A stretch of DNA of 64,000 bases from assembly GCA_965248535.1 (NCBI GenBank), contig CBDFJR010000002.1, forward strand, positions 832,001-896,000, written 5' to 3'. Below the pieces are notes generated by a model. It made no database searches. It was not told the origin of the DNA and saw nothing but the letters and a program-made list of their open reading frames with translations. Origin of the DNA: Phormidesmis sp. Its GTDB lineage: Bacteria; Cyanobacteriota; Cyanobacteriia; Leptolyngbyales; Leptolyngbyaceae. The first letter of the stretch is position 1. Each line of letters begins with the position of its first letter. Both the position numbers and the translations under genes were made by a program. Below are positions 1 through 64,000 of this stretch, piece by piece.

Positions 1-348
1 ACGCTACCTCAGACGGGCAGCCACTTCGCAAAACTGTCTTTTTCGTTCACTAAGCCCGATCGAGATCACACGATCGTCCCTGTTCCTCTCGACTTAAAAG
101 GCACTCGTGCATTTGTTGGCACCTCAACAATGGGGCAAGCGATCGGGGTCAAAGACACATGGATCGATGAAACGGGAACTGTCTGGATAGAGTTAAATTC
201 ACCAGTTGCTGCCAAAACGACTTTGACTGTTGTGCTTAAACCGCAGAAGTTGTTGCCAGCAGGACAGTATGTTTATGGCATTGCTGCTTACCCAGACATA
301 AAACCTGGCATTCCTGTTTTTGTGGATAGTGGCACCGTAAAAATTTAG
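1..348 (+). CDS. DUF2808-like protein, C-terminal part (starts before window)
   Basis: Frame 1 is open from base 1 (TLPQTGSHFAKLSF...); 'SPVAAKTTLTVVLKP...GQYVYGIAAYP' resembles cyanobacterial DUF2808 C-termini. Confidence 0.6.
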   Translation, partial: TLPQTGSHFAKLSFSFTKPDRDHTIVPVPLDLKGTRAFVGTSTMGQAIGVKDTWIDETGTVWIELNSPVAAKTTLTVVLKPQKLLPAGQYVYGIAAYPDIKPGIPVFVDSGTVKI

Positions 349-387
349 AGTTATGGATTCAACACCCTGTCAATCATTGACTGGTTG

Positions 388-418
388 CTGACCCGTACTA
401 TGACTACACGTCTTGACT
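388..418 (+). promoter_or_regulatory. Putative MerR-family promoter/operator with 19-bp spacer
   Basis: CTGACC-N19-TTGACT with imperfect dyad GTAC-TATGA-CTAC in the spacer; -10 is non-canonical. Confidence 0.35.
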
Positions 419-451
419 GTCTTATTCCAACCGCTTGAGCGGGAGTTTACC

Positions 452-925
452 ATGCATAAAATTTCACAGATTTTCACCACAACCCTGATCGGGGCGGCGC
501 TTTCACCATTGATCTCAGTGTTGCCGTTAAATGCTCATCAACACAAGATGACTGCTTCTAAGAACGTCGGAGCCATGATTCATCTTGAGCCAAATGATTC
601 GCCTGCGGCCGGAAAAGCCACAACAACCTGGTTTATGTTGACACAGCGCGGCGGAGCAGTGATCGCTCCTGCAAACTGCGATTGTCGAGTAGTTGCTTAC
701 GACTCTGGCAAGAAAGCAACTAGCAAGGCAAAGTCATCATGGAGCGCCGAGCGCCTACCGCTTTCAACCATAGCCATGGAAGGACACCAAACAGGGCATC
801 AGGGAATTCAGACCACCATTACGTTTCCGAAGGCTGGCGCTTATTGGGTCGTGTTGTCTGGCAAATCAAAAGATGGCAGTTTTGACCCCTTTGAGTTGAA
901 GTTTCCGGTCACTGTTCGTCCCTAA
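452..925 (+). CDS. Exported hypothetical protein, possibly metal-binding
   Basis: ATG at 452 after GGGAG; signal peptide ending LNA followed by HQH; CDC and HQTGH motifs; beta-rich. Confidence 0.65.
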   Translation: MHKISQIFTTTLIGAALSPLISVLPLNAHQHKMTASKNVGAMIHLEPNDSPAAGKATTTWFMLTQRGGAVIAPANCDCRVVAYDSGKKATSKAKSSWSAERLPLSTIAMEGHQTGHQGIQTTITFPKAGAYWVVLSGKSKDGSFDPFELKFPVTVRP

Positions 926-957
926 TCACCTAATTTTCTCCTTACCAAGAGATTGAT

Positions 958-1062
958 ATGGCTAAACTGCGTTCTCGATCGCTACAGTCTTTGGCGCTGG
1001 CTCCTGTCTTAGGGGTCGCCATGTATTTAATCTGCACTGTTCATTGTGCAATGCCTCATTAA
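958..1062 (+). CDS. Candidate 34-aa membrane peptide with Cys/His C-terminus
   Basis: MAKLRSRSLQSLALAPVLGVAMYLICTVHCAMPH; basic N-terminus, hydrophobic core, co-oriented 32 nt after the previous stop. Confidence 0.5.
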   Translation: MAKLRSRSLQSLALAPVLGVAMYLICTVHCAMPH

Positions 1063-1119
1063 GCCTAATTAATCAGGGGCATCACCACTTTGATTTTTGT
1101 TTCTCAAAGGTGGTGAGTT

Positions 1120-1530
1120 ATGACGGTGTTGTCTGAACGAAACGAGCAAAACACTGCAACAATAGTGCCTGTCCAACCTTCGCGAGAGCGAGTCAGACAA
1201 GAGTTGGGGCAAAAGATTCATGCCGCACTCCAGGCTGCTAAAAATCTGTCTCGCGAAGAGGCTTTGACAGCAATCAAAACCAGTCTTCTAGCTATTCAAA
1301 TTGAGTGTCGAACGATCGGCAAGTCTTTCATTTTTATCGAAGAAAGAGTGACCTGTAGCCAGTATGGGTTAAAAGGACGCATTCAAGACAGTGCGACTGT
1401 GTTTAGAGGCCCTAGTGAGAATGCTTCTGTTGCAATTTGTGTCACTGATCGAGGGTCGCTGCTGCATCGTAACGGCGATCGCTGGCAGATCTATAAAGAC
1501 GTTGGAGATGTAAATCCTGTAATTATCTGA
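1120..1530 (+). CDS. Hypothetical protein
   Basis: 136-aa ORF with GGTGAG upstream of ATG; no recognised domain. Confidence 0.6.
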   Translation: MTVLSERNEQNTATIVPVQPSRERVRQELGQKIHAALQAAKNLSREEALTAIKTSLLAIQIECRTIGKSFIFIEERVTCSQYGLKGRIQDSATVFRGPSENASVAICVTDRGSLLHRNGDRWQIYKDVGDVNPVII

Positions 1531-1575
1531 TCTGCACAGCAAAAAATATTGCAACAGAAAGCATTCTTTAATCAG

Positions 1576-2367
1576 CTAGAGCGTCAAGTTATCGGCATAG
1601 ACGAGCCGCGTTGCCGATCGCAACTCAAACAGCATATATTCCTCCATCACACTCCAGAAAAAAGCCCGCAGCGTTTTCTGTCGCATCGCCTCTGGAATGG
1701 TGTATTCAAAAGCTGAATCACAAGACTTGAGCTTTGCCAAATGGTTTTCACACCCACACTCATGCTCTAGAAAGTAACCATAGCGACTCGATATACTGTC
1801 AATCAACCGCCGAAATGGGGACACATAGCCGCCGTGCAAAATGGCATCAAACTTGCGGGCGACCCCTAGATCTTGTTCACTAAAGCGAAACGATCGCACT
1901 TCAAACAAATCTTGACGCTGCAACGGGTTTAGAAATGTCCAGTAAAAAGTAGCCGGGACATCATACCCAAGTTCGTCAAACAAATCGCTAACAATGTTGA
2001 TGAGAGCAATCCGCTCTTCTTGCTGGTCACTGGCGGGCAACTCACTCCGAATCTGCTGCAAATCTGGATAGTTCTCTGGCAAAAAGGCTTCCCCATAGTG
2101 AGCCACAGCTTCCCACGCTAATAGGCTGCTTCCTTCGCGGTAAGCTTCTTTGAGATGGGCAGTGTCTGGGCGTTCTGCGAACAGAATGTGTCCCTGTTGA
2201 TTTTTTGCTAAGAAGACCTGCGCCAGTGCCGTATATACACGCGGCTCTGTCATCCAGGTTCCTTCTCGAATGCGCTGCCAGCTTTCTGGCATAGACGCGA
2301 TCGCGATCGCAGGTTCACCGTTAATCGTGGTTAAGCTCGAACTAGATGGAATTGTTGACGATCGCAT
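1576..2367 (-). CDS. Hypothetical protein with HECGCENH motif
   Basis: 263-aa ORF, AGGAGA RBS upstream, protein-like composition. Confidence 0.7.
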   Translation of the reverse strand: MRSSTIPSSSSLTTINGEPAIAIASMPESWQRIREGTWMTEPRVYTALAQVFLAKNQQGHILFAERPDTAHLKEAYREGSSLLAWEAVAHYGEAFLPENYPDLQQIRSELPASDQQEERIALINIVSDLFDELGYDVPATFYWTFLNPLQRQDLFEVRSFRFSEQDLGVARKFDAILHGGYVSPFRRLIDSISSRYGYFLEHECGCENHLAKLKSCDSAFEYTIPEAMRQKTLRAFFWSVMEEYMLFELRSATRLVYADNLTL

Positions 2368-2667
2368 GACTGGTTTCTCCTTTCGGTAGATCTGTCTTTG
2401 AGTGAGAAGGGTTGAATGGCTTGTTCACTTCGGCTCTCTCTGTTTGACCTAAACATTTAGGCTATTGACTAAAATACACTGAAGTGGACTGAAAAGCTGA
2501 CCAAGTTTAACGTTTAACCCTCTGAAACGGTTTAGGCAACTCGTTTCTTGCTCAAATTTCTGCATTAGCTCTTCATCGCTAGGGCTAATTTTTCTGCTGT
2601 TAGCCCCAATTCCCTAAGGGGCACTCTAGCAGGGAAACTTAATTTGTTACACAGGTTGTGTGGTTTT

Positions 2668-5600
2668 ATGCCTACGTGCAGCCCGATCGCCCCTCTCGGC
2701 TACCAAATCACTGATCAACTCTATGCAGGCTCTCGCACACTCGTTCACCGGGCAGTTCGTGAAGTAGACCAACAACCTGTGGTCATCAAACGCTTAAGAA
2801 ATGAATGCCCCAGCTTTAATGAACTGGTGCAGTTTCGCAATCAATACACCATTGCCAAAAATCTAGACAGTCCGGGGATTGTCAAACCCTGTAGCCTAGA
2901 ACCCTGTGGCAGTGGTTATGCCCTAGTGATGAATGACTTTGGCGGAGTTTCGCTCTCCACTTATGTCAGAGAGCAGACAAACAATAGCAATTCTCGCGGG
3001 CTGCCCCTGGCTGATTTTTTGGCGATCGCGCTGCAACTGTGCGACATTCTCCACGAGCTCTATCAGCAGCGAGTGATTCACAAAGATATCAAACCTGACA
3101 ACATTCTGATCCACTCAGCAACTAAGCAAATTAAACTCATTGACTTTAGCATTGCCTCGTTGTTGCCTAAAGAAACCCCAGAGATCCAAAGTCCAACCGT
3201 TTTAGAAGGAACTCTGGCTTATCTGTCTCCTGAGCAGACCGGGCGCATGAATCGGGGCATTGACTACCGCAGCGACTTTTATTCACTAGGGGTGACCTTC
3301 TACGAACTGTTAACGGGGCAACTCCCCTTTTTGAGCAGCGATCCCCTAGAGCTAATCCACTGTCACATTGCCCAGCATCCTGTCGCTGTTGACCAGATTA
3401 ACCCTGAGATTGCCTCTGCGCTGTCTGCCATTGTCAACAAGCTAATGGCAAAAAATGCTGAAGACCGCTACCAAACTACCTTTGGACTCAAGCACGACCT
3501 GACACGCTGCGGGGAACAATGGCAGCAAACAGGCACGATAGAATTCTTTGACATTGGGCAACGGGATATCTGCGATCGCTTCCTTATCCCCGAAGTGCTC
3601 TACGGGCGTGAGTCAGAGGTGCAGCGGCTGTTAGATGCCTTTGAGCGCGTCAGTCAGGGCAACACCGAAGTCTTGCTGGTGGCAGGCTTTTCGGGGGTTG
3701 GCAAAACGGCTGTTGTCAACGAAGTCCACAAACCCCTGGCCAAAGGCACAGGTCACGCCACCGTGCGCCAGCGTGGTTATTTCATCAAAGGCAAGTTTGA
3801 TCAGTTTCAGCGCAATATCCCTCTGTCGGCGTTTGTGCAGGCTTTTCGAGATCTAGTAGGGCAACTGTTGAGCGAATCTGACGCGCAGTTAGAGCAGTGG
3901 AAAACCAGCATCCTGGCAGCATTAGGCGAAAATGCTCAAGTGATCATAGAGGTGATTCCTGAACTAGAATGCGTTATCGGGTTGCAGCCCCCTGCCCCTG
4001 AGTTGTCTGGGAGTGCGGCTCAAAACCGCTTCGATCGCCTGTTCCAGCAGTTCATTCAAGTGTTTACCACCCCTGCTCACCCGTTGGTGATTTTTATTGA
4101 TGACTTGCAGTGGGCAGATGCCGCCTCACTTAACCTGATGCGATCGCTGATGAGTGAGACAGCCACCCGTTATCTCTTGTTCATCGGAGCCTATCGAGAT
4201 AACGAAGTCACCGGGGCACACCCGCTGATGTTGAGTCTAGCTGAGATGCAGCAGTCAGGGGCAACAGTCACCACCCTAACGCTTGCGCCGCTGCCCCTAG
4301 GGTCTGTCAATCAGTTAGTAGCAGATACCTTAAGCTGTTCGTTAACGCTGGCGCTGCCTCTAACCACGTTGATTGTGGAAAAAACTGGCGGCAATCCGTT
4401 TTTCACGACTCAGTTTCTCAAGGCGTTATATGACGATCGCCTGCTCACGTTTAATAGCAACGAGAACTATTGGGAGTGTGAGATTGTTCAAGTCAGAGCG
4501 CTCACCCTCACCGATGATGTGGTGACCTTTATGGCAACGCAGTTGCAAAAGCTGCCGACTCTGACGCAAGCTGTTCTCAAACTAGCCGCCTGCATGGGCA
4601 ATCAGTTTGACTTGAGCACGCTGGCGATCGTGGCCCAGCAGCCAGAAGCCGAAATCGCTGCAAACCTCTGGAAGGCTCTGCAAGAAGGCTTAGTAATTCC
4701 CCAAAGCACCGTTTATAAGTTTTTTAGCAACTCATTAGAGATCGATGATTTGTGGCCCAATTCAGTAGATAACTTTTCTGTCACCTACCGATTTTTGCAC
4801 GATCGGGTTCAGCAAGCCGCCTATTCTCTGATTCCAGATGACCAAAAACAAGCCACCCACCTAAAAATAGGGCACTTGCTGCGGCAAGAAAGCAGTGAAA
4901 TTCAACGTCAAGAACGAATTTTTGAGATTGTCGGTCATTTCAACTTGGCGCGGGGGCTGATCTGCGATCGCGCAGCCCACTATGAATTAGCCGCGCTGAA
5001 CCTGCAAGCGGGGAGAACTGCCAAAGCGTCTGCTGCTTTTGAGTCGGCACTAATGTTTGTCAATCTCGGCATTCACAGCTTACCCGCCGATAGCTGGCAA
5101 GAACACCCCACTCTAACGTTAGCCCTGCACAATTTAGCAGCCGAAGCCGCCTATTTGTGCAGCCAGTTTGAGCGAATGGAACAGTTAGTAGCGGCGATTT
5201 TGCAGGAGACAACTCAACTGCTCGATCAAGTCAGTGCTTATGAAATTCAGATTCTTGCTTATCTAGCTCAAAGTCAACCCCAGTCTGCTATTGATGTTGC
5301 CCTTGAGGTGCTTCAACAGTTTGACATTCGGTTGCCCAAAACCCCGACTCAGCTTCAAGTATTGTTGGGTCTAGCTAAAACCAAGTTAGTGCTCGGCAAC
5401 AAAAAACCGGGCCAGTTGATCAATCTCCCCACAATGACCGATGCCAACGCCTTAGCCGCGATGCGAATTCTGTCGAGCGCGGCTTCTGCGGCCTATATTT
5501 GTGCTCCGCAGTTGATGCCACTGTTAGTGTTTGAGCGGATTAATTTATCCGTTCGCTATGGCAACACTGCCCTATCGTCGTTTGCCTATGCTTGGTATGG

Positions 5601-8600
5601 ACTGATTCTCTGCGGCATCGTGGTCGATATCGAAACAGGCTACCAGTTTGGGCAACTGGCGCTGCAATTGTTAGAGCGGCTTAACAGCACAGATCTAAGA
5701 GCCAAAACGCTATTTACGACGCATACCTTTATCAGTCATTGGCGCGATCGCGTCGCAGACACCATGCCCGCCCTGTTAACTGCCTACCAGAGCGGTTTAG
5801 ACTCAGGAGATGTAGAATATGCTGCCTGGTCAGCTTTAGTAGATTCTTATAATCGCTATTGGACGGGGCAACCCTTGACGGAATCGGAAGCGGCCATGCG
5901 ATCTTTCATCACCACGATCGCGCCCTTCAACCAAAAAAATGCCTCGCTCTACCTTCAGATTTACCATCAAGCTACCTTAAATCTTTTGGGTGAGTCTAGC
6001 GACCCAGGCTGCCTGTCTGGCGAGAGCTATCAGGTTGCTCAAGAGATTCCGGCTCAGGTGCTAGCCAACGATCGGACAGGGTTATTTTTTAGCTATGTTT
6101 GTCAACAGCATCTTCACTATTTGTTCGGGCAATATGCCGAATCTGTTGAGAAGTCAAACCTGGCTAGACCTTATTTTGATAACTGCATTTCTTCGCTGCC
6201 CACCGTTCTACACTATTTTTACGATTCTCTGGCTCGATTGGCTCTTTATGAGACGGCCACCTCTTCGGAACGCAAACAGATTCTCAAGTGTCTTCAAACA
6301 AACCAGAAAAAGCTGAAGAAATGGGCGCACTATGCCCCGACGAACTATCAGCACAAGGTTCTGTTAGTCGAAGCAGAACAGTGCCGGATTTTAGGACAAA
6401 AAGCGGAGGCAATCGATCGGTATGATCAGGCGATCGCGCTAGCCAAACAACACAACTACCTCAACGAAGCAGCGCTAGCTAACGAACTCGCGGCCCGCTT
6501 CTATCTAGACTGGGGCAAAGAGCGCCTCGCACAAGATTATTTGATCGATGCCTACTATGACTATGCTCGTTGGGGAGCCAAAGCCAAAGTCAAAGACCTA
6601 GAACAGCAATACTCGCAGCTTTTGACCGCTATTCTACAACCCGAAAAGCCGTCTCTCAGCGCCAAGGCCCCGATCACGTCCGGTTGGGTTTCTTCTCATT
6701 CCAACCACTTGTTATCGACCTCTAGCCGAGTCTTGGCCGCGCTGGATTTAGAAACAATTCTCAAAGCCTCTCAGTCTCTTTCGAGCGAGATCGAGTTAGA
6801 AACGCTGTTGTCTACTTGGTTGGCGATCGTGCTAGAAAATGCAGGAGCCGATGCCTGTACCCTGCTGTTGCTCAAAGCAGATCAATTGTTTGTTGAAGCA
6901 ACAGCAGCGATTGATCAGCCGTCAGTGGTGCTGCAAGCGTTGCCTTTAGCAGAGAGCCAGACGGTGCCGATCTCCCTGATCAACACCGTTAAACACAGTC
7001 TCAAACCTGTTGTCATTGCCAACACCGCCCAACATGAGGGGCTGATGGCTGACCCCTATATTCTGCGGCAGCAGCCCAAAAGTGTGCTGTGTACACCGAT
7101 TGTGCATCAGGGCAACCTGTTGGGCATTTTGTATTTAGAAAACAATCTCACCTTGGGAGCCTTTAGTAGCGATCGGGTTAAACTCCTCAACTTGCTGTGT
7201 GCCCAAGCCGCCATTTCTCTTGAAAATGCCCGTCTCTATCAAGAATCACAACAGTCGCTGTCAGCCCTCAGCACGATTAGTGCTCGATTTCAAAGAATGA
7301 CGGAAAACCTTCCGGGCATTGTCTATCAGTTTCGGTTGACTCCCGATGGGTCTGCCTCAACGCCTTACATGAGTCCGGCGAGTCTGACGTTGCTTGAGGT
7401 CTCACCCGAAGACTTCATGACGGGCACACAAGATTTTCGAGCGATGGAACACCCCGACGATCGTCCCGGCATCGAACGAGTAGCAGCACAGTCTGCTCAG
7501 ACGCTCATGCCGTTTGAACACCTCTCTCGCTATATCACGCCGTCTGGGACGATGAAATGGATACAATCTTTCGCCCGACCCGAACAGCAACCCGATGGCT
7601 CAATTTTATGGGATGGACTGAAGATAGACGTGACGGCCCGTGTGCAAGCAGAATGCCAGTTGCAAGAGTCGCAGCAATTGTTGCAACTGGTGTTAGATAC
7701 TATTCCTCACAGAGTGTTTTGGAAAGATCTAAACCGAGTCTATCAGGGCTGTAATTCTTCGTTTGCTGAGGTTGCAGGGGTTGGTTTACCGATCAACATT
7801 GTTGGCAAGTCAGACCACGATCTTGCCTGGACACCCGAAACAGCAGATTGTTTTCGTGAGTGCGATCGCCGAGTGATGAACTCAAACACGCCCGAACTCA
7901 ATGTTGTGGAATCCCAGATTCAAGTCAATGGCATCCCCGTCTGGCTAGAGACCAGCAAACTGCCCCTCCATGACGCAGATGGCAAGGTTATGGGTCTGCT
8001 GGGAGTCTATCAAAACATCACCGATCGCAAACACGCCGAAACTCAATTGAACCAGCGAACCGCAGAGTTAGAGCAAACGCTGCAAGAACTTCAGCACACA
8101 CAGATGCAAATGGTGCAGTCAGAAAAGATGTCGGGTCTGGGTCAATTAGTGGCCGGGGTTGCCCATGAAATCAACAATCCAGTCAATTTTATCTATGGCA
8201 ATCTCAACCATGCCGATAACTATCTCCAAGATTTGTTAATGCTTTTAAACCTCTACCAGCAGCATTATTCCACGCCCCATGCAGATATTCAGCGCGCTAT
8301 AGAAGCGATCGATCTAGAATTTTTAACTGAAGATTTACAGAAACTGTTGACCTCTATGAAAGTTGGGGCAGACCGCATTCAAAAAATTGTGGCATCGCTG
8401 CGAAACTTTTCGCGCATGGACGAAGCAGCTATTAAAGAAGTCGATATTCACGAAGGTATTGAGAGCACGCTGATGATTTTGCAACATCGGCTCAGAGATC
8501 GGGTCAACACTCCTAATATTGAGATCGTCAGAGCCTTTGGAGAGTTGCCGCTGATCGAGTGCTATGCCGGGCAACTCAACCAAGTGTTTATGAATCTCTT

Positions 8601-8946
8601 GAGCAACGCGATTGATGCGTTAGACGAGTCATTAGCCAGCGAAAAAATGAGGCGAGCGCCCGGAAAACCTGCTCTGACTCCGACGATCACGATTCACACC
8701 GCTTTGTTAGATGATCAACAGATTGCTATTCAAATCTCAGACAATGGGGTAGGTGTTCCCGATTCGGTCAAGCAGCGATTGTTTGATCCTTTCTTCACCA
8801 CAAAGCCTGTGGGCAAAGGCACGGGGATGGGGCTTTCTATCAGCTATCAGGTGGTGACTGAGAAACACAAAGGCACATTGCACTGTGTTTCTGCCTTAGG
8901 GCAGGGAGCCACCTTTATCGTCACCATTCCAACTCGGCAGGGTTGA
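2668..8946 (+). CDS. HstK-type Ser/Thr kinase-AAA ATPase-GAF-PAS-PAS-histidine kinase
   Basis: HKDIKPDN/DFS/SPEQ kinase motifs, Walker A GFSGVGKT, IDDLQWAD, GAF, two PAS, H-box AHEINNP, TTKPVGKGTGMGL; ATG at 2668 preferred to TTG at 2644. Confidence 0.95.
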   Translation: MPTCSPIAPLGYQITDQLYAGSRTLVHRAVREVDQQPVVIKRLRNECPSFNELVQFRNQYTIAKNLDSPGIVKPCSLEPCGSGYALVMNDFGGVSLSTYVREQTNNSNSRGLPLADFLAIALQLCDILHELYQQRVIHKDIKPDNILIHSATKQIKLIDFSIASLLPKETPEIQSPTVLEGTLAYLSPEQTGRMNRGIDYRSDFYSLGVTFYELLTGQLPFLSSDPLELIHCHIAQHPVAVDQINPEIASALSAIVNKLMAKNAEDRYQTTFGLKHDLTRCGEQWQQTGTIEFFDIGQRDICDRFLIPEVLYGRESEVQRLLDAFERVSQGNTEVLLVAGFSGVGKTAVVNEVHKPLAKGTGHATVRQRGYFIKGKFDQFQRNIPLSAFVQAFRDLVGQLLSESDAQLEQWKTSILAALGENAQVIIEVIPELECVIGLQPPAPELSGSAAQNRFDRLFQQFIQVFTTPAHPLVIFIDDLQWADAASLNLMRSLMSETATRYLLFIGAYRDNEVTGAHPLMLSLAEMQQSGATVTTLTLAPLPLGSVNQLVADTLSCSLTLALPLTTLIVEKTGGNPFFTTQFLKALYDDRLLTFNSNENYWECEIVQVRALTLTDDVVTFMATQLQKLPTLTQAVLKLAACMGNQFDLSTLAIVAQQPEAEIAANLWKALQEGLVIPQSTVYKFFSNSLEIDDLWPNSVDNFSVTYRFLHDRVQQAAYSLIPDDQKQATHLKIGHLLRQESSEIQRQERIFEIVGHFNLARGLICDRAAHYELAALNLQAGRTAKASAAFESALMFVNLGIHSLPADSWQEHPTLTLALHNLAAEAAYLCSQFERMEQLVAAILQETTQLLDQVSAYEIQILAYLAQSQPQSAIDVALEVLQQFDIRLPKTPTQLQVLLGLAKTKLVLGNKKPGQLINLPTMTDANALAAMRILSSAASAAYICAPQLMPLLVFERINLSVRYGNTALSSFAYAWYGLILCGIVVDIETGYQFGQLALQLLERLNSTDLRAKTLFTTHTFISHWRDRVADTMPALLTAYQSGLDSGDVEYAAWSALVDSYNRYWTGQPLTESEAAMRSFITTIAPFNQKNASLYLQIYHQATLNLLGESSDPGCLSGESYQVAQEIPAQVLANDRTGLFFSYVCQQHLHYLFGQYAESVEKSNLARPYFDNCISSLPTVLHYFYDSLARLALYETATSSERKQILKCLQTNQKKLKKWAHYAPTNYQHKVLLVEAEQCRILGQKAEAIDRYDQAIALAKQHNYLNEAALANELAARFYLDWGKERLAQDYLIDAYYDYARWGAKAKVKDLEQQYSQLLTAILQPEKPSLSAKAPITSGWVSSHSNHLLSTSSRVLAALDLETILKASQSLSSEIELETLLSTWLAIVLENAGADACTLLLLKADQLFVEATAAIDQPSVVLQALPLAESQTVPISLINTVKHSLKPVVIANTAQHEGLMADPYILRQQPKSVLCTPIVHQGNLLGILYLENNLTLGAFSSDRVKLLNLLCAQAAISLENARLYQESQQSLSALSTISARFQRMTENLPGIVYQFRLTPDGSASTPYMSPASLTLLEVSPEDFMTGTQDFRAMEHPDDRPGIERVAAQSAQTLMPFEHLSRYITPSGTMKWIQSFARPEQQPDGSILWDGLKIDVTARVQAECQLQESQQLLQLVLDTIPHRVFWKDLNRVYQGCNSSFAEVAGVGLPINIVGKSDHDLAWTPETADCFRECDRRVMNSNTPELNVVESQIQVNGIPVWLETSKLPLHDADGKVMGLLGVYQNITDRKHAETQLNQRTAELEQTLQELQHTQMQMVQSEKMSGLGQLVAGVAHEINNPVNFIYGNLNHADNYLQDLLMLLNLYQQHYSTPHADIQRAIEAIDLEFLTEDLQKLLTSMKVGADRIQKIVASLRNFSRMDEAAIKEVDIHEGIESTLMILQHRLRDRVNTPNIEIVRAFGELPLIECYAGQLNQVFMNLLSNAIDALDESLASEKMRRAPGKPALTPTITIHTALLDDQQIAIQISDNGVGVPDSVKQRLFDPFFTTKPVGKGTGMGLSISYQVVTEKHKGTLHCVSALGQGATFIVTIPTRQG

Positions 8947-9052
8947 TCACTCTTTTTTGTCGGCTTTGTTGTCGGGTTATGGCAGCAGTTTAGATTCATA
9001 GCACAGGGTCTGGTCTGAGGTATGCTATTGAGGTATAAAGTACCCGATCGGA

Positions 9053-10150
9053 ATGGCTCAGACTGGCTACACTCTACCCGTTTTTGCCGTCGCATCTGCC
9101 AAGGCTGCATGGTTGTGTCTGCTTAATCGGAGCGATCGCCCACTCTCGATCGCCCTCGATCTTTTGCCCGGAACGGCTGACATTCCCATTCAACAAGCGG
9201 CTGTGCTAGACGAAACGAGCGCTCTAGCCGTCACCCTGAGTGAGCCAGGCGACAATCTTGATCTGACTCGCAACACGCCGATTTGGGCCTGGGTAAAAGG
9301 GTCACCGCGACAGTCTCACCCCCTCGTGTTAGAAGCGGGTGAAGGACTCGGACGCACTCTCACAGGCGAAGCGGCCATTTATCGCTATGCGCGGCAATTA
9401 TTTGATGCCAACCTGCTGCCGTTGATTCCAGACGATCGCACCCTCACCGTGCGAATTATTTTGCCCGAAGGTCGGCAGTTAGCGCAACGCACGTCTAACG
9501 AGGCATTCGGCGTTTTAGAAGGCTTATCGCTGTTGGGAACTAGTGGCATTTCTAAACCGCTATCAGCCGCCGATCATCTTGAAAACTTTCGGGTGATCTT
9601 GCAGCAAAAAGTGAGTGAGTCGCCTAATTTAGTGTTTTGCATTGGCAGCAATGGTCAGCAGGTTGCCCAACGGTTAAACATTCCCGATCGGGCGATCGTG
9701 CCCACCGGAAACTGGCTCGGTGCGCTGCTGGTCGAAGCGGGGTTAGGTCAAGCGCAATCGGTCTTGCTGTTGGGCTATCAAGGCAAACTGATCAAGCTAG
9801 CAGGCGGAATCTTCAACACATCTAGTCATCTAGCCGATGCAAAGCTAGAAATTATCAGTGCGGCTGTCTTACGATCGGGGGGCAGTTTGGCGGCGGCGCA
9901 AGCCGTGCTCAATGCCAAGACAGCCGATGAGGCTCATCAGCAACTCAGCAGATTGGGATTGACTGATCCGGTGTTTTCTTATCTGGCAGCGTTAGTCAGC
10001 CAAAAAGCGGTGCAGTATGTCAAAAAATATGCCGATGCCTCGCTCAAAGTGGGAACATTTTTGTTTGATCGCCAAGGACAATGTATTGCCCAAGACGCGA
10101 TCGCTCCAGCCTTAATTAGCGCCCTCTCTTCTCCTAGAGATTTGTTATAA
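9053..10150 (+). CDS. cbiD: Cobalt-precorrin-5B C1-methyltransferase
   Basis: GYTLPVFA, GDNLDLT, RTSNEAFGVLEGLSLLGTSG, GKLIKLAGGIFNT motifs. Confidence 0.93.
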   Translation: MAQTGYTLPVFAVASAKAAWLCLLNRSDRPLSIALDLLPGTADIPIQQAAVLDETSALAVTLSEPGDNLDLTRNTPIWAWVKGSPRQSHPLVLEAGEGLGRTLTGEAAIYRYARQLFDANLLPLIPDDRTLTVRIILPEGRQLAQRTSNEAFGVLEGLSLLGTSGISKPLSAADHLENFRVILQQKVSESPNLVFCIGSNGQQVAQRLNIPDRAIVPTGNWLGALLVEAGLGQAQSVLLLGYQGKLIKLAGGIFNTSSHLADAKLEIISAAVLRSGGSLAAAQAVLNAKTADEAHQQLSRLGLTDPVFSYLAALVSQKAVQYVKKYADASLKVGTFLFDRQGQCIAQDAIAPALISALSSPRDLL

Positions 10151-10429
10151 ACATCGTTCTCTGGTTAGATCAGTCAAGACTCGACTCTATTCCAGATGGA
10201 GACTAGGTTTTCTGACTTTTGGAATAAGAAAAAAAGGTTTATCTAAACTACCATTTTGGAACATCAACAAACTTGATAGTCAATAATGTCGATCGCTGAC
10301 AGAACTAACTCTCAGCTTACACGCGGCTGTTGTGATCTTGTCGGATTGGCGTTTTTTGAGATTTGCGGACTGATTAACGTTCGCGTTTTATTTGATTAGT
10401 GACCTGCATTGATTTCTAGGAGATTTAGA

Positions 10430-10810
10430 ATGAGTCAGATTAAGCAATGGTTCCGCACAGGTGGATTTCGGGCGATCGTGACGCTGGCTTTAGCCGTGGT
10501 GATGGTTCTATCAGTTCCTGCATTTGGATTAGGACTACGATCGGCACAGGCCGCCTCTCTCACTGATCAAACCAGTTCCGATAAAGCTATCATTCAAAAA
10601 ATTCAGCAAGATGCTGAAGACTTGGGCGATAGCCCCGATCGTCCGATCGGTCAAACGGGGTTAAAGAACCTCAAAAAGCTGGGAGAAAACATCAAAGAAA
10701 CGGTTGATCTCAACGTCAGACAAAAGGGTGCAATTTATAACCCCAAAGAGTCAGATAAGTTAGAAGCCCTCAAAGAAGCGCAAGCTGAAGCCGAAAGCGC
10801 TGCAAAATAG
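10430..10810 (+). CDS. Exported/membrane-anchored hypothetical protein
   Basis: ATG at 10430 after AGGAGA; hydrophobic signal ending AQA; charged helical tail. Confidence 0.7.
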   Translation: MSQIKQWFRTGGFRAIVTLALAVVMVLSVPAFGLGLRSAQAASLTDQTSSDKAIIQKIQQDAEDLGDSPDRPIGQTGLKNLKKLGENIKETVDLNVRQKGAIYNPKESDKLEALKEAQAEAESAAK

Positions 10811-10832
10811 CCCCTCATCACGATTAACGTCA

Positions 10833-10853
10833 GGGCATAGCATTGCTGTGCCC
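10833..10853. repeat. REP-like GC hairpin
   Basis: GGGCATAGCATTGCTGTGCCC; related copies at 29646, 48884, 53532, 53564. Confidence 0.7.
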
Positions 10854-11240
10854 ATTTTTATGCCCGTCAGCGATCGGACTTAAATTGCCTTAAATCTATG
10901 ATCAGTTGTCCTGATCTGTAATAGTTGCATAAAGGTTCTGTCACCCTACTCTTTTTCCTACCACAGCAAAGCTACGGAACTCTGTCTCCTCGCAAATTTT
11001 GCGATCACCTGAGTCAGTAGACTCAGATAAGCGGTCTAAACCTGCCTCCTCACAAGGGTTTTACACAACTTTGTTAGGGTCGTCGATCGCCGAGTCAATG
11101 TCATAAACGAGAGTCTCGATCGTGCCCAAGCATCGCTAATCTACGGTTGACAAAAAAACCTAACTCCGTGTTTCTACGCTTCTCTGGGTAGACTACCACA
11201 CAGGACTATTAAGTTCATGTAAACTCCCCCGAAACTGACA

Positions 11241-14200
11241 TTGCTGAAACTCATCCACGTTTGGAAGTTAAATTTGGGACTGGCTAGTTCGCTCACTCAA
11301 AGCGGTCTATTGTCCAGCATCCTGGTAGTCTTAGCGGCTGAGGTTGGAGGTCTAAGCGGGGCCTTTGGGGTGATGTCTATCTTGCTCTGCGCGCTCCTGT
11401 GGCAAGCTGCCTGGCTATCAGAGCAACGCAAACGGATGCGCCGTGAGGCAGAGCTAAAACCGCAAGAGCTAGACTATCGCTTTCACCAGATATTTGACCA
11501 CGCTCCCTTTGTGGTGCAGCGATATGCCCCCGATGGCACCCATCGCCAGACCAATAAAGTATGGGAGACAGTTTGGGGCTGCTCTCGTGATGGGTTGGTC
11601 GGCTATAACGTGCTCCAAGACAAACAGGCCATAGCGCTGGGACATTTGCCCTTCCTCCAACGGGCGTTTGCAGGAGACACCGTGACGCTGCCGATGATGT
11701 TTTATGACCCCGCTCTCAACGGCTATGAGGGGCGATGCCGATGGCTAGAGGGGTCGGCCTACGCGATCAAAAACCAGCAGGGTGAGGTCAAAGAAGTCGT
11801 TTTAATCACCAAAGATGTCACCGATCGCCATCAACTCGAAGCCACCCTCAGCCAGCAGGCGCGCCTAATCGCGGTGCAGCAAGAAATTGCTCAAAAAAGC
11901 CTAAACCTAAACGAGAGCCTGGCTTTGATGGTCGATCGCACCCAACAACTTACTCGCGCAGAAGGGGCTGCGATCGAGATCAGAGAAGGAGATGAGCTAG
12001 TCTACCGGGCAGCCAGTGGTTCGGGTGCTTCCCAGGTCGGGCTACGGCTCAAACTAGCAGCGAGTCTCTCAGGGCGATGTGTTGAGACGAGCAAACTGAT
12101 CTACTGCCACGACACCGAAGCCGACCCCAGAGTGGATATTGCGGCCTGTCGTCGGATGGGAATTCGGTCTATGGCGGTTGTGCCTTTGTTGCAAGAAGGC
12201 AGCGTTTTTGGGGTGCTGAAAGTGTTTTCAGCCATGACCCACGCTTTCACCGAGCAAAACCTTCAGACTTTACAACTCATGGCCGGGTTTCTGGCAAACA
12301 CCCTAGAGCTAGCGACCGCGTTTCAAGCTCAAGAAAAGCTCCTTCTCGATTTGCAGGCGAGCGAAGAGCGCTATGCATCGGTGATTGCGGCGATGGCAGA
12401 GGGCGTGACCCTGCAAGACACAGAAGGAGTCATTTGTGCTAGCAATAGCAGCGCCGAGCGAATTTTGGGCTTGTCTGCCGACCAAATGATGGGGCGATCC
12501 TCTCTCGATCCGCGGTGGCATACGATTTATGAAGACGGCTCCTTGTTTCCGGGCGACCAGCATCCGGCTATGGTGACGCTTCGCACTGGAGAGCCTTGCC
12601 GCAACGTGACCATGGGCGTGGCTAAACCCGACGATCGCCTAACGTGGATCTCAATCAACACTCAACCGTTGTTTTATGCAGGCGAGGCGTTGCCCTATGC
12701 AGTAGTGGCCTCGTTTTCTGACATCACAGAACGCAGGCAAGCCGAAGCGCAGGTCAAACTGCTGCAATCGCTGGCCCTCAAAATCGGCGAGTCTAGAGAT
12801 TTTGATGCAGCCTTGACCGAGGTTTTGCAGTGGGTGTGCAAAACGGGTTGGAGCTATGGAGAGGCCTGGATTCCTTGCGCTGAAAGCTATGCTCTCCAGT
12901 GCAGTCCTGCCTATTACATCAACTGTGAGGAGGATACACAGCAGCTAGTTCAGCTTCGGGCCTTTAGGGCAGTGAGTGAGCGATTCTGCTTTCCGTTTGG
13001 GGTAGGCATTCCCGGACGCGTGTGGGCTGCTCAAAAACCAGAGTGGCAGAAAAACGTTTCGCATCAGGCAGAAGAGTGTTTTCTGCGGCAAACGATCGCG
13101 CTTCAGAGCGGCATCAAAACGGGATTCGGCATCCCGGTTGTGGTGAATCAACAAGTACTAGCAGTGCTGATCTTCTTCAAATCAGCAGCCGTTGATGAAG
13201 ACCCACGGTTGCTAAATAGCTTGGTGGCGATCGCGACTCAGTTAGGCTCAATGCTGCAACGCAGACAGACCGAAGATGCCCTACAGGAGAGTGAATCGCG
13301 CTTCCAAACGTTTATGAACCATAGCCCGGCTGTCGCCTTTATGAAGGATGAATTAGGGCGCTATGTCTATGCCAATCAGTCTCTTGAGCGCGTGTTTAAT
13401 GTCAAGCTGTCCGATTTAAAAGGCAAGACAGATTTTGATTGGCTCCCCGAAGAGGTCGCTAGACAGGTACGCGAAAACGATGCCATCGTGCGGGCAACTG
13501 GAGAACCCGTAGAAGTGCTAGAAACCGTTCCGATGTCCGACGGTAATCATCACTATTGGCTAGTCAATAAGTTCCCTTTTCAAGATGCTGCGGGGCGAAC
13601 CTATGTGGGTGGTATTGCCGTTGATATCACTGATCGCCAACAAATGGAGCAAGAACTGTTCCAAGAAAAAGAGTTGGCTCAGGTGACGCTGCAATCGATC
13701 GGGGATGCCGTGATCACGACCGATGCGGCGGGCAAGATTGTCTACTTTAACCCGGTTGCCGAAGCGCTGACGGGTTGGAGTCAACCAGAAGCCCAAGGGT
13801 TGCCGCTGCTAGAGGTGTTTAACATTGTCAACGAGACGACGCGAGAGCCTGTGCAAAACCCGATCGCCAAGGCGCTGAGGGAAGGGCGAATTGTCGGGTT
13901 AGCCAACCATACTGTTTTGATTGCGCGAGATGGGCGGGAAATTGCGATCGAAGATTCGGCCGCCCCGATCCGCGATCGCCAAGGGGAGATTGTCGGCGCA
14001 GTGATGGTGTTTCATGATGTCACTCAAAATCGCACCCTTTCACGACAGCTATCTTGGCAGGCTACCCACGACGTTTTAACCGGATTGGTGAATCGGGCTG
14101 AGTTTGAGCGCCGGGTTGAACAAGCCTTGAGCAGTGCCCGATCGGATCACCAGAGTCATGCTTTGTGCTATCTCGATCTCGATCGCTTCAAGATTGTAAA

Positions 14201-15326
14201 TGATACCTGTGGTCATGCGGCAGGAGATGAATTGTTGCGTCAAATTACCGCCTTGCTGCAAGAAAAGATTCGCAAAACCGATCTGCTGGCGCGCATTGGC
14301 GGCGACGAGTTTGGGGTGTTGCTCAGTCAGTGCACTCTAGAGCAAGCCCTGCGAATTGCCAATGAACTGCGGGAGACTGTCCACACGTTCCGGTTTTTTT
14401 GGGAAGGGCAATCTTTTACGATCGGGGCCAGCATCGGTCTAGTCAGCCTTGATTTTAACAGTGAGGGGTTGGCAGAGATTATGAGCGCGGCTGATGCGGC
14501 TTGCTACACGGCCAAAAATCGCGGGCGCAATCGGGTTTATGTGATTCAAGCCGATGATCAAGAGTTGCGGCAGCAGCGCGGCGAGATGCAGTGGGTCAGC
14601 CGCATTGCTCAAGCGTTAGAGAACGATCGCTTCTGTCTCTATGCTCAACCTATTGCCTCGATCACGGCTGCCGCGCAAAATGGTGACCATTATGAAGTGT
14701 TGCTCCGCCTTCGCGATGAGCAAGACAATTTGGTGCCCCCGATGGCGTTTATTCCCGCAGCAGAACGCTATAACTTAATGCACTTGATCGATCGCTGGGT
14801 GATTCGCAGGTTGTTTAAAGATTGGGACAAAGTGGTGAACAGCGATCGCAGTATCTATGCCGTTAATCTCTCTGGCTCTAGCATTAACGATGACGAATTC
14901 ATCGATTTTTTGCATGAACAGTTTGCTTCTTACCCGATCTCACCCCGACAAATTTGTTTTGAGATTACTGAAACGGTTGCTATCTCTAACTTGGCCAAAG
15001 CCAGCCAATTCATTCAAGACCTGCAACAGTTGGGGTGTCGCTTTGCTCTTGATGATTTTGGGGCGGGGATGTCATCGTTTGCCTACCTCAAATCGCTTCC
15101 GGTCGATTATCTCAAAATTGATGGGGTCTTTATTCGCAATATTCTTGAAAATTCTGTAGACGATGCGATCGTGGCGGCCATTGTGCACATTGGCACCGTG
15201 ATGGGCATTCGCACGATCGCCGAGTTTGTTGAAAACGATGCTATTTTAGAACGCATTACGACCCTCGGTGTTGACTATGCTCAAGGCTATGGAATCGCTA
15301 AACCCAGCATTCTCGTCGCTCTCTGA
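11241..15326 (+). CDS. Diguanylate cyclase/phosphodiesterase (PAS/GAF/GGDEF/EAL)
   Basis: N-terminal hydrophobic segments, 4 PAS and 2 GAF domains, RKTD I-site plus GGDEF, EVLLR, DDFGAG, YLKIDG; start uncertain. Confidence 0.93.
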   Translation: MLKLIHVWKLNLGLASSLTQSGLLSSILVVLAAEVGGLSGAFGVMSILLCALLWQAAWLSEQRKRMRREAELKPQELDYRFHQIFDHAPFVVQRYAPDGTHRQTNKVWETVWGCSRDGLVGYNVLQDKQAIALGHLPFLQRAFAGDTVTLPMMFYDPALNGYEGRCRWLEGSAYAIKNQQGEVKEVVLITKDVTDRHQLEATLSQQARLIAVQQEIAQKSLNLNESLALMVDRTQQLTRAEGAAIEIREGDELVYRAASGSGASQVGLRLKLAASLSGRCVETSKLIYCHDTEADPRVDIAACRRMGIRSMAVVPLLQEGSVFGVLKVFSAMTHAFTEQNLQTLQLMAGFLANTLELATAFQAQEKLLLDLQASEERYASVIAAMAEGVTLQDTEGVICASNSSAERILGLSADQMMGRSSLDPRWHTIYEDGSLFPGDQHPAMVTLRTGEPCRNVTMGVAKPDDRLTWISINTQPLFYAGEALPYAVVASFSDITERRQAEAQVKLLQSLALKIGESRDFDAALTEVLQWVCKTGWSYGEAWIPCAESYALQCSPAYYINCEEDTQQLVQLRAFRAVSERFCFPFGVGIPGRVWAAQKPEWQKNVSHQAEECFLRQTIALQSGIKTGFGIPVVVNQQVLAVLIFFKSAAVDEDPRLLNSLVAIATQLGSMLQRRQTEDALQESESRFQTFMNHSPAVAFMKDELGRYVYANQSLERVFNVKLSDLKGKTDFDWLPEEVARQVRENDAIVRATGEPVEVLETVPMSDGNHHYWLVNKFPFQDAAGRTYVGGIAVDITDRQQMEQELFQEKELAQVTLQSIGDAVITTDAAGKIVYFNPVAEALTGWSQPEAQGLPLLEVFNIVNETTREPVQNPIAKALREGRIVGLANHTVLIARDGREIAIEDSAAPIRDRQGEIVGAVMVFHDVTQNRTLSRQLSWQATHDVLTGLVNRAEFERRVEQALSSARSDHQSHALCYLDLDRFKIVNDTCGHAAGDELLRQITALLQEKIRKTDLLARIGGDEFGVLLSQCTLEQALRIANELRETVHTFRFFWEGQSFTIGASIGLVSLDFNSEGLAEIMSAADAACYTAKNRGRNRVYVIQADDQELRQQRGEMQWVSRIAQALENDRFCLYAQPIASITAAAQNGDHYEVLLRLRDEQDNLVPPMAFIPAAERYNLMHLIDRWVIRRLFKDWDKVVNSDRSIYAVNLSGSSINDDEFIDFLHEQFASYPISPRQICFEITETVAISNLAKASQFIQDLQQLGCRFALDDFGAGMSSFAYLKSLPVDYLKIDGVFIRNILENSVDDAIVAAIVHIGTVMGIRTIAEFVENDAILERITTLGVDYAQGYGIAKPSILVAL

Positions 15327-15340
15327 CCGCAGCGCTAGGC

Positions 15341-15757
15341 CTATTCTGTTTGCTCAATGATCGGGCAAATGGTGTCCGCAGAGGTTTCAGACGGCAACGT
15401 TGAGCTACAGAGAAGCGCTTCTAACTCGTGTTTAAGATGTTGTAGCTGCTGAATTTGGCGATCGACCTCCACCAATTTGCTTTTTAGCTTGAGTTGCACC
15501 TGATCACAGGGCAATTCACCCTGATCGTGAATCGTTAAAAACTCTTGGATCTCGGCCAGGCTTAACCCTAGGCTTTGAGACCGTTTGATAAAGGTCAGGC
15601 GAGAAAACACGTCAGGGCTAAACAATCTAAATCCGCCCTCGGTTCTGCCTGTGGTTTTGAGTAACCCTAGCCCTTCATAATAGCGAATGGTCTTAACGGG
15701 AATTCCGCTCTTTCGAGCCACTGACCCGATGAGTTTTGTGTCTTCTTGAGCGACCAT
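15341..15757 (-). CDS. MerR-family heavy-metal-responsive regulator
   Basis: IGSVARKSGIPVKTIRYYE HTH; PC and C-terminal ICPII cysteines. Confidence 0.9.
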   Translation of the reverse strand: MVAQEDTKLIGSVARKSGIPVKTIRYYEGLGLLKTTGRTEGGFRLFSPDVFSRLTFIKRSQSLGLSLAEIQEFLTIHDQGELPCDQVQLKLKSKLVEVDRQIQQLQHLKHELEALLCSSTLPSETSADTICPIIEQTE

Positions 15758-15838
15758 GATGACCTCCTAGTTTGGTCTGACCTTGGCTTGATCGACGATC
15801 GCGCTGCTGTTGGGTTGTTAGCGATCGTGATTGAAAGT

Positions 15839-17242
15839 TTAAATCAAGTCGCGCACGTCAGTCACTTGACCCATCACCGCCGCTGCCACCACCATCGCCG
15901 GACTCATCAGCAAAGTTCGCCCTGACGACGAGCCTTGACGACCCTTAAAGTTGCGATTTGACGAAGAGGCGCTGAGTTGCCGACCTTGCAGTTTATCGGG
16001 GTTCATCGCCAAACACATTGAGCATCCGGCTTCTCGCCATTCAAAGCCTGCGGTCAAAAAGACTTCGTGCAGCCCTTCGGCTTCGGCCTGTTTTTTTACC
16101 CGCTCAGAGCCAGGAACGATAAAGGCTTTGACCCCGTTGGCAACGTGTCGCCCTTTGGCAAACTTGGCGGCTTCTCGCAAATCGCTGATTCGGCCGTTGG
16201 TGCAACTGCCGACAAAACAGACATCGACTTTAGTGCCCTGAATTGGTTGACCAGGAGCCAGATCCATATAGCGATAGGCTTCTTCAGCGATCGCTCTCTC
16301 ATCTTCTGCGATGCCATCCTGCGTGGGAACTGATTCGTCAACCGCAATGCCTTGACCGGGAGTAATGCCCCAGGTAATAGTGGGTGCAATGCCAGCCGCA
16401 TCGAATACGATCACGTCATCATAAATAGCATCGGCATCGCTACGAATATTATTCCACCACGCGATCGCTGCTTCCCAATCTTCCCCTTTGGGGGCAAAAT
16501 CACGACCTTGTAGATAATCGTAGGTGACCCGATCGGGGTTCACATAGCCACAGCGGGCCCCACCCTCGATCGCCATATTGCAAACGGTCATCCGTTCTTC
16601 CATGTTCATCTGCTCAAAGGTCGTTCCGGCAAACTCATGGGCATAGCCCACACCGCCCTTTACGCCCAGTTTGCGAATGATATGCAAAATCACATCTTTG
16701 GCATAAACGCCAGGTTTTAGAACCCCATTCACCTCGATTTTGCGAACTTTGAGCTTTGAGAGGGATAGGGTTTGCGACGCAAGCACATCTCGCACCTGAC
16801 TAGTGCCAATGCCAAACGCGATCGCGCCAAAGGCCCCATGCGTTGAAGTGTGACTATCTCCACAGGCGATCGTCATTCCAGGCTGGGTCAACCCCTGTTC
16901 GGGGGCGATCACATGCACAATGCCCTGACTGCCCGACCCGACGTTATAGAAGGTGATGCCGTTTTCTTGACAGTTTTTTTCTAACGCTTGCATCATCTCT
17001 TCGGCCAGCGAGTCAGCATAGGGCCGCGCCTGATCTTCAGTCGGGACGATGTGATCTACTGTAGCGATCGTCCGTTCTGGAAACGCCACCCTGAGTCCGC
17101 GTTCTCTCAGCATCGCAAACGCCTGCGGACTGGTGACCTCGTGAATCAGGTGTAGCCCGATAAAAAGCTGAGTCTGACCAGACGGAAGCGTTCCAACGGT
17201 GTGTGCATCCCAAACCTTATCAAACAGCGTCCCTTTACTCAT
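15839..17242 (-). CDS. leuC: 3-isopropylmalate dehydratase large subunit
   Basis: [52 protein letters not shown] at 17242. Confidence 0.98.
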
Positions 17243-17406
17243 GGCGTTTTGTTGTGACTGATACAAAAGCTTAAGTCTAGATTCTACCGCACAAGTTATG
17301 GGGTGCGAGGCGGTTGGTCAGAGATGAATGACGTAGCGACGATCGGATTTTGTAGTACAAAAACTCTCACCACTGTACAATTCCAGTGAGTCAGAGAGGA
17401 ACCGCT

Positions 17407-18009
17407 ATGCGATTGGGTAAAGTAGTCAAATCAAATTCCCACTGTGATTATGTGGTGCAGTTGGATGACGAAATGGATTTTATCGATGCTCCTACAGCCG
17501 ATGACTATGGGTTTGGCACCTTCGTCAAGCTCGAAACCGAGGCACGTCACTGGGCGATCGGCATTGTCTATAATTCTCAACTGCTCAACCCGATGTTTAT
17601 GAACATGGGGCCTCGCCTGTCGAGCGAACCCGATCCGCTTTTTACACCAGATTTGATTAACGAAACTCGGACACTCCTCTGGACGGTGCTGGTCGGCTGC
17701 CTGGATCAACACAACGGCGAATCCTATGGTGTGCAGGGCATTCCGCGGGTGGTGGTGCCTGTGAATACGCCTGTGTCTACGATGACTTCGGCAGAGATTC
17801 ATCAGTTTCATCTCAATCAAGAGCGACGATCGCAGTTTTGTTATTACAGTCATCTGCTTCACTGTGGCGGCACCTTTTCAACGCAACTGACCCACCAAGT
17901 CTTGCAAGAGTTGATCGAGTCAAAACTCTTTAAAGATGCCGAAGAACGTGCTCTGATCGTGCTCTGCAAAGAGTTGTCGTGGAAGAACACAATGGGCGCA
18001 ATGCGTTAA
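17407..18009 (+). CDS. Conserved hypothetical protein, HAS-barrel-like
   Basis: MRLGKVVKSNSHCDYVVQ...PTADDYGFGTFVK resembles stand-alone HAS-barrel proteins; ATG at 17407 after AGAGGA. Confidence 0.6.
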   Translation: MRLGKVVKSNSHCDYVVQLDDEMDFIDAPTADDYGFGTFVKLETEARHWAIGIVYNSQLLNPMFMNMGPRLSSEPDPLFTPDLINETRTLLWTVLVGCLDQHNGESYGVQGIPRVVVPVNTPVSTMTSAEIHQFHLNQERRSQFCYYSHLLHCGGTFSTQLTHQVLQELIESKLFKDAEERALIVLCKELSWKNTMGAMR

Positions 18010-18035
18010 GCAGCTATCTCAACCCGCGTTAAAAC

Positions 18036-18084
18036 AAAAAACCCCAGCCGTAAAGCCAGGGTTAATAATCAGGGTGCATCTACC
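18036..18084 (-). ncRNA. nsiR1: NsiR1-like sRNA, copy A
   Basis: GGUAGAUGCACCCUGA 5' end (recalled NsiR1 signature), GC hairpin plus U6, CCCGGA at -35..-30. Confidence 0.7.
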
Positions 18085-18209
18085 ACTCCTCTATTCCCCA
18101 AACCAGGGACACATCCGGGGATTTTTGAGAAAATTTTCTGCGATCGTGCCCTCTCAACTCTGCTTTAATTCTCAATCCCCTGCTTTAATTCTCAACCCCC
18201 TTTAAACAC

Positions 18210-18258
18210 AAAAAACCCCAGCCGTGAAGCCAGGGTTAATAATCAGGGTGCATCTACC
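18210..18258 (-). ncRNA. nsiR1: NsiR1-like sRNA, copy B
   Basis: Same 49 nt as copy A with one loop substitution; CCCGGA at 18288-18293. Confidence 0.7.
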
Positions 18259-18363
18259 ACTCCTCTATTCCCCAAACCAGGGACACATCCGGGGATTTTT
18301 GAGAAAATTTTCTGCGATCGCGCCCTCTCAACTCTGCTTTAATTCTCAACTCCCTTTAGACAC

Positions 18364-18412
18364 AAAAAACCCCAGCCGTAAAGCCAGGGTTAATAATCAG
18401 GGTGCATCTACC
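18364..18412 (-). ncRNA. nsiR1: NsiR1-like sRNA, copy C
   Basis: Identical to copy A; perfect TCCGGA at 18443-18448. Confidence 0.72.
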
Positions 18413-18419
18413 ACTCCTC

Positions 18420-18448
18420 TATTCCTTAAAGGAGAGATATGATCCGGA
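18420..18448 (-). promoter_or_regulatory. DIF1-type promoter (TCCGGA-N18-GAATA)
   Basis: Minus strand TCCGGA tcatatctctcctttaag GAATA gaggagt then GGTAG; TCCGGA lies at -36..-31 of the inferred 5' end. Confidence 0.65.
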
Positions 18449-18487
18449 AAAACCTGCGAGAATCTTTTTCACCTCTAGAAGAGAGCC

Positions 18488-18817
18488 ATGCACTATCCTC
18501 AAACCCCAGACGGGCGCTACTTTGTGGTCAAGGGGAGACTTTGGCGATGCTCTAACCCTGGGTTAAGTGACGCAGCCCGATCGCGGTTCGTCACCGACCT
18601 AATGAGCGCCCGCCGAGCCGTTAGACAGGCCCTACAAAACAGTGATCAAACCACTCTCAAACAAGCCCGCCTTGAGGTGAATGCTGCCAAAGTCGCGCTT
18701 GGTGAACGAGGTGCCGTCTGGTGGACAGATGGCGCACCCGACTTTAACCGCAAGCTCGTCAAAAATACGCCCTATGCAGATTGGTATGGCACGATCGCGT
18801 CAACGTCTACCCTTTGA
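18488..18817 (+). CDS. Conserved hypothetical protein
   Basis: TPDGRYFVVKGRLWR...AKVALGERGAVWW...NTPYADWY; recognised as a widespread small family of unknown function. Confidence 0.75.
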   Translation: MHYPQTPDGRYFVVKGRLWRCSNPGLSDAARSRFVTDLMSARRAVRQALQNSDQTTLKQARLEVNAAKVALGERGAVWWTDGAPDFNRKLVKNTPYADWYGTIASTSTL

Positions 18818-20302
18818 CTGGGGTTTGGGTTGGGTTCTGCCAATCGAGAATGCCGCGTTATAAACCTGTTCGTTTGCCGCCGCCGACTTAAACAAATCGA
18901 CGATCGGGGTTGGATAATCAACACCTAGTTTCACCCCAAAGCGCTGCTCTTCAACGGGTAAGAGCTTCCAGGGTTCATGCACTTTAGACGCGGGCAGATT
19001 GGCCAGTTCAGGAAGCCAATGCTTTACATAGTCGCCTTGCAGATCGTAGTCTTTGGCTTGCTTAGTGATGTTAAAAAACCGAAACCCACGGGCATCGTTG
19101 CCCACCCCGGCCGTGTAGTTCCAGTTTGCCCAATTGCTGCACACGTCATAGTCAATCAGCCGCGACTCAAACCACTCGGCACCCATTTGCCAATTGATGC
19201 CCAAGTTTTTGGTGAGAAAGCTCGCGACATTTTGCCGTCCGCGATTAGACATAAAGCCTGTGGCTGCCAGTTCTCGCATATTGGCATCGACAAGCGGAAA
19301 CCCGGTTTTGCCGTCGCGCCAGAGATTAAACCGCTCCCAGTCTTCTTTCCAGGGCATCGCGACTCCTTGCAGACCCGATCGTCTAAAAATCTGCGTCCCA
19401 TGTTTGGCACAGATAAACCGAAAATAATCGCGCCACAGCAACTCAAAAATCAGCCAATAAGTCGAGTCATTCTTCACTCGCTGAGACTCATAAGCCTGCA
19501 CTTGCTCGTAGATATAGCGGGGTGACAAACACCCCAACGCCAGCCAGGGTGAAAATTTTGACGAATAATCTGCCCCCAGCATTCCATTGCGGGTTTCTTT
19601 ATAGACTTTTAGATGATCGTGTTGCCAAAAATAATCGTTTAGTCGGGCGATCGCTGCCGTTTCTCCGCCTTTAAACGCCATCACCCCACGGGGATCGCAG
19701 ACGGGAGTTTCTAGCCCAAAATCAGACAGGATAGGCATTTCGCCCACTTCTATATCGGGCAGTGATGGGAGCGTCTGCGGAGCGGGAAACGCCTGATAGA
19801 CAGTGGCATCTTTTTCGACTTCTTTGCGAAACCGAGTAAACAGTTCAGGAATCTCTTGAATCTCAAAGGGCAAATCATCGGGATGGTAGAGAGTGTGACC
19901 CCAAGCGGCGATCGCCGGGATTTTCATCTCTTTTAACGCCTGCTCAAGGGCTGTCTCAACGGCCAACTCTTCTGAGGTGGTTTCGCGATAAAACCGCACG
20001 GTTGTGACTCCCAATTCTTGGGCCAGAGCGGGAATGATTGCTTCGGGCAGCCCGCGCCGCAGGATGAGATCGCTCCCGATCGCTCTCAATGATTGCCGCA
20101 GATCAGCAACGCTCTCTAGCAAAAACTGAGCGCGAAATGCCCCTGTTTTAGGAAACCCATGGGGAGTCTCTCCAAATTGTCTAGGGTCAAAACAATAAAC
20201 CGGAATGACATCGCCTCCGGTCTTCAGCGCTTTGATCAGCGGCTCATGGTCATGCGATCGCAGATCGTTGCGATACCAAACTAAAATCCGTGGCTTAGTC
20301 AC
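18800..20302 (-). CDS. cry: Cryptochrome DASH
   Basis: WYRNDLRSHDHE, YKETRNGMLGADYSSKFSPWLA, GFMSNRGRQNVASF, YTAGVGNDAR. Confidence 0.95.
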   Translation of the reverse strand: MTKPRILVWYRNDLRSHDHEPLIKALKTGGDVIPVYCFDPRQFGETPHGFPKTGAFRAQFLLESVADLRQSLRAIGSDLILRRGLPEAIIPALAQELGVTTVRFYRETTSEELAVETALEQALKEMKIPAIAAWGHTLYHPDDLPFEIQEIPELFTRFRKEVEKDATVYQAFPAPQTLPSLPDIEVGEMPILSDFGLETPVCDPRGVMAFKGGETAAIARLNDYFWQHDHLKVYKETRNGMLGADYSSKFSPWLALGCLSPRYIYEQVQAYESQRVKNDSTYWLIFELLWRDYFRFICAKHGTQIFRRSGLQGVAMPWKEDWERFNLWRDGKTGFPLVDANMRELAATGFMSNRGRQNVASFLTKNLGINWQMGAEWFESRLIDYDVCSNWANWNYTAGVGNDARGFRFFNITKQAKDYDLQGDYVKHWLPELANLPASKVHEPWKLLPVEEQRFGVKLGVDYPTPIVDLFKSAAANEQVYNAAFSIGRTQPKPQSKGRR

Positions 20303-20455
20303 AAAAAACTCAAATCAAGACTGTTTAGTGATCTTAGCGTTTATGAAGAAAGGTAACGCGAGAATTCTCACCAAATAAAGCTCAAAGCGCACGATCGAGA
20401 CGTAAGCCAACCTCAGCAGCAAATTAAGTGAGCTACGAATATTCTTGCTTGAGAA

Positions 20456-20482
20456 TTAGCATTCACGCTCCGACAGAGACAT
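20456..20482 (-). pseudogene. Probable 5' stub of a HEPN/DUF86 toxin gene
   Basis: ATG overlapping the MNT 3' end reads MSLSEREC*, like DUF86 N-termini; no continuation follows. Confidence 0.45.
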
Positions 20483-20786
20483 ACTCGACCTCATCTAAAA
20501 TATGGGAGCCAATGTAGGGGCTTAATGACTCGATAGTAATGAGATCGACTGCCCTGCCAAACAGATCTTCTAGAAAAAAAGATAGGTGTATAAAATTGTC
20601 GAAGGTTTTCTGATCTGGCTCAAAAGCAACCAAAATATCGACATCGCTGCGATCGTGAATCTCACTATCTCGCACAAACGAACCAAAAACACCGCAACGA
20701 CTCACCCCAAAACGGTGCAGATCCTGTTGATAGTCTTGAAGGAGAGACAGGACTTTAGCCTTCGTTTGTACAGGCATTATCGACAT
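20463..20786 (-). CDS. Minimal nucleotidyltransferase (MntA-type antitoxin)
   Basis: GVFGSFVR...SDVDILV, LEDLFGRAVDL. Confidence 0.9.
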   Translation of the reverse strand: MSIMPVQTKAKVLSLLQDYQQDLHRFGVSRCGVFGSFVRDSEIHDRSDVDILVAFEPDQKTFDNFIHLSFFLEDLFGRAVDLITIESLSPYIGSHILDEVEYVSVGA

Positions 20787-20863
20787 GGGCTAATTACCTA
20801 ATGCTGAGTCTATCACAGCCTCTCAGATAGCCTAAAGCAGTGTCTCGATCGAGACTTGAAGCC

Positions 20864-20948
20864 AGCCAACGGCTGAAGTGAGCGGCGGAAAAAAAACTAG
20901 AACGAAGCGCGAAAACTCTGTACCGTCTGATCCACTGCGTTGTTAGCC
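20864..20948 (-). mobile_element. Integron attC-like recombination site
   Basis: Minus strand GGCTAAC-N5-AGTG(G)ATC(A)GACGG...CCGCCGCTCACT-N6-GTTGGCT; R boxes, L stem with extrahelical bases, 85 bp, just 3' of a gene pair. Confidence 0.65.
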
Positions 20949-20984
20949 TGCTCTGCGTCACGTCAGGTTAGCATTTACAACTCA

Positions 20985-21344
20985 TCAATCAATTGTCACT
21001 AATCCGCCTTCTGTGAACTGAATGACAAGTTCTTGTTCATCTAGCAAAACAGTTCCAAGTAAGGGTCGCCTTCCTGTCGCAATGACTAGGACTTCTCGCT
21101 CTTCACCATCCCAAAGGACAACTGCCTCATGAACTGGCAGCAAGACTTCACTGTTGTCTGCCAAATTCGCAGGAGTGTCATGTCTGAAGGTCAAGCCCAT
21201 CAATGAAACCGCTTCTAGAGGAAGGCACAATTCCCCGGTGAAGCCTGTATCGATGACAAACTCGATCGGGATGCTTGAGCCATTCGACAACAAGAATGTC
21301 ATCACAACAGTTGCGTGTCTATCCGTCACAATCCCAGAAATCAC
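20985..21344 (-). CDS. Clan AA (retropepsin-like) aspartic protease
   Basis: FVIDTGFTGEL catalytic DTG, LADNS, PLLG. Confidence 0.9.
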   Translation of the reverse strand: MISGIVTDRHATVVMTFLLSNGSSIPIEFVIDTGFTGELCLPLEAVSLMGLTFRHDTPANLADNSEVLLPVHEAVVLWDGEEREVLVIATGRRPLLGTVLLDEQELVIQFTEGGLVTID

Positions 21345-21613
21345 TTATGAACCCGCTCCATGACACCACCAAATGAGACAGCAACGTTATACCCGATCCG
21401 AATACCAAAGAGTCGAGCGTTTGGGTGCTTCTTGCTGAGGTTACGTGATGCTTGCAGTCCAGTTTTATCGACTTCATAATCGCCTGTCTCAATGTCGATG
21501 ATGACCATCTTGCCAATGTTCGCTTCCGTCTCCACTTTTTGACGAATGCTGCCTTCGTACAATTGCCTTGCACGTCGCGCAACTTCTTCACGGCTTAGAA
21601 GGATTACCTGCAT
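21341..21613 (-). CDS. Small partner protein of clan AA protease (DUF5678-like)
   Basis: 4-nt overlap with the protease; GKMVIIDIETGDYEVD...IRIGY. Confidence 0.8.
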   Translation of the reverse strand: MQVILLSREEVARRARQLYEGSIRQKVETEANIGKMVIIDIETGDYEVDKTGLQASRNLSKKHPNARLFGIRIGYNVAVSFGGVMERVHK

Positions 21614-21817
21614 ATATTGACTCCCGATCGCTATGCTTCTCTGCGAACTCCTCCATGATAGCGTATGGGCAAATAGGATAAGCCCTGCCAGCGATACCTA
21701 CTCTGTCTTCTACACAAAAAGCATGTTGCAGGCATCGTCACCTCAAAGATTGAGTTCAACAACAAAACCCAACATCCATTTCAGTATGGCAATCCAAACA
21801 GAGGATTTGGGCCTATG

Positions 21818-23036
21818 TTAGAGGGGTTTTGTCCCTTCATAGACTCTGCCTTTCCAAGCGCCACCTTTGCCTTCCAGTGGCGACGGGCGGAGTCAAGAGT
21901 CATTAACGTGTAGAGAAACGCGATCGCGGGCCAACCCGTCAACCACATCGGGCAACTAAAAACGCACGATCGGGGCATACGCCAAGCTCATCAGCACATA
22001 GATCAAGACATTAACGTGTAGAGAAACGCGATCATCGGGCAACGATAAAAACGCACGATGGAACCGCGATCGTCCATTGTCCTGTGAACAATCCTAAAAT
22101 GGCTCCGATCGGGGGAAGCAGATAGATAAGACTCATTCCAAACATCGTTCCGATCAGCAATAGCGGCGAGTAATTTAGTTGAGTAAATGCCGTTCGCGCT
22201 ACCATTGTCCAAATCGTTTCTAAAGAGTCGTAGGGGCGTAGGCTGCGTGTTAACTCTGCCAATCCTAGCCAGATTCGTTTAGATCCGCTTGATTTGATCG
22301 CGTCTGCTAACGCGCAATCGTCAATTAATGCCTGACGAATTGCCTGAATGCCGCCAATCCGAGTCAGGGCCTCTCGCCGAATTAGACTACATCCACCTGC
22401 TGCGCCCGCGATCGTGTTCTCCGGATCATTCACCCAGCGAAACGGATAAAGCTTTTCAAAAAAGAAGACAAATGCGGGAATCAGCAGTTTTTCCCAGACG
22501 CTTTGACAGCGTAACCGCACCATTAACGAAACGAGTTCGCGATCGTCTTCAACGGCTTTAGCAATTAGTTGAGAAAGATTGGCGCGATCGTGTTCGATAT
22601 CCGCGTCCGTTAATAAAAAATAGTCGGGTTCTAGCGTCATCGCTTTTTGAATTCCTTGATCAAGGGCCCAAAGTTTTCCCGTCCATCCAACAGGCAACGG
22701 TGCCGCCGAGAGAATGTGTAGCTGATCAGCTTTACCTAAGGTCGCAGCCGTTTCTCTAGCAATCTCAGCCGTTCCGTCGGTGCTGTGGTCATCGACTAAA
22801 AAGAGATTAATCGCACCGAGATAATCTTGAGTGAGCAGCGATCGCAGCGTCACAGCCAACAGATCCGCTTCGTTGCGGGCGGGAATAATCACGCAGACAG
22901 ACGGAAGCTTAGAGTCAGCAGTCAGAGTTTTGGCAGGCAAACGCTGATCGGTGCGCCAAAATTGACCCCGAAAGCAGACTAAATAAATCCAAATCGCCAG
23001 GGAAAGGAGCGCCAGTCCTGCAAAAATCTCACTCAT
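21818..23036 (-). CDS. hpnB: Hopene-associated glycosyltransferase (GT2), 3' end frameshifted/scrambled
   Basis: IPARNEA, VDDHSTDGT, WTGKLWAL, LTDADI, LIDDCALA; C-terminal GGAWKGRVY recoverable only across frameshifts; divergent from shc. Confidence 0.85.
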
Positions 23037-23128
23037 TAGGGTTGTCGAAGGTTGGTTGCTAGCTTGCAAATTCCTGATTGTAGAACGCAAAATACAAAGA
23101 CTGTGGTTTTTTGAGTGAACGGGTCAGG

Positions 23129-25105
23129 ATGCAAGAACAAAATCGGGTGACAACTTCTCAACTGGATGCGGCGATCGCTGCCAGTCAAGATTATCTACTT
23201 TCCACTCAAAACCCTGATGGCTATTGGTGGGCAGAGCTTGAGTCTAATGTGACGATGACCGCAGAAGTCGTCTTGCTGCACAAGATTTGGGGCACCGACA
23301 AAACTCGCCCAATGGACAAAGCTGAGAAATTCTTACGATCGCAGCAGCGTGATCACGGCGGCTGGGAACTGTTCTACGGCGATGGTGGCGAACTGAGCGT
23401 CACCGTTGAAACTTACATGGCGCTCAAACTGCTGGGAGTGGCGATCGACGATCCGGCGATGATCAACGCGAGAACCTTTATTCTGGCGCGGGGCGGCGTG
23501 GCTAAAACTCGCGTGTTCACCAAGTTTCATCTGGCGTTGATTGGCTGTTATCCGTGGAGTGGGCTGCCGTCGATTCCGCCGGGGCTGATGTTGTTGCCGT
23601 CGTTGAAGCTGGAGATTCCCAACCCGTTTGGGTCTGAGCCGTTGTTCTCAGCTTCGACCTTTAGCATCTATGAGTTGTCTAGCTGGGCACGCGGCAGCAC
23701 CGTTCCGTTGATGATTGTGTTCGATCGCAAGCCCGTTTTTCTCGTCGATCGTCCGATCACCCTTAACGAACTCTATGCAGACGGGATGACAAACACTAGC
23801 TTTGATCTGCCGCGCAAATCAGACTGGACAGATTTATTTGTGGATTTAGATAAAGTCTTTAAACTGGCTGAAAACTGGAACCTGATGCCCTTCCGAGAAG
23901 CAGGACTCAACGCCGCAGAGCAATGGATTCTCGAACGGCAAGAAGCGTCTGGCGACTGGGGAGGAATCATTCCGGCTATGTTGAATTCTCTATTAGCGCT
24001 GCGTTGTTTAGATTATGATCCGGCTGATCCGATCGTTGAGCGAGGGTTGAAAGCTGTCGATCGCTTTTCCAATCAGACCGACGATCTATTTAGCATTCAG
24101 CCCTGTGTTTCACCTGTTTGGGACACGGCATTGGTGATGCGATCGCTGGTCGATTCTGGCATGGCTCCCAACCATCCGGCTCTCGTGCGCGGCGGCGAGT
24201 GGCTGCTCGACAAACAAATTCTAGACTATGGCGATTGGGCCGTCAAAAATCACCACGGCAAACCGGGGGCCTGGGCGTTTGAGTTTGAAAATCGCTTCTA
24301 TCCTGACGTGGATGATTCTGCGGTGGTGGTGATGGCGTTGGCGGCAGTGGAGCTGCCCAACGATCGGTTAAAAGATCGGGCGATCGCCCGCGCTGTTGAC
24401 TGGATCGTCACCATGCAGTGCAAACCCGGAGGCTGGGCCGCCTTTGATTTAGACAACGATCAAGATTGGCTCAATGCTCATCCCTATGGCGATCTCAAAG
24501 CCATGATCGATCCCAACACAGCCGATGTGACGGCGCGAGTGCTAGAGATGCTCGGACGGTTGTCTGGCTCTTCGATGGATGGGCATCGCCTCGATCGGGC
24601 CCTCACCTACTTAACGCGAGAACAAGAAATCGACGGCTCTTGGTTCGGACGGTGGGGCGTGAACTATATCTATGGCACCAGCGGCGTTTTGGCGGCTCTT
24701 TCGCTAATCGCTCCGGTCACCCAGCGATCGGGCATTGAGCGCGGGGCAACTTGGCTCGTTAAAGTTCAAAACCCCGATGGCGGCTGGGGTGAAACCTGTG
24801 CCAGCTATCAAGATTCTTCACTCAAAGGTCAAGGAACCAGCACAGCTTCTCAAACCGCTTGGGCCTTGATCGGGCTGCTTGCTGCCGGAGACGCGACCCG
24901 TCAGTTTGCGTGGGCTGCGATCGACCACGGCATCGCCTACCTGCTCACGACTCAACAAAAAGACGGCACCTGGAACGAAGACCACTTCACAGGCACAGGC
25001 TTTCCGGGTCACTTCTATTTGAAGTATCACCTTTATCAACAGCACTTTCCTCTCACTGCGCTGGGGCGATATCGAGCCGCACAGCAAAGTCGCCTAGAAT
25101 CTTAG
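23129..25105 (+). CDS. shc: Squalene-hopene cyclase
   Basis: YPDVDDSA DXDD motif, QW repeats, GTGFPGHFYLKY. Confidence 0.97.
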   Translation: MQEQNRVTTSQLDAAIAASQDYLLSTQNPDGYWWAELESNVTMTAEVVLLHKIWGTDKTRPMDKAEKFLRSQQRDHGGWELFYGDGGELSVTVETYMALKLLGVAIDDPAMINARTFILARGGVAKTRVFTKFHLALIGCYPWSGLPSIPPGLMLLPSLKLEIPNPFGSEPLFSASTFSIYELSSWARGSTVPLMIVFDRKPVFLVDRPITLNELYADGMTNTSFDLPRKSDWTDLFVDLDKVFKLAENWNLMPFREAGLNAAEQWILERQEASGDWGGIIPAMLNSLLALRCLDYDPADPIVERGLKAVDRFSNQTDDLFSIQPCVSPVWDTALVMRSLVDSGMAPNHPALVRGGEWLLDKQILDYGDWAVKNHHGKPGAWAFEFENRFYPDVDDSAVVVMALAAVELPNDRLKDRAIARAVDWIVTMQCKPGGWAAFDLDNDQDWLNAHPYGDLKAMIDPNTADVTARVLEMLGRLSGSSMDGHRLDRALTYLTREQEIDGSWFGRWGVNYIYGTSGVLAALSLIAPVTQRSGIERGATWLVKVQNPDGGWGETCASYQDSSLKGQGTSTASQTAWALIGLLAAGDATRQFAWAAIDHGIAYLLTTQQKDGTWNEDHFTGTGFPGHFYLKYHLYQQHFPLTALGRYRAAQQSRLES

Positions 25106-25606
25106 CCCGACTCCGCCTTGTAGGGATGCCGCCGCGCCACCCTGCTTATAGGCCCCAAACGAGATAATCGCATTGCCAAACAGCACCACATTGCTATTGG
25201 GCAGCGCATAGTCAATGCCGGGTTGAATGGCAAAACTCGTTTTGTTGCCCACCGGGGTGTCGCCCCCAAGCGGGATCGATGCCCCCGCGCCAATATAGAC
25301 ATCGGTCTGCCAATTGATGGGAATGTCGTAAGAAACCGTCGGCACGATCGCCACATGGCTGCCAATCAAAGCCTGCGCCCTGACCGAAATCGGAGCCGTC
25401 AAAAACTTATAGCGACCAGAAACCACCCCCGAAATCTGGCGATCGTCATTGGCTCCACGAGTCACGCCAAACGAAGGGCCAATGCCCACATAGCTACCAT
25501 AAGCGGCTTGAGCAGAAGCCGGAGCTTGAACGCCAAAGACAAGACTGATGGCCGCAGCGCTGACAGCGGCCCCGATCGGCAAAAACGCAGGATTCAATTG
25601 TTTCAT
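25094..25606 (-). CDS. Small outer-membrane beta-barrel-like protein
   Basis: Signal peptide, alternating beta strands, C-terminal GVGLRF. Confidence 0.7.
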   Translation of the reverse strand: MKQLNPAFLPIGAAVSAAAISLVFGVQAPASAQAAYGSYVGIGPSFGVTRGANDDRQISGVVSGRYKFLTAPISVRAQALIGSHVAIVPTVSYDIPINWQTDVYIGAGASIPLGGDTPVGNKTSFAIQPGIDYALPNSNVVLFGNAIISFGAYKQGGAAASLQGGVGLRF

Positions 25607-25832
25607 TAGACGACTCCTCAGTGACCAGACGGCAAAATGATGGCAAGCGATCCTTCAACTGTACGATCGTTGACTCGATCGAATCAATTCATCAATACCC
25701 AAAATCGCTATTTCATGATACTCAACAACGTGAGATGCAAGACATTTGCCCCCGATAAACCCTGAGAAACGGAGGCGCAGGGCGGTAGACTTTGGAGAGT
25801 GAATCAGTCTAACGTCTCTCGGTTGAAAAACT

Positions 25833-26750
25833 GTGCAGCTAAATCAAGTCATTATTATTCATAAGTCGGGTGACCCGCTCAGTCGGCGATGGGCAGAAAA
25901 CTGTGCCCAAGCGTTAGAAAAGCGCCACTGTCGAGTGCTGTTAGGGCCGAGCGGCCCCAGTGACAACCCCTATCCCGTGTTTTTGGCTTCGGTGCAGCAG
26001 CCGATCGACCTGGCGATCGTGCTCGGTGGCGATGGCACTGCCCTGACCGCCGCTCGAAATTTGGCAGCAGACAAAATCCCCATTCTCGCGGTCAACGTCG
26101 GGGGACACTTGGGGTTTCTCACCGAGTCGTCTGAAGATTTCAACACCGAAACCGTGTGGGATCGGCTGTTAGAAGACCGATTTGCCGTGCAGCGCCGCAT
26201 GATGCTGCAAGCCAGCATTCTTGAAGGCGGTCGATCTAATTTGGAGCCAGTCAGCGATCGCTATCTGGCGTTAAATGAAATGTGCATCAAACCCGCCTCT
26301 GCCGATCGCATGATCACTTCAATTTTAGAAATGGAAATCGATGGAGAAGTGGTCGATCAATATCAGGGTGACGGGTTAATTGTGGCGACTCCCACCGGGT
26401 CAACTTGCTACACCGTGGCAGCAAACGGCCCGATTATTCACCCCGGCATGGATGCGATCGCCGTGACTCCCATTTGTCCCTTAAGTTTGTCGAGTCGCCC
26501 GATTGTGTTGCCCTCTGGCTCGGTGGTGAGCATTTGGCCGCTGGTCGATCGCGACATCACAACCAAACTGTGGATGGATGGCGTGTTAGCAACGTCGATC
26601 TGGCCCGGTCAGCGCGTTGACATTCGCATGGCAGACTGTGATGCTCACTTCATTATTCTCAGAGACGATTATTCTTATTACCAAACGCTGAGAGAAAAGC
26701 TGCAATGGGCAGGCGCACGGATTCACTACAGCAATAATCACCGTAACTAA
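25833..26750 (+). CDS. nadK: NAD kinase
   Basis: GGDGT, GHLGFLT, LNE, GDGLIVATPTGSTCY. Confidence 0.95.
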   Translation: MQLNQVIIIHKSGDPLSRRWAENCAQALEKRHCRVLLGPSGPSDNPYPVFLASVQQPIDLAIVLGGDGTALTAARNLAADKIPILAVNVGGHLGFLTESSEDFNTETVWDRLLEDRFAVQRRMMLQASILEGGRSNLEPVSDRYLALNEMCIKPASADRMITSILEMEIDGEVVDQYQGDGLIVATPTGSTCYTVAANGPIIHPGMDAIAVTPICPLSLSSRPIVLPSGSVVSIWPLVDRDITTKLWMDGVLATSIWPGQRVDIRMADCDAHFIILRDDYSYYQTLREKLQWAGARIHYSNNHRN

Positions 26751-27083
26751 CCGACTGTAGATTTAGAGAACTCGAACCCGTCTATCCCGTCAGGGCAGAG
26801 CATTGCCGCATCGATTGTCTGTGCAAATCACCGATCGGGTTAGATCGCCGATCGCACCTCTTAACGACTAAAACCCCAAACCTGTCTGTGACCCGCTAGA
26901 CCATCTGGAAACTGAAATCAAAAAACTTTCATCATTCCATCAGGCATGATGCGTGAATCTACTAGAATGACTAACTGGGGAATCACTCGAAAGGATGAAC
27001 TACGAAAGATGAATCAGACGTTCTGCATTCCGAGTTCGTTGTTTCCTGGACTCCTCTCTGCCCCTATCATCCACTGAGTTTTT

Positions 27084-28664
27084 ATGCCCAAGGTTCTTGT
27101 TTCCGATCCCATTGATCAGGTAGGGATTGATATTTTGTCCCAAGTCGCTCAGGTTGATGTCAAAACTGACTTAACCCGTGAGCAACTGGTCGAAATTATC
27201 TCTGAGTATGACGCATTGATGATTCGCTCTGGAACTCGTGTCACTCAAGAAGTGATCGAGGCAGGAACTCAACTCAAAATTATCGGGCGCGCCGGAGTCG
27301 GAGTCGATAACGTAGATGTGACAGCCGCCACGCGCAAAGGCATTGTGGTCGTTAACTCGCCAGAAGGCAATACGATCGCCGCTGCCGAACACACGATCGC
27401 CATGATGATGGCCCTGTCGCGCTACATTCCCGATGCCAATCAATCGGTGAAAGGCAATAAGTGGGATCGCAAGAGCTTTACAGGCGTTGAGGTTTATAAA
27501 AAAACCCTGGGTGTCGTGGGCTTGGGCAAAATTGGGACTCACGTCGCTACCGTCGCCAAAGCCATGGGCATGAAGCTGCTGGCGTTTGACCCGTTTATTT
27601 CTCACGAACGCGCCGAGCAGATCGGCTGTCGGCTGGTGGAATTGGATGTGTTGTTCCAGCAGGCAGACTACATCACCCTACACATTCCTAAAACGGCAGA
27701 AACGACTCATTTAATCGGGGCAGCGGCGATCGCTAAGATGAAGCCCACCGCCCGGATCATTAACTGTGCGCGAGGCGGCATTATTGACGAAGCCGCTCTA
27801 GCAGAGGCGCTAAAAGCAGGCAAGATTGCCGGAGCCGCGATCGACGTGTTTGAATCTGAGCCATTGGGTGAGTCTGATCTGAGAGCCTTGGGCAAAGAAA
27901 TTGTCCTCACTCCCCACTTAGGAGCCTCCACCGAAGAAGCTCAGGCTAATGTCGCGATCGACGTTGCCGAACAAATTCGTGATGTGCTGTTGGGGTTGCC
28001 GGCCCGATCGGCGGTCAACATCCCTGGTTTGCGCCCCGATTTACTGGAGCAACTCAAGCCCTATCTGCAACTGGCAGAAACCCTCGGCAACTTAGTCGGG
28101 CAACTGGCTGGCGGCCGCATCGAATCTTTAAACATCGGGCTGCGCGGAGAATTAGCCACCAATCAAAGTCAACCGATCGTGGTTGCTGCGCTCAAAGGTC
28201 TGCTGTCTCATGCCCTGCAAGAGCGGGTGAACTATGTCAACGCCAGCATTGAGGCTAAAGAGCGCGGCATTCGGGTGATTGAGACCCGCGACCCATCGAT
28301 CAAAGACTACACTGGGTCTCTGCACCTGTCGGCAAAAGGGGCTTTGGGCGAACACTCTGTCACGGGGGCGCTGCTGGGCGATAACGAGATTCGGGTCACC
28401 AGCGTTGATGATTTTCCGGTCAACGTGCCGCCTAATCGTCATATGCTGTTCACCTTGCACCGCGACATGCCAGGGATCATCGGCAGAATTGGCTCTCTGC
28501 TGGGCAACTTTAATGTCAACATCGCCAGTATGCAAGTCGGTCGCAAAATTGTGCGGGGCGATGCGGTGATGGTGTTGAGCATTGATGACCCGCTTCCTGA
28601 AGACATCTTAAATGAGATCAAGAAAGTGCCAGGCATTCGAGACGCTTACACTGTCACGCTTTAG
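27084..28664 (+). CDS. serA: D-3-phosphoglycerate dehydrogenase
   Basis: [32 protein letters not shown]-terminal ACT domain. Confidence 0.98.
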
Positions 28665-28680
28665 GAAGGGTAGAGGGTGA

Positions 28681-28708
28681 TTCACCCTTCACCTTTCACC
28701 CTTCACCC
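28681..28708 (+). repeat. STRR-like heptamer repeat (TTCACCY x4)
   Basis: ttcaccc ttcacct ttcaccc ttcaccc, preceded by complementary gaagggtagagggtga. Confidence 0.75.
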
Positions 28709-28720
28709 CTGTTGAGAGAT

Positions 28721-29611
28721 ATGGCAAATAGTTGGTGGGAAATTCAAGTTCTGTGTGACACGGCTCTTGATGATGTGGTGTTTTGGCGGCTTGAAAAGTT
28801 TGGCTGTCGAGGCACCTCTAGTGAGATTAAGGGGTCTTCGTGTCGGGTGTCTGCCTATTTGCCTCAGCAGCAGGTTCAGCTATTAGATCTGTCTGCTCTC
28901 TCTCTGTTGATGCGGCAAGATGCGCTCTGCGTAGGGTTGCCGCTGCCGATCGTGCAGTGGAGCTTAATCGATGAAGAAGACTGGGCCAGTAGCTGGAAGG
29001 TGCACTGGAAACCGCAGAAAGTCGGCGATCGCTTCTTGATCAATCCCGCTTGGCTGCCTGAGCCGGAAGGGAGCGATCGCATCATTCTGCGGTTAGAACC
29101 CGGCGTTGCTTTTGGCACGGGCGATCACGCCACGACTCAGCTTTGTCTCGAAGCGCTAGAGATGCGGTTTAGCGACAATCCGCAAAACGCGGTGATCGCC
29201 GATGTGGGCTGCGGTTCGGGCATTTTGTCCGTCGGAGCCATTCTTCTAGGTGCGAGTAAAGTCTACGCCGTGGATACCGATCCGCTAGCGGTCAAAGCCA
29301 GCCGGGAGAATATCGAACTGAATCATATCAACCCTGAGCAAATGCTGGTAGCAGAGGGCAGCGTCAGCCAGTTAGAAAAGATGATTTCCGCCCCGATCGA
29401 CGGATTGGTGTGCAATATTTTGGCGGAAGTAATTATTGATTTGATTCCGCAGTGGACGGCGATCGTCAAACTCTCTACTTGGGGAATTTTGAGCGGCATT
29501 TTATTAGAACAAGCCAAACCCGTTGCCGACACCCTCGAAGAAAACGGCTGGATTGTGGCGGCGCTGTGGAAACGGGGCGATTGGTGCTGCTTGAATATTC
29601 GGCGATCGTAA
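28721..29611 (+). CDS. prmA: Ribosomal protein L11 methyltransferase
   Basis: [35 protein letters not shown]. Confidence 0.95.
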
Positions 29612-29645
29612 CTCCCATTTGGTTGAGACGGCGGATTTAACAGGA

Positions 29646-29670
29646 GGGCACGGCATTGCCGTGCCCTTAC
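29646..29670. repeat. REP-like GC hairpin between convergent genes
   Basis: GGGCACGGCATTGCCGTGCCCTTAC. Confidence 0.75.
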
Positions 29671-29686
29671 GGTTCTCTACGGGGGA

Positions 29687-31655
<1,969 letters not shown>

Positions 31656-31771
31656 CGTGTTTCGTGGGTTTGGATGGTCTTAGAAAAACGATACTGGTTT
31701 CTGGGCGGCGATCGCCGAAAGGGAATCTTGAGTTTGATTACAATAAACCTAAATCAACCTGTGCCGTGGCT

Positions 31772-32335
31772 ATGAATGCAACCACTCTTGAATCAAAGTT
31801 GACCCTTGCGGCGTTTTTAGAGCAACCTGAAACAAAGCCCGCCTCGGAATTCACTCATGGAGAAATCACCCCAAAACCGATGCCTCAAGGAGAACACAGC
31901 CGCATCCAGTTTAAACTCTGCACAACCATTAATGAAGTCACTGAAGCTCCTAAGATTGCCTGTGCATTTCCTGAGTTGCGCTGCACGTTTGGCGGAGTCT
32001 CGATCGTGCCTGATATCTCTGTTTTCCGTTGGCAAACAATCCCGATTCAGCCGTCTGGACGGATTGCGAATCGCTTTGAGATTCAGCCAAATTGGGCGAT
32101 CGAAATTCTGTCTCCTAACCAAAACATAGCAAAAGTTCTCAGAAATCTGCTCCACTGTTCGCAGCACGGCACTGAGTTGGGTTGGCTAATCGCGCCCGAC
32201 GATGAAATGGTATTTGCAGTATTTCCGGGGCAGCGCGTTGAAGTGTTTGAAGGAACTGCCTCATTACCGATGATTGACGGGGTGGCTTTGGCGTTAACCG
32301 TTGAGCAGATTTTGAGTTGGTTGACGTTTGTCTAA
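31772..32335 (+). CDS. Uma2-family endonuclease
   Basis: PETKPASE, KPMPQGEH, PELRCTFGG, IEILSP. Confidence 0.9.
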   Translation: MNATTLESKLTLAAFLEQPETKPASEFTHGEITPKPMPQGEHSRIQFKLCTTINEVTEAPKIACAFPELRCTFGGVSIVPDISVFRWQTIPIQPSGRIANRFEIQPNWAIEILSPNQNIAKVLRNLLHCSQHGTELGWLIAPDDEMVFAVFPGQRVEVFEGTASLPMIDGVALALTVEQILSWLTFV

Positions 32336-32482
32336 GTGGCATCAATCAACAGCATTGAGACAACATTATGGGTAAATTCTAAACTGCTTCACCTGACTTG
32401 CAAAGCTGGAGTTATTGATCATGGCTGCCTGGGAAGCATAAGGGTGTCAAAATTTCATCTCTGATTTCAGAGTTTAGAACTG

Positions 32483-32896
32483 ATGCACAATATTGACCTT
32501 CCAAATGCAGTCGCGCATCCGCTCGCTAAGTATCGTAATCATCTAGAATTCACAGGCTACAAAATTGAAGACGAAAAAGAGGATTGGCTGTTCAGTCGGC
32601 ATCCCAGAAAAGCCGACCTTGCCCTTAAAAAGATTGGCGATCGTGGTGTTTTGGTCAGCACTCTTTTCAGGGTCAAAGAAAATCTTAAAAGAACAAGTCT
32701 TTTGGAGTTCACAAATGCCTTGAATGCTGATTTTCTGTTTATGAAAACCTATCTGACTGATGAAGGGTCGATGCGGCTTGAAACCTTTTTTGAAGGAGAT
32801 TATGACCGCACAAACTTCTCAATTCTTCTAGAAAATATCGATTTTGACATCAACCTATTCTTTGAACACGATCTGACTAGCACTTACGTTGAATAG
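32483..32896 (+). CDS. YbjN-like hypothetical protein
   Basis: LEFTNALN helix, acidic C-terminus and 137-aa length typical of the YbjN/T3SS-chaperone fold. Confidence 0.55.
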   Translation: MHNIDLPNAVAHPLAKYRNHLEFTGYKIEDEKEDWLFSRHPRKADLALKKIGDRGVLVSTLFRVKENLKRTSLLEFTNALNADFLFMKTYLTDEGSMRLETFFEGDYDRTNFSILLENIDFDINLFFEHDLTSTYVE

Positions 32897-32952
32897 GTTT
32901 AGGTTTGCTTGTTAATTTTGCAACCGTGCCTGCCCAGATTCGAGAACTCTTA

Positions 32953-33091
32953 GAGGGTGTTTGAAAAGTATCAAATCGTCAGGAGATCTCTCCTAGCCCC
33001 CTTAAAAAGGAGATCTAAAGCCCTCCTTTTTAAGGGACTTAGGGAGATCGAAGACCTATAACGTCAGAAGAAACCCGTCTCAAACACCCTC
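32953..33091. mobile_element. MITE (IS5/IS1031-like ends)
   Basis: 12-bp perfect TIR GAGGGTGTTTGA/TCAAACACCCTC, TTA duplication at 32950-32952 and 33092-33094, 139 bp, internal hairpin. Confidence 0.8.
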
Positions 33092-35713
33092 TTAACTCAA
33101 ACCAGTCAGTAGCTGATTACGCGCTTCTGCAAGGGCATCGGGCAGCTTACTGGCATCGCGTCCGCCCGCTTGAGCAAGATTGGGACGACCGCCGCCCCCG
33201 CCGCCGCAGAGTTTAGAAATTGCTCCCACCAGCTTCCCAGCCTGCAACCCTTTTTTGACCACCGTAGGGCTAAACGCCGCCACCAGACTGACTTTGCCTT
33301 CTTCGGGCACAGAGCCTAACACCACTGCCCCTTCGCCCAGCTTTTGCAGCAGTTGTTCGGCCACCGTTTTGAGCGATTCGGCATCCACCGAGTCGAGTTG
33401 AGCGATCAGAATTTTGAAGTCACCTACCGAGTCGGCTTGGGCCAGCAGTTGATCGGCTTTGGCAAAGGCAAGTTGCCCTTTGAGCGTCTCAAGTTGTTTT
33501 TGCGTGGTCTTAAGTTCGGTTTGCAGGGAGGTGATGCGATCGGGGATTTCTTCGGGCTTGACTTTGAAGCGATCGCTCAAGTCGCGCACCACCGTGTCCC
33601 GAAGGTTTAGATATTCGAGAACGGCCGTTCCGGCGATCGCTTCAATGCGCCGAATGCCTGCCGCCACTCCAGATTCAGAGACGATCTTAAAAATACCGAT
33701 TTCTGCCGTGTTGCTGACGTGAGTGCCGCCGCAAAGCTCCATCGACACACCCGGCACGTCTAGCACTCGGACAGTATCGCTATATTTTTCGCCAAACATG
33801 GCGATCGCGCCTTTTTCTTTTGCCTCTGTCAGGCCCATGACGTGAGTGTTGGCAATGTGGGCCTCTGCAATCCAGGTATTGACCTGTTCTTCAACTTGCT
33901 GAACTTCGGCAGCCGCGATCGTGCGAGGGCAGTTGAAATCGAAGCGGAGGCGATCGAAGGACACCAGCGATCCGGCTTGAGAGATGCTCTCATCGACAAT
34001 CTTCTTTAGGGCCGCTTGCAGCAAGTGAGTGGCGGTGTGATGCGCCTGCACTCGACGACGACACGCCAGATCGATCTGGGCGGTTACAGGGTCTCCAACG
34101 CGCAACGTGCCCCGCTCAATGCGCCCAAAATGCACCGAGAAAGCGGATTCTTTTTTTACGTCTTCGACTCGCATGAGGACAGAATCACCGGAGAGATAGC
34201 CCCGATCGCCCACTTGTCCCCCCGACTCGGCATAAAAAGGAGTCTGATCGAGAATGACTTGAACCTGAGTTCCGGCTTCTGCGGACTCGACCGATTCACC
34301 TTCGACGAGCAAGACTTCGATCGTTGCCTGACTAGATGGTTGCGTGTAGCCCAAAAATTCGGTGGCGTGAATGCGCTGTGCTAGCTCATCCAGGGTGCCT
34401 TGAACGGTGAGGTCGATCGTTTTGTGGGCCGCTTTTGCCCTCGTGCGCTGCGCTTTCATCTCGGTCTCAAAGCCTGCGGCATCGACGGTCAGCCCGCGTT
34501 CTTCGGCAACTTCTTGCGTCAGTTCGAGCGGAAAGCCATAAGTGTCGTAAAGCGTGAACGCATCTTGCCCCGAAACCTGATCCGTAACGTTTGATAGGAT
34601 TTCTTCTAATAGCTTCTCGCCCCGCTCTAAGGTTTCTCGGAAGCGAGATTCTTCTTTTTGCAGTTCGTTTTGGATGGTGTCTGCGGTTTGCCGCACTTTG
34701 GGATAAGCCGACTCAGATAGAGCGATCGCCGTTTCTGCAACCTGGGCGGTGAAGTCATGATTGATGCCGATCAGTCGCCCGTGACGCACCACCCGCCGAA
34801 TCAGACGACGCAGCACATAGCCGCGACCTTCGTTATTGGCAGCAATGCCGTCTGCAATCATGTGCACAACAGCGCGAACGTGATCGCCAATGACTTTGAG
34901 CGAGACTTTTGTAGAAGCGTCTGCCGTGGCGTAGTCGATCTGAGCGATCGCGGCAGCCGTTTGCACGATCGGAAAAATCAAATCCGTCTCATAATTATTG
35001 GGCACTTTTTGCAGAATTTGCGCCATTCGCTCTAAGCCTAAACCTGTGTCGATGTTTTGGTTCTGCAACGGGGTGAGATTGCCATCCACATCCCGGTTAT
35101 ATTGCATAAACACCAGGTTATAAAACTCAATAAACCGAGTGTCATCTTCTAAATCAATCGAGTCGTCACCCTGTTCGGGATGAAAATCGTAATAGATTTC
35201 AGAACACGGCCCACAGGGCCCCGTCGGCCCCGATACCCAAAAATTGTCTTTCTCCCCCATGCGCTGAATTCGGTGAGCCGGAATGCCGATTTCGTCACGC
35301 CACATTGCAAAGGCTTCATCGTCGTCTTCAAACACGCTGACCACTAGGCGATCGGGCGGCAAGTTATAGAGTTTGGTCGAAAGCTCCCACGCCCACGCGA
35401 TCGCTTGAGACTTAAAATAATCGCCAAAGCTGAAATTGCCCAACATCTCAAAAAATGTGTGGTGTCGAGCGGTGCGTCCCACATTTTCGATATCGTTGGT
35501 GCGAATGCACTTCTGAGACGTAGTAGCCCGCGCAAACTCTGCCTGACGCTGCCCCAAAAAGATCGGCTTAAACGGCAGCATCCCGGCGATCGTCAGCAAA
35601 ACGGTCGGATCTTCGGGCACCAAAGAGGCACTGGGCAAGATCTTGTGCCCTCTGGCTGCATAAAAATCGAGAAACTGTTGCCGAATCTGAGCGCCGCTGG
35701 GGAGAGTAGCCAT
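33092..35713 (-). CDS. alaS: Alanine--tRNA ligase
   Basis: [47 protein letters not shown]. Confidence 0.98.
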
Positions 35714-35750
35714 GGGAATCTGGGGTAACAAAGCTGTAGGTTTATCTATT

Positions 35751-36314
35751 CTATTCCAGCAACCAGCCGAACAGATCTCCCACAGTTAGCTGAAAATCTT
35801 TCGCAAATTCTGGCACAGGCAGCACCTGATCGAATTGATCAAAAATTTGGGGTTGCTGATTGACTGGATATCCAATCACCGACTGCTCATCTGGATCAAT
35901 GAGCCAACCCATCTGACAGCCGTGATTGAGGCAGTGCAGAATGTTGTTAATGACTTTAGTTTGTCGTTGATCGGGTGAAAGAATCTCGATTGTCCAATCA
36001 GGTGCAGCATTAAAAGCGTTGGCAACGCCTCCATTTTCCTTACGCGGAATTCTGTCATAAGTGAAAACTGCGACATCTGGAACGATCGCTCTTCCACCGA
36101 AACTGCATCTGAGTTCAGGAAAAGCACGAGCAACTTTTTGAAGCTTTACAACTCCATCAATTGCGTTGGTCAGGTCTCTCTGAAGGGTGCTGTGTTCTCC
36201 TTTTGGCATGGGTTTCTGGATGATTTGACCGTCAATGTATTCGTTAGCAGGCTTGGTTTCGGGCAGGTTTAGAAATTCTTCTAGGGTGATGGTTTTTTGA
36301 GGAGCTTGTACCAT
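35751..36314 (-). CDS. Uma2-family endonuclease
   Basis: [28 protein letters not shown]. Confidence 0.9.
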
Positions 36315-36346
36315 GAGCGGTTACCTCGTGGGTTCCGTAGCGTTGA

Positions 36347-36919
36347 TTAACGGTTCTCTAGCTGTAGCCAACTGAATAAATTTTCTATTGTAAGCTTCAG
36401 TCCACTTGCTATCTCTGGAATCGGAAGCACTTGCTCAGGTTCGTCAAAAACCTGCGATCGTCCATCAGAAGGATATACAATCACCGCTTTCTCATCAGGA
36501 TCGATCAGCCAACCCATTAAACAACCATGAGCAAGACAGTGTAGAATATTTTTCGTCACTTTGGTTTGCCGCTGATCGGGTGAAAGAATCTCGATTGTCC
36601 AATCGGGTGCAGCGTTAAACACGTTGGCAATCTCCCCATTTGCATCGACTGGAATCCGATCCCAGGCAAACACTGCCACATCAGGAACAATCGATCGACC
36701 TCCAAACGTGCAGCGCAATTCTGGAAAGGCTTGGGCAACTTGACGTTCTTCAACCAGTTGATCAATCTTCAGCACTAATTTTTTCTGTAATTTGCTGTGT
36801 TTTCCTTGCGGCATAGGTTTTTGGATGATTTCACCGTCAATGTATTCGCTAGCAGGCTTGGTTTCGGGCAGGTTTAGAAATTCTTCTAGGGTGATGGTCT
36901 TTTGAGGAGTTTGTACCAT
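36347..36919 (-). CDS. Uma2-family endonuclease (tandem paralogue)
   Basis: [28 protein letters not shown]. Confidence 0.9.
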   Translation of the reverse strand: MVQTPQKTITLEEFLNLPETKPASEYIDGEIIQKPMPQGKHSKLQKKLVLKIDQLVEERQVAQAFPELRCTFGGRSIVPDVAVFAWDRIPVDANGEIANVFNAAPDWTIEILSPDQRQTKVTKNILHCLAHGCLMGWLIDPDEKAVIVYPSDGRSQVFDEPEQVLPIPEIASGLKLTIENLFSWLQLENR

Positions 36920-36949
36920 GTCTGTTCGCCTCCTAATGTCTATCTCTTA

Positions 36950-37885
36950 TTATGATTCAGGTTGCCAAAGCGAACGATCAGCGTTGGGCGGCACCAACAC
37001 CCACAAACTTTTTGGCACCACCTGAAAACTCATCGGAGTCACTCCCAAATAATCGCCATCGACCTGCACGGGCAAACCCTTTTGACCTGAAATCTTCACC
37101 TGTCGCGCTCGATAATAGTTGACTTCGGGGTCACGATCGTAGTGCCGCAAAAAAATCGACAACAGCCGCAGCGGTGCCGTCAACATACTGCGACCCTTGA
37201 TCACACACACATCCAGCAAACCATCATTGAGAACAGCATGAGCCGTGAGTTTGACCACACCGCCATAGAGTTGGCTGTTGCCAATCACGACCATTAAAAT
37301 TCGCCCTCGAATGCGTTTGCCATCAATGCGAATGTGAGCACGAAAGCCTTCAAATTTTTGGGCCAGTTGCAGCGCTTGCATCACGTAAGCGATCGCGCCA
37401 AATCGTTTTTTCTCAGCCGATCGGATCTGGGCCGTCACCGCCGCATCAAACCCTACCCCAGCCATCAGCAGAAAATAGCGCGTTCCAACTTGACCGAGAT
37501 CAATTTGTTCGAGTCGCGCTTGCAGAAACGCGATCGCCGATCGCTGCAAATCCATCGGCAGTCCCATTTCTCGGGCCCAGATGTTGACCGTCCCGATCGG
37601 CAAAACGGCCAGCGCGGTCTGAGTGCCGACTAACCCATTAACAACTTCATTAACGGTGCCATCTCCCCCCGCCGCGACGACCACCCCATAGCTTTGACGC
37701 GCAGCATCTCGCGCCAGATGGGTGGCATCACCTGCGCTGCGAGTCGGGCGAAGATCGACCTGCCAGCCGTGATCACGCCAGCGATCGGCGGCCCTTTCTA
37801 ACGCCGAAATCAGATGATTGGCTTGCCCGGCCGTGGGGTTAAACAAAATCAAAACCCGCGGCTGAGGCGGAAGCGGAATGCCCAT
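36950..37885 (-). CDS. Diacylglycerol kinase-family lipid kinase (YegS/BmrU)
   Basis: NPTAG, GGDGTVNE, PIGTVN, GVGFDA, QVDGD. Confidence 0.92.
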   Translation of the reverse strand: MGIPLPPQPRVLILFNPTAGQANHLISALERAADRWRDHGWQVDLRPTRSAGDATHLARDAARQSYGVVVAAGGDGTVNEVVNGLVGTQTALAVLPIGTVNIWAREMGLPMDLQRSAIAFLQARLEQIDLGQVGTRYFLLMAGVGFDAAVTAQIRSAEKKRFGAIAYVMQALQLAQKFEGFRAHIRIDGKRIRGRILMVVIGNSQLYGGVVKLTAHAVLNDGLLDVCVIKGRSMLTAPLRLLSIFLRHYDRDPEVNYYRARQVKISGQKGLPVQVDGDYLGVTPMSFQVVPKSLWVLVPPNADRSLWQPES

Positions 37886-37906
37886 AAGCGAGAGAGCCTC
37901 TATCCA

Positions 37907-38593
37907 TCAGGTCACGATCAGGGTCTCTTGAAGGAGTTGCCGACAGTCTTCGATCGGGCGACGATCCTCCATTGCGGCAACGAGCGCACTGTAGGCATCC
38001 TGATTTTGCTCCAGCAAGTTTTTTGCCTGAAGCGAGGCCCACCGCTCTTTTTGCTGAATCTCAGCAGTGGGTAGCCGCAGTTGCGCCAGCGTCATGCGAA
38101 GTTTTTGCAGATCATCTGCGCCCCCCTCAACAGAATCGTAGGCCAGGGTTTCGGCAACGCCGCCCGCCATCCACACTGCACAGTAGCGATCGACTAACTG
38201 CACCGAGAGTTTGCCCGACTGCAATTGAGTGTCTAAGTCCTGAGTGTCAAACTGCACGCCTCCTAGCCCTGGCTGCCCCTGCCGAAAGGCTTCCCAAGCG
38301 CTGAGGGTGTAGCCCGTTACCAGAATGCCTAACTGCTGGGCAACCAAAAAGTGTCCGGCTTCGTGTCTGACCACCCGCGCCCGGTGCGTCGGAGAAAAGC
38401 TAGCCAGCCAGTCGAGGGCGATCGTGCCACCTCTGCCCTGCCAGGTAAACGAATCGAGCGTCACAATGCCTAAAATCGTGAAGGTTGCGATCGCCGGAAC
38501 TGCTGGAGACAGATGAATCAAAGGGCCGAGAATGGTCGTCACCGTCATCGCAAAAATCGAGAGGGCGATCAGATTGAGCGCGATCGGGTTCAT
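37907..38593 (-). CDS. Membrane-anchored M41-like Zn protease domain protein
   Basis: Two N-terminal TM segments, RHEAGHFL, GGVAE, GGADD. Confidence 0.85.
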   Translation of the reverse strand: MNPIALNLIALSIFAMTVTTILGPLIHLSPAVPAIATFTILGIVTLDSFTWQGRGGTIALDWLASFSPTHRARVVRHEAGHFLVAQQLGILVTGYTLSAWEAFRQGQPGLGGVQFDTQDLDTQLQSGKLSVQLVDRYCAVWMAGGVAETLAYDSVEGGADDLQKLRMTLAQLRLPTAEIQQKERWASLQAKNLLEQNQDAYSALVAAMEDRRPIEDCRQLLQETLIVT

Positions 38594-39369
38594 GGCTTTC
38601 TGGCCTTATAAAACGTTTCTAAACTTTGGCGATCACCCACAAAGCGCCAGTGCCAAGGCTCATAGCTGACGTGCTGAGGGTTATTTTTAGGGAAGGAAAT
38701 TTCAAAGTTAAAGCGCACCGCATTTTGTTTGAGCCAGTTAAATGCAGCCGTCTGATCAAACGTGGGGCTGAGATTGGTGGCAGGCACATTGCCATCGCCA
38801 ATATCGATCGCATAGCCCGTGTGATGCTCACTATAGCCTGGCGGAGCGCTGACCTCAGCCCGCTGGTGAGGAGTCTGCGATCGCTCGGCTTTGACTTCAA
38901 AAAATACCTGCTGCTGGTCACTGAGCGATCGAAAGGCCGACAGCGGAGTCAAAATAATGCCTTCAGCTTGAGCCGCGCTTGACATTTGTCTAAACGCTTC
39001 GGCGGCGGCTTTACGGAGCTTGATTCCTCCATCGCTGCTAATGGGTTGCAGTTCAGCTTGGGGCGCTTCTGCGTAGGGAAAATGACCCAACAGCGTGTCA
39101 GGCGACGGGCTTGCACTCGGAGATGGCGCGATCGAGTCAGTCGGCAAAGGACTCGGATTCATCGCCGTGGTCACACTGGGCTGTCGAGCACTGTAGGCAA
39201 ATAAACCGCCCGCGCAAAGTGCGATCGTGGCCAAACCCACAACCAACCCAACTCGATTAAAACGCGGCTGTGGCTTGGGTTCTATGGTTTCCCGCAAAGC
39301 TTCGGGGATGTCGTCCGCAGAGGCAGCCTGATGGTGGGGAGGTTTCCCAGGTAGACCAGCGTTGTTCAA
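38590..39369 (-). CDS. D-Ala-D-Ala carboxypeptidase (M15B/VanY)
   Basis: SAFRS, SAPPGYSEHHTGYAID, YEPWHWRF, one TM. Confidence 0.92.
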   Translation of the reverse strand: MNNAGLPGKPPHHQAASADDIPEALRETIEPKPQPRFNRVGLVVGLATIALCAGGLFAYSARQPSVTTAMNPSPLPTDSIAPSPSASPSPDTLLGHFPYAEAPQAELQPISSDGGIKLRKAAAEAFRQMSSAAQAEGIILTPLSAFRSLSDQQQVFFEVKAERSQTPHQRAEVSAPPGYSEHHTGYAIDIGDGNVPATNLSPTFDQTAAFNWLKQNAVRFNFEISFPKNNPQHVSYEPWHWRFVGDRQSLETFYKARKP

Positions 39370-39564
39370 GAGAATCTTTCCTGCACGTTTTAGGTTGCAA
39401 CCAGCTTAGAGCGTTGAGAAACGCTACTCTGGCAGAGAAGTGGTGGGTAGACAGCGTTGATCGTTAACGTTGACATCAACGGTCACCTAAAATCAGCGCC
39501 TTGTCTAGGCTACCCCTAAAGATACCGATTCTCGGTTCAGGAATGCAAATTTCGTTCTAACTTC

Positions 39565-40485
39565 ATGCCCAATCTTATCGCTCAACTGCTTAGTCTCTAT
39601 GCGCCGCTGGTGGGATGGACGCTGTTGGGGTGGCTGCTGGGGCGTTGTTTACCTAAAGCGGCTCCCACTTATCTAGGTCGCTTTTTGTTCTGGATCGGAG
39701 TCCCCATCAGCATTTTTGCATTTTTGCGCGGGGCTGATCTGTCAGGGCAGGTGTGGATCGCCCCGATCGTCGCGTGGGTAGCAATCCTGTTGGGCGCAGG
39801 CTTGGCTTGGCTGTGGAGCCGCCATCAACTCACTTGGAGCAAGCCGACTCAGGGCAGCTTTTTATTGGCTTCAATGGTGGGCAACACGGGTTATCTGGGC
39901 TTTCCGGTAGCCTTAGCCCTGGGCGGACAGCAGCTTTTTGCCTGGGCACTTTTTTATGATCTGTTGGGCACTACCTGGGGCGCTTACGGCTTAGGAGTCG
40001 TGTTAGCCAGCCGATTTGGGCAGGGCACCCAGAGCCGATCGCAGCTAACCTTGGCGCTTCTCAAAAATCCCGCTTTGGGCAGCTTTGCCCTCGGACTGAT
40101 CACCCGCGATCTGCCCCTTCCGGGCTGGCTAGACATCGGGCTGCATCGGGCTGGCTGGAGCGCGATCGGGCTGGCCCTGATTTTGATTGGAATGCGCCTC
40201 AGTCAATTGCCGTCGCTCTCTCGGCTCAACTCTGCCACGGTCAGCTTGGCGATCAAAATGATTGTGGTGCCGCTGACGGTGAGTTTGAGCCTACCTTTTT
40301 TGCCCATTAGCAGCGCAGCAAAACATACGATCGTGCTGCAAATGGCTATGCCTCCTGCTTTTGCCACGCTGGTTTTAGCAGAAACCTACGGGTTAGACAA
40401 AAATTTGGCGGTCACGTCTCTCGCGCTCGGCTCGATCGGGCTAATTTTCATCCTTCCGGTTTGGCTCTGGCTATTTAGCTTTTAA
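39565..40485 (+). CDS. AEC-family transporter
   Basis: About 10 TM segments, GNTGYLGFP, MPPAFAT. Confidence 0.9.
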   Translation: MPNLIAQLLSLYAPLVGWTLLGWLLGRCLPKAAPTYLGRFLFWIGVPISIFAFLRGADLSGQVWIAPIVAWVAILLGAGLAWLWSRHQLTWSKPTQGSFLLASMVGNTGYLGFPVALALGGQQLFAWALFYDLLGTTWGAYGLGVVLASRFGQGTQSRSQLTLALLKNPALGSFALGLITRDLPLPGWLDIGLHRAGWSAIGLALILIGMRLSQLPSLSRLNSATVSLAIKMIVVPLTVSLSLPFLPISSAAKHTIVLQMAMPPAFATLVLAETYGLDKNLAVTSLALGSIGLIFILPVWLWLFSF

Positions 40486-40862
40486 CCTGCCCAACTGACC
40501 CCATCATCTCCCGGCACCGACGGCAGAGACTTGCGCTCATTTTTGGGGATCAACGCAGACGACTTGGCCACGATCGCGGCAGAACTCGGCTGAACAATCA
40601 CCGCACTCAACGGCACGTCAGGACTAATCGCTTTTTGCTGAGATGCTCTGGCGGCCCGCTGTTCAGGCTCAATGATTTTCTTCAGCAGATAATCTAACGT
40701 CTGCTGCTTGATCCAGCCCCGTGCCACCAACACTTCGCCAAACCTCATATCATCCACGATTTTTTGATCGTTTAGCGCCACGTCAACTTGGGCTTGAGTG
40801 ATCAGCCCTGCCTCAACCAAATAGCAGCCTAGACACTTCACAGGTTCGTTTCTAGCTCTCAT
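40482..40862 (-). CDS. Stand-alone MshEN-like domain protein
   Basis: CLGCYLVEAGLITQAQVDVALNDQ plus RFGEVLVARGWI tandem motifs. Confidence 0.7.
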   Translation of the reverse strand: MRARNEPVKCLGCYLVEAGLITQAQVDVALNDQKIVDDMRFGEVLVARGWIKQQTLDYLLKKIIEPEQRAARASQQKAISPDVPLSAVIVQPSSAAIVAKSSALIPKNERKSLPSVPGDDGVSWAG

Positions 40863-41197
40863 CTTCACCCAAAAAGAAGTTCCGTTTGTAGTGACAGACT
40901 CAACATACTCTCTATCAGAGAATATCTGAAGTGATTTTGCTCACGTTGTAGGCTGTGGAGCATCTCAACTCGCGGAGCGTTGAGAACCCCTGCTTTAACT
41001 TTACGTTAAGTTTGTCAATATACCGTGACCCATATAGTTATGATAAAGTTCCTCAACCTTTAGAACTTAAAAATATCGATCCAGAGACCTGAACAAAGGC
41101 AAATAGAGCACTGAGATCCAAACTCACCCATGAGATTGCGTCTTTATAGAGAGCAGACAATCTCTTTAGGTGCCTTATGAAGAGCAAAATCGAGCCG

Positions 41198-42232
41198 TCA
41201 GGCAGCCTGAAACTCTCCCATCATTTTCACTTCTGTCTCTAACAAAAGCGACCAGCGTTGCTGCACCTGCTGCTGCACAAAGCGAATCAGTTGAAAGATG
41301 TCACCTGCCGTCGCCCCCCCGCAGTTGAGAATAAAGTTGGCGTGACGCTGGGCAACTTGAGCGCCTCCAATTTGATGCCCCTTCAAACCCGTCTGCTCAA
41401 TCAGCCACCCCGCTTTATAGGTCTCAGGGTTGCGAAACACGCTGCCACAACTGGGCATGTTATAGGGCTGAGTGGCGTGTCTCTGGTGTTCGTGTTGACT
41501 GGTCATTGCTAAAACCTCAACCGGGTTGGCACCGGGTCTGAGTTGAAACGTTGCCTGAGTTACCAGCCGTCGCAAAGCCGCTTTCTCTTCGGTGCAATTG
41601 CCCTGCAAAGCAGAGGTGCGATAGCGATAATTGAGCGCTTGAGGGGTGAGAATCTCAATCTGTCGGTTAGGCAGCAAGACCTGCGCTTCGACCAAAATAT
41701 CGGCGATCGAGTCTCCATGAGCGCCTGCATTCATCACGACGGCTCCCCCAACAGTGCCCGGAATGCCCACGGCCCACTCAAAGCCCTGCCAGCCAAGATC
41801 GGCCAACTGCCAGGCCAGCCGCGGCAGTGGCTCACCCGCACCGACGGTCACCCGCCCGGTGTCTGGGTCAAAGTGGCTGTGGCGCAGATAACGAGTTGAG
41901 ATCACAAGACCTGGCAGCCCACGATCGCTAATCAGCAAGTTTGACCCTGCGCCCAGCATCGTGGTAGCCAACCCCTGAGCCTGGGCCCATTCTAGGCTAG
42001 CTTGCAGGTCTTCGAGACGGCGGGGCGCAATATACCACTCTGCCGGGCCGCCGACCCGAAAGGATGTCAACGTGGATAGCGGAACATTTGCTTTTAACAA
42101 GCTGTCAGTGCCAGGAAGAGGGAGGGTCTGAAGGTCGCTGGTTTTGGCGAGCGATCGAGACAGGGTGCTGCGAGTTGAAAAATCTGGTTTGTGAGAAGCG
42201 CGAGAAGTCCGGGGATCGCTTGAAAGAGTCAT
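41198..42232 (-). CDS. murB: UDP-N-acetylmuramate dehydrogenase
   Basis: GAGSNLL, GIPGTVGGAVVMNAGA, SCGSVFRNP, HANF. Confidence 0.96.
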   Translation of the reverse strand: MTLSSDPRTSRASHKPDFSTRSTLSRSLAKTSDLQTLPLPGTDSLLKANVPLSTLTSFRVGGPAEWYIAPRRLEDLQASLEWAQAQGLATTMLGAGSNLLISDRGLPGLVISTRYLRHSHFDPDTGRVTVGAGEPLPRLAWQLADLGWQGFEWAVGIPGTVGGAVVMNAGAHGDSIADILVEAQVLLPNRQIEILTPQALNYRYRTSALQGNCTEEKAALRRLVTQATFQLRPGANPVEVLAMTSQHEHQRHATQPYNMPSCGSVFRNPETYKAGWLIEQTGLKGHQIGGAQVAQRHANFILNCGGATAGDIFQLIRFVQQQVQQRWSLLLETEVKMMGEFQAA

Positions 42233-42313
42233 GATGATTTTAGGTGTTTGAATGCTCCAACTGGAGACCCCAATGGATCTCATACCTGGGATTAAAGAGG
42301 GTGTGCCATAGCC

Positions 42314-43849
42314 TCAAGAGGGGTTGCACCGTTCTAAAAACGAGTCTTGCTCAACACCCTGCTGATATGACATCACATCGGGGATGATCTGATTTAAATT
42401 TCCGGCTCCTAAGAAAATAGTCAAGTCTCCAGGAGCCAGCGTTTCACCTAAAAAATGGCTGACCGATCGCAGCGACGGCCGATAGTGAACGTTGGGATGA
42501 TGGTTGGCAATCAGATCGGCCAGTTGTTGACCATTAATTTGCCCTAAATCAGGTTCTCCGGCACTATAGATATCGCTCACAATCACGACATCTGCCTGGG
42601 CAAAAGATTCAGCAAACTCTATCAAAAACGTCAAAACACGGCTGTAGCGATGGGGCTGAAAAACCGCCACAACTCTTCGTTTAGCAGGGGTTAACCCGGC
42701 GTGAATTTGAGCCGATGAAAGAGTAGCTCGAATCTCGCTGGGATGGTGGGCATAGTCATCTATAAACAGAATGTCGTTGACGGCACCCCGATGCTCAAAC
42801 CGCCGACAAGCCCCCTCAAAATTGGCGATCGCCGCTGCAATCACCGCAAACTCTAGCCCCAATAGCCGACCCACCGCAACCGCTGCTAAGGCATTGCTGA
42901 GATTATGCTCACCCAGAAGCTCGATCTTGAGTTGCCCCAAAACCTGTCCCCGCTCCCAGACTTGAGCAGTGGTGCCCTCGGCGTGATAGAGAATCTGGTC
43001 AGCGATGTAGTCGGCTTTAGAGTCAGGGTGAAGGCTATAGCTGATGTTGGGCTTGAGGCGATCGCGCACCGTTTGGCAGTCAATGCTGCCGATCACAGTG
43101 TGGCAGCGGCTCGAAAACGTTTGAAACGTCTCCACCACTTGCTCTAAGCTGCTGTAGTGATCAGGGTGATCAAGCTCGATATTTGTAATGATGCCAATGT
43201 AGGGAGAAAACTTAACCAACGAGCCGTCTGACTCATCGGCTTCTGCCACTAGATAAGGGCCTTGGCCTTGCCGAGCATTGCCTTCCCAAGCGTGAACTTC
43301 TCCACCCACGATGATCGTAGGATCAAGCCCTGCCATGAGCAGCATGTAGCTGATTAAGCTGCTCGTCGTCGTTTTGCCATGAGTTCCGGCAACGGCGATG
43401 CTTTGATAATCTGCAATTAGGGCTGCCAAAATATCTGAGCGGTGAAAAATCGGACACCCAAGCTCGATCGCTGCTCGATATTCAGGGTTAGCGGCGTTAA
43501 TTGCCGTAGAGCAGACCACCTGCGGCAGCACCGCAGTCGAGGCACCGCTTGATAGTCGGCTCTTTGCAAAGGGCGCAGAGAGTGCACCGTGACCAGAAGC
43601 CAGACCAACAGCCACCGCAGAAATTGCATCGGCTTGTGATTTAAAGAACTCAAGATTAGACGCATCTTGACGGTCAAAAACATGGGCACCTAATTCTTCG
43701 AGGCGCTCCGTAATATGGCTTAAGCGAACATCAGAACCGGAAACAGGCAACTTACGCTTGGTTAAAACATAAGCGAGGGCTGACATTCCAATCCCACCAA
43801 TTCCAATAAAATGAAACGGTCTGCCGCTGAAATCAACGGAATTCAGCAT
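42314..43849 (-). CDS. murC: UDP-N-acetylmuramate--L-alanine ligase
   Basis: GIGGIGMS, GTHGKTTT, EADESD, DDYAHHP, FQPHRY. Confidence 0.97.
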   Translation of the reverse strand: MLNSVDFSGRPFHFIGIGGIGMSALAYVLTKRKLPVSGSDVRLSHITERLEELGAHVFDRQDASNLEFFKSQADAISAVAVGLASGHGALSAPFAKSRLSSGASTAVLPQVVCSTAINAANPEYRAAIELGCPIFHRSDILAALIADYQSIAVAGTHGKTTTSSLISYMLLMAGLDPTIIVGGEVHAWEGNARQGQGPYLVAEADESDGSLVKFSPYIGIITNIELDHPDHYSSLEQVVETFQTFSSRCHTVIGSIDCQTVRDRLKPNISYSLHPDSKADYIADQILYHAEGTTAQVWERGQVLGQLKIELLGEHNLSNALAAVAVGRLLGLEFAVIAAAIANFEGACRRFEHRGAVNDILFIDDYAHHPSEIRATLSSAQIHAGLTPAKRRVVAVFQPHRYSRVLTFLIEFAESFAQADVVIVSDIYSAGEPDLGQINGQQLADLIANHHPNVHYRPSLRSVSHFLGETLAPGDLTIFLGAGNLNQIIPDVMSYQQGVEQDSFLERCNPS

Positions 43850-44368
43850 CTTAGCTCCTTACACACCACACCAATAACACGCGCTATCATATCAAGGATT
43901 GCTTTTTCACGGTATAGCTAAGTGAGAATTTCTTTCTCCTTAATTCAAAACCGCGAGATTGCCTTTCTGATTGACTAAATGAGAAACTCAACTTTTCCTC
44001 ACTCCTTTAGCTGATCAAGCATCAATGGCGATGCCAGACTAGATAAATACACCTACAGTTAAACCAATTCCTGATAAAAATCCATCAAATTCTTAGAATT
44101 TTTAGAGATTAAATCAGTCGTGATTCAAAATAGCCTGAATTATTTAAATCAGCACACTGAAGATCGCAAATTCGCTCCCTTTAAATCCTGTCCTCTCACC
44201 CTAGCTCTCGCTTCAAGCAGAGGAAAGAAGAATTTCAACTCCACTCCCATTGGGTAAGCGCCAATTAGGATGAAATTCTAGACAATACCCTAGAAGAACT
44301 TGCAAGCGGACGTTGAGTGAGCGGCGCGATCGAGTTCAATAAAGGGTTGAACTCTTGATCACCATTTT

Positions 44369-44734
44369 ATGACTACTCAAGTCTATGGAATTCCGACCTG
44401 TGGCACCTGCAAAAAGGCATTTCAATGGCTGAAAGCCAACGGCATTGACTATGAGCCTATCAACACTAAAGACCACCCCCCGACTCAACCGACGATCGCT
44501 GCCTGGGTGACCCAACTCGGCAGTAAAGCAATGCGAAACACCTCTGGGCACTCTTATCGCTCGTTGGGAGATGAGAAAAAAACCTGGACAGATGCCGAGT
44601 GGATTGAGGCCTTTGCTCAAGATTCTATGCTGCTCAAGCGTCCTCTTTTTGTCTGCGATGGGGTGGCGATCGCGGTCGGCTTTGCCCCGTCAGAAGCCCT
44701 GCTGTCAGTCTTGCATCCGGCTAAGGGCAGGTAG
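44369..44734 (+). CDS. Spx/MgsR/ArsC-family protein
   Basis: CGTCKKA, NTSG, LLKRP. Confidence 0.88.
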   Translation: MTTQVYGIPTCGTCKKAFQWLKANGIDYEPINTKDHPPTQPTIAAWVTQLGSKAMRNTSGHSYRSLGDEKKTWTDAEWIEAFAQDSMLLKRPLFVCDGVAIAVGFAPSEALLSVLHPAKGR

Positions 44735-44944
44735 AACACTGTTCATCAATAAGTTCTTTCTCTGCTTGAGTGAAATGACTAGTTTTACTTTACTGTCACA
44801 AAGAAAGGCGCGAATATATAGAAAGATCACGGATTAAATAAAGCCTAAGCCTGGTTTGGGGCGCGGCAGCGCTGTGCCCATCGATCGACACATCACCATC
44901 AACGCACTCCTGAGCAAGCCAACCTCACGACTAGGGAGAAACCA

Positions 44945-45748
44945 ATGGAAAATTTAGCTTATCTTCATTTAGCGGTTGACTTTGAAGCCCCCAATCCAGA
45001 CTTAACCCTGCGATCGCTTTCACAACTCGGCTTGAGCGTTCCTAGCTCGGCTTGGGTGGGCGTTGTCAGTTTAGCGATCGCGGGTGCTGTTTTGGCCAGT
45101 GCTCACGATGCAATGGCGGCGATCGGGCGCGGCAGCCAAGGGTCAGCCGTGACGGCCGTGCAAAGTGCCCTACGCAATCGGGGTTATGACCTCGCGGTCG
45201 ATGGAGTCTATGGCAGCCGAACTGAGTATGTGGTCTCGCTGCTCCAGGGCTATGAACATATTTCTGCTGATGGTGTAGTTGGGCCAAAGACAGCGGCGGT
45301 GTTGGGGCTGCCGGGGGCTGCCTATGGCGGGGGCGGGGGCGGGGGCAATCCCGGCAGCGAGGCTCCTACAGGAGCGGTCACGGTGACTGCCCCGATCGGG
45401 GTCAACATTCGCAGCGGCCCCGGAACCGGGTATGGCATCGTCGGCGGTCTGGGCTATGGGGCGCGAGTCAGCACCTATGGCACGTCGTCGGGGTGGTATC
45501 GCGTCAGCGGGGGCTGGATCTCGTCTTCCTACACCAGCAGCAGCAGTGGTGGTGGCGGCGGCGGCAGCCCTGGGAGTGGCTATGGCACGGTCACTGCGGG
45601 CAGTGGCTTGTTGGTTCGCAGCGGCCCCGGCCCGGGCTATGGGGTCGTCAACAGCCTTGGCTATGGCGCACGAGTGGCGATCTATAGCTCCTCAAACGGC
45701 TGGTATCGAACCGATGGCGGCTGGGTTTCGGCTAGCTACGTTCGGTAG
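44945..45748 (+). CDS. Peptidoglycan-binding protein with two SH3b domains
   Basis: MENLAYLHL leader, VDGVYGSRT/DGVVGPKT, two RSGPG..Y repeats, Gly/Ser linkers. Confidence 0.88.
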   Translation: MENLAYLHLAVDFEAPNPDLTLRSLSQLGLSVPSSAWVGVVSLAIAGAVLASAHDAMAAIGRGSQGSAVTAVQSALRNRGYDLAVDGVYGSRTEYVVSLLQGYEHISADGVVGPKTAAVLGLPGAAYGGGGGGGNPGSEAPTGAVTVTAPIGVNIRSGPGTGYGIVGGLGYGARVSTYGTSSGWYRVSGGWISSSYTSSSSGGGGGGSPGSGYGTVTAGSGLLVRSGPGPGYGVVNSLGYGARVAIYSSSNGWYRTDGGWVSASYVR

Positions 45749-45781
45749 AAGACGGCTGAGACACAAAACCCATCAAATTTA

Positions 45782-45815
45782 AGGGACGGGTTAACAGAAA
45801 TCCGTCCCTCTTTTT
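45782..45815 (+). terminator. Intrinsic terminator
   Basis: AGGGACGGG/TCCGTCCCT stem followed by CTTTTT between convergent genes. Confidence 0.65.
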
Positions 45816-45819
45816 GAAC

Positions 45820-48690
45820 TTAAGCCGTGACGACGGGAACGCACCGTTCACACAGCAGCGGATGTTGATGAGATTCGCCGACGTGAATGGAGTAGTTCCA
45901 GCAGCGATCGCACTTCTTGCCATCAGCTTTGGTGATGCCGATGGTCAGATCTGCTAGATCTGCTTGATAGTGCAAATTCACAAAATCGCTGGGTGAGTTG
46001 ACTAAACTCACTTGGGAGGTGAGCAAGAGATAGCGCAACTCATCTACCCCATTTCCGCTGCCGCTGGGTGGATTAAACTGCTCCAGCACCTCTGATTTTA
46101 GATTTTTAGGAAACAGGAGCACGTTAGATTCTAAAGAAGAACCGATATATTTCTCTGTCCGCGCTTTTTCTAGAACTTTGTTGACCTCCGCCCGAACTTG
46201 CCGCAGCGTTTCCCATTTTTCTGTCAGTTCTGGCGCGCTCCACTGCGGGTCTAGCGTCACCCAACGGGCTGCAAACACCGATTGATAGGGTGTCGAATAG
46301 GGAATAGCTTGCCAGATATCTTCTGCCATGTGACAGAGCACAGGCGCGATCGCTCGTGCCAGGTTTTCAACCGCGATCGCCAACACCGTCTGGCAACTCC
46401 GGCGACGCAGATCATCGCTGCCGCTGATATAGAGCCGATCTTTGGCAACATCTAGATAAAAATTAGACAGATCAACCGCACAGAAATTCTGCACGGTCTG
46501 AAAAAAGCGAAAGAACTGAAAACTCTCAAATGAGTCTTGAATGTCAGAAAAGACTTCGGTCATTCGATGCAGCATGTAGCGATCGAGTTCTGGCAATTGC
46601 TCGTAGGGCACTGCGTTTTGAGCCGGATCGAAGTCGTGCAGATTGCCCAACAAAAATCGCGCCGTGTTGCGAATCTTGCGATAGACATCCGCCATTTGTT
46701 TGAGAATGGTTTTGCCGATCGGCACATCGTTGGTGTAATCGACCGACGATACCCATAACCGCAAAATGTCGGCTCCATAGGGCGGCTCTTCTTTTTGGTT
46801 TTTGCCCCCTTCGATCACAATCATCGGATCGACAACATTGCCTAGAGATTTACTTTGCTTGCGTCCCTGCTCATCTAGCGTGAACCCGTGAGTCAAAACC
46901 GTTTTATAAGGTGCAATCCCGTTGACGGCGACACTGGTCAGCAAACTGGATTGGAACCAGCCGCGATGCTGATCTGATCCTTCTAGATACAAATCGGCGG
47001 GATATCGAAGCTCGTCTCGCTGTTGAAGAACCGCCGCCCAAGACGAACCGGAGTCAAACCAAACATCCATTGTGTCGGTGCCCTTGCGATAGGCACGACC
47101 TCGATAATGCTCTGGCAAAAGCTCGTCAACGGACAACTCCCACCAGGCATCGGAGCCTTTTTCGGCCACGATCGCTTGCACATAGGCGATCGTTTCTTCA
47201 TTCAGCAGCGGGTCGCCTGTCTCTTCATCATAAAATACGGGAATCGGCACCCCCCAACTGCGCTGACGAGAAATGCACCAGTCCGATCGCTCTGCCACCA
47301 TTGGCGTGATCCGGTTTTCGCCCTGGGCAGGAATCCAGGTGACGTTGGCGATCGCCGTCAGTGCTGCATCTCGAAAGCCCTCGACCGAGGCAAACCACTG
47401 CTCGGTCGCTCTAAAGATTGTTGGTTTTTTGGTTCGCCAATCGTAAGGATATTTATGAACATAAGGTTCTTCTTTAAGCAGCGAACCCGCATCGGCTAAA
47501 GCTTGAATCACGGCACTGTTGCCCTCTCCCAGCACATTTAAGCCTGCAAACTGCCCAGCCTCGGCGGTAAAATCGCCGTTATCATCCACCGGAGACAGCA
47601 AGGGCAACCCATAGCGCAGCCCAACCTGATAGTCTTCTTGACCGTGACCCGGAGCCGTGTGGACTAATCCTGTTCCTGAGTCAGTGGTGACATAATCGCC
47701 GCCAATTAGGATCTCGCTTTGACGATCGTAAAGTGGATGCCGATAGGTGCAGTGCTCTAGCAGCCGACCCATCATCGTCGCTTTCTCAGTCAGGGTCGTC
47801 CCCAGCAACTCAGCGAGGCGATCAATTAGATCCTTCGCGACAATCAGATATTTGAACTTAGAGTGAAAATCTGCCCCGACTTCCACCACGGCATAGACTA
47901 AATCGGGATTGACACTCACCCCCAAATTAGCCGGAATCGTCCAGGGAGTCGTTGTCCAAATCGCAACGCCCAACTCACCCAAAAAGGGGTCGAGGGGCAT
48001 TTGCAGATCTTTGGATAGATTTGTGACTTCAAACGCTGCGTAAATACTGCGCGAGGTGTGACCTTCAGGATATTCAAGTTCGGCTTCTGCCAGGGCCGTT
48101 TTAGAACTCGGACTCCAGTGCACAGGCTTTAAGCCACGATAGATATAGCCCTTGAGCACCATCTGCCCGAACACGCCGATCTGCGCCGCTTCATAGTCTG
48201 GCTTTAGGGTCAGATAGGGGTGCTCCCAATCGCCCCAAACTCCGTAGCGTTTGAAGCTTTTAAGCTGCTCTTCGACAGTTTTGAGCGCGAATTCTTTAGC
48301 TTTTTGCCGCAGCGATAACGGCGTTAGCTGCTTGCGCTCTTCGGGTTTGAGGGTTTGGAGAACTTTAAGCTCGATCGGCAGCCCATGACAGTCCCATCCG
48401 GCTACATAGCGAACTTTTCGACCTTGCAGCAGTTGATATTTGTTGATCGTGTCTTTGAGAATTTTGTTCAGCGCATGGCCGATGTGCAGCGACCCGTTTG
48501 CATAGGGCGGGCCATCGTGCAAAATGAACACATCACCCGGATTGTTCTGGGACAGGTGCTCGTAAATTTGCTGTTCTGCCCAAAATTTTTGCAATTCGGG
48601 TTCCCGTTTGACGGCGTTTGCACGCATATCAAAATCGGTTTTAGGCAAATGAACGGTGTCTTTATAAGATCCGGGGTCTGTTAGCGCCAT
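45820..48690 (-). CDS. ileS: Isoleucine--tRNA ligase (type 1)
   Basis: GPPYANG..HIGH, GWDCHGLP, KQSKS, C-terminal CDRC Zn finger. Confidence 0.98.
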   Translation of the reverse strand: MALTDPGSYKDTVHLPKTDFDMRANAVKREPELQKFWAEQQIYEHLSQNNPGDVFILHDGPPYANGSLHIGHALNKILKDTINKYQLLQGRKVRYVAGWDCHGLPIELKVLQTLKPEERKQLTPLSLRQKAKEFALKTVEEQLKSFKRYGVWGDWEHPYLTLKPDYEAAQIGVFGQMVLKGYIYRGLKPVHWSPSSKTALAEAELEYPEGHTSRSIYAAFEVTNLSKDLQMPLDPFLGELGVAIWTTTPWTIPANLGVSVNPDLVYAVVEVGADFHSKFKYLIVAKDLIDRLAELLGTTLTEKATMMGRLLEHCTYRHPLYDRQSEILIGGDYVTTDSGTGLVHTAPGHGQEDYQVGLRYGLPLLSPVDDNGDFTAEAGQFAGLNVLGEGNSAVIQALADAGSLLKEEPYVHKYPYDWRTKKPTIFRATEQWFASVEGFRDAALTAIANVTWIPAQGENRITPMVAERSDWCISRQRSWGVPIPVFYDEETGDPLLNEETIAYVQAIVAEKGSDAWWELSVDELLPEHYRGRAYRKGTDTMDVWFDSGSSWAAVLQQRDELRYPADLYLEGSDQHRGWFQSSLLTSVAVNGIAPYKTVLTHGFTLDEQGRKQSKSLGNVVDPMIVIEGGKNQKEEPPYGADILRLWVSSVDYTNDVPIGKTILKQMADVYRKIRNTARFLLGNLHDFDPAQNAVPYEQLPELDRYMLHRMTEVFSDIQDSFESFQFFRFFQTVQNFCAVDLSNFYLDVAKDRLYISGSDDLRRRSCQTVLAIAVENLARAIAPVLCHMAEDIWQAIPYSTPYQSVFAARWVTLDPQWSAPELTEKWETLRQVRAEVNKVLEKARTEKYIGSSLESNVLLFPKNLKSEVLEQFNPPSGSGNGVDELRYLLLTSQVSLVNSPSDFVNLHYQADLADLTIGITKADGKKCDRCWNYSIHVGESHQHPLLCERCVPVVTA

Positions 48691-48883
48691 GATACACAAG
48701 TGTCAGAATATAGAAAATCTGCAAAGAGGCGAGGCCTGCTCTGCATGGAGTTATTATCAGTGAGAATCTCCCTCGCTTCAAGTCTAGCGTGGAGAATAGA
48801 CCGCTGGATCTAAAGCTATAGAGGGAGGAGTCTTTGGAGGGTGAATTAACCGATATCGGTTAGTGGCAGAGGCAATGGGCATG

Positions 48884-48912
48884 GTAAGGGCAGGGCATTG
48901 CCATGCCCTTAC
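48884..48912. repeat. REP-like GC hairpin
   Basis: GTAAGGGCAGGGCATTGCCATGCCCTTAC. Confidence 0.75.
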
Positions 48913-48928
48913 AGCTTTCTCGATCGCT

Positions 48929-49885
48929 CTACTGATCCGATGGTGCGGTTTCGGGAGGGTGAGCAGGCAGGTGCTTTTCTTCGGCATCGGCGATCGCGGC
49001 TTCGACGAGATCAGGTGTTGGCGGCTTAGGAGGGGTAGGCTGAAGTCCTATAGTCTCTGCCTGGGCGGTTTCGGCGGCTCGCTTGGCTTCAAAATCCATC
49101 TCTTCTAAGATGATCTCATCACTGGAAATGGTCGAGTCAGAGGTGGCATCTTCATCACTCAAAACGGGCGACTCAGAGTCCTCACTAGACGTTTTGGGCT
49201 GGTCGTCGTCTTCAAAATCGGCATCTGCCACCGATGCGTCACGAAACTCTTTTCTGACGTAAGTCGTCGTGTTTTTGGGGGGCTTGTTAAAGCTAGCGAT
49301 CAGAGATTTGGCAGTTTCGACCAGAGCCGTTAGCGGGTTTGGCTGAGGCGATGAAGGCTGAGAGTCTGCTGAGGTAGAGGCGATCGGGCGAGTCGTCGGA
49401 GAGGAGATCGGAGGGGAGCCAAAATCTTCTGGCTTGAGCGGCTCATAGACGCGATCGCTCTGAGTCGCGGCAGAATTTTGCGGTTGAGTGGTCTTGTTGA
49501 TTAGGGACTGGGCACGATCGCGCAAATTTCCAAGCTGCTGCTTAATTTTGGCGGTGGTCTCAGGCGAAAGCACTCGATTGATCCCAGCTTGCAGATTGGC
49601 GGAGAGATCACCCGTCGTCGATCGTAGCTCTGCGGGGGTTTGCCCCGATCGAGCCAGCAATGTCTGCCAGCCGAGCCAGCCAATTAGTGAAACACTGGCC
49701 ATCTGTCCGAGCAAAACGCCGCCCGTAATTCGTTCGGCACAAATCCACAGCACTAGGGCATAAAACAAGCCCACCCCACTCCAAACCAGATCGCCTTTTC
49801 GGTGAAGCTCTGGGTAGAAGAATGCGGCGAGATAGAGGGCTAAACTGCCCAAGCCCACCACCAAAGCGAGAAGAAACGTCAGCAT
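48929..49885 (-). CDS. ycf66: Ycf66-family protein
   Basis: AFFYPELHRKGDLVWSGVGLFYALVLW N-terminal domain; long disordered tail. Confidence 0.85.
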   Translation of the reverse strand: MLTFLLALVVGLGSLALYLAAFFYPELHRKGDLVWSGVGLFYALVLWICAERITGGVLLGQMASVSLIGWLGWQTLLARSGQTPAELRSTTGDLSANLQAGINRVLSPETTAKIKQQLGNLRDRAQSLINKTTQPQNSAATQSDRVYEPLKPEDFGSPPISSPTTRPIASTSADSQPSSPQPNPLTALVETAKSLIASFNKPPKNTTTYVRKEFRDASVADADFEDDDQPKTSSEDSESPVLSDEDATSDSTISSDEIILEEMDFEAKRAAETAQAETIGLQPTPPKPPTPDLVEAAIADAEEKHLPAHPPETAPSDQ

Positions 49886-49975
49886 ATTGGCTGCTCCCAA
49901 ACTGTCAGCGACTTCTATTAACTCTACCTCCCTTGGGCAGCGATTAAAGTTGAAGAGATGTCAAGGAAGCAAAAA

Positions 49976-50494
49976 CTAGGCCGGGTTGACGCGCATTAAT
50001 GGCTGCCCATATTCCACAGGCTGCGAGTTTTGCACCAAAATCTCAACGATTTCGCCGGAGACCTCAGCCTCGATCTCATTGAGCAATTTCATCGCTTCAA
50101 TAATGCACACCGTTTGCCCAGAGCGAATGCGATCGCCCACCTCGACAAACGGAGACTCGTCGGGGGCCGGAGCGCGATAGAAGGTGCCCACCATCGGCGA
50201 GAGAATTTCGACTAGGCGGCGATCGCTGTTGGGCGGAGGAGCCGACTGACCCGAAGGCACCCCATTGGGGTTATCAGCCCTAGACAGATCTGAGGCGGGA
50301 AGCGGAGCCACGATCGGGGAGACGGTCAGCGTCTCTCTAGACCCGATCGGAGACAGGTTGGCTGGCTCTGAACCCGATCGCGACTCTCGACGAACGGTCA
50401 ACTCAAAATCTTCACTTTTTAAGATCAACTCCGCGATATCGGTTTGGTTGAGAGCCGTGAGCAGTTCGCGAAGTTCGCTTAAGTCCAGTGGCAC
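49976..50494 (-). CDS. accB: Biotin carboxyl carrier protein
   Basis: SPMVGTFY, EAMK biotinylation motif. Confidence 0.97.
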   Translation of the reverse strand: MPLDLSELRELLTALNQTDIAELILKSEDFELTVRRESRSGSEPANLSPIGSRETLTVSPIVAPLPASDLSRADNPNGVPSGQSAPPPNSDRRLVEILSPMVGTFYRAPAPDESPFVEVGDRIRSGQTVCIIEAMKLLNEIEAEVSGEIVEILVQNSQPVEYGQPLMRVNPA

Positions 50495-50594
50495 AGGGTT
50501 ATTGCTCCATTTATAAGGCGATGGGTAATGTGTGAGTAGTTGGCAGTTAGCAGCCCTGAGTCGCCACTACTAACCAAGTGCCACGAGCCACTCG

Positions 50595-51155
50595 TTAATT
50601 TTCTCGACCCAGATAAGAATCATCGCGGGTATCGACCTTGATTTTTTCTCCAACTGTGATGAAGAGTGGCACCATAACTTGAGCGCCTGTTTCAACGATC
50701 GCTGGCTTGGTGCCGCCTGTGGCCGTATCGCCTTTTACACCCGGATCGGCTTGGATGACTTCGAGCACGACCGAGTTGGGCAGTTCTACCTCTAAGACCT
50801 GTTCACCCCAGCGAATGACGTTGACTTCCATACCTTCTTTAAGATATTTAACGCGCTCGCCAATTTGAGCCACGCTGAGTTGCCCTTCTTCATAGGTTTC
50901 CATATCCATAAAGACGTATTGATCGCCATCTTTATAGGTGTGCTGCATCGTGCTTTTTTCAAGATTGGCCTGCGGCACCGACTCCCCTGCGCGAAAGGTT
51001 CGTTCTAATGTTTTTCCAGTGCGGACATTCTTTAGCTCAGTCCTGACGAATGCCGATCCTTTGCCTGGCTTTACGTGCAAAAAGCTAATCACTCGCCAGA
51101 CGGCTCCGTCTAGCTCAATACTTACGCCAGGTCGAAAATCATTACTAGAAATCAT
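50595..51155 (-). CDS. efp: Elongation factor P
   Basis: [23 protein letters not shown]. Confidence 0.98.
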
Positions 51156-51317
51156 GAGTGATGACAGTGGGGGAGAATGTTCGGCACTTTATTTTACCGC
51201 CCAGCGATCGCTTTTCATCGCTTTTGATTAGCGTTGTTCGTCACGATTCACCACAGAGCACCGCCCCCTAACGTGGCACAATCGGAAAGGGGTTTTAAAG
51301 CACGCAGGGAAAGAGAT

Positions 51318-52440
51318 ATGTCTTTTTGGAATCGTTTGACACTGGCTCACTGTCTGGGTTGGTTGAGAGATACCTGGATCAAAGGAATGGCGGTGGGGCT
51401 GGTCTGTCTAAGCTTTTTAGGATGGAGTCTTCCGGCTCAGGCGCTGCCGCCAGGCAACCCGATCGTTAACCCAGAGGCGCTGCTGCGCTACTCGCTGCCG
51501 ATCGACAATGCTGACGCTCGCAAGCTGCAATTTAGCCTCGAAGATATCACCAGTCAACTGCGGGCCAACCGTCGTTGGGGGGCTGTCGTCAGCGATGTCA
51601 AACAAGCTTATCGAATTTTGAACGATCGCTCTGCTCAACTGTTGGCATCCGTCCCCGATGATAAAAAGCCGCAAGCAGAAGCCATTATTGAGAAATTAAA
51701 GACAGGTGTTGAAGAACTTCAAACCAGTGCAGAGGCCAAAAATAAAGAGCAGACGCGATCGCAGCGCTCTGATTTGCTCACCCTCGTTTCCCGCCTCGAA
51801 GAGCTAATGGTGCAGAAATTTCCCTTATGAGGTGCCCACAGAGTATGGCAATCTGCCTCAGCTTAAAGGACGGGCTACCGTCACTGCGAAGACAAATCAG
51901 GGTGATTTAACGATCGTGCTTGACGGCTTTAGCGCCCCCGTCACGGCTGGCAACTTTGCCGACCTGGTGAAGCGCGGTTTCTACGATGGCTTGCAGTTCA
52001 CACGAGCCGAAGATTCCTATGTGCTGCAAATTGGCGACCCACCCGGTGCTGACGTGGGCTTTATTGACCCTGCGACTAAAAAATATCGCTCAGTGCCCCT
52101 AGAAATTCTGGTAAAGGGCGACAAAGAGCCGCTTTATGGCATCACATTAGAAGATGCCGGACGCTATTTAGATCAGCCTGTTCTGCCTTTTTCAGCCTAT
52201 GGTGCTCTGGCGATGGCTCGTCCTGGTGACGATCCCAACGGCGGTTCTTCTCAGTTTTTCTTCTTCTTGTTTGAGCCAGAATTAACGCCTGCCGGGTTGA
52301 ACTTGCTGGATGGTCGCTACGCTATTTTTGGGTTTGTTACCTCAGGTCGAGAAGTGTTGGAGAAACTAAAAGCGGGAGACACGATCGAGTCAATGAAAGT
52401 CGTTGACGGGTTAGATAACCTGGTTGAACCCACGGCTTAA
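51318..52440 (+). CDS. CYP38/TLP40-like cyclophilin, split by a +1 frameshift near 51822-51826
   Basis: ALLRYSLPIDN helical N-domain; removing one base restores KFPYEVPTEY; APVTAGNF, GSSQFF. Confidence 0.9.
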
Positions 52441-53433
52441 ATGAGCGATCTAACCGTTCAAGACCTTGGAGAGAAAGGGCTGCTGAAAACATTGCAGTCC
52501 TTCTGTCCGTCCGAGATCGTCGGCGATGATGCTGCCGTTTTGCAAACCGCACCCGGAAAGTTGCTGGTCATCACCTCGGATGTGCTGGTCGATCGGGTTC
52601 ATTTCAGCGATCAAACGACCCCACCTGAATCGGCTGGCTGGCGATCGGCGGCCGCCAATCTCTCAGATCTCGCCGCTATGGGCGCTGCGCCGTTAGGAAT
52701 CACAGTGGGATTAGGACTTCCTGGTGAAGTCTTAGTCAGTTGGGTAGAAGCGCTGTATCAAGGCATCACAGACTGTTTGCAGAAATATGGAACTGTCATT
52801 GTGGGCGGCGATCTTTGTCGCTCGCCCGTGAAGACCATTGCTATCACTGCCTTTGGAGAGGTCGATCCCGATCGGGTGATCCGTCGGGCCACGGCTCAAA
52901 TCGGAGACGCGATCGTAGTCACGGGCTTTCATGGCTCCTCACGAGCCGGGTTGGAACTTTTATCCTGCATCCTGAAGTTGGGTCAGGAACTAAATCAGGA
53001 CGATCGCGCCTCCCTCATCCAAGCTCATCAATATCCCAACCCTCGATTAGATATCATTCCGCTCCTGCCTAAAACACGGATTTCTGGCATGGACAGCAGC
53101 GACGGATTGGCAGATGCGATCGTGCAAATTTGTCGGGCTAGCAGCGTGGGAGCAAGGCTCGATCGTCAACAAATTCCCATCCATCCCGCGCTCAAGCGAT
53201 GGTCTCCTCAAACAGCGATAACCTGGGCGCTTTATGGAGGAGAAGATTTTGAATTGGTTCTGTGTTTGCAGAGAGAGGCGGCTCAAACGTTAGTCGAGCA
53301 ACTGGGGAAGGAAGCGGCGATCGTCGGCACTATCACGTCTGATGCTGAGATTTGGCTGATCGACTCCACCACAGAAAACCCCGACGAGATTTTGAGCTTA
53401 GAGCGAGGCTTTCAGCACTTTGGTAGCCACTAG
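52441..53433 (+). CDS. thiL: Thiamine-monophosphate kinase
   Basis: GDDAA, NLSDLAAMG, GGD, MDSSDGL, GGEDFEL. Confidence 0.95.
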   Translation: MSDLTVQDLGEKGLLKTLQSFCPSEIVGDDAAVLQTAPGKLLVITSDVLVDRVHFSDQTTPPESAGWRSAAANLSDLAAMGAAPLGITVGLGLPGEVLVSWVEALYQGITDCLQKYGTVIVGGDLCRSPVKTIAITAFGEVDPDRVIRRATAQIGDAIVVTGFHGSSRAGLELLSCILKLGQELNQDDRASLIQAHQYPNPRLDIIPLLPKTRISGMDSSDGLADAIVQICRASSVGARLDRQQIPIHPALKRWSPQTAITWALYGGEDFELVLCLQREAAQTLVEQLGKEAAIVGTITSDAEIWLIDSTTENPDEILSLERGFQHFGSH

Positions 53434-53488
53434 TTCAGCTTCGATTGGAGAGGTTTCTTAGGAGTTTGACCAACGTTCGGCAAACGTG

Positions 53489-53626
53489 ATACCAATTTCG
53501 GATGTAATTGCGACTGATCGTTCAATCCGACGGGGCACGGCATGCCATGCCCCTACGCTTTTTGTACGGGCACGGCACTGCCGTGCCCTCGTGCGGATCT
53601 GTCGCATTCACAAATCAAATTGGTAT
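53489..53626. mobile_element. MITE-like element carrying two REP-like hairpins
   Basis: TIR ATACCAATTT/AAATTGGTAT, inner TGCGAC/GTCGCA, hairpins at 53532-53556 and 53564-53588. Confidence 0.65.
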
Positions 53627-53796
53627 GACTCACTTCAGACAGGTTTGCTGAACCGCAAGCAGTGCGAATTTGGAAAGCCCCTTGATTTTTGATGCTTTCT
53701 ATCGCAAGCTGGTCAGAAACGTTAAGAATTTTGCCCCTTTTATGATTACGGTTTGTTGCCTTTTGGGGTTTGTTTGTGCCCGTTAGCTCTGTTTCT

Positions 53797-54444
53797 ATGC
53801 GCTCTTGTTTGCTCAAAACTAAAGGCTTAACGCCCTACTTAGAAGCCTGGGCTTGGCAGCAACAGCTAGTCAACGATCGCAAACTTAACCCTGAGTTAGA
53901 CGATGTTTTGATCTTGCTAGAACATCTGCCTGTTTACACCTTAGGGCAGGGGGCAACGACAGACTTTCTCAAGTTTGATGCGACTCAACCTGAGCATGAA
54001 TTGCATCGCATTGAGCGAGGCGGCGAGGTGACTTATCACTGCCCAGGGCAACTGGTGGGCTACCCAATTTTAAATTTGCAGCACCACCGCAAAGATCTGC
54101 ACTGGTATTTGCGACAGTTAGAAGACGTGATCATTCGAGTCTTGGCTGTTTATCGACTGGAGGGAACGCGCATTTCGGGCTTAACAGGGGTTTGGGTCGA
54201 GGGTCGAAAAGTGGCCGCGATCGGCATCAAGGTCAGCCGTTGGATCACCATGCACGGCTTTGCGCTGAATGTCTGCCCTGATTTAGCTGGGTTCGATCGC
54301 ATTGTTCCCTGCGGCATTGCTGATCGGCCTGTGGGCAGTTTGGCGCAGTTTGTTCCTGACATTGCGATCGCGCAGGTGCGTCAAGAAGTCGCGATCGCGT
54401 TTGCCGAGGTGTTTGGCGTAAATCTCATTAGCAACCCGATTTAA
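53797..54444 (+). CDS. lipB: Octanoyltransferase
   Basis: [37 protein letters not shown]. Confidence 0.96.
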
Positions 54445-54447
54445 ATC

Positions 54448-54954
54448 ATGAATACCGACTTTCTTCAACGACTTCAGGCAACGCCGATTACGCCCGAAAG
54501 CTTTCAGCCCTATGGTCAGGTGATTAGTGCTTTAGAGGATGGACAACTCTATGGCGATCGCGATGCTCAACTTCAGATCCAAGCTGGGATTCCCCGGTTT
54601 TACATTATGCGATTGCACGATCGGGGCCGCAGGTTTCATCACATCACCCGCCATAGACTCTGCACGCAGTGTTTAGGATCGCTCAATGGCAAAGATTGGC
54701 TGATGGCAGTGGCCACAGGAGCAAGCGACCATCCCGACCTAGAAAGCCTCAAAGCGTTTCACATTCCTGGCAATTGTTTCATCAAGCTTAATGTAGACAC
54801 TTGGCACGCCGGGCCGCTTTTTGATGCCAGTGCCCTAGAGTTTTATAGTTTAGAACTCAGCGACACCAACCTCACTGACCACGAAACCTGCAATTTGCTG
54901 ACAACCTACCGGGTAGAGTATGAGATTGTTGGTGGTGTAGCTTCAGAAAACTAA
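54448..54954 (+). CDS. Ureidoglycolate lyase-family (cupin) protein
   Basis: ITPESFQPYGQVI, TRH..CTQ, TWHAGP. Confidence 0.8.
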   Translation: MNTDFLQRLQATPITPESFQPYGQVISALEDGQLYGDRDAQLQIQAGIPRFYIMRLHDRGRRFHHITRHRLCTQCLGSLNGKDWLMAVATGASDHPDLESLKAFHIPGNCFIKLNVDTWHAGPLFDASALEFYSLELSDTNLTDHETCNLLTTYRVEYEIVGGVASEN

Positions 54955-55014
54955 TCCGCTTCTTAACTTCACTGCTGAGAGAACAAGACCCTTGAAATCC
55001 TCAGAGCGGTCGGA

Positions 55015-55377
55015 CTAACTGGCTTTCATCTCGTCTAAAATCATCAGACCGTGGGTTTCTACAGTCGAGGCACCTTGAACTGCCAAGGCCACGCTGACCA
55101 ACTGAGTTAAGAGTTGCCAGCTAGAAATTTGGCCTAAAAAAATGATCACTCTGCCGCGTTGAAGCACGCTCAGTTGAGCAATCTCACTAGCTTCAAACTG
55201 CTCTCTGAACGTTAACATCACCCGATTAGCCAACCCACTGTGATCATACTCACCGTTCAAACCCACTCGTTCAGGCGGAATCATTCTAGACAGAGCGATC
55301 GCTGCATAGGAAACGCTCTCTGTCGGTCGCTTTGATCGAGTCAAGTTTTGCGTTGATGGCTGCACCCAAGAGTTCAT
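55015..55377 (-). CDS. BON-like/phospholipid-binding hypothetical protein
   Basis: IPPERVGLNGEYDHSGLA motif followed by a BON-like segment. Confidence 0.65.
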   Translation of the reverse strand: MNSWVQPSTQNLTRSKRPTESVSYAAIALSRMIPPERVGLNGEYDHSGLANRVMLTFREQFEASEIAQLSVLQRGRVIIFLGQISSWQLLTQLVSVALAVQGASTVETHGLMILDEMKAS

Positions 55378-55602
55378 AGATTTCTGACAGTTTTGCAATA
55401 AAGGTTGGCGGAAGTAGTGTGTCTTATCTCATTTAAGATTTTGAAAAGAGTTTTCACAATCCATCCCAAGATAGAGGTTGATATATGTATCTGATGATAC
55501 GTCGCGCTTTCACGGTCAGGCTGATCTGCTAGCCTTTGCCTCATTTTTAGCAAATAGACTTCCTTAAAAGCTATCCCCTTTTGTGGTGAGGACAGGATCA
55601 AT

Positions 55603-57876
55603 CTACTGAACAACTTGCTTCATATAATTGCCCCAAAGTTGAGCCGCCTGCCCACTGTTGCCGCCCGTAGGGGCATTGTTGTCGTTGCCGAGCCAAACCC
55701 CAGTCACTAGCGATCGACTCGGCACATAGCCAATAAACCACAGATCCACGTTGTCATTGGTGGTGCCCGTCTTCCCAGCTTCGCCTAGCCCCAGAGCCGC
55801 ACTGCGCCCGGTGCCGCTTTGCACGACACCCTGCAAAAGCGTCGTCATGACATCAGCAACGGCTGGGTCAAGAACAGTTTCGCTTGCGCCTCCATCTTGC
55901 TGAGAGTCATAAATGACGCGGCAGGTGTTGAGGTTCTTACGATCGGGGCAGTCACTGCTGTCTAAAATGCGGCTAATGGTGTGGGGTCGAGTGCGAATGC
56001 CGCGATTGGCCAGCACTGCAAAGGCTCCCGTCATCTCTAAAGGCGTGACTTCGCTTTGACCGAGCACCAGCCCCGGCACCGGGTTTAACTTAGACTGAAT
56101 GCCCATTTTTTGAGCAGTCTCAGCAATTTTGCTTAAGCCCACTTCTTGAGCCACTCTTAGCGCAATCACGTTTTCTGACTGGGCTATCCCGGTGTATAAA
56201 TTCAAACTGCCGCTGCCAGCATGACATCCGGCATAATACTGTCCGCCCCAGTCTAACGGAGCACAGGAATAGGCTGTGCTGGGTGAAATGCCCTGAGCGA
56301 TCGCTGCCGTGTAGGTAAAGATTTTGAAGGTCGAACCGGGTTGACGATGGGCTTGGGTGACGCGGTTAAATTCGCTTTCTTGGTAGTCATAGCCGCCCAC
56401 CATTGAGCGAACTTCGCCCGTTTTGGCTTCGATCGTCACCAGCGATCCCTGAGAATATCCGGCGCTGGCTCCGTTGTTGGTGATCGCGTCTCGCAGACTG
56501 GTTTCGGCTTTGGCCTGCATTTGGGTGTCGAGTCCGGTTTGGACAATGAAGTTGCCTTCTTGGGCGAGTTGGTTGCCCAGCAGGTCTTCTAGCTCGTTAA
56601 ACACCTGACTGTAGTAGTAAGGCGCGATCGTGCTTTGCAATTCTTGTCGCGCTCTAGGGCTGATGTCGATGCGCGATCGCCGAGCGCGTTGAGCATCTTC
56701 TTGAGACACCGCGCCCTGTTCTGCCATGCGACTAATCACACGATCGCGATATTCGATCGCCGCTTTATAGTTTCGCACCGGGTTAAAACTGTTGGGAGCA
56801 GGCAAAATGCCAACCAAGGTGGCCGCTTCTGCGAGGCTCAACTGTTTAGCTGATTTGCCAAAATAGAACTGGGCCGCATCTTCAAAGCCATAGATACCGC
56901 TGCCTAAATAGACGCGGTTGAGATAGGTTCTCAGCAAAAACTCTTTGCTGTAGACCGTTTCGAGCTTGAGAGCCACGATCGCTTCTCGAATCTTGCGACC
57001 CGCCGAATCTTGACGACCAACATATTCACTCAGCAGGTTTCGGGCTAATTGTTGCGTGACCGTGCTGCCTCCCTCGCGGATTTCGCCGCCCCGAATGTTG
57101 GCGATCAGAGCGCGCAGAGTGCCGATCGGGTCTACGCCTAAATGCCAATAGTAGCGAGAATCTTCAGAGGCCATGATCGCTCGCGGCAAATAGGGCGAAA
57201 ACTCGCCTAGCTGCGGCAGTTCGGCGTGGGTTTGGGTGCGAGGCGTGCGCAGCGTTTGCCCTTCTCTCGAAAACACCACCACCGGGCCCTGCACCGACAC
57301 AGGCAGCGGGTAGACGCTAAATCGCTGCCACTCAAGCCCGATCGCCAACACCACGATCGCCGTCACCCCACTCACCCCAAACAGCCCATAGCGAATCGCC
57401 TGCGTATACCACGGACGCGGATCGACATACTGCAACCGCACAGCCGCCGCCAACTCTGGTGGGCCTAGCGACAGCACATCCCCGTCATAGAGCATGGTGG
57501 TTTTGAGTCGCCGCTTGCCCCGATAAACGCCATTAGTCGAGTCTTCATCCCTTAGCTCAAAGCGAGTTCGCCCTAAGAGCGTGGCAATTTTTTGCCGCCG
57601 ATGCCGATGTAGGGATAGATGCACCTGACTGACGACGGGATTGCGAACCACGATGTCACAGGATTTGGAACTGCGCCCCAGCAAATAGCGATCGCCCAAT
57701 AGGGGAAACTTATCGGCGGTGGTCGCGTCGGCTTCTTGCACTAAAAGCTCTGGCACCTTGGCGTTGGTTTTGAGCCGCAGCTTTGAAAAATTGATCTTAG
57801 TGAGGGTTTGCACCGCCTGGGTCAGGCTGCCCAAGAGGGTTTGTGATTTGCGGGGCGGAAGGGGCGGCTGGGTCAT
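55603..57876 (-). CDS. FHA-domain class A penicillin-binding protein
   Basis: GR..SQVH..STNG FHA, TM, EDSRY/GGSTVTQQ transglycosylase, STFK/SEN/KTG transpeptidase. Confidence 0.93.
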   Translation of the reverse strand: MTQPPLPPRKSQTLLGSLTQAVQTLTKINFSKLRLKTNAKVPELLVQEADATTADKFPLLGDRYLLGRSSKSCDIVVRNPVVSQVHLSLHRHRRQKIATLLGRTRFELRDEDSTNGVYRGKRRLKTTMLYDGDVLSLGPPELAAAVRLQYVDPRPWYTQAIRYGLFGVSGVTAIVVLAIGLEWQRFSVYPLPVSVQGPVVVFSREGQTLRTPRTQTHAELPQLGEFSPYLPRAIMASEDSRYYWHLGVDPIGTLRALIANIRGGEIREGGSTVTQQLARNLLSEYVGRQDSAGRKIREAIVALKLETVYSKEFLLRTYLNRVYLGSGIYGFEDAAQFYFGKSAKQLSLAEAATLVGILPAPNSFNPVRNYKAAIEYRDRVISRMAEQGAVSQEDAQRARRSRIDISPRARQELQSTIAPYYYSQVFNELEDLLGNQLAQEGNFIVQTGLDTQMQAKAETSLRDAITNNGASAGYSQGSLVTIEAKTGEVRSMVGGYDYQESEFNRVTQAHRQPGSTFKIFTYTAAIAQGISPSTAYSCAPLDWGGQYYAGCHAGSGSLNLYTGIAQSENVIALRVAQEVGLSKIAETAQKMGIQSKLNPVPGLVLGQSEVTPLEMTGAFAVLANRGIRTRPHTISRILDSSDCPDRKNLNTCRVIYDSQQDGGASETVLDPAVADVMTTLLQGVVQSGTGRSAALGLGEAGKTGTTNDNVDLWFIGYVPSRSLVTGVWLGNDNNAPTGGNSGQAAQLWGNYMKQVVQ

Positions 57877-58006
57877 GCGGGTCGAGGGCACAGGTTGCAA
57901 GAAATTAAGCGAATCTTAAGACCCATTCTAGTCAAGATCGAGATCGGGCGCGATCGTTCTAGAGAGGTCTTTTCTGCTTCACCGCGCCGCCCCTGAATTC
58001 CTGAAA

Positions 58007-58294
58007 TTATTTGTTGAAGGGATCGTGTTGGGTCAACATTTTTTCGATTTTGGCTTCATCGACTCTAGACACCAAGCGCTTTGATTCATGCACGTCGCGA
58101 GTGGTTTTAGCCAGGCTAAACGTTGACCCTACTGAGAACAAAAGGCCCATTCCCATGTATCCTTTAACCCAACTATCGGCCGGGAGATTGAGAATTCCAA
58201 ACGAGGTGGCTGAGACTGAAAGTAGAAATGAGACCCAGCCTTGAATGATCCAGGCAGTGGTGGGTGCGTCTTGACTAACCCCGTATTTCTTCAT
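58007..58294 (-). CDS. YiaA/YiaB-family inner membrane protein
   Basis: Two TM helices, KGYMGMG, LAKTTRDVHE; ATG at 58294. Confidence 0.85.
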   Translation of the reverse strand: MKKYGVSQDAPTTAWIIQGWVSFLLSVSATSFGILNLPADSWVKGYMGMGLLFSVGSTFSLAKTTRDVHESKRLVSRVDEAKIEKMLTQHDPFNK

Positions 58295-58506
58295 AACTTT
58301 ATCTGGGTAGAGGAGTAAGAATTGTGAACTACAAGCGCTGCGTCTGAGTCTCTCTAGACTAATTGAAGTGCCCCAAGAGACAGGGCCGAAAGAGGACACT
58401 ATTCCGGTCTGGCACGTTTCCGTCCTCATTCTCTCGGCACAAAATAGCTGCAAAAATAATGGGCAGGTTTGACGATCGCGGTTTTTTATGAAATCTTTTG
58501 ATCCCC

Positions 58507-58548
58507 GTAACGAGAGCTACTCAGATCCCTAACGGGGCTGATTAGACT
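58507..58548 (+). promoter_or_regulatory. Canonical NtcA-activated class II promoter
   Basis: GTA-ACGAGAGC-TAC, exactly 22 nt, then TAGACT (TAN3T). Confidence 0.7.
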
Positions 58549-58689
58549 AGTGGAACAGACCAGATACGTCCCTTGCTCAACCGTTTACCTGTAGGCAGAC
58601 CTGCCTTGACTGCCGACCCAATCGCGGTTTGGCTTTTGCCCGATCGCTGCATTTCTGCCCGTTAAGCTCAGAGTTTTCATAGATAACCC

Positions 58690-60039
58690 ATGGACAACAC
58701 ACCTGAAAAGCCACCCCAGCATCGCGTCGTAGTCATCGGCGGCGGCTTTGGCGGACTGTATGCTGCAAAGGCTCTCCGCCACGCCCCTGTCGAGGTCACT
58801 CTCATTGACAAGCGCAATTTCCATCTATTTCAACCGCTGCTCTATCAAGTGGCTACAGGAACGCTCTCTCCGGCTGATATTTCTTCGCCGCTGCGATCGA
58901 TTCTTAGCCGCAGCAAAAATACCAGTGTGCTGATGGAGGAAGTGGCGGACATCGATCCCGATCGCCAAATTGTCAACCTGCGTGAGCAAGCGTTGCCCTA
59001 TGACACCCTGATCGTGGCTACGGGGGTGAGCCATCACTACTTCGGCAACGAGCACTGGAAAGAAAACGCGCCAGGACTCAAAACTGTTGAAGATGCCCTA
59101 GAAATGCGTCGCCGTATCTTTATAGCCTTTGAAGCCGCCGAAAAGGAACTCGACCCCGAAAAGCGGAAAGCCTGGTTGACCTTTGTGGTGGTGGGAGGCG
59201 GCCCGACAGGGGTTGAGCTAGCAGGGGCGATCGCCGAACTAGCCTACAAGACTTTAAAAGAAGATTTCCGTAGCATCGACACCACCGAAACGCGGATCTT
59301 GCTGCTGGAGGGACTCGATCGCATCTTGCCGCCCTATGCACCTGAGTTGTCTGCCAAAGCCGAGGCAACGCTGACCGCTCGCGGAGTCACTGTGCAAACC
59401 AGCACCAAAGTCACCAATATCGCCGATCATGTCGTGACGATCGAGCGCCAAGGCGGGGTTGAGCAGATTGCGTCTCAAACGATTTTGTGGGCGGCGGGGG
59501 TGAAAGCTTCGGCCATGGGCGAAGTGTTAGCCAAACAGACGGGGGCAAGCCTTGACCGATCGGGGCGCGTCATCGTCGAGCCGGATCTGAGCCTGCCAAA
59601 TCACCCCAACATTTTTGTGATTGGCGATCTGGCGCACTTTGCCCATCAGGGTGAAAAACCGCTACCCGGAGTCGCTCCCGTCGCGATGCAGCAAGGCGAA
59701 TATGTAGCCAAACTGATTCAAAAACGCCTTAAGGACAAAGTGCTGCCCGCTTTTTCTTATTTTGAGGTGGGCAGTTTGGCGGTGATTGGGCAAAATGCGG
59801 CAGTCGTCGATCTAGGGTTCATCCGCTTTTCGGGCATCATTGCCTGGTTTGTGTGGGTGGTGGCTCACATCTATTATTTGATCGAGTTTGATAACAAGCT
59901 GATTGTGATGATTCAGTGGGGGTGGAATTATTTCACTCGCAATCGGGGCGCACGCCTGATCACCCATCGAGAGTCCGTAGGTTCGCCCGGCGAAGAGACG
60001 CGAGTTGCGGTAGACGAAAAGCAGCCAGTAGAGGTTTAG
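58690..60039 (+). CDS. Type II NAD(P)H dehydrogenase
   Basis: GGGFGG, FQPLLYQVATG, GGGPTGVE, IGD. Confidence 0.92.
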   Translation: MDNTPEKPPQHRVVVIGGGFGGLYAAKALRHAPVEVTLIDKRNFHLFQPLLYQVATGTLSPADISSPLRSILSRSKNTSVLMEEVADIDPDRQIVNLREQALPYDTLIVATGVSHHYFGNEHWKENAPGLKTVEDALEMRRRIFIAFEAAEKELDPEKRKAWLTFVVVGGGPTGVELAGAIAELAYKTLKEDFRSIDTTETRILLLEGLDRILPPYAPELSAKAEATLTARGVTVQTSTKVTNIADHVVTIERQGGVEQIASQTILWAAGVKASAMGEVLAKQTGASLDRSGRVIVEPDLSLPNHPNIFVIGDLAHFAHQGEKPLPGVAPVAMQQGEYVAKLIQKRLKDKVLPAFSYFEVGSLAVIGQNAAVVDLGFIRFSGIIAWFVWVVAHIYYLIEFDNKLIVMIQWGWNYFTRNRGARLITHRESVGSPGEETRVAVDEKQPVEV

Positions 60040-60075
60040 ATTCGGGCATTCCGTGGGGCATCTTGGGCGGTGCCC

Positions 60076-62916
60076 CTAAGGAGTGATCTTAAACATTTCG
60101 ACCGATTCTTGTAGCTCTTGGGCCACTTCTACGGTTTGGCGCAGCGCTCCAGAGACGCGACGCGACGATTCTGACGTGCGGGCAGAGACTTGGGTGACAT
60201 CTTTGATTAAGTCAGTCACCGATCGAGAGGTTTGCGCCTGCGAGACGGTGGCTTGAGAAATCGACTGCACCAGTGCATCAATTTGACGAGACACATGAAC
60301 CATGTGCATCAGGCTTTGTTTAGCATTTTTGACGGAGTGAGCGCCCTCAACGACCTGATGGGTTCCCTGACCCATGGCTTCGACGACCGATCGAGTTTCT
60401 TGCTGAATGGTTTCAACTAGGGCGGCGATCTCGCGAGTTGCTGCGCCCGATCGGGCCGCCAGTTCCCCAACTTCGCTAGCCACGATCGCAAAGCCGCGTC
60501 CATAGTCTCCGGCACGGGAGGCCTCAATGCTGGCGTTAATGGCTAGCAGATCGGTTTGCACAGCGATTTCATTAATCAACGACACGACTCTCGAAATTTG
60601 CTGTGACGCTTCGCCCAGTTGCTTAACTTTTTTGGCCGTTTGCTCGATCGTGGTTCTCAAATTCAGAATAATTTGCACGGTGGCATCCATTTCTAGCTCT
60701 CCCGTTTCGGCAGTGGTCGAGGCATTGCGGGCCACGATCGCCGCCTGATGAGCGCTGTCAGCGACGGCTTGAATCGAGACCGTCATTTGCTCGATCGAGT
60801 CGAGAATGTGCGTAGTTTCAGAGGCTTGCTTGAGGGCTTGGTCGGCTAACTGCTGCATATCGCCCTCGTTTGCCCCCAGCAGACTGTTAACCTGAAGCGT
60901 AGAGTGCTTCACCTTTTGGACGATTTGGCGCAGGCTTTCGACGATCGCGTTAAAGAAGTCTGCCACAGTGCCCATGTCTCCGTCCGACACGTCAGCCCGC
61001 ACGGTGAGATCGCCTCTGGTGGCCCCTTCGACTTCTGCCAAGAGCGCCAAAATTTGCTGTTGCAGCGATTCTTTGAGCGCTTCTGAGGTTTGCAGAGAGT
61101 CTTGTCTCTCTTGCATGAGATCTGCCTGATCGAGCGCATAGCCAATTTGAATGGCCAATTGCGCCAGAAAATCAGTTTCCCAAACCTGCCACTGACGCGG
61201 ACGCGCTTGATGAGCACACAGCAGCCCAATCACCCGATCGTGCTGCTTAAGCGGGACGGCAATCTCGGCTCTGGCATCCAACTGGTCTAAGACGGCTTGA
61301 TGATTTTCAGTCAGCGGGTCTTGGGTTGAATTTTCCACAGACCAAGTAGTCTGATTAGAGTAATAGTCAATTCGATCAAACCCCAGGGGATTTTGAATCT
61401 TTTTTTGAATCGATTTTGTGTAGCCTGGCACGATCGCTTCTGCAATCACAACTCCATTCATCAAATCATCTTCAAACCGATAAACGAGGACTCGATCAAC
61501 TCTAAGAAACTCGCGGCTTTCATGAGCAGCAGTTTGCAAAATGGTGGTGGCATTCAAAGAACGACGCATTCGCACGGTGATGTCGGTCAAGCCTCTCGCT
61601 TCTTTAGCCTGCAACTCTTGACAAGCCGCTTCATCGGCCAGAGCCGACTCACTGAGATTAATGCTCTCAGCCATGCGATTAAATGCGATCGCCAATTGCC
61701 CGACTTCATCTTGTGAAAACACCTCAGCCCGCACTAGGCGATCGCCCTGGGCAAACTCTTGGGTCGCTTGTTCTAAATGCTGAATGGGCCTTAGAATCGC
61801 CTGGCGGAAGATAGCGCTCCAAGTCGCAATCACGGCTAGCGACAGCATTAAGACAATAATCTCTTGCTGAAAACTAGTAGAGAGAAGACTGTTGAGGGCG
61901 TTTTCTGGAGTGCCTCGCACTAAGATGGCGGTGGGCTGAGTGTAGACCGGAACCGACCCTTCAGGCGTTTCTAAGACCCGGTTAGGCATCGCTTGAGCCG
62001 CGATCGTATAAGCCTGATCCCCGATGGTTAGGCGCTGGGTGACGGCTTCTCCTTTGGCATTGGCGGCGGTCTCTAGCAGCGTGGTGTTGGGCAGAGCAAT
62101 ATTGGGCTGTGCCTGCTTAAACTCAACGCCTTGAGGTTGGTTGAGAGCGGTCGCTAAGGAAAACTCTCCGGTCGGGTGACGCAGATAAATAGCGCTATAT
62201 CCGCCCGCAAACGATTTGAGCGTGCCTTCGACGATCGGGAGTTTGCCATTCACCACATCGCCGAAGATCAGCACCCCGATCGCTTCTTGATTGTCAGGGT
62301 TTTTGATCGGCGTGACAACATAGCGAATCAGCGCGTCTTGTTTGTTAAATTCTTGCGGCAGGGGCGGGTTTTCTCTAGCCAGTTCGTCAGCTTTGACCAC
62401 TTCGCTGGCTTTGATCTGCCGGACTTCTTGCAGCGATTGTTTAATGATCTCAACTAAGGCTGGAGAGGTGATCGTCTCGCCCGATCGATTAGCGTTAGCA
62501 TTAGCAATTATTTTGAAGTCTTTGCCCACTAGAGTTGCATATTCTATCTTTCGAGCTTTAACTTCATTTTGCAGGGTTTGTTTAACTTGGGATTGCAAAT
62601 CTGCGGCTAGCCGTTGCTGTTGCTGATGAATTTTAACCGCGTTGACGATTTGAATATTGTCAGACTGACCTCTCGAACCAAATCCCATTTGATTCACTTT
62701 AATGTTGTAGTTGGTTTCAGTTACGGCCACTTCTGATTTTGCTTGGGCTAATAGCTGAGTTCTTAAACTATTGGTTAACACAACGGTTGAGCCGATCCCC
62801 AAGCCTAAGAGGGGCACTAGCTCACAGATGATCATGGCGAAGGTTTGTTTGCGCCCGATCGGAGCATCATAAAACCATCGCAAAAGGGCAGGTCGATGTT
62901 TTGAAGCCAGAGTCAT
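60076..62916 (-). CDS. Methyl-accepting chemotaxis protein (periplasmic sensor-HAMP-GAF-MA)
   Basis: Two TM segments, [34 protein letters not shown]. Confidence 0.93.
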
Positions 62917-62940
62917 AGCGATTAAAAAGGGTAGGGTAAA

Positions 62941-63999
62941 TTAAACGGGGGCGGGCGAATTCACCAGTTGCTCTAAAGTTCGCAGTAACACCTGCTCGTT
63001 ATAAGGTTTTGAAAAGTAAGCATTTGCACCCAGGCTCATCGCTAATTGACGGTGCTTTTCACTAGTGCGAGACGACAACATCGCGATCGGCAACCGCTCT
63101 AGATCAGGATTGGCCTTGAGTTTTGCCAAGAGACCATAGCCGTCTAGACGCGGCATTTCAATATCACAGACGATCGCCTGCACCGAGGAGCCAGTTTCTA
63201 AGCGATCGAGGGCATCTTGTCCATCTTTGGCTTGCTCGACTCGATAGCCTGCCCGTTCTAGCGTCAGGGCTAAAAAGCGCCGGACGTTAATAGAGTCATC
63301 AACCACCAAGATTGTAGCGGGTTGATTGCCCATCGCCGCCGATAAAAACGAGGTGGGAGTCGTTTCGAGGGACGGAAGACTGGGGATGGATGGCTCCGTG
63401 CGCCCATAGCTGGCGATCCAGCGCAGCAGTTCTGAGAGGTTGACCAGCGGCACAACGCGCCCGTTGCCCAAAATTGTGCAGCTACTAAACCCAGGCGGCA
63501 GGGGCAGGGTGCCATCGACGCGGCGAATGGTGGCTTCTTGCTCACCCCAGCAGCGATCGATTTGCAGCCCGACTCGCTGACTGCTGTGATTGGCAATGAT
63601 CACGCTCGTCGAGGTGATGGTGGGGGGCGTTTCAAACCCGTGGGGCTGGCGCGGACAGTTGAACTTGAGCCATTGCTGGAGCCGCACAAACTGCAAGATC
63701 TGACCGTGCCAGTTGAGCACTTCACTGCCTGCGGTGTGCAAGATTTGCTCTGGCTTGAGCAGCGACATTTCTTCAATCACTTCTGTCGGAAAGGCCAGCA
63801 GCATTCCGTTGCTTTCGACCAGCAAGACGCGCACGGTGGAGAGGGTGAAGGGCATCGAAAGCGTGAAGGTTGTGCCCAGACCTGCCTGGGTGTTGACCTT
63901 GATTTCGCCGCGAATTTGCTTGAGATTATTTCTCACGACATCCATGCCGACTCCGCGACCCGAAAGCGTTGTCACCTGATCGCTGGTGCTAAATCCGGG
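62941..63999 (-). CDS. cheA: CheA-like hybrid kinase, C-terminal part (HATPase end-CheW-REC)
   Basis: Open to the window edge; PGFST..SGRGVGMDVV, CheW-like domain, VVDD/DIEMP receiver. Confidence 0.93.
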   Translation of the reverse strand, partial: PGFSTSDQVTTLSGRGVGMDVVRNNLKQIRGEIKVNTQAGLGTTFTLSMPFTLSTVRVLLVESNGMLLAFPTEVIEEMSLLKPEQILHTAGSEVLNWHGQILQFVRLQQWLKFNCPRQPHGFETPPTITSTSVIIANHSSQRVGLQIDRCWGEQEATIRRVDGTLPLPPGFSSCTILGNGRVVPLVNLSELLRWIASYGRTEPSIPSLPSLETTPTSFLSAAMGNQPATILVVDDSINVRRFLALTLERAGYRVEQAKDGQDALDRLETGSSVQAIVCDIEMPRLDGYGLLAKLKANPDLERLPIAMLSSRTSEKHRQLAMSLGANAYFSKPYNEQVLLRTLEQLVNSPAPV

Positions 64000-64000
64000 T

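Follow-up and report, generated by a model that had tools for sequence, protein, structure and literature searches.

Tandem NsiR1 small RNA genes in a very probably non-heterocystous cyanobacterium and their predicted pairing with hetZ' and hetZ leaders

The DNA analyzed here, a 64 kb stretch that we call the window throughout, contains three tandem genes for the small RNA NsiR1, whose invariant 5' seed is predicted to pair with the translation-initiation regions of hetZ' and hetZ. Our preferred reading, to which we assign a probability of roughly 0.6, is that NsiR1 would provide post-transcriptional feedback, most likely repressive, on the synthesis of two sigma factors, sigma-HetZ and HetZ'. 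Sequence conservation suggests that such a feedback loop is old and predates heterocysts.

A preliminary description of the locus had noted three minus-strand copies of a 49-nt element, each with a hairpin and a U-run, and had taken them for NsiR1; both points were confirmed. Copy A lies at 18036-18084 (terminator stem 18040-18063), copy B at 18210-18258 (stem 18214-18237) and copy C, with a length of about 49-50 nt, at 18364-18412 (stem 18368-18391, followed by the U-run), its 5' end being predicted from the sequence at 18413 or 18412. The Rfam covariance model of NsiR1 (RF02399; gathering cut-off 39 bits) scores them at 54.2, 51.0, and 51.0 bits with matches spanning model positions 1-60, and in a covariance-model search of the window these full-model matches were the only Rfam matches. 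The copies are direct tandem repeats with a unit spacing of 174 and 154 nt, and their sequences, including the invariant 5' seed, are identical but for a single U/C in the hairpin loop. Folding predicts for each a nearly unpaired 5' end followed by a 10-pair terminator stem and the U-run, with folding z values of only -1.5 to -1.8, so that the fold by itself is not strong evidence.

Each copy is preceded on the minus strand by its own promoter elements, as had also been described. Copies A and B have a -35 element CCCGGA (18114..18119 and 18288..18293), which differs from TCCGGA by one mismatch at the tolerated first position, and a -10 element GGAA (18094..18097 and 18268..18271) across a 16 nt spacer, while copy C has the canonical TCCGGA of DIF1 or sigma-HetZ type (18443..18448; consensus in the supplement of PMC13342950) with GGAA (18422..18425) 17 nt 3' of the hexamer. 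In the 64 kb window, the combined pattern CCGGA-N17/18-GAATA has 3 occurrences, one ahead of each copy, compared with a mean of 0.18 in shuffled windows, and 3 occurrences were reached in 0 of 100 shuffles. From sequence, we regard it as virtually certain that these are NsiR1 genes, three complete ones, each with a promoter and a terminator of its own. Contigs from three sequencing runs crossed the unique inter-copy spacers in two runs and spanned the whole array in none, and we did not count them as support because these runs are possibly the source of the assembly. A short-peptide reading, based on an AUG within the seed, was rejected, as the third positions of the codons do not vary and the reading frame is lost downstream.

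In Anabaena, promoters of the TCCGGA type are direct targets of the ECF sigma factor HetZ (PMC13342950); it is HetZ that is the direct activator, and not HetR, on which NsiR1 depends according to the preliminary description. The consensus in the supplement of that study is TCCGGA-N16/17-TGNA-N7/9-T with 1-2 mismatches in TCCGGA, and substitutions to G at -13 and to A at -11 are tolerated (PMC13342950); all three window promoters fit it. The nsiR1 array of PCC 7120 lies within a HetZ-dependent ChIP peak; in the hetZ4-201 mutant this peak disappears, yet nsiR1 is listed there as "up" (PMC13342950), which speaks against a simple reading. Among 71 distinct NsiR1 copies gathered without any promoter pattern (tandem near-duplicates included), 66 have TCCGGA at -35 with at most one mismatch, which we refer to as class I, and 69 have the terminator hairpin. 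G at -12 and A at -10 are found together in 63 of the 66 class I copies, whose -10 element is most commonly GGAA (27/66) and otherwise varies through AGAA, AGTA, and GGTA, consistent with the sigma-HetZ consensus. Selection on the DIF1 promoter elements, proposed earlier from the three window copies, is supported by these counts. TCCGGA is also rare in the host genome (152 sites on both strands, compared with 1,400-5,300 for most permuted hexamers and 102 for one other), which makes it more specific as a promoter element. Judged by sequence, the array promoters are very probably sigma-HetZ promoters. Strict sigma-HetZ promoter matches number 15 in the host genome, about three times the permuted-hexamer rate. 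One of them precedes a CheY-like response regulator (host C5:1673840-1674284), whose leader has a word resembling the seed on its sense strand.

The host genome contains three further copies outside the array. Two are class I and pass the Rfam cut-off, one between lgt and cobM (C2:2135040-2135090) and one beside a PHP phosphatase gene (C5:1148229-1148280). The sixth, between gatB and argJ (C5:1045096-1045150; with its promoter box C5:1045058-1045150, corresponding to L006:1463-1555), is below the cut-off and represents what we call class II. The lgt-cobM copy is kept from the host to heterocyst-type genomes (L002:1501-1551, L375, L380). In PCC 7120, the stretch upstream of all4698 (precorrin methylase, cobM) falls within a HetZ ChIP peak at 5603520-5604643, and the region upstream of cobM is where the class I copy lies in the host genome and in G167 and G174, which suggests that PCC 7120 carries an unannotated NsiR1 copy upstream of all4698.

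Class II copies have the same seed as class I and no TCCGGA; instead, they show a GGG-N5-CCC palindrome centered near -36 and an extended -10 element. This palindrome has the structure required for HetR binding and closely resembles the 17-bp inverted repeat of the hetP promoter as given in an excerpt of PMC4192349, but it is placed at about -36 of a small RNA gene with an extended -10, and HetR binding to it is predicted. A strict class II pattern matched in 70 of the 151 genomes scanned, each of them one of the 81 that are hetZ-positive, with a reversed control pattern finding 0; in G001, three matches are class I look-alikes alongside a true one. Of the 11 misses, 5 were re-examined, and in all 5 a class II copy is present whose box is degenerate. 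Class II genes are mostly single-copy, often lie beside gatB, argJ, or ffh, occur in heterocyst-type genomes as well (loci L180-L209), and mostly score under the Rfam cut-off. The GGG-N5-CCC motif is found within 450 nt upstream of hetZ in only 7 of 70 regions. The HetZ ChIP supplements have no gatB or argJ rows, as expected for a non-HetZ promoter, though this is a weak point, and Table S3 of PMC4734099 has a single seed-bearing row and thus no class II entry.

The host is almost surely a non-diazotrophic, non-heterocystous cyanobacterium, as its Leptolyngbya-like appearance had led the preliminary description to expect. A profile search of its 5.03 Mb genome (50% GC, 99.8% complete) found no nifH, nifD, or PfaA/hglE-type synthase over cut-off, with heterocyst-type controls passing. 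In a HetF tree of 28 rows, built from the first 300 residues of this single gene, the host lies outside the Nostocales clade (100/100), in a group (94/91) with genomes of the same family and a genome named as Leptolyngbyaceae. Both hetR and hetF, which it had been suggested to look for, are present. The former belongs to a patX-hetR unit (PatX at 26.4 bits, below its cut-off of 30), and the latter is found at C5:234974-237664, on another contig than the array and with no NsiR1 match nearby, in agreement with the view that the array stands away from hetF. The host also encodes hetZ (633.5 bits, cut-off 550) and hetZ' (608 bits on NF037964, just below the cut-off of 612). A 343-aa ORF following hetZ has no family match and is taken as patU from its position and DIF1 promoter; a sigma-HetZ-type promoter precedes both patU and patX. 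The host has one putative hetP-like gene, identified by a sequence motif. Excerpts of published work state the roles of HetR, HetZ, and PatU in filaments without heterocysts as unresolved (PMC11298460, PMC12669612, PMC7761841) and date a hetZ relative and hetR to around 2.6-2.7 Ga and hetZ/patU to around 2.5 Ga (PMC12669612).

Of 179 genomes in two sets, 108 have NsiR1 over the cut-off, and our searches found a HetZ-family gene in 109 of them and hetR in 106. NsiR1 is thus scored in 108 of 109 genomes with a HetZ-family gene and in 0 of 70 without, a co-occurrence that, given the non-independence of related genomes, is a pattern and not a test. All 108 NsiR1-positive genomes carry hetZ or hetZ', and 70 genomes are without NsiR1, a HetZ-family gene, and hetR alike; the single exception, G085, has a HetZ-family gene and three class II copies below the cut-off. 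Among the 179 genomes, hetR was not found in G005 (65% complete), G043, and G047. The latter two carry NsiR1 and HetZ-family genes, with neither hetR nor patX found: G043 has only a hetZ'-like gene and two class I copies, and G047 is nifD-positive and retains the class II palindrome all the same, a caveat to its reading as a HetR box. A pattern scan found at least 124 NsiR1 loci in entries whose titles include Nodosilinea, Leptolyngbya, Microcoleus vaginatus, Geitlerinema, Spirulina, and Symploca. Reviews describe NsiR1 as heterocyst-restricted (excerpt of PMC6596454), and the preliminary description had seen novelty in a non-heterocystous occurrence. However, NsiR1 outside Nostocales is common and not peculiar to this genome: Table S3 of PMC4734099 listed 38 genomes of which 27 are heterocystous (11 are not) already in 2016, and an NsiR1 homologue is mentioned in Limnospira (part of PMC8400943).

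The most consistent predicted target site lies in the leader of hetZ'. It is a block complementary to seed nucleotides 1-11, separated from the start codon by 2-17 nt, with 12-13 nt the commonest distance, and it is followed by a Shine-Dalgarno-like word in 34 of 55 cases. A pattern fixed on 21 loci (17/21) was found in 29 of 40 held-out loci and in 45 of 3387 host genes, bearing in mind that the held-out genomes share families with the training set and that the background is one genome, the host, with crude ORF calls. Sites at most one edit from the perfect 11-nt complement occur in 9 of 21 training and 26 of 40 held-out loci against 3/3387 in the background. Under either definition, 18 of 19 families have at least one match, and the opposite-strand control gave 0/61. 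In the two commonest site variants, which make up 18 and 12 of the 55 sites tallied, a single U is missing opposite seed A4 or A6, so that one A of the seed bulges out; further variants preserve pairing through G-U wobble. Seed nucleotides 1-11 are paired in 56-60 of 61 hetZ' duplexes, with the exceptions of A4 (32) and A6 (38), and the spacing between site and start codon varies across reading frames. Bulges, wobble variants, and frame-crossing spacing together are the signature expected of RNA pairing and not of a DNA box or peptide. The seed is invariant, so there is no compensatory change to test; a seed variant in G079, considered as such a change, was rejected because it has no promoter and no terminator. 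In the host, the hetZ' site (C5:1757688-1757699, ATG at 1757717) is two edits from perfect with a predicted net pairing of about -6.8 kcal/mol.

The hetZ start found by alignment is a GTG in 59 of the 70 genomes; in 20 of these, an in-frame stop lies within 15 codons upstream, and the start is probably a conserved GTG (Val-Glu-Ala) in most families (loci L045, L210-L278); in family f32, an upstream in-frame ATG may place the hetZ site within the coding region. In the 35 nt ahead of this start, ATCAGGG occurs in 21 of 70 genomes compared with 3/3387 in the background, and either of two complementary blocks in 51/70 compared with 57/3387, both being post hoc patterns picked after the first 30 loci had been seen. 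By predicted pairing, 48 of 70 hetZ leaders fall within the best 5% of the background, compared with 1 of 38 housekeeping control leaders. The real seed reaches z values of -1.84 for held-out hetZ' leaders and -2.39 for hetZ leaders, whereas the most extreme of 40 shuffled seeds reach -1.11 and -1.71; the mean z of shuffled seeds is itself -0.80 since G-rich ribosome-binding sites attract any C-rich seed. The host hetZ site (C2:230194-230206, GTG at 230188) has a predicted net pairing of -11.1 kcal/mol, and the hetZ' and hetZ sites jointly cover the entire invariant seed. A complementary stretch 116 nt upstream of host hetZ recurs only in close kin and was dropped in favor of the site in the ribosome-binding region. 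On this sequence evidence, we consider hetZ' a likely target of NsiR1 and hetZ a reasonably good candidate that we hold less firmly.

Regarding the sign of regulation, folding with the hetZ' site blocked does not open the ribosome-binding region (8 up and 6 down of 55), which favors occlusion over activation; activation by hairpin opening is not supported. The modeling thus makes it fairly probable that NsiR1 pairing represses. In the mechanism that we propose, active sigma-HetZ would transcribe the array and the two dispersed class I copies, as is known for its Anabaena counterpart, and the unpaired 16-nt seed at the 5' end would, as its conservation suggests, pair with the mRNAs that encode these same sigma factors, at their translation-initiation regions. 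Seed nucleotides 1-11 would bind the hetZ' leader, and nucleotides 11-17 plus 1-7 would pair across the ribosome-binding region of hetZ. Pairing would block ribosome loading and lower the output of sigma-HetZ and HetZ', closing a negative feedback. The class II copy, under its HetR-box-like palindrome, would allow HetR to feed the same brake independently and set a basal level or a delay, tandem copies would set the dose, and PatR may serve as a chaperone of NsiR1.

Phenotypes reported for Nostoc stand in opposition to a simple brake on sigma-HetZ: in an excerpt of PMC9045159, overexpression of NsiR1.4 advances differentiation and depletion of NsiR1 delays it. They would fit a lineage in which repression of brakes (alr3234, patU) outweighs that of the sigma factors, and repression of patU, an anti-sigma factor, could reverse the net sign. 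A distinctly less probable alternative to feedback on sigma factor synthesis is therefore that NsiR1 mainly removes brakes, namely patU, hetF, or a hetP-like gene, with a positive net effect on the HetR/HetZ program as in Nostoc and with the hetZ'/hetZ sites being secondary or a switch between sigma paralogues. Validation of hetF and alr3234 as targets (same excerpt) speaks for it, as do patU leaders, which reach the best 5% of the background in 14 of 30 genomes, the host included at 2.3%, and hetF leaders, which do so in 8 of 29. A further point in its favor is that 30 of 30 hetF-bearing loci examined, many outside Nostocales, have an NsiR1 copy that lies antisense to the region upstream of hetF, which makes this copy old too; these loci had been selected by their NsiR1 match. 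Yet the host has no such copy, and its hetF and hetP-like leaders show weak predicted pairing (-10.3, and -7.7 and -12.2 kcal/mol). Moreover, the patU site overlaps the last hetZ codons and the promoter spacer, which confounds its conservation, and the site found most consistently is that of hetZ'. According to the available portion of PMC9045159, hetF is regulated in cis and pairing with alr3234 differs between NsiR1 paralogues, and inactivation of nsiR1.1 in cis changed a hetF reporter little (excerpt of PMC8406250). The described targets thus do not explain the invariance of the seed across the class.

We think it improbable that NsiR1 acts as a protein decoy or sponge, with the seed as a protein-binding motif and copy number as titration capacity. 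A short invariant seed on many paralogues and the enrichment of NsiR1 in the PatR CLIP-seq targetome (excerpt of PMC11797042) would agree with such a role, and some seed 7-mers show a weak sense-strand excess in the last 40 nt before host start codons (e.g., 28 sense to 14 antisense). This word enrichment is, however, without clear signal in the other usable leader bins, and no sense-strand near-copy of the entire seed recurs in host leaders. It is the antisense sites that are conserved before hetZ', with their bulge and wobble variants and the empty opposite-strand control.

The surroundings of the array bear on a further, even less probable alternative, in which the copies would act only locally, as antisense to or terminators for flanking genes, or would be a selfish repeat. 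Convergent with the array is a plus-strand 207-aa ORF (17386..18009) that had been called HAS-barrel-like and for which we found no match in Pfam, NCBIfam, or PHROGs; it is retained with 93-96% identity beside the array in congeneric genomes. A paralogue 69% identical to it at host C5:2620-3240 is followed by a different tandem repeat and no NsiR1. On the other side, a plus-strand 109-aa ORF (18488..18817; no family match), present at the locus in congeneric genomes only, diverges from copy C and begins 76 nt from its start, an arrangement reminiscent of nsiR1.1 at hetF. It is followed on the minus strand by a DASH-family cryptochrome gene (18800..20302; TIGR02765, 617 bits). Six congeneric genomes have NsiR1 at the same locus in 1 to 4 copies, with spacers alike inside each genome and different between genomes, a homogenization that a selfish repeat might also show. 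In more distant genomes of other genera, one or two NsiR1 copies follow the cryptochrome gene, which marks the older anchor of the locus. Tandem expansion thus recurs at different loci in different lineages. Purely local action is hard to reconcile with neighbors that differ from locus to locus (cryDASH, lgt-cobM, PHP phosphatase, hetF, gatB-argJ) while seed, promoter, and terminator persist, or with a distribution that tracks hetZ and not neighboring genes.

These comparisons also revise two earlier proposals on the history of the array. Copy C, the one furthest upstream, does have a different spacer between conserved boxes. Since a spacer of this type also stands at the head of the array in congeneric genomes, copy C is an older paralogue and not a product of recent divergence. 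As to the proposed ancestral circuit, the ancestral state looks like several dispersed copies, while the tandem array is a labile, genus-level expansion. Very unlikely is finally that the array belongs to a desiccation or light-stress regulon under a SigJ-type promoter, a box of this kind having been proposed for copies A and B: GGGAATA is present in 13 of the 66 class I copies, the array comes after a DASH cryptochrome gene, and the Limnospira homologue responded to gamma radiation (excerpt of PMC8400943), but the full box GGGAATACT is found in 0 of the 66, and the -10 variation fits the sigma-HetZ consensus with TCCGGA kept at fixed spacing.

Compared with NsiR1 of Nostoc/Anabaena PCC 7120 (RF02399; PMC9045159, PMC6596454), the window array has the same seed, size, and terminator, a DIF1 promoter for each copy, and an organization in tandem direct repeats, but it has 3 copies where PCC 7120 has 12, does not lie upstream of hetF, and resides in a host outside Nostocales without nif or hglE match. 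The described targets hetF and alr3234 are predicted to pair weakly here, and the conserved predicted pairing is with the leaders of hetZ' and hetZ. The locus therefore belongs to RF02399 but not to the hetF-linked heterocyst array of Nostocales. Likewise, the promoters share the -35 TCCGGA, the 16-17 nt spacer, and the nGnA-type -10 of the sigma-HetZ regulon, whose hetZ-patU, hetZ', and patX-hetR units the host possesses; the published network (PMC13342950) covers a heterocyst former only and includes no RNA feedback on hetZ or hetZ', and its main text has 0 matches to nsiR or sRNA.

In the literature covered, which left aside the target lists of the primary papers (Ionescu 2010, Brenes-Alvarez 2020) that could contain alr0202, we found no description of hetZ or hetZ' as NsiR1 targets or of an NsiR1 copy with a HetR box, and the portion of PMC9045159 covered has 0 matches to hetZ, alr0202, and alr0099. 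If feedback on sigma factor synthesis holds true, pairing with sigma factor mRNAs would explain the invariant 16-nt seed, the co-inheritance with hetZ, and the many copies; it would also add a loop to models of heterocyst patterning and offer a 50-nt reporter that shows at what times, and in which cells of non-heterocystous strains, the ancestral program is running. The Vibrio small RNAs Qrr1-5 are paralogues with a shared seed that repress the mRNA of their own activator under sigma-54/LuxO control and in dependence on Hfq. NsiR1 might by analogy work in the same way, as shared-seed paralogues on their own activator's mRNA, though its sequence is unrelated.

We would give even odds to a wider picture in which the core HetR/sigma-HetZ circuit of nearly all filamentous cyanobacteria has a hitherto missing RNA arm, NsiR1, that dates back as far as the sigma factors. 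Class I copies (under sigma-HetZ) and class II copies (under HetR) would then share one seed whose halves are held invariant by pairing with hetZ' and hetZ. In heterocyst formers, class I would have multiplied at hetF and acquired new targets, unrecognized lgt-cobM and gatB-argJ copies would be present in PCC 7120 and its relatives, and some phages would carry the gene, possibly to damp the host program.

Several minor observations concern further pairing candidates and mobile elements. A target ranking within the host genome alone is headed by two unannotated leaders, at C2:188667-189242 and at 1120-1530 of the window. At 1070-1530 of the window, the leader of an unannotated 136-aa ORF without NCBIfam match holds a near-complement of the seed with a predicted pairing of -26.5 kcal/mol, third genome-wide. 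Of 11 seed matches in viral contigs, 9 come without promoter and terminator and look like chance. An unannotated NsiR1-like stretch at 497-563 of the 38-kb cyanobacterial plasmid NC_019741.1 was the sole match among 72,556 plasmids. Two related tailed-phage contigs (L388:1459-1517 and L392:1460-1517), out of a set of four that also includes L393 and L394, carry, between genes for an endolysin and a long tail-type protein, an NsiR1-like gene that has a -10 box and a terminator of its own, and one of the two scores 41.9 bits, over the cut-off.
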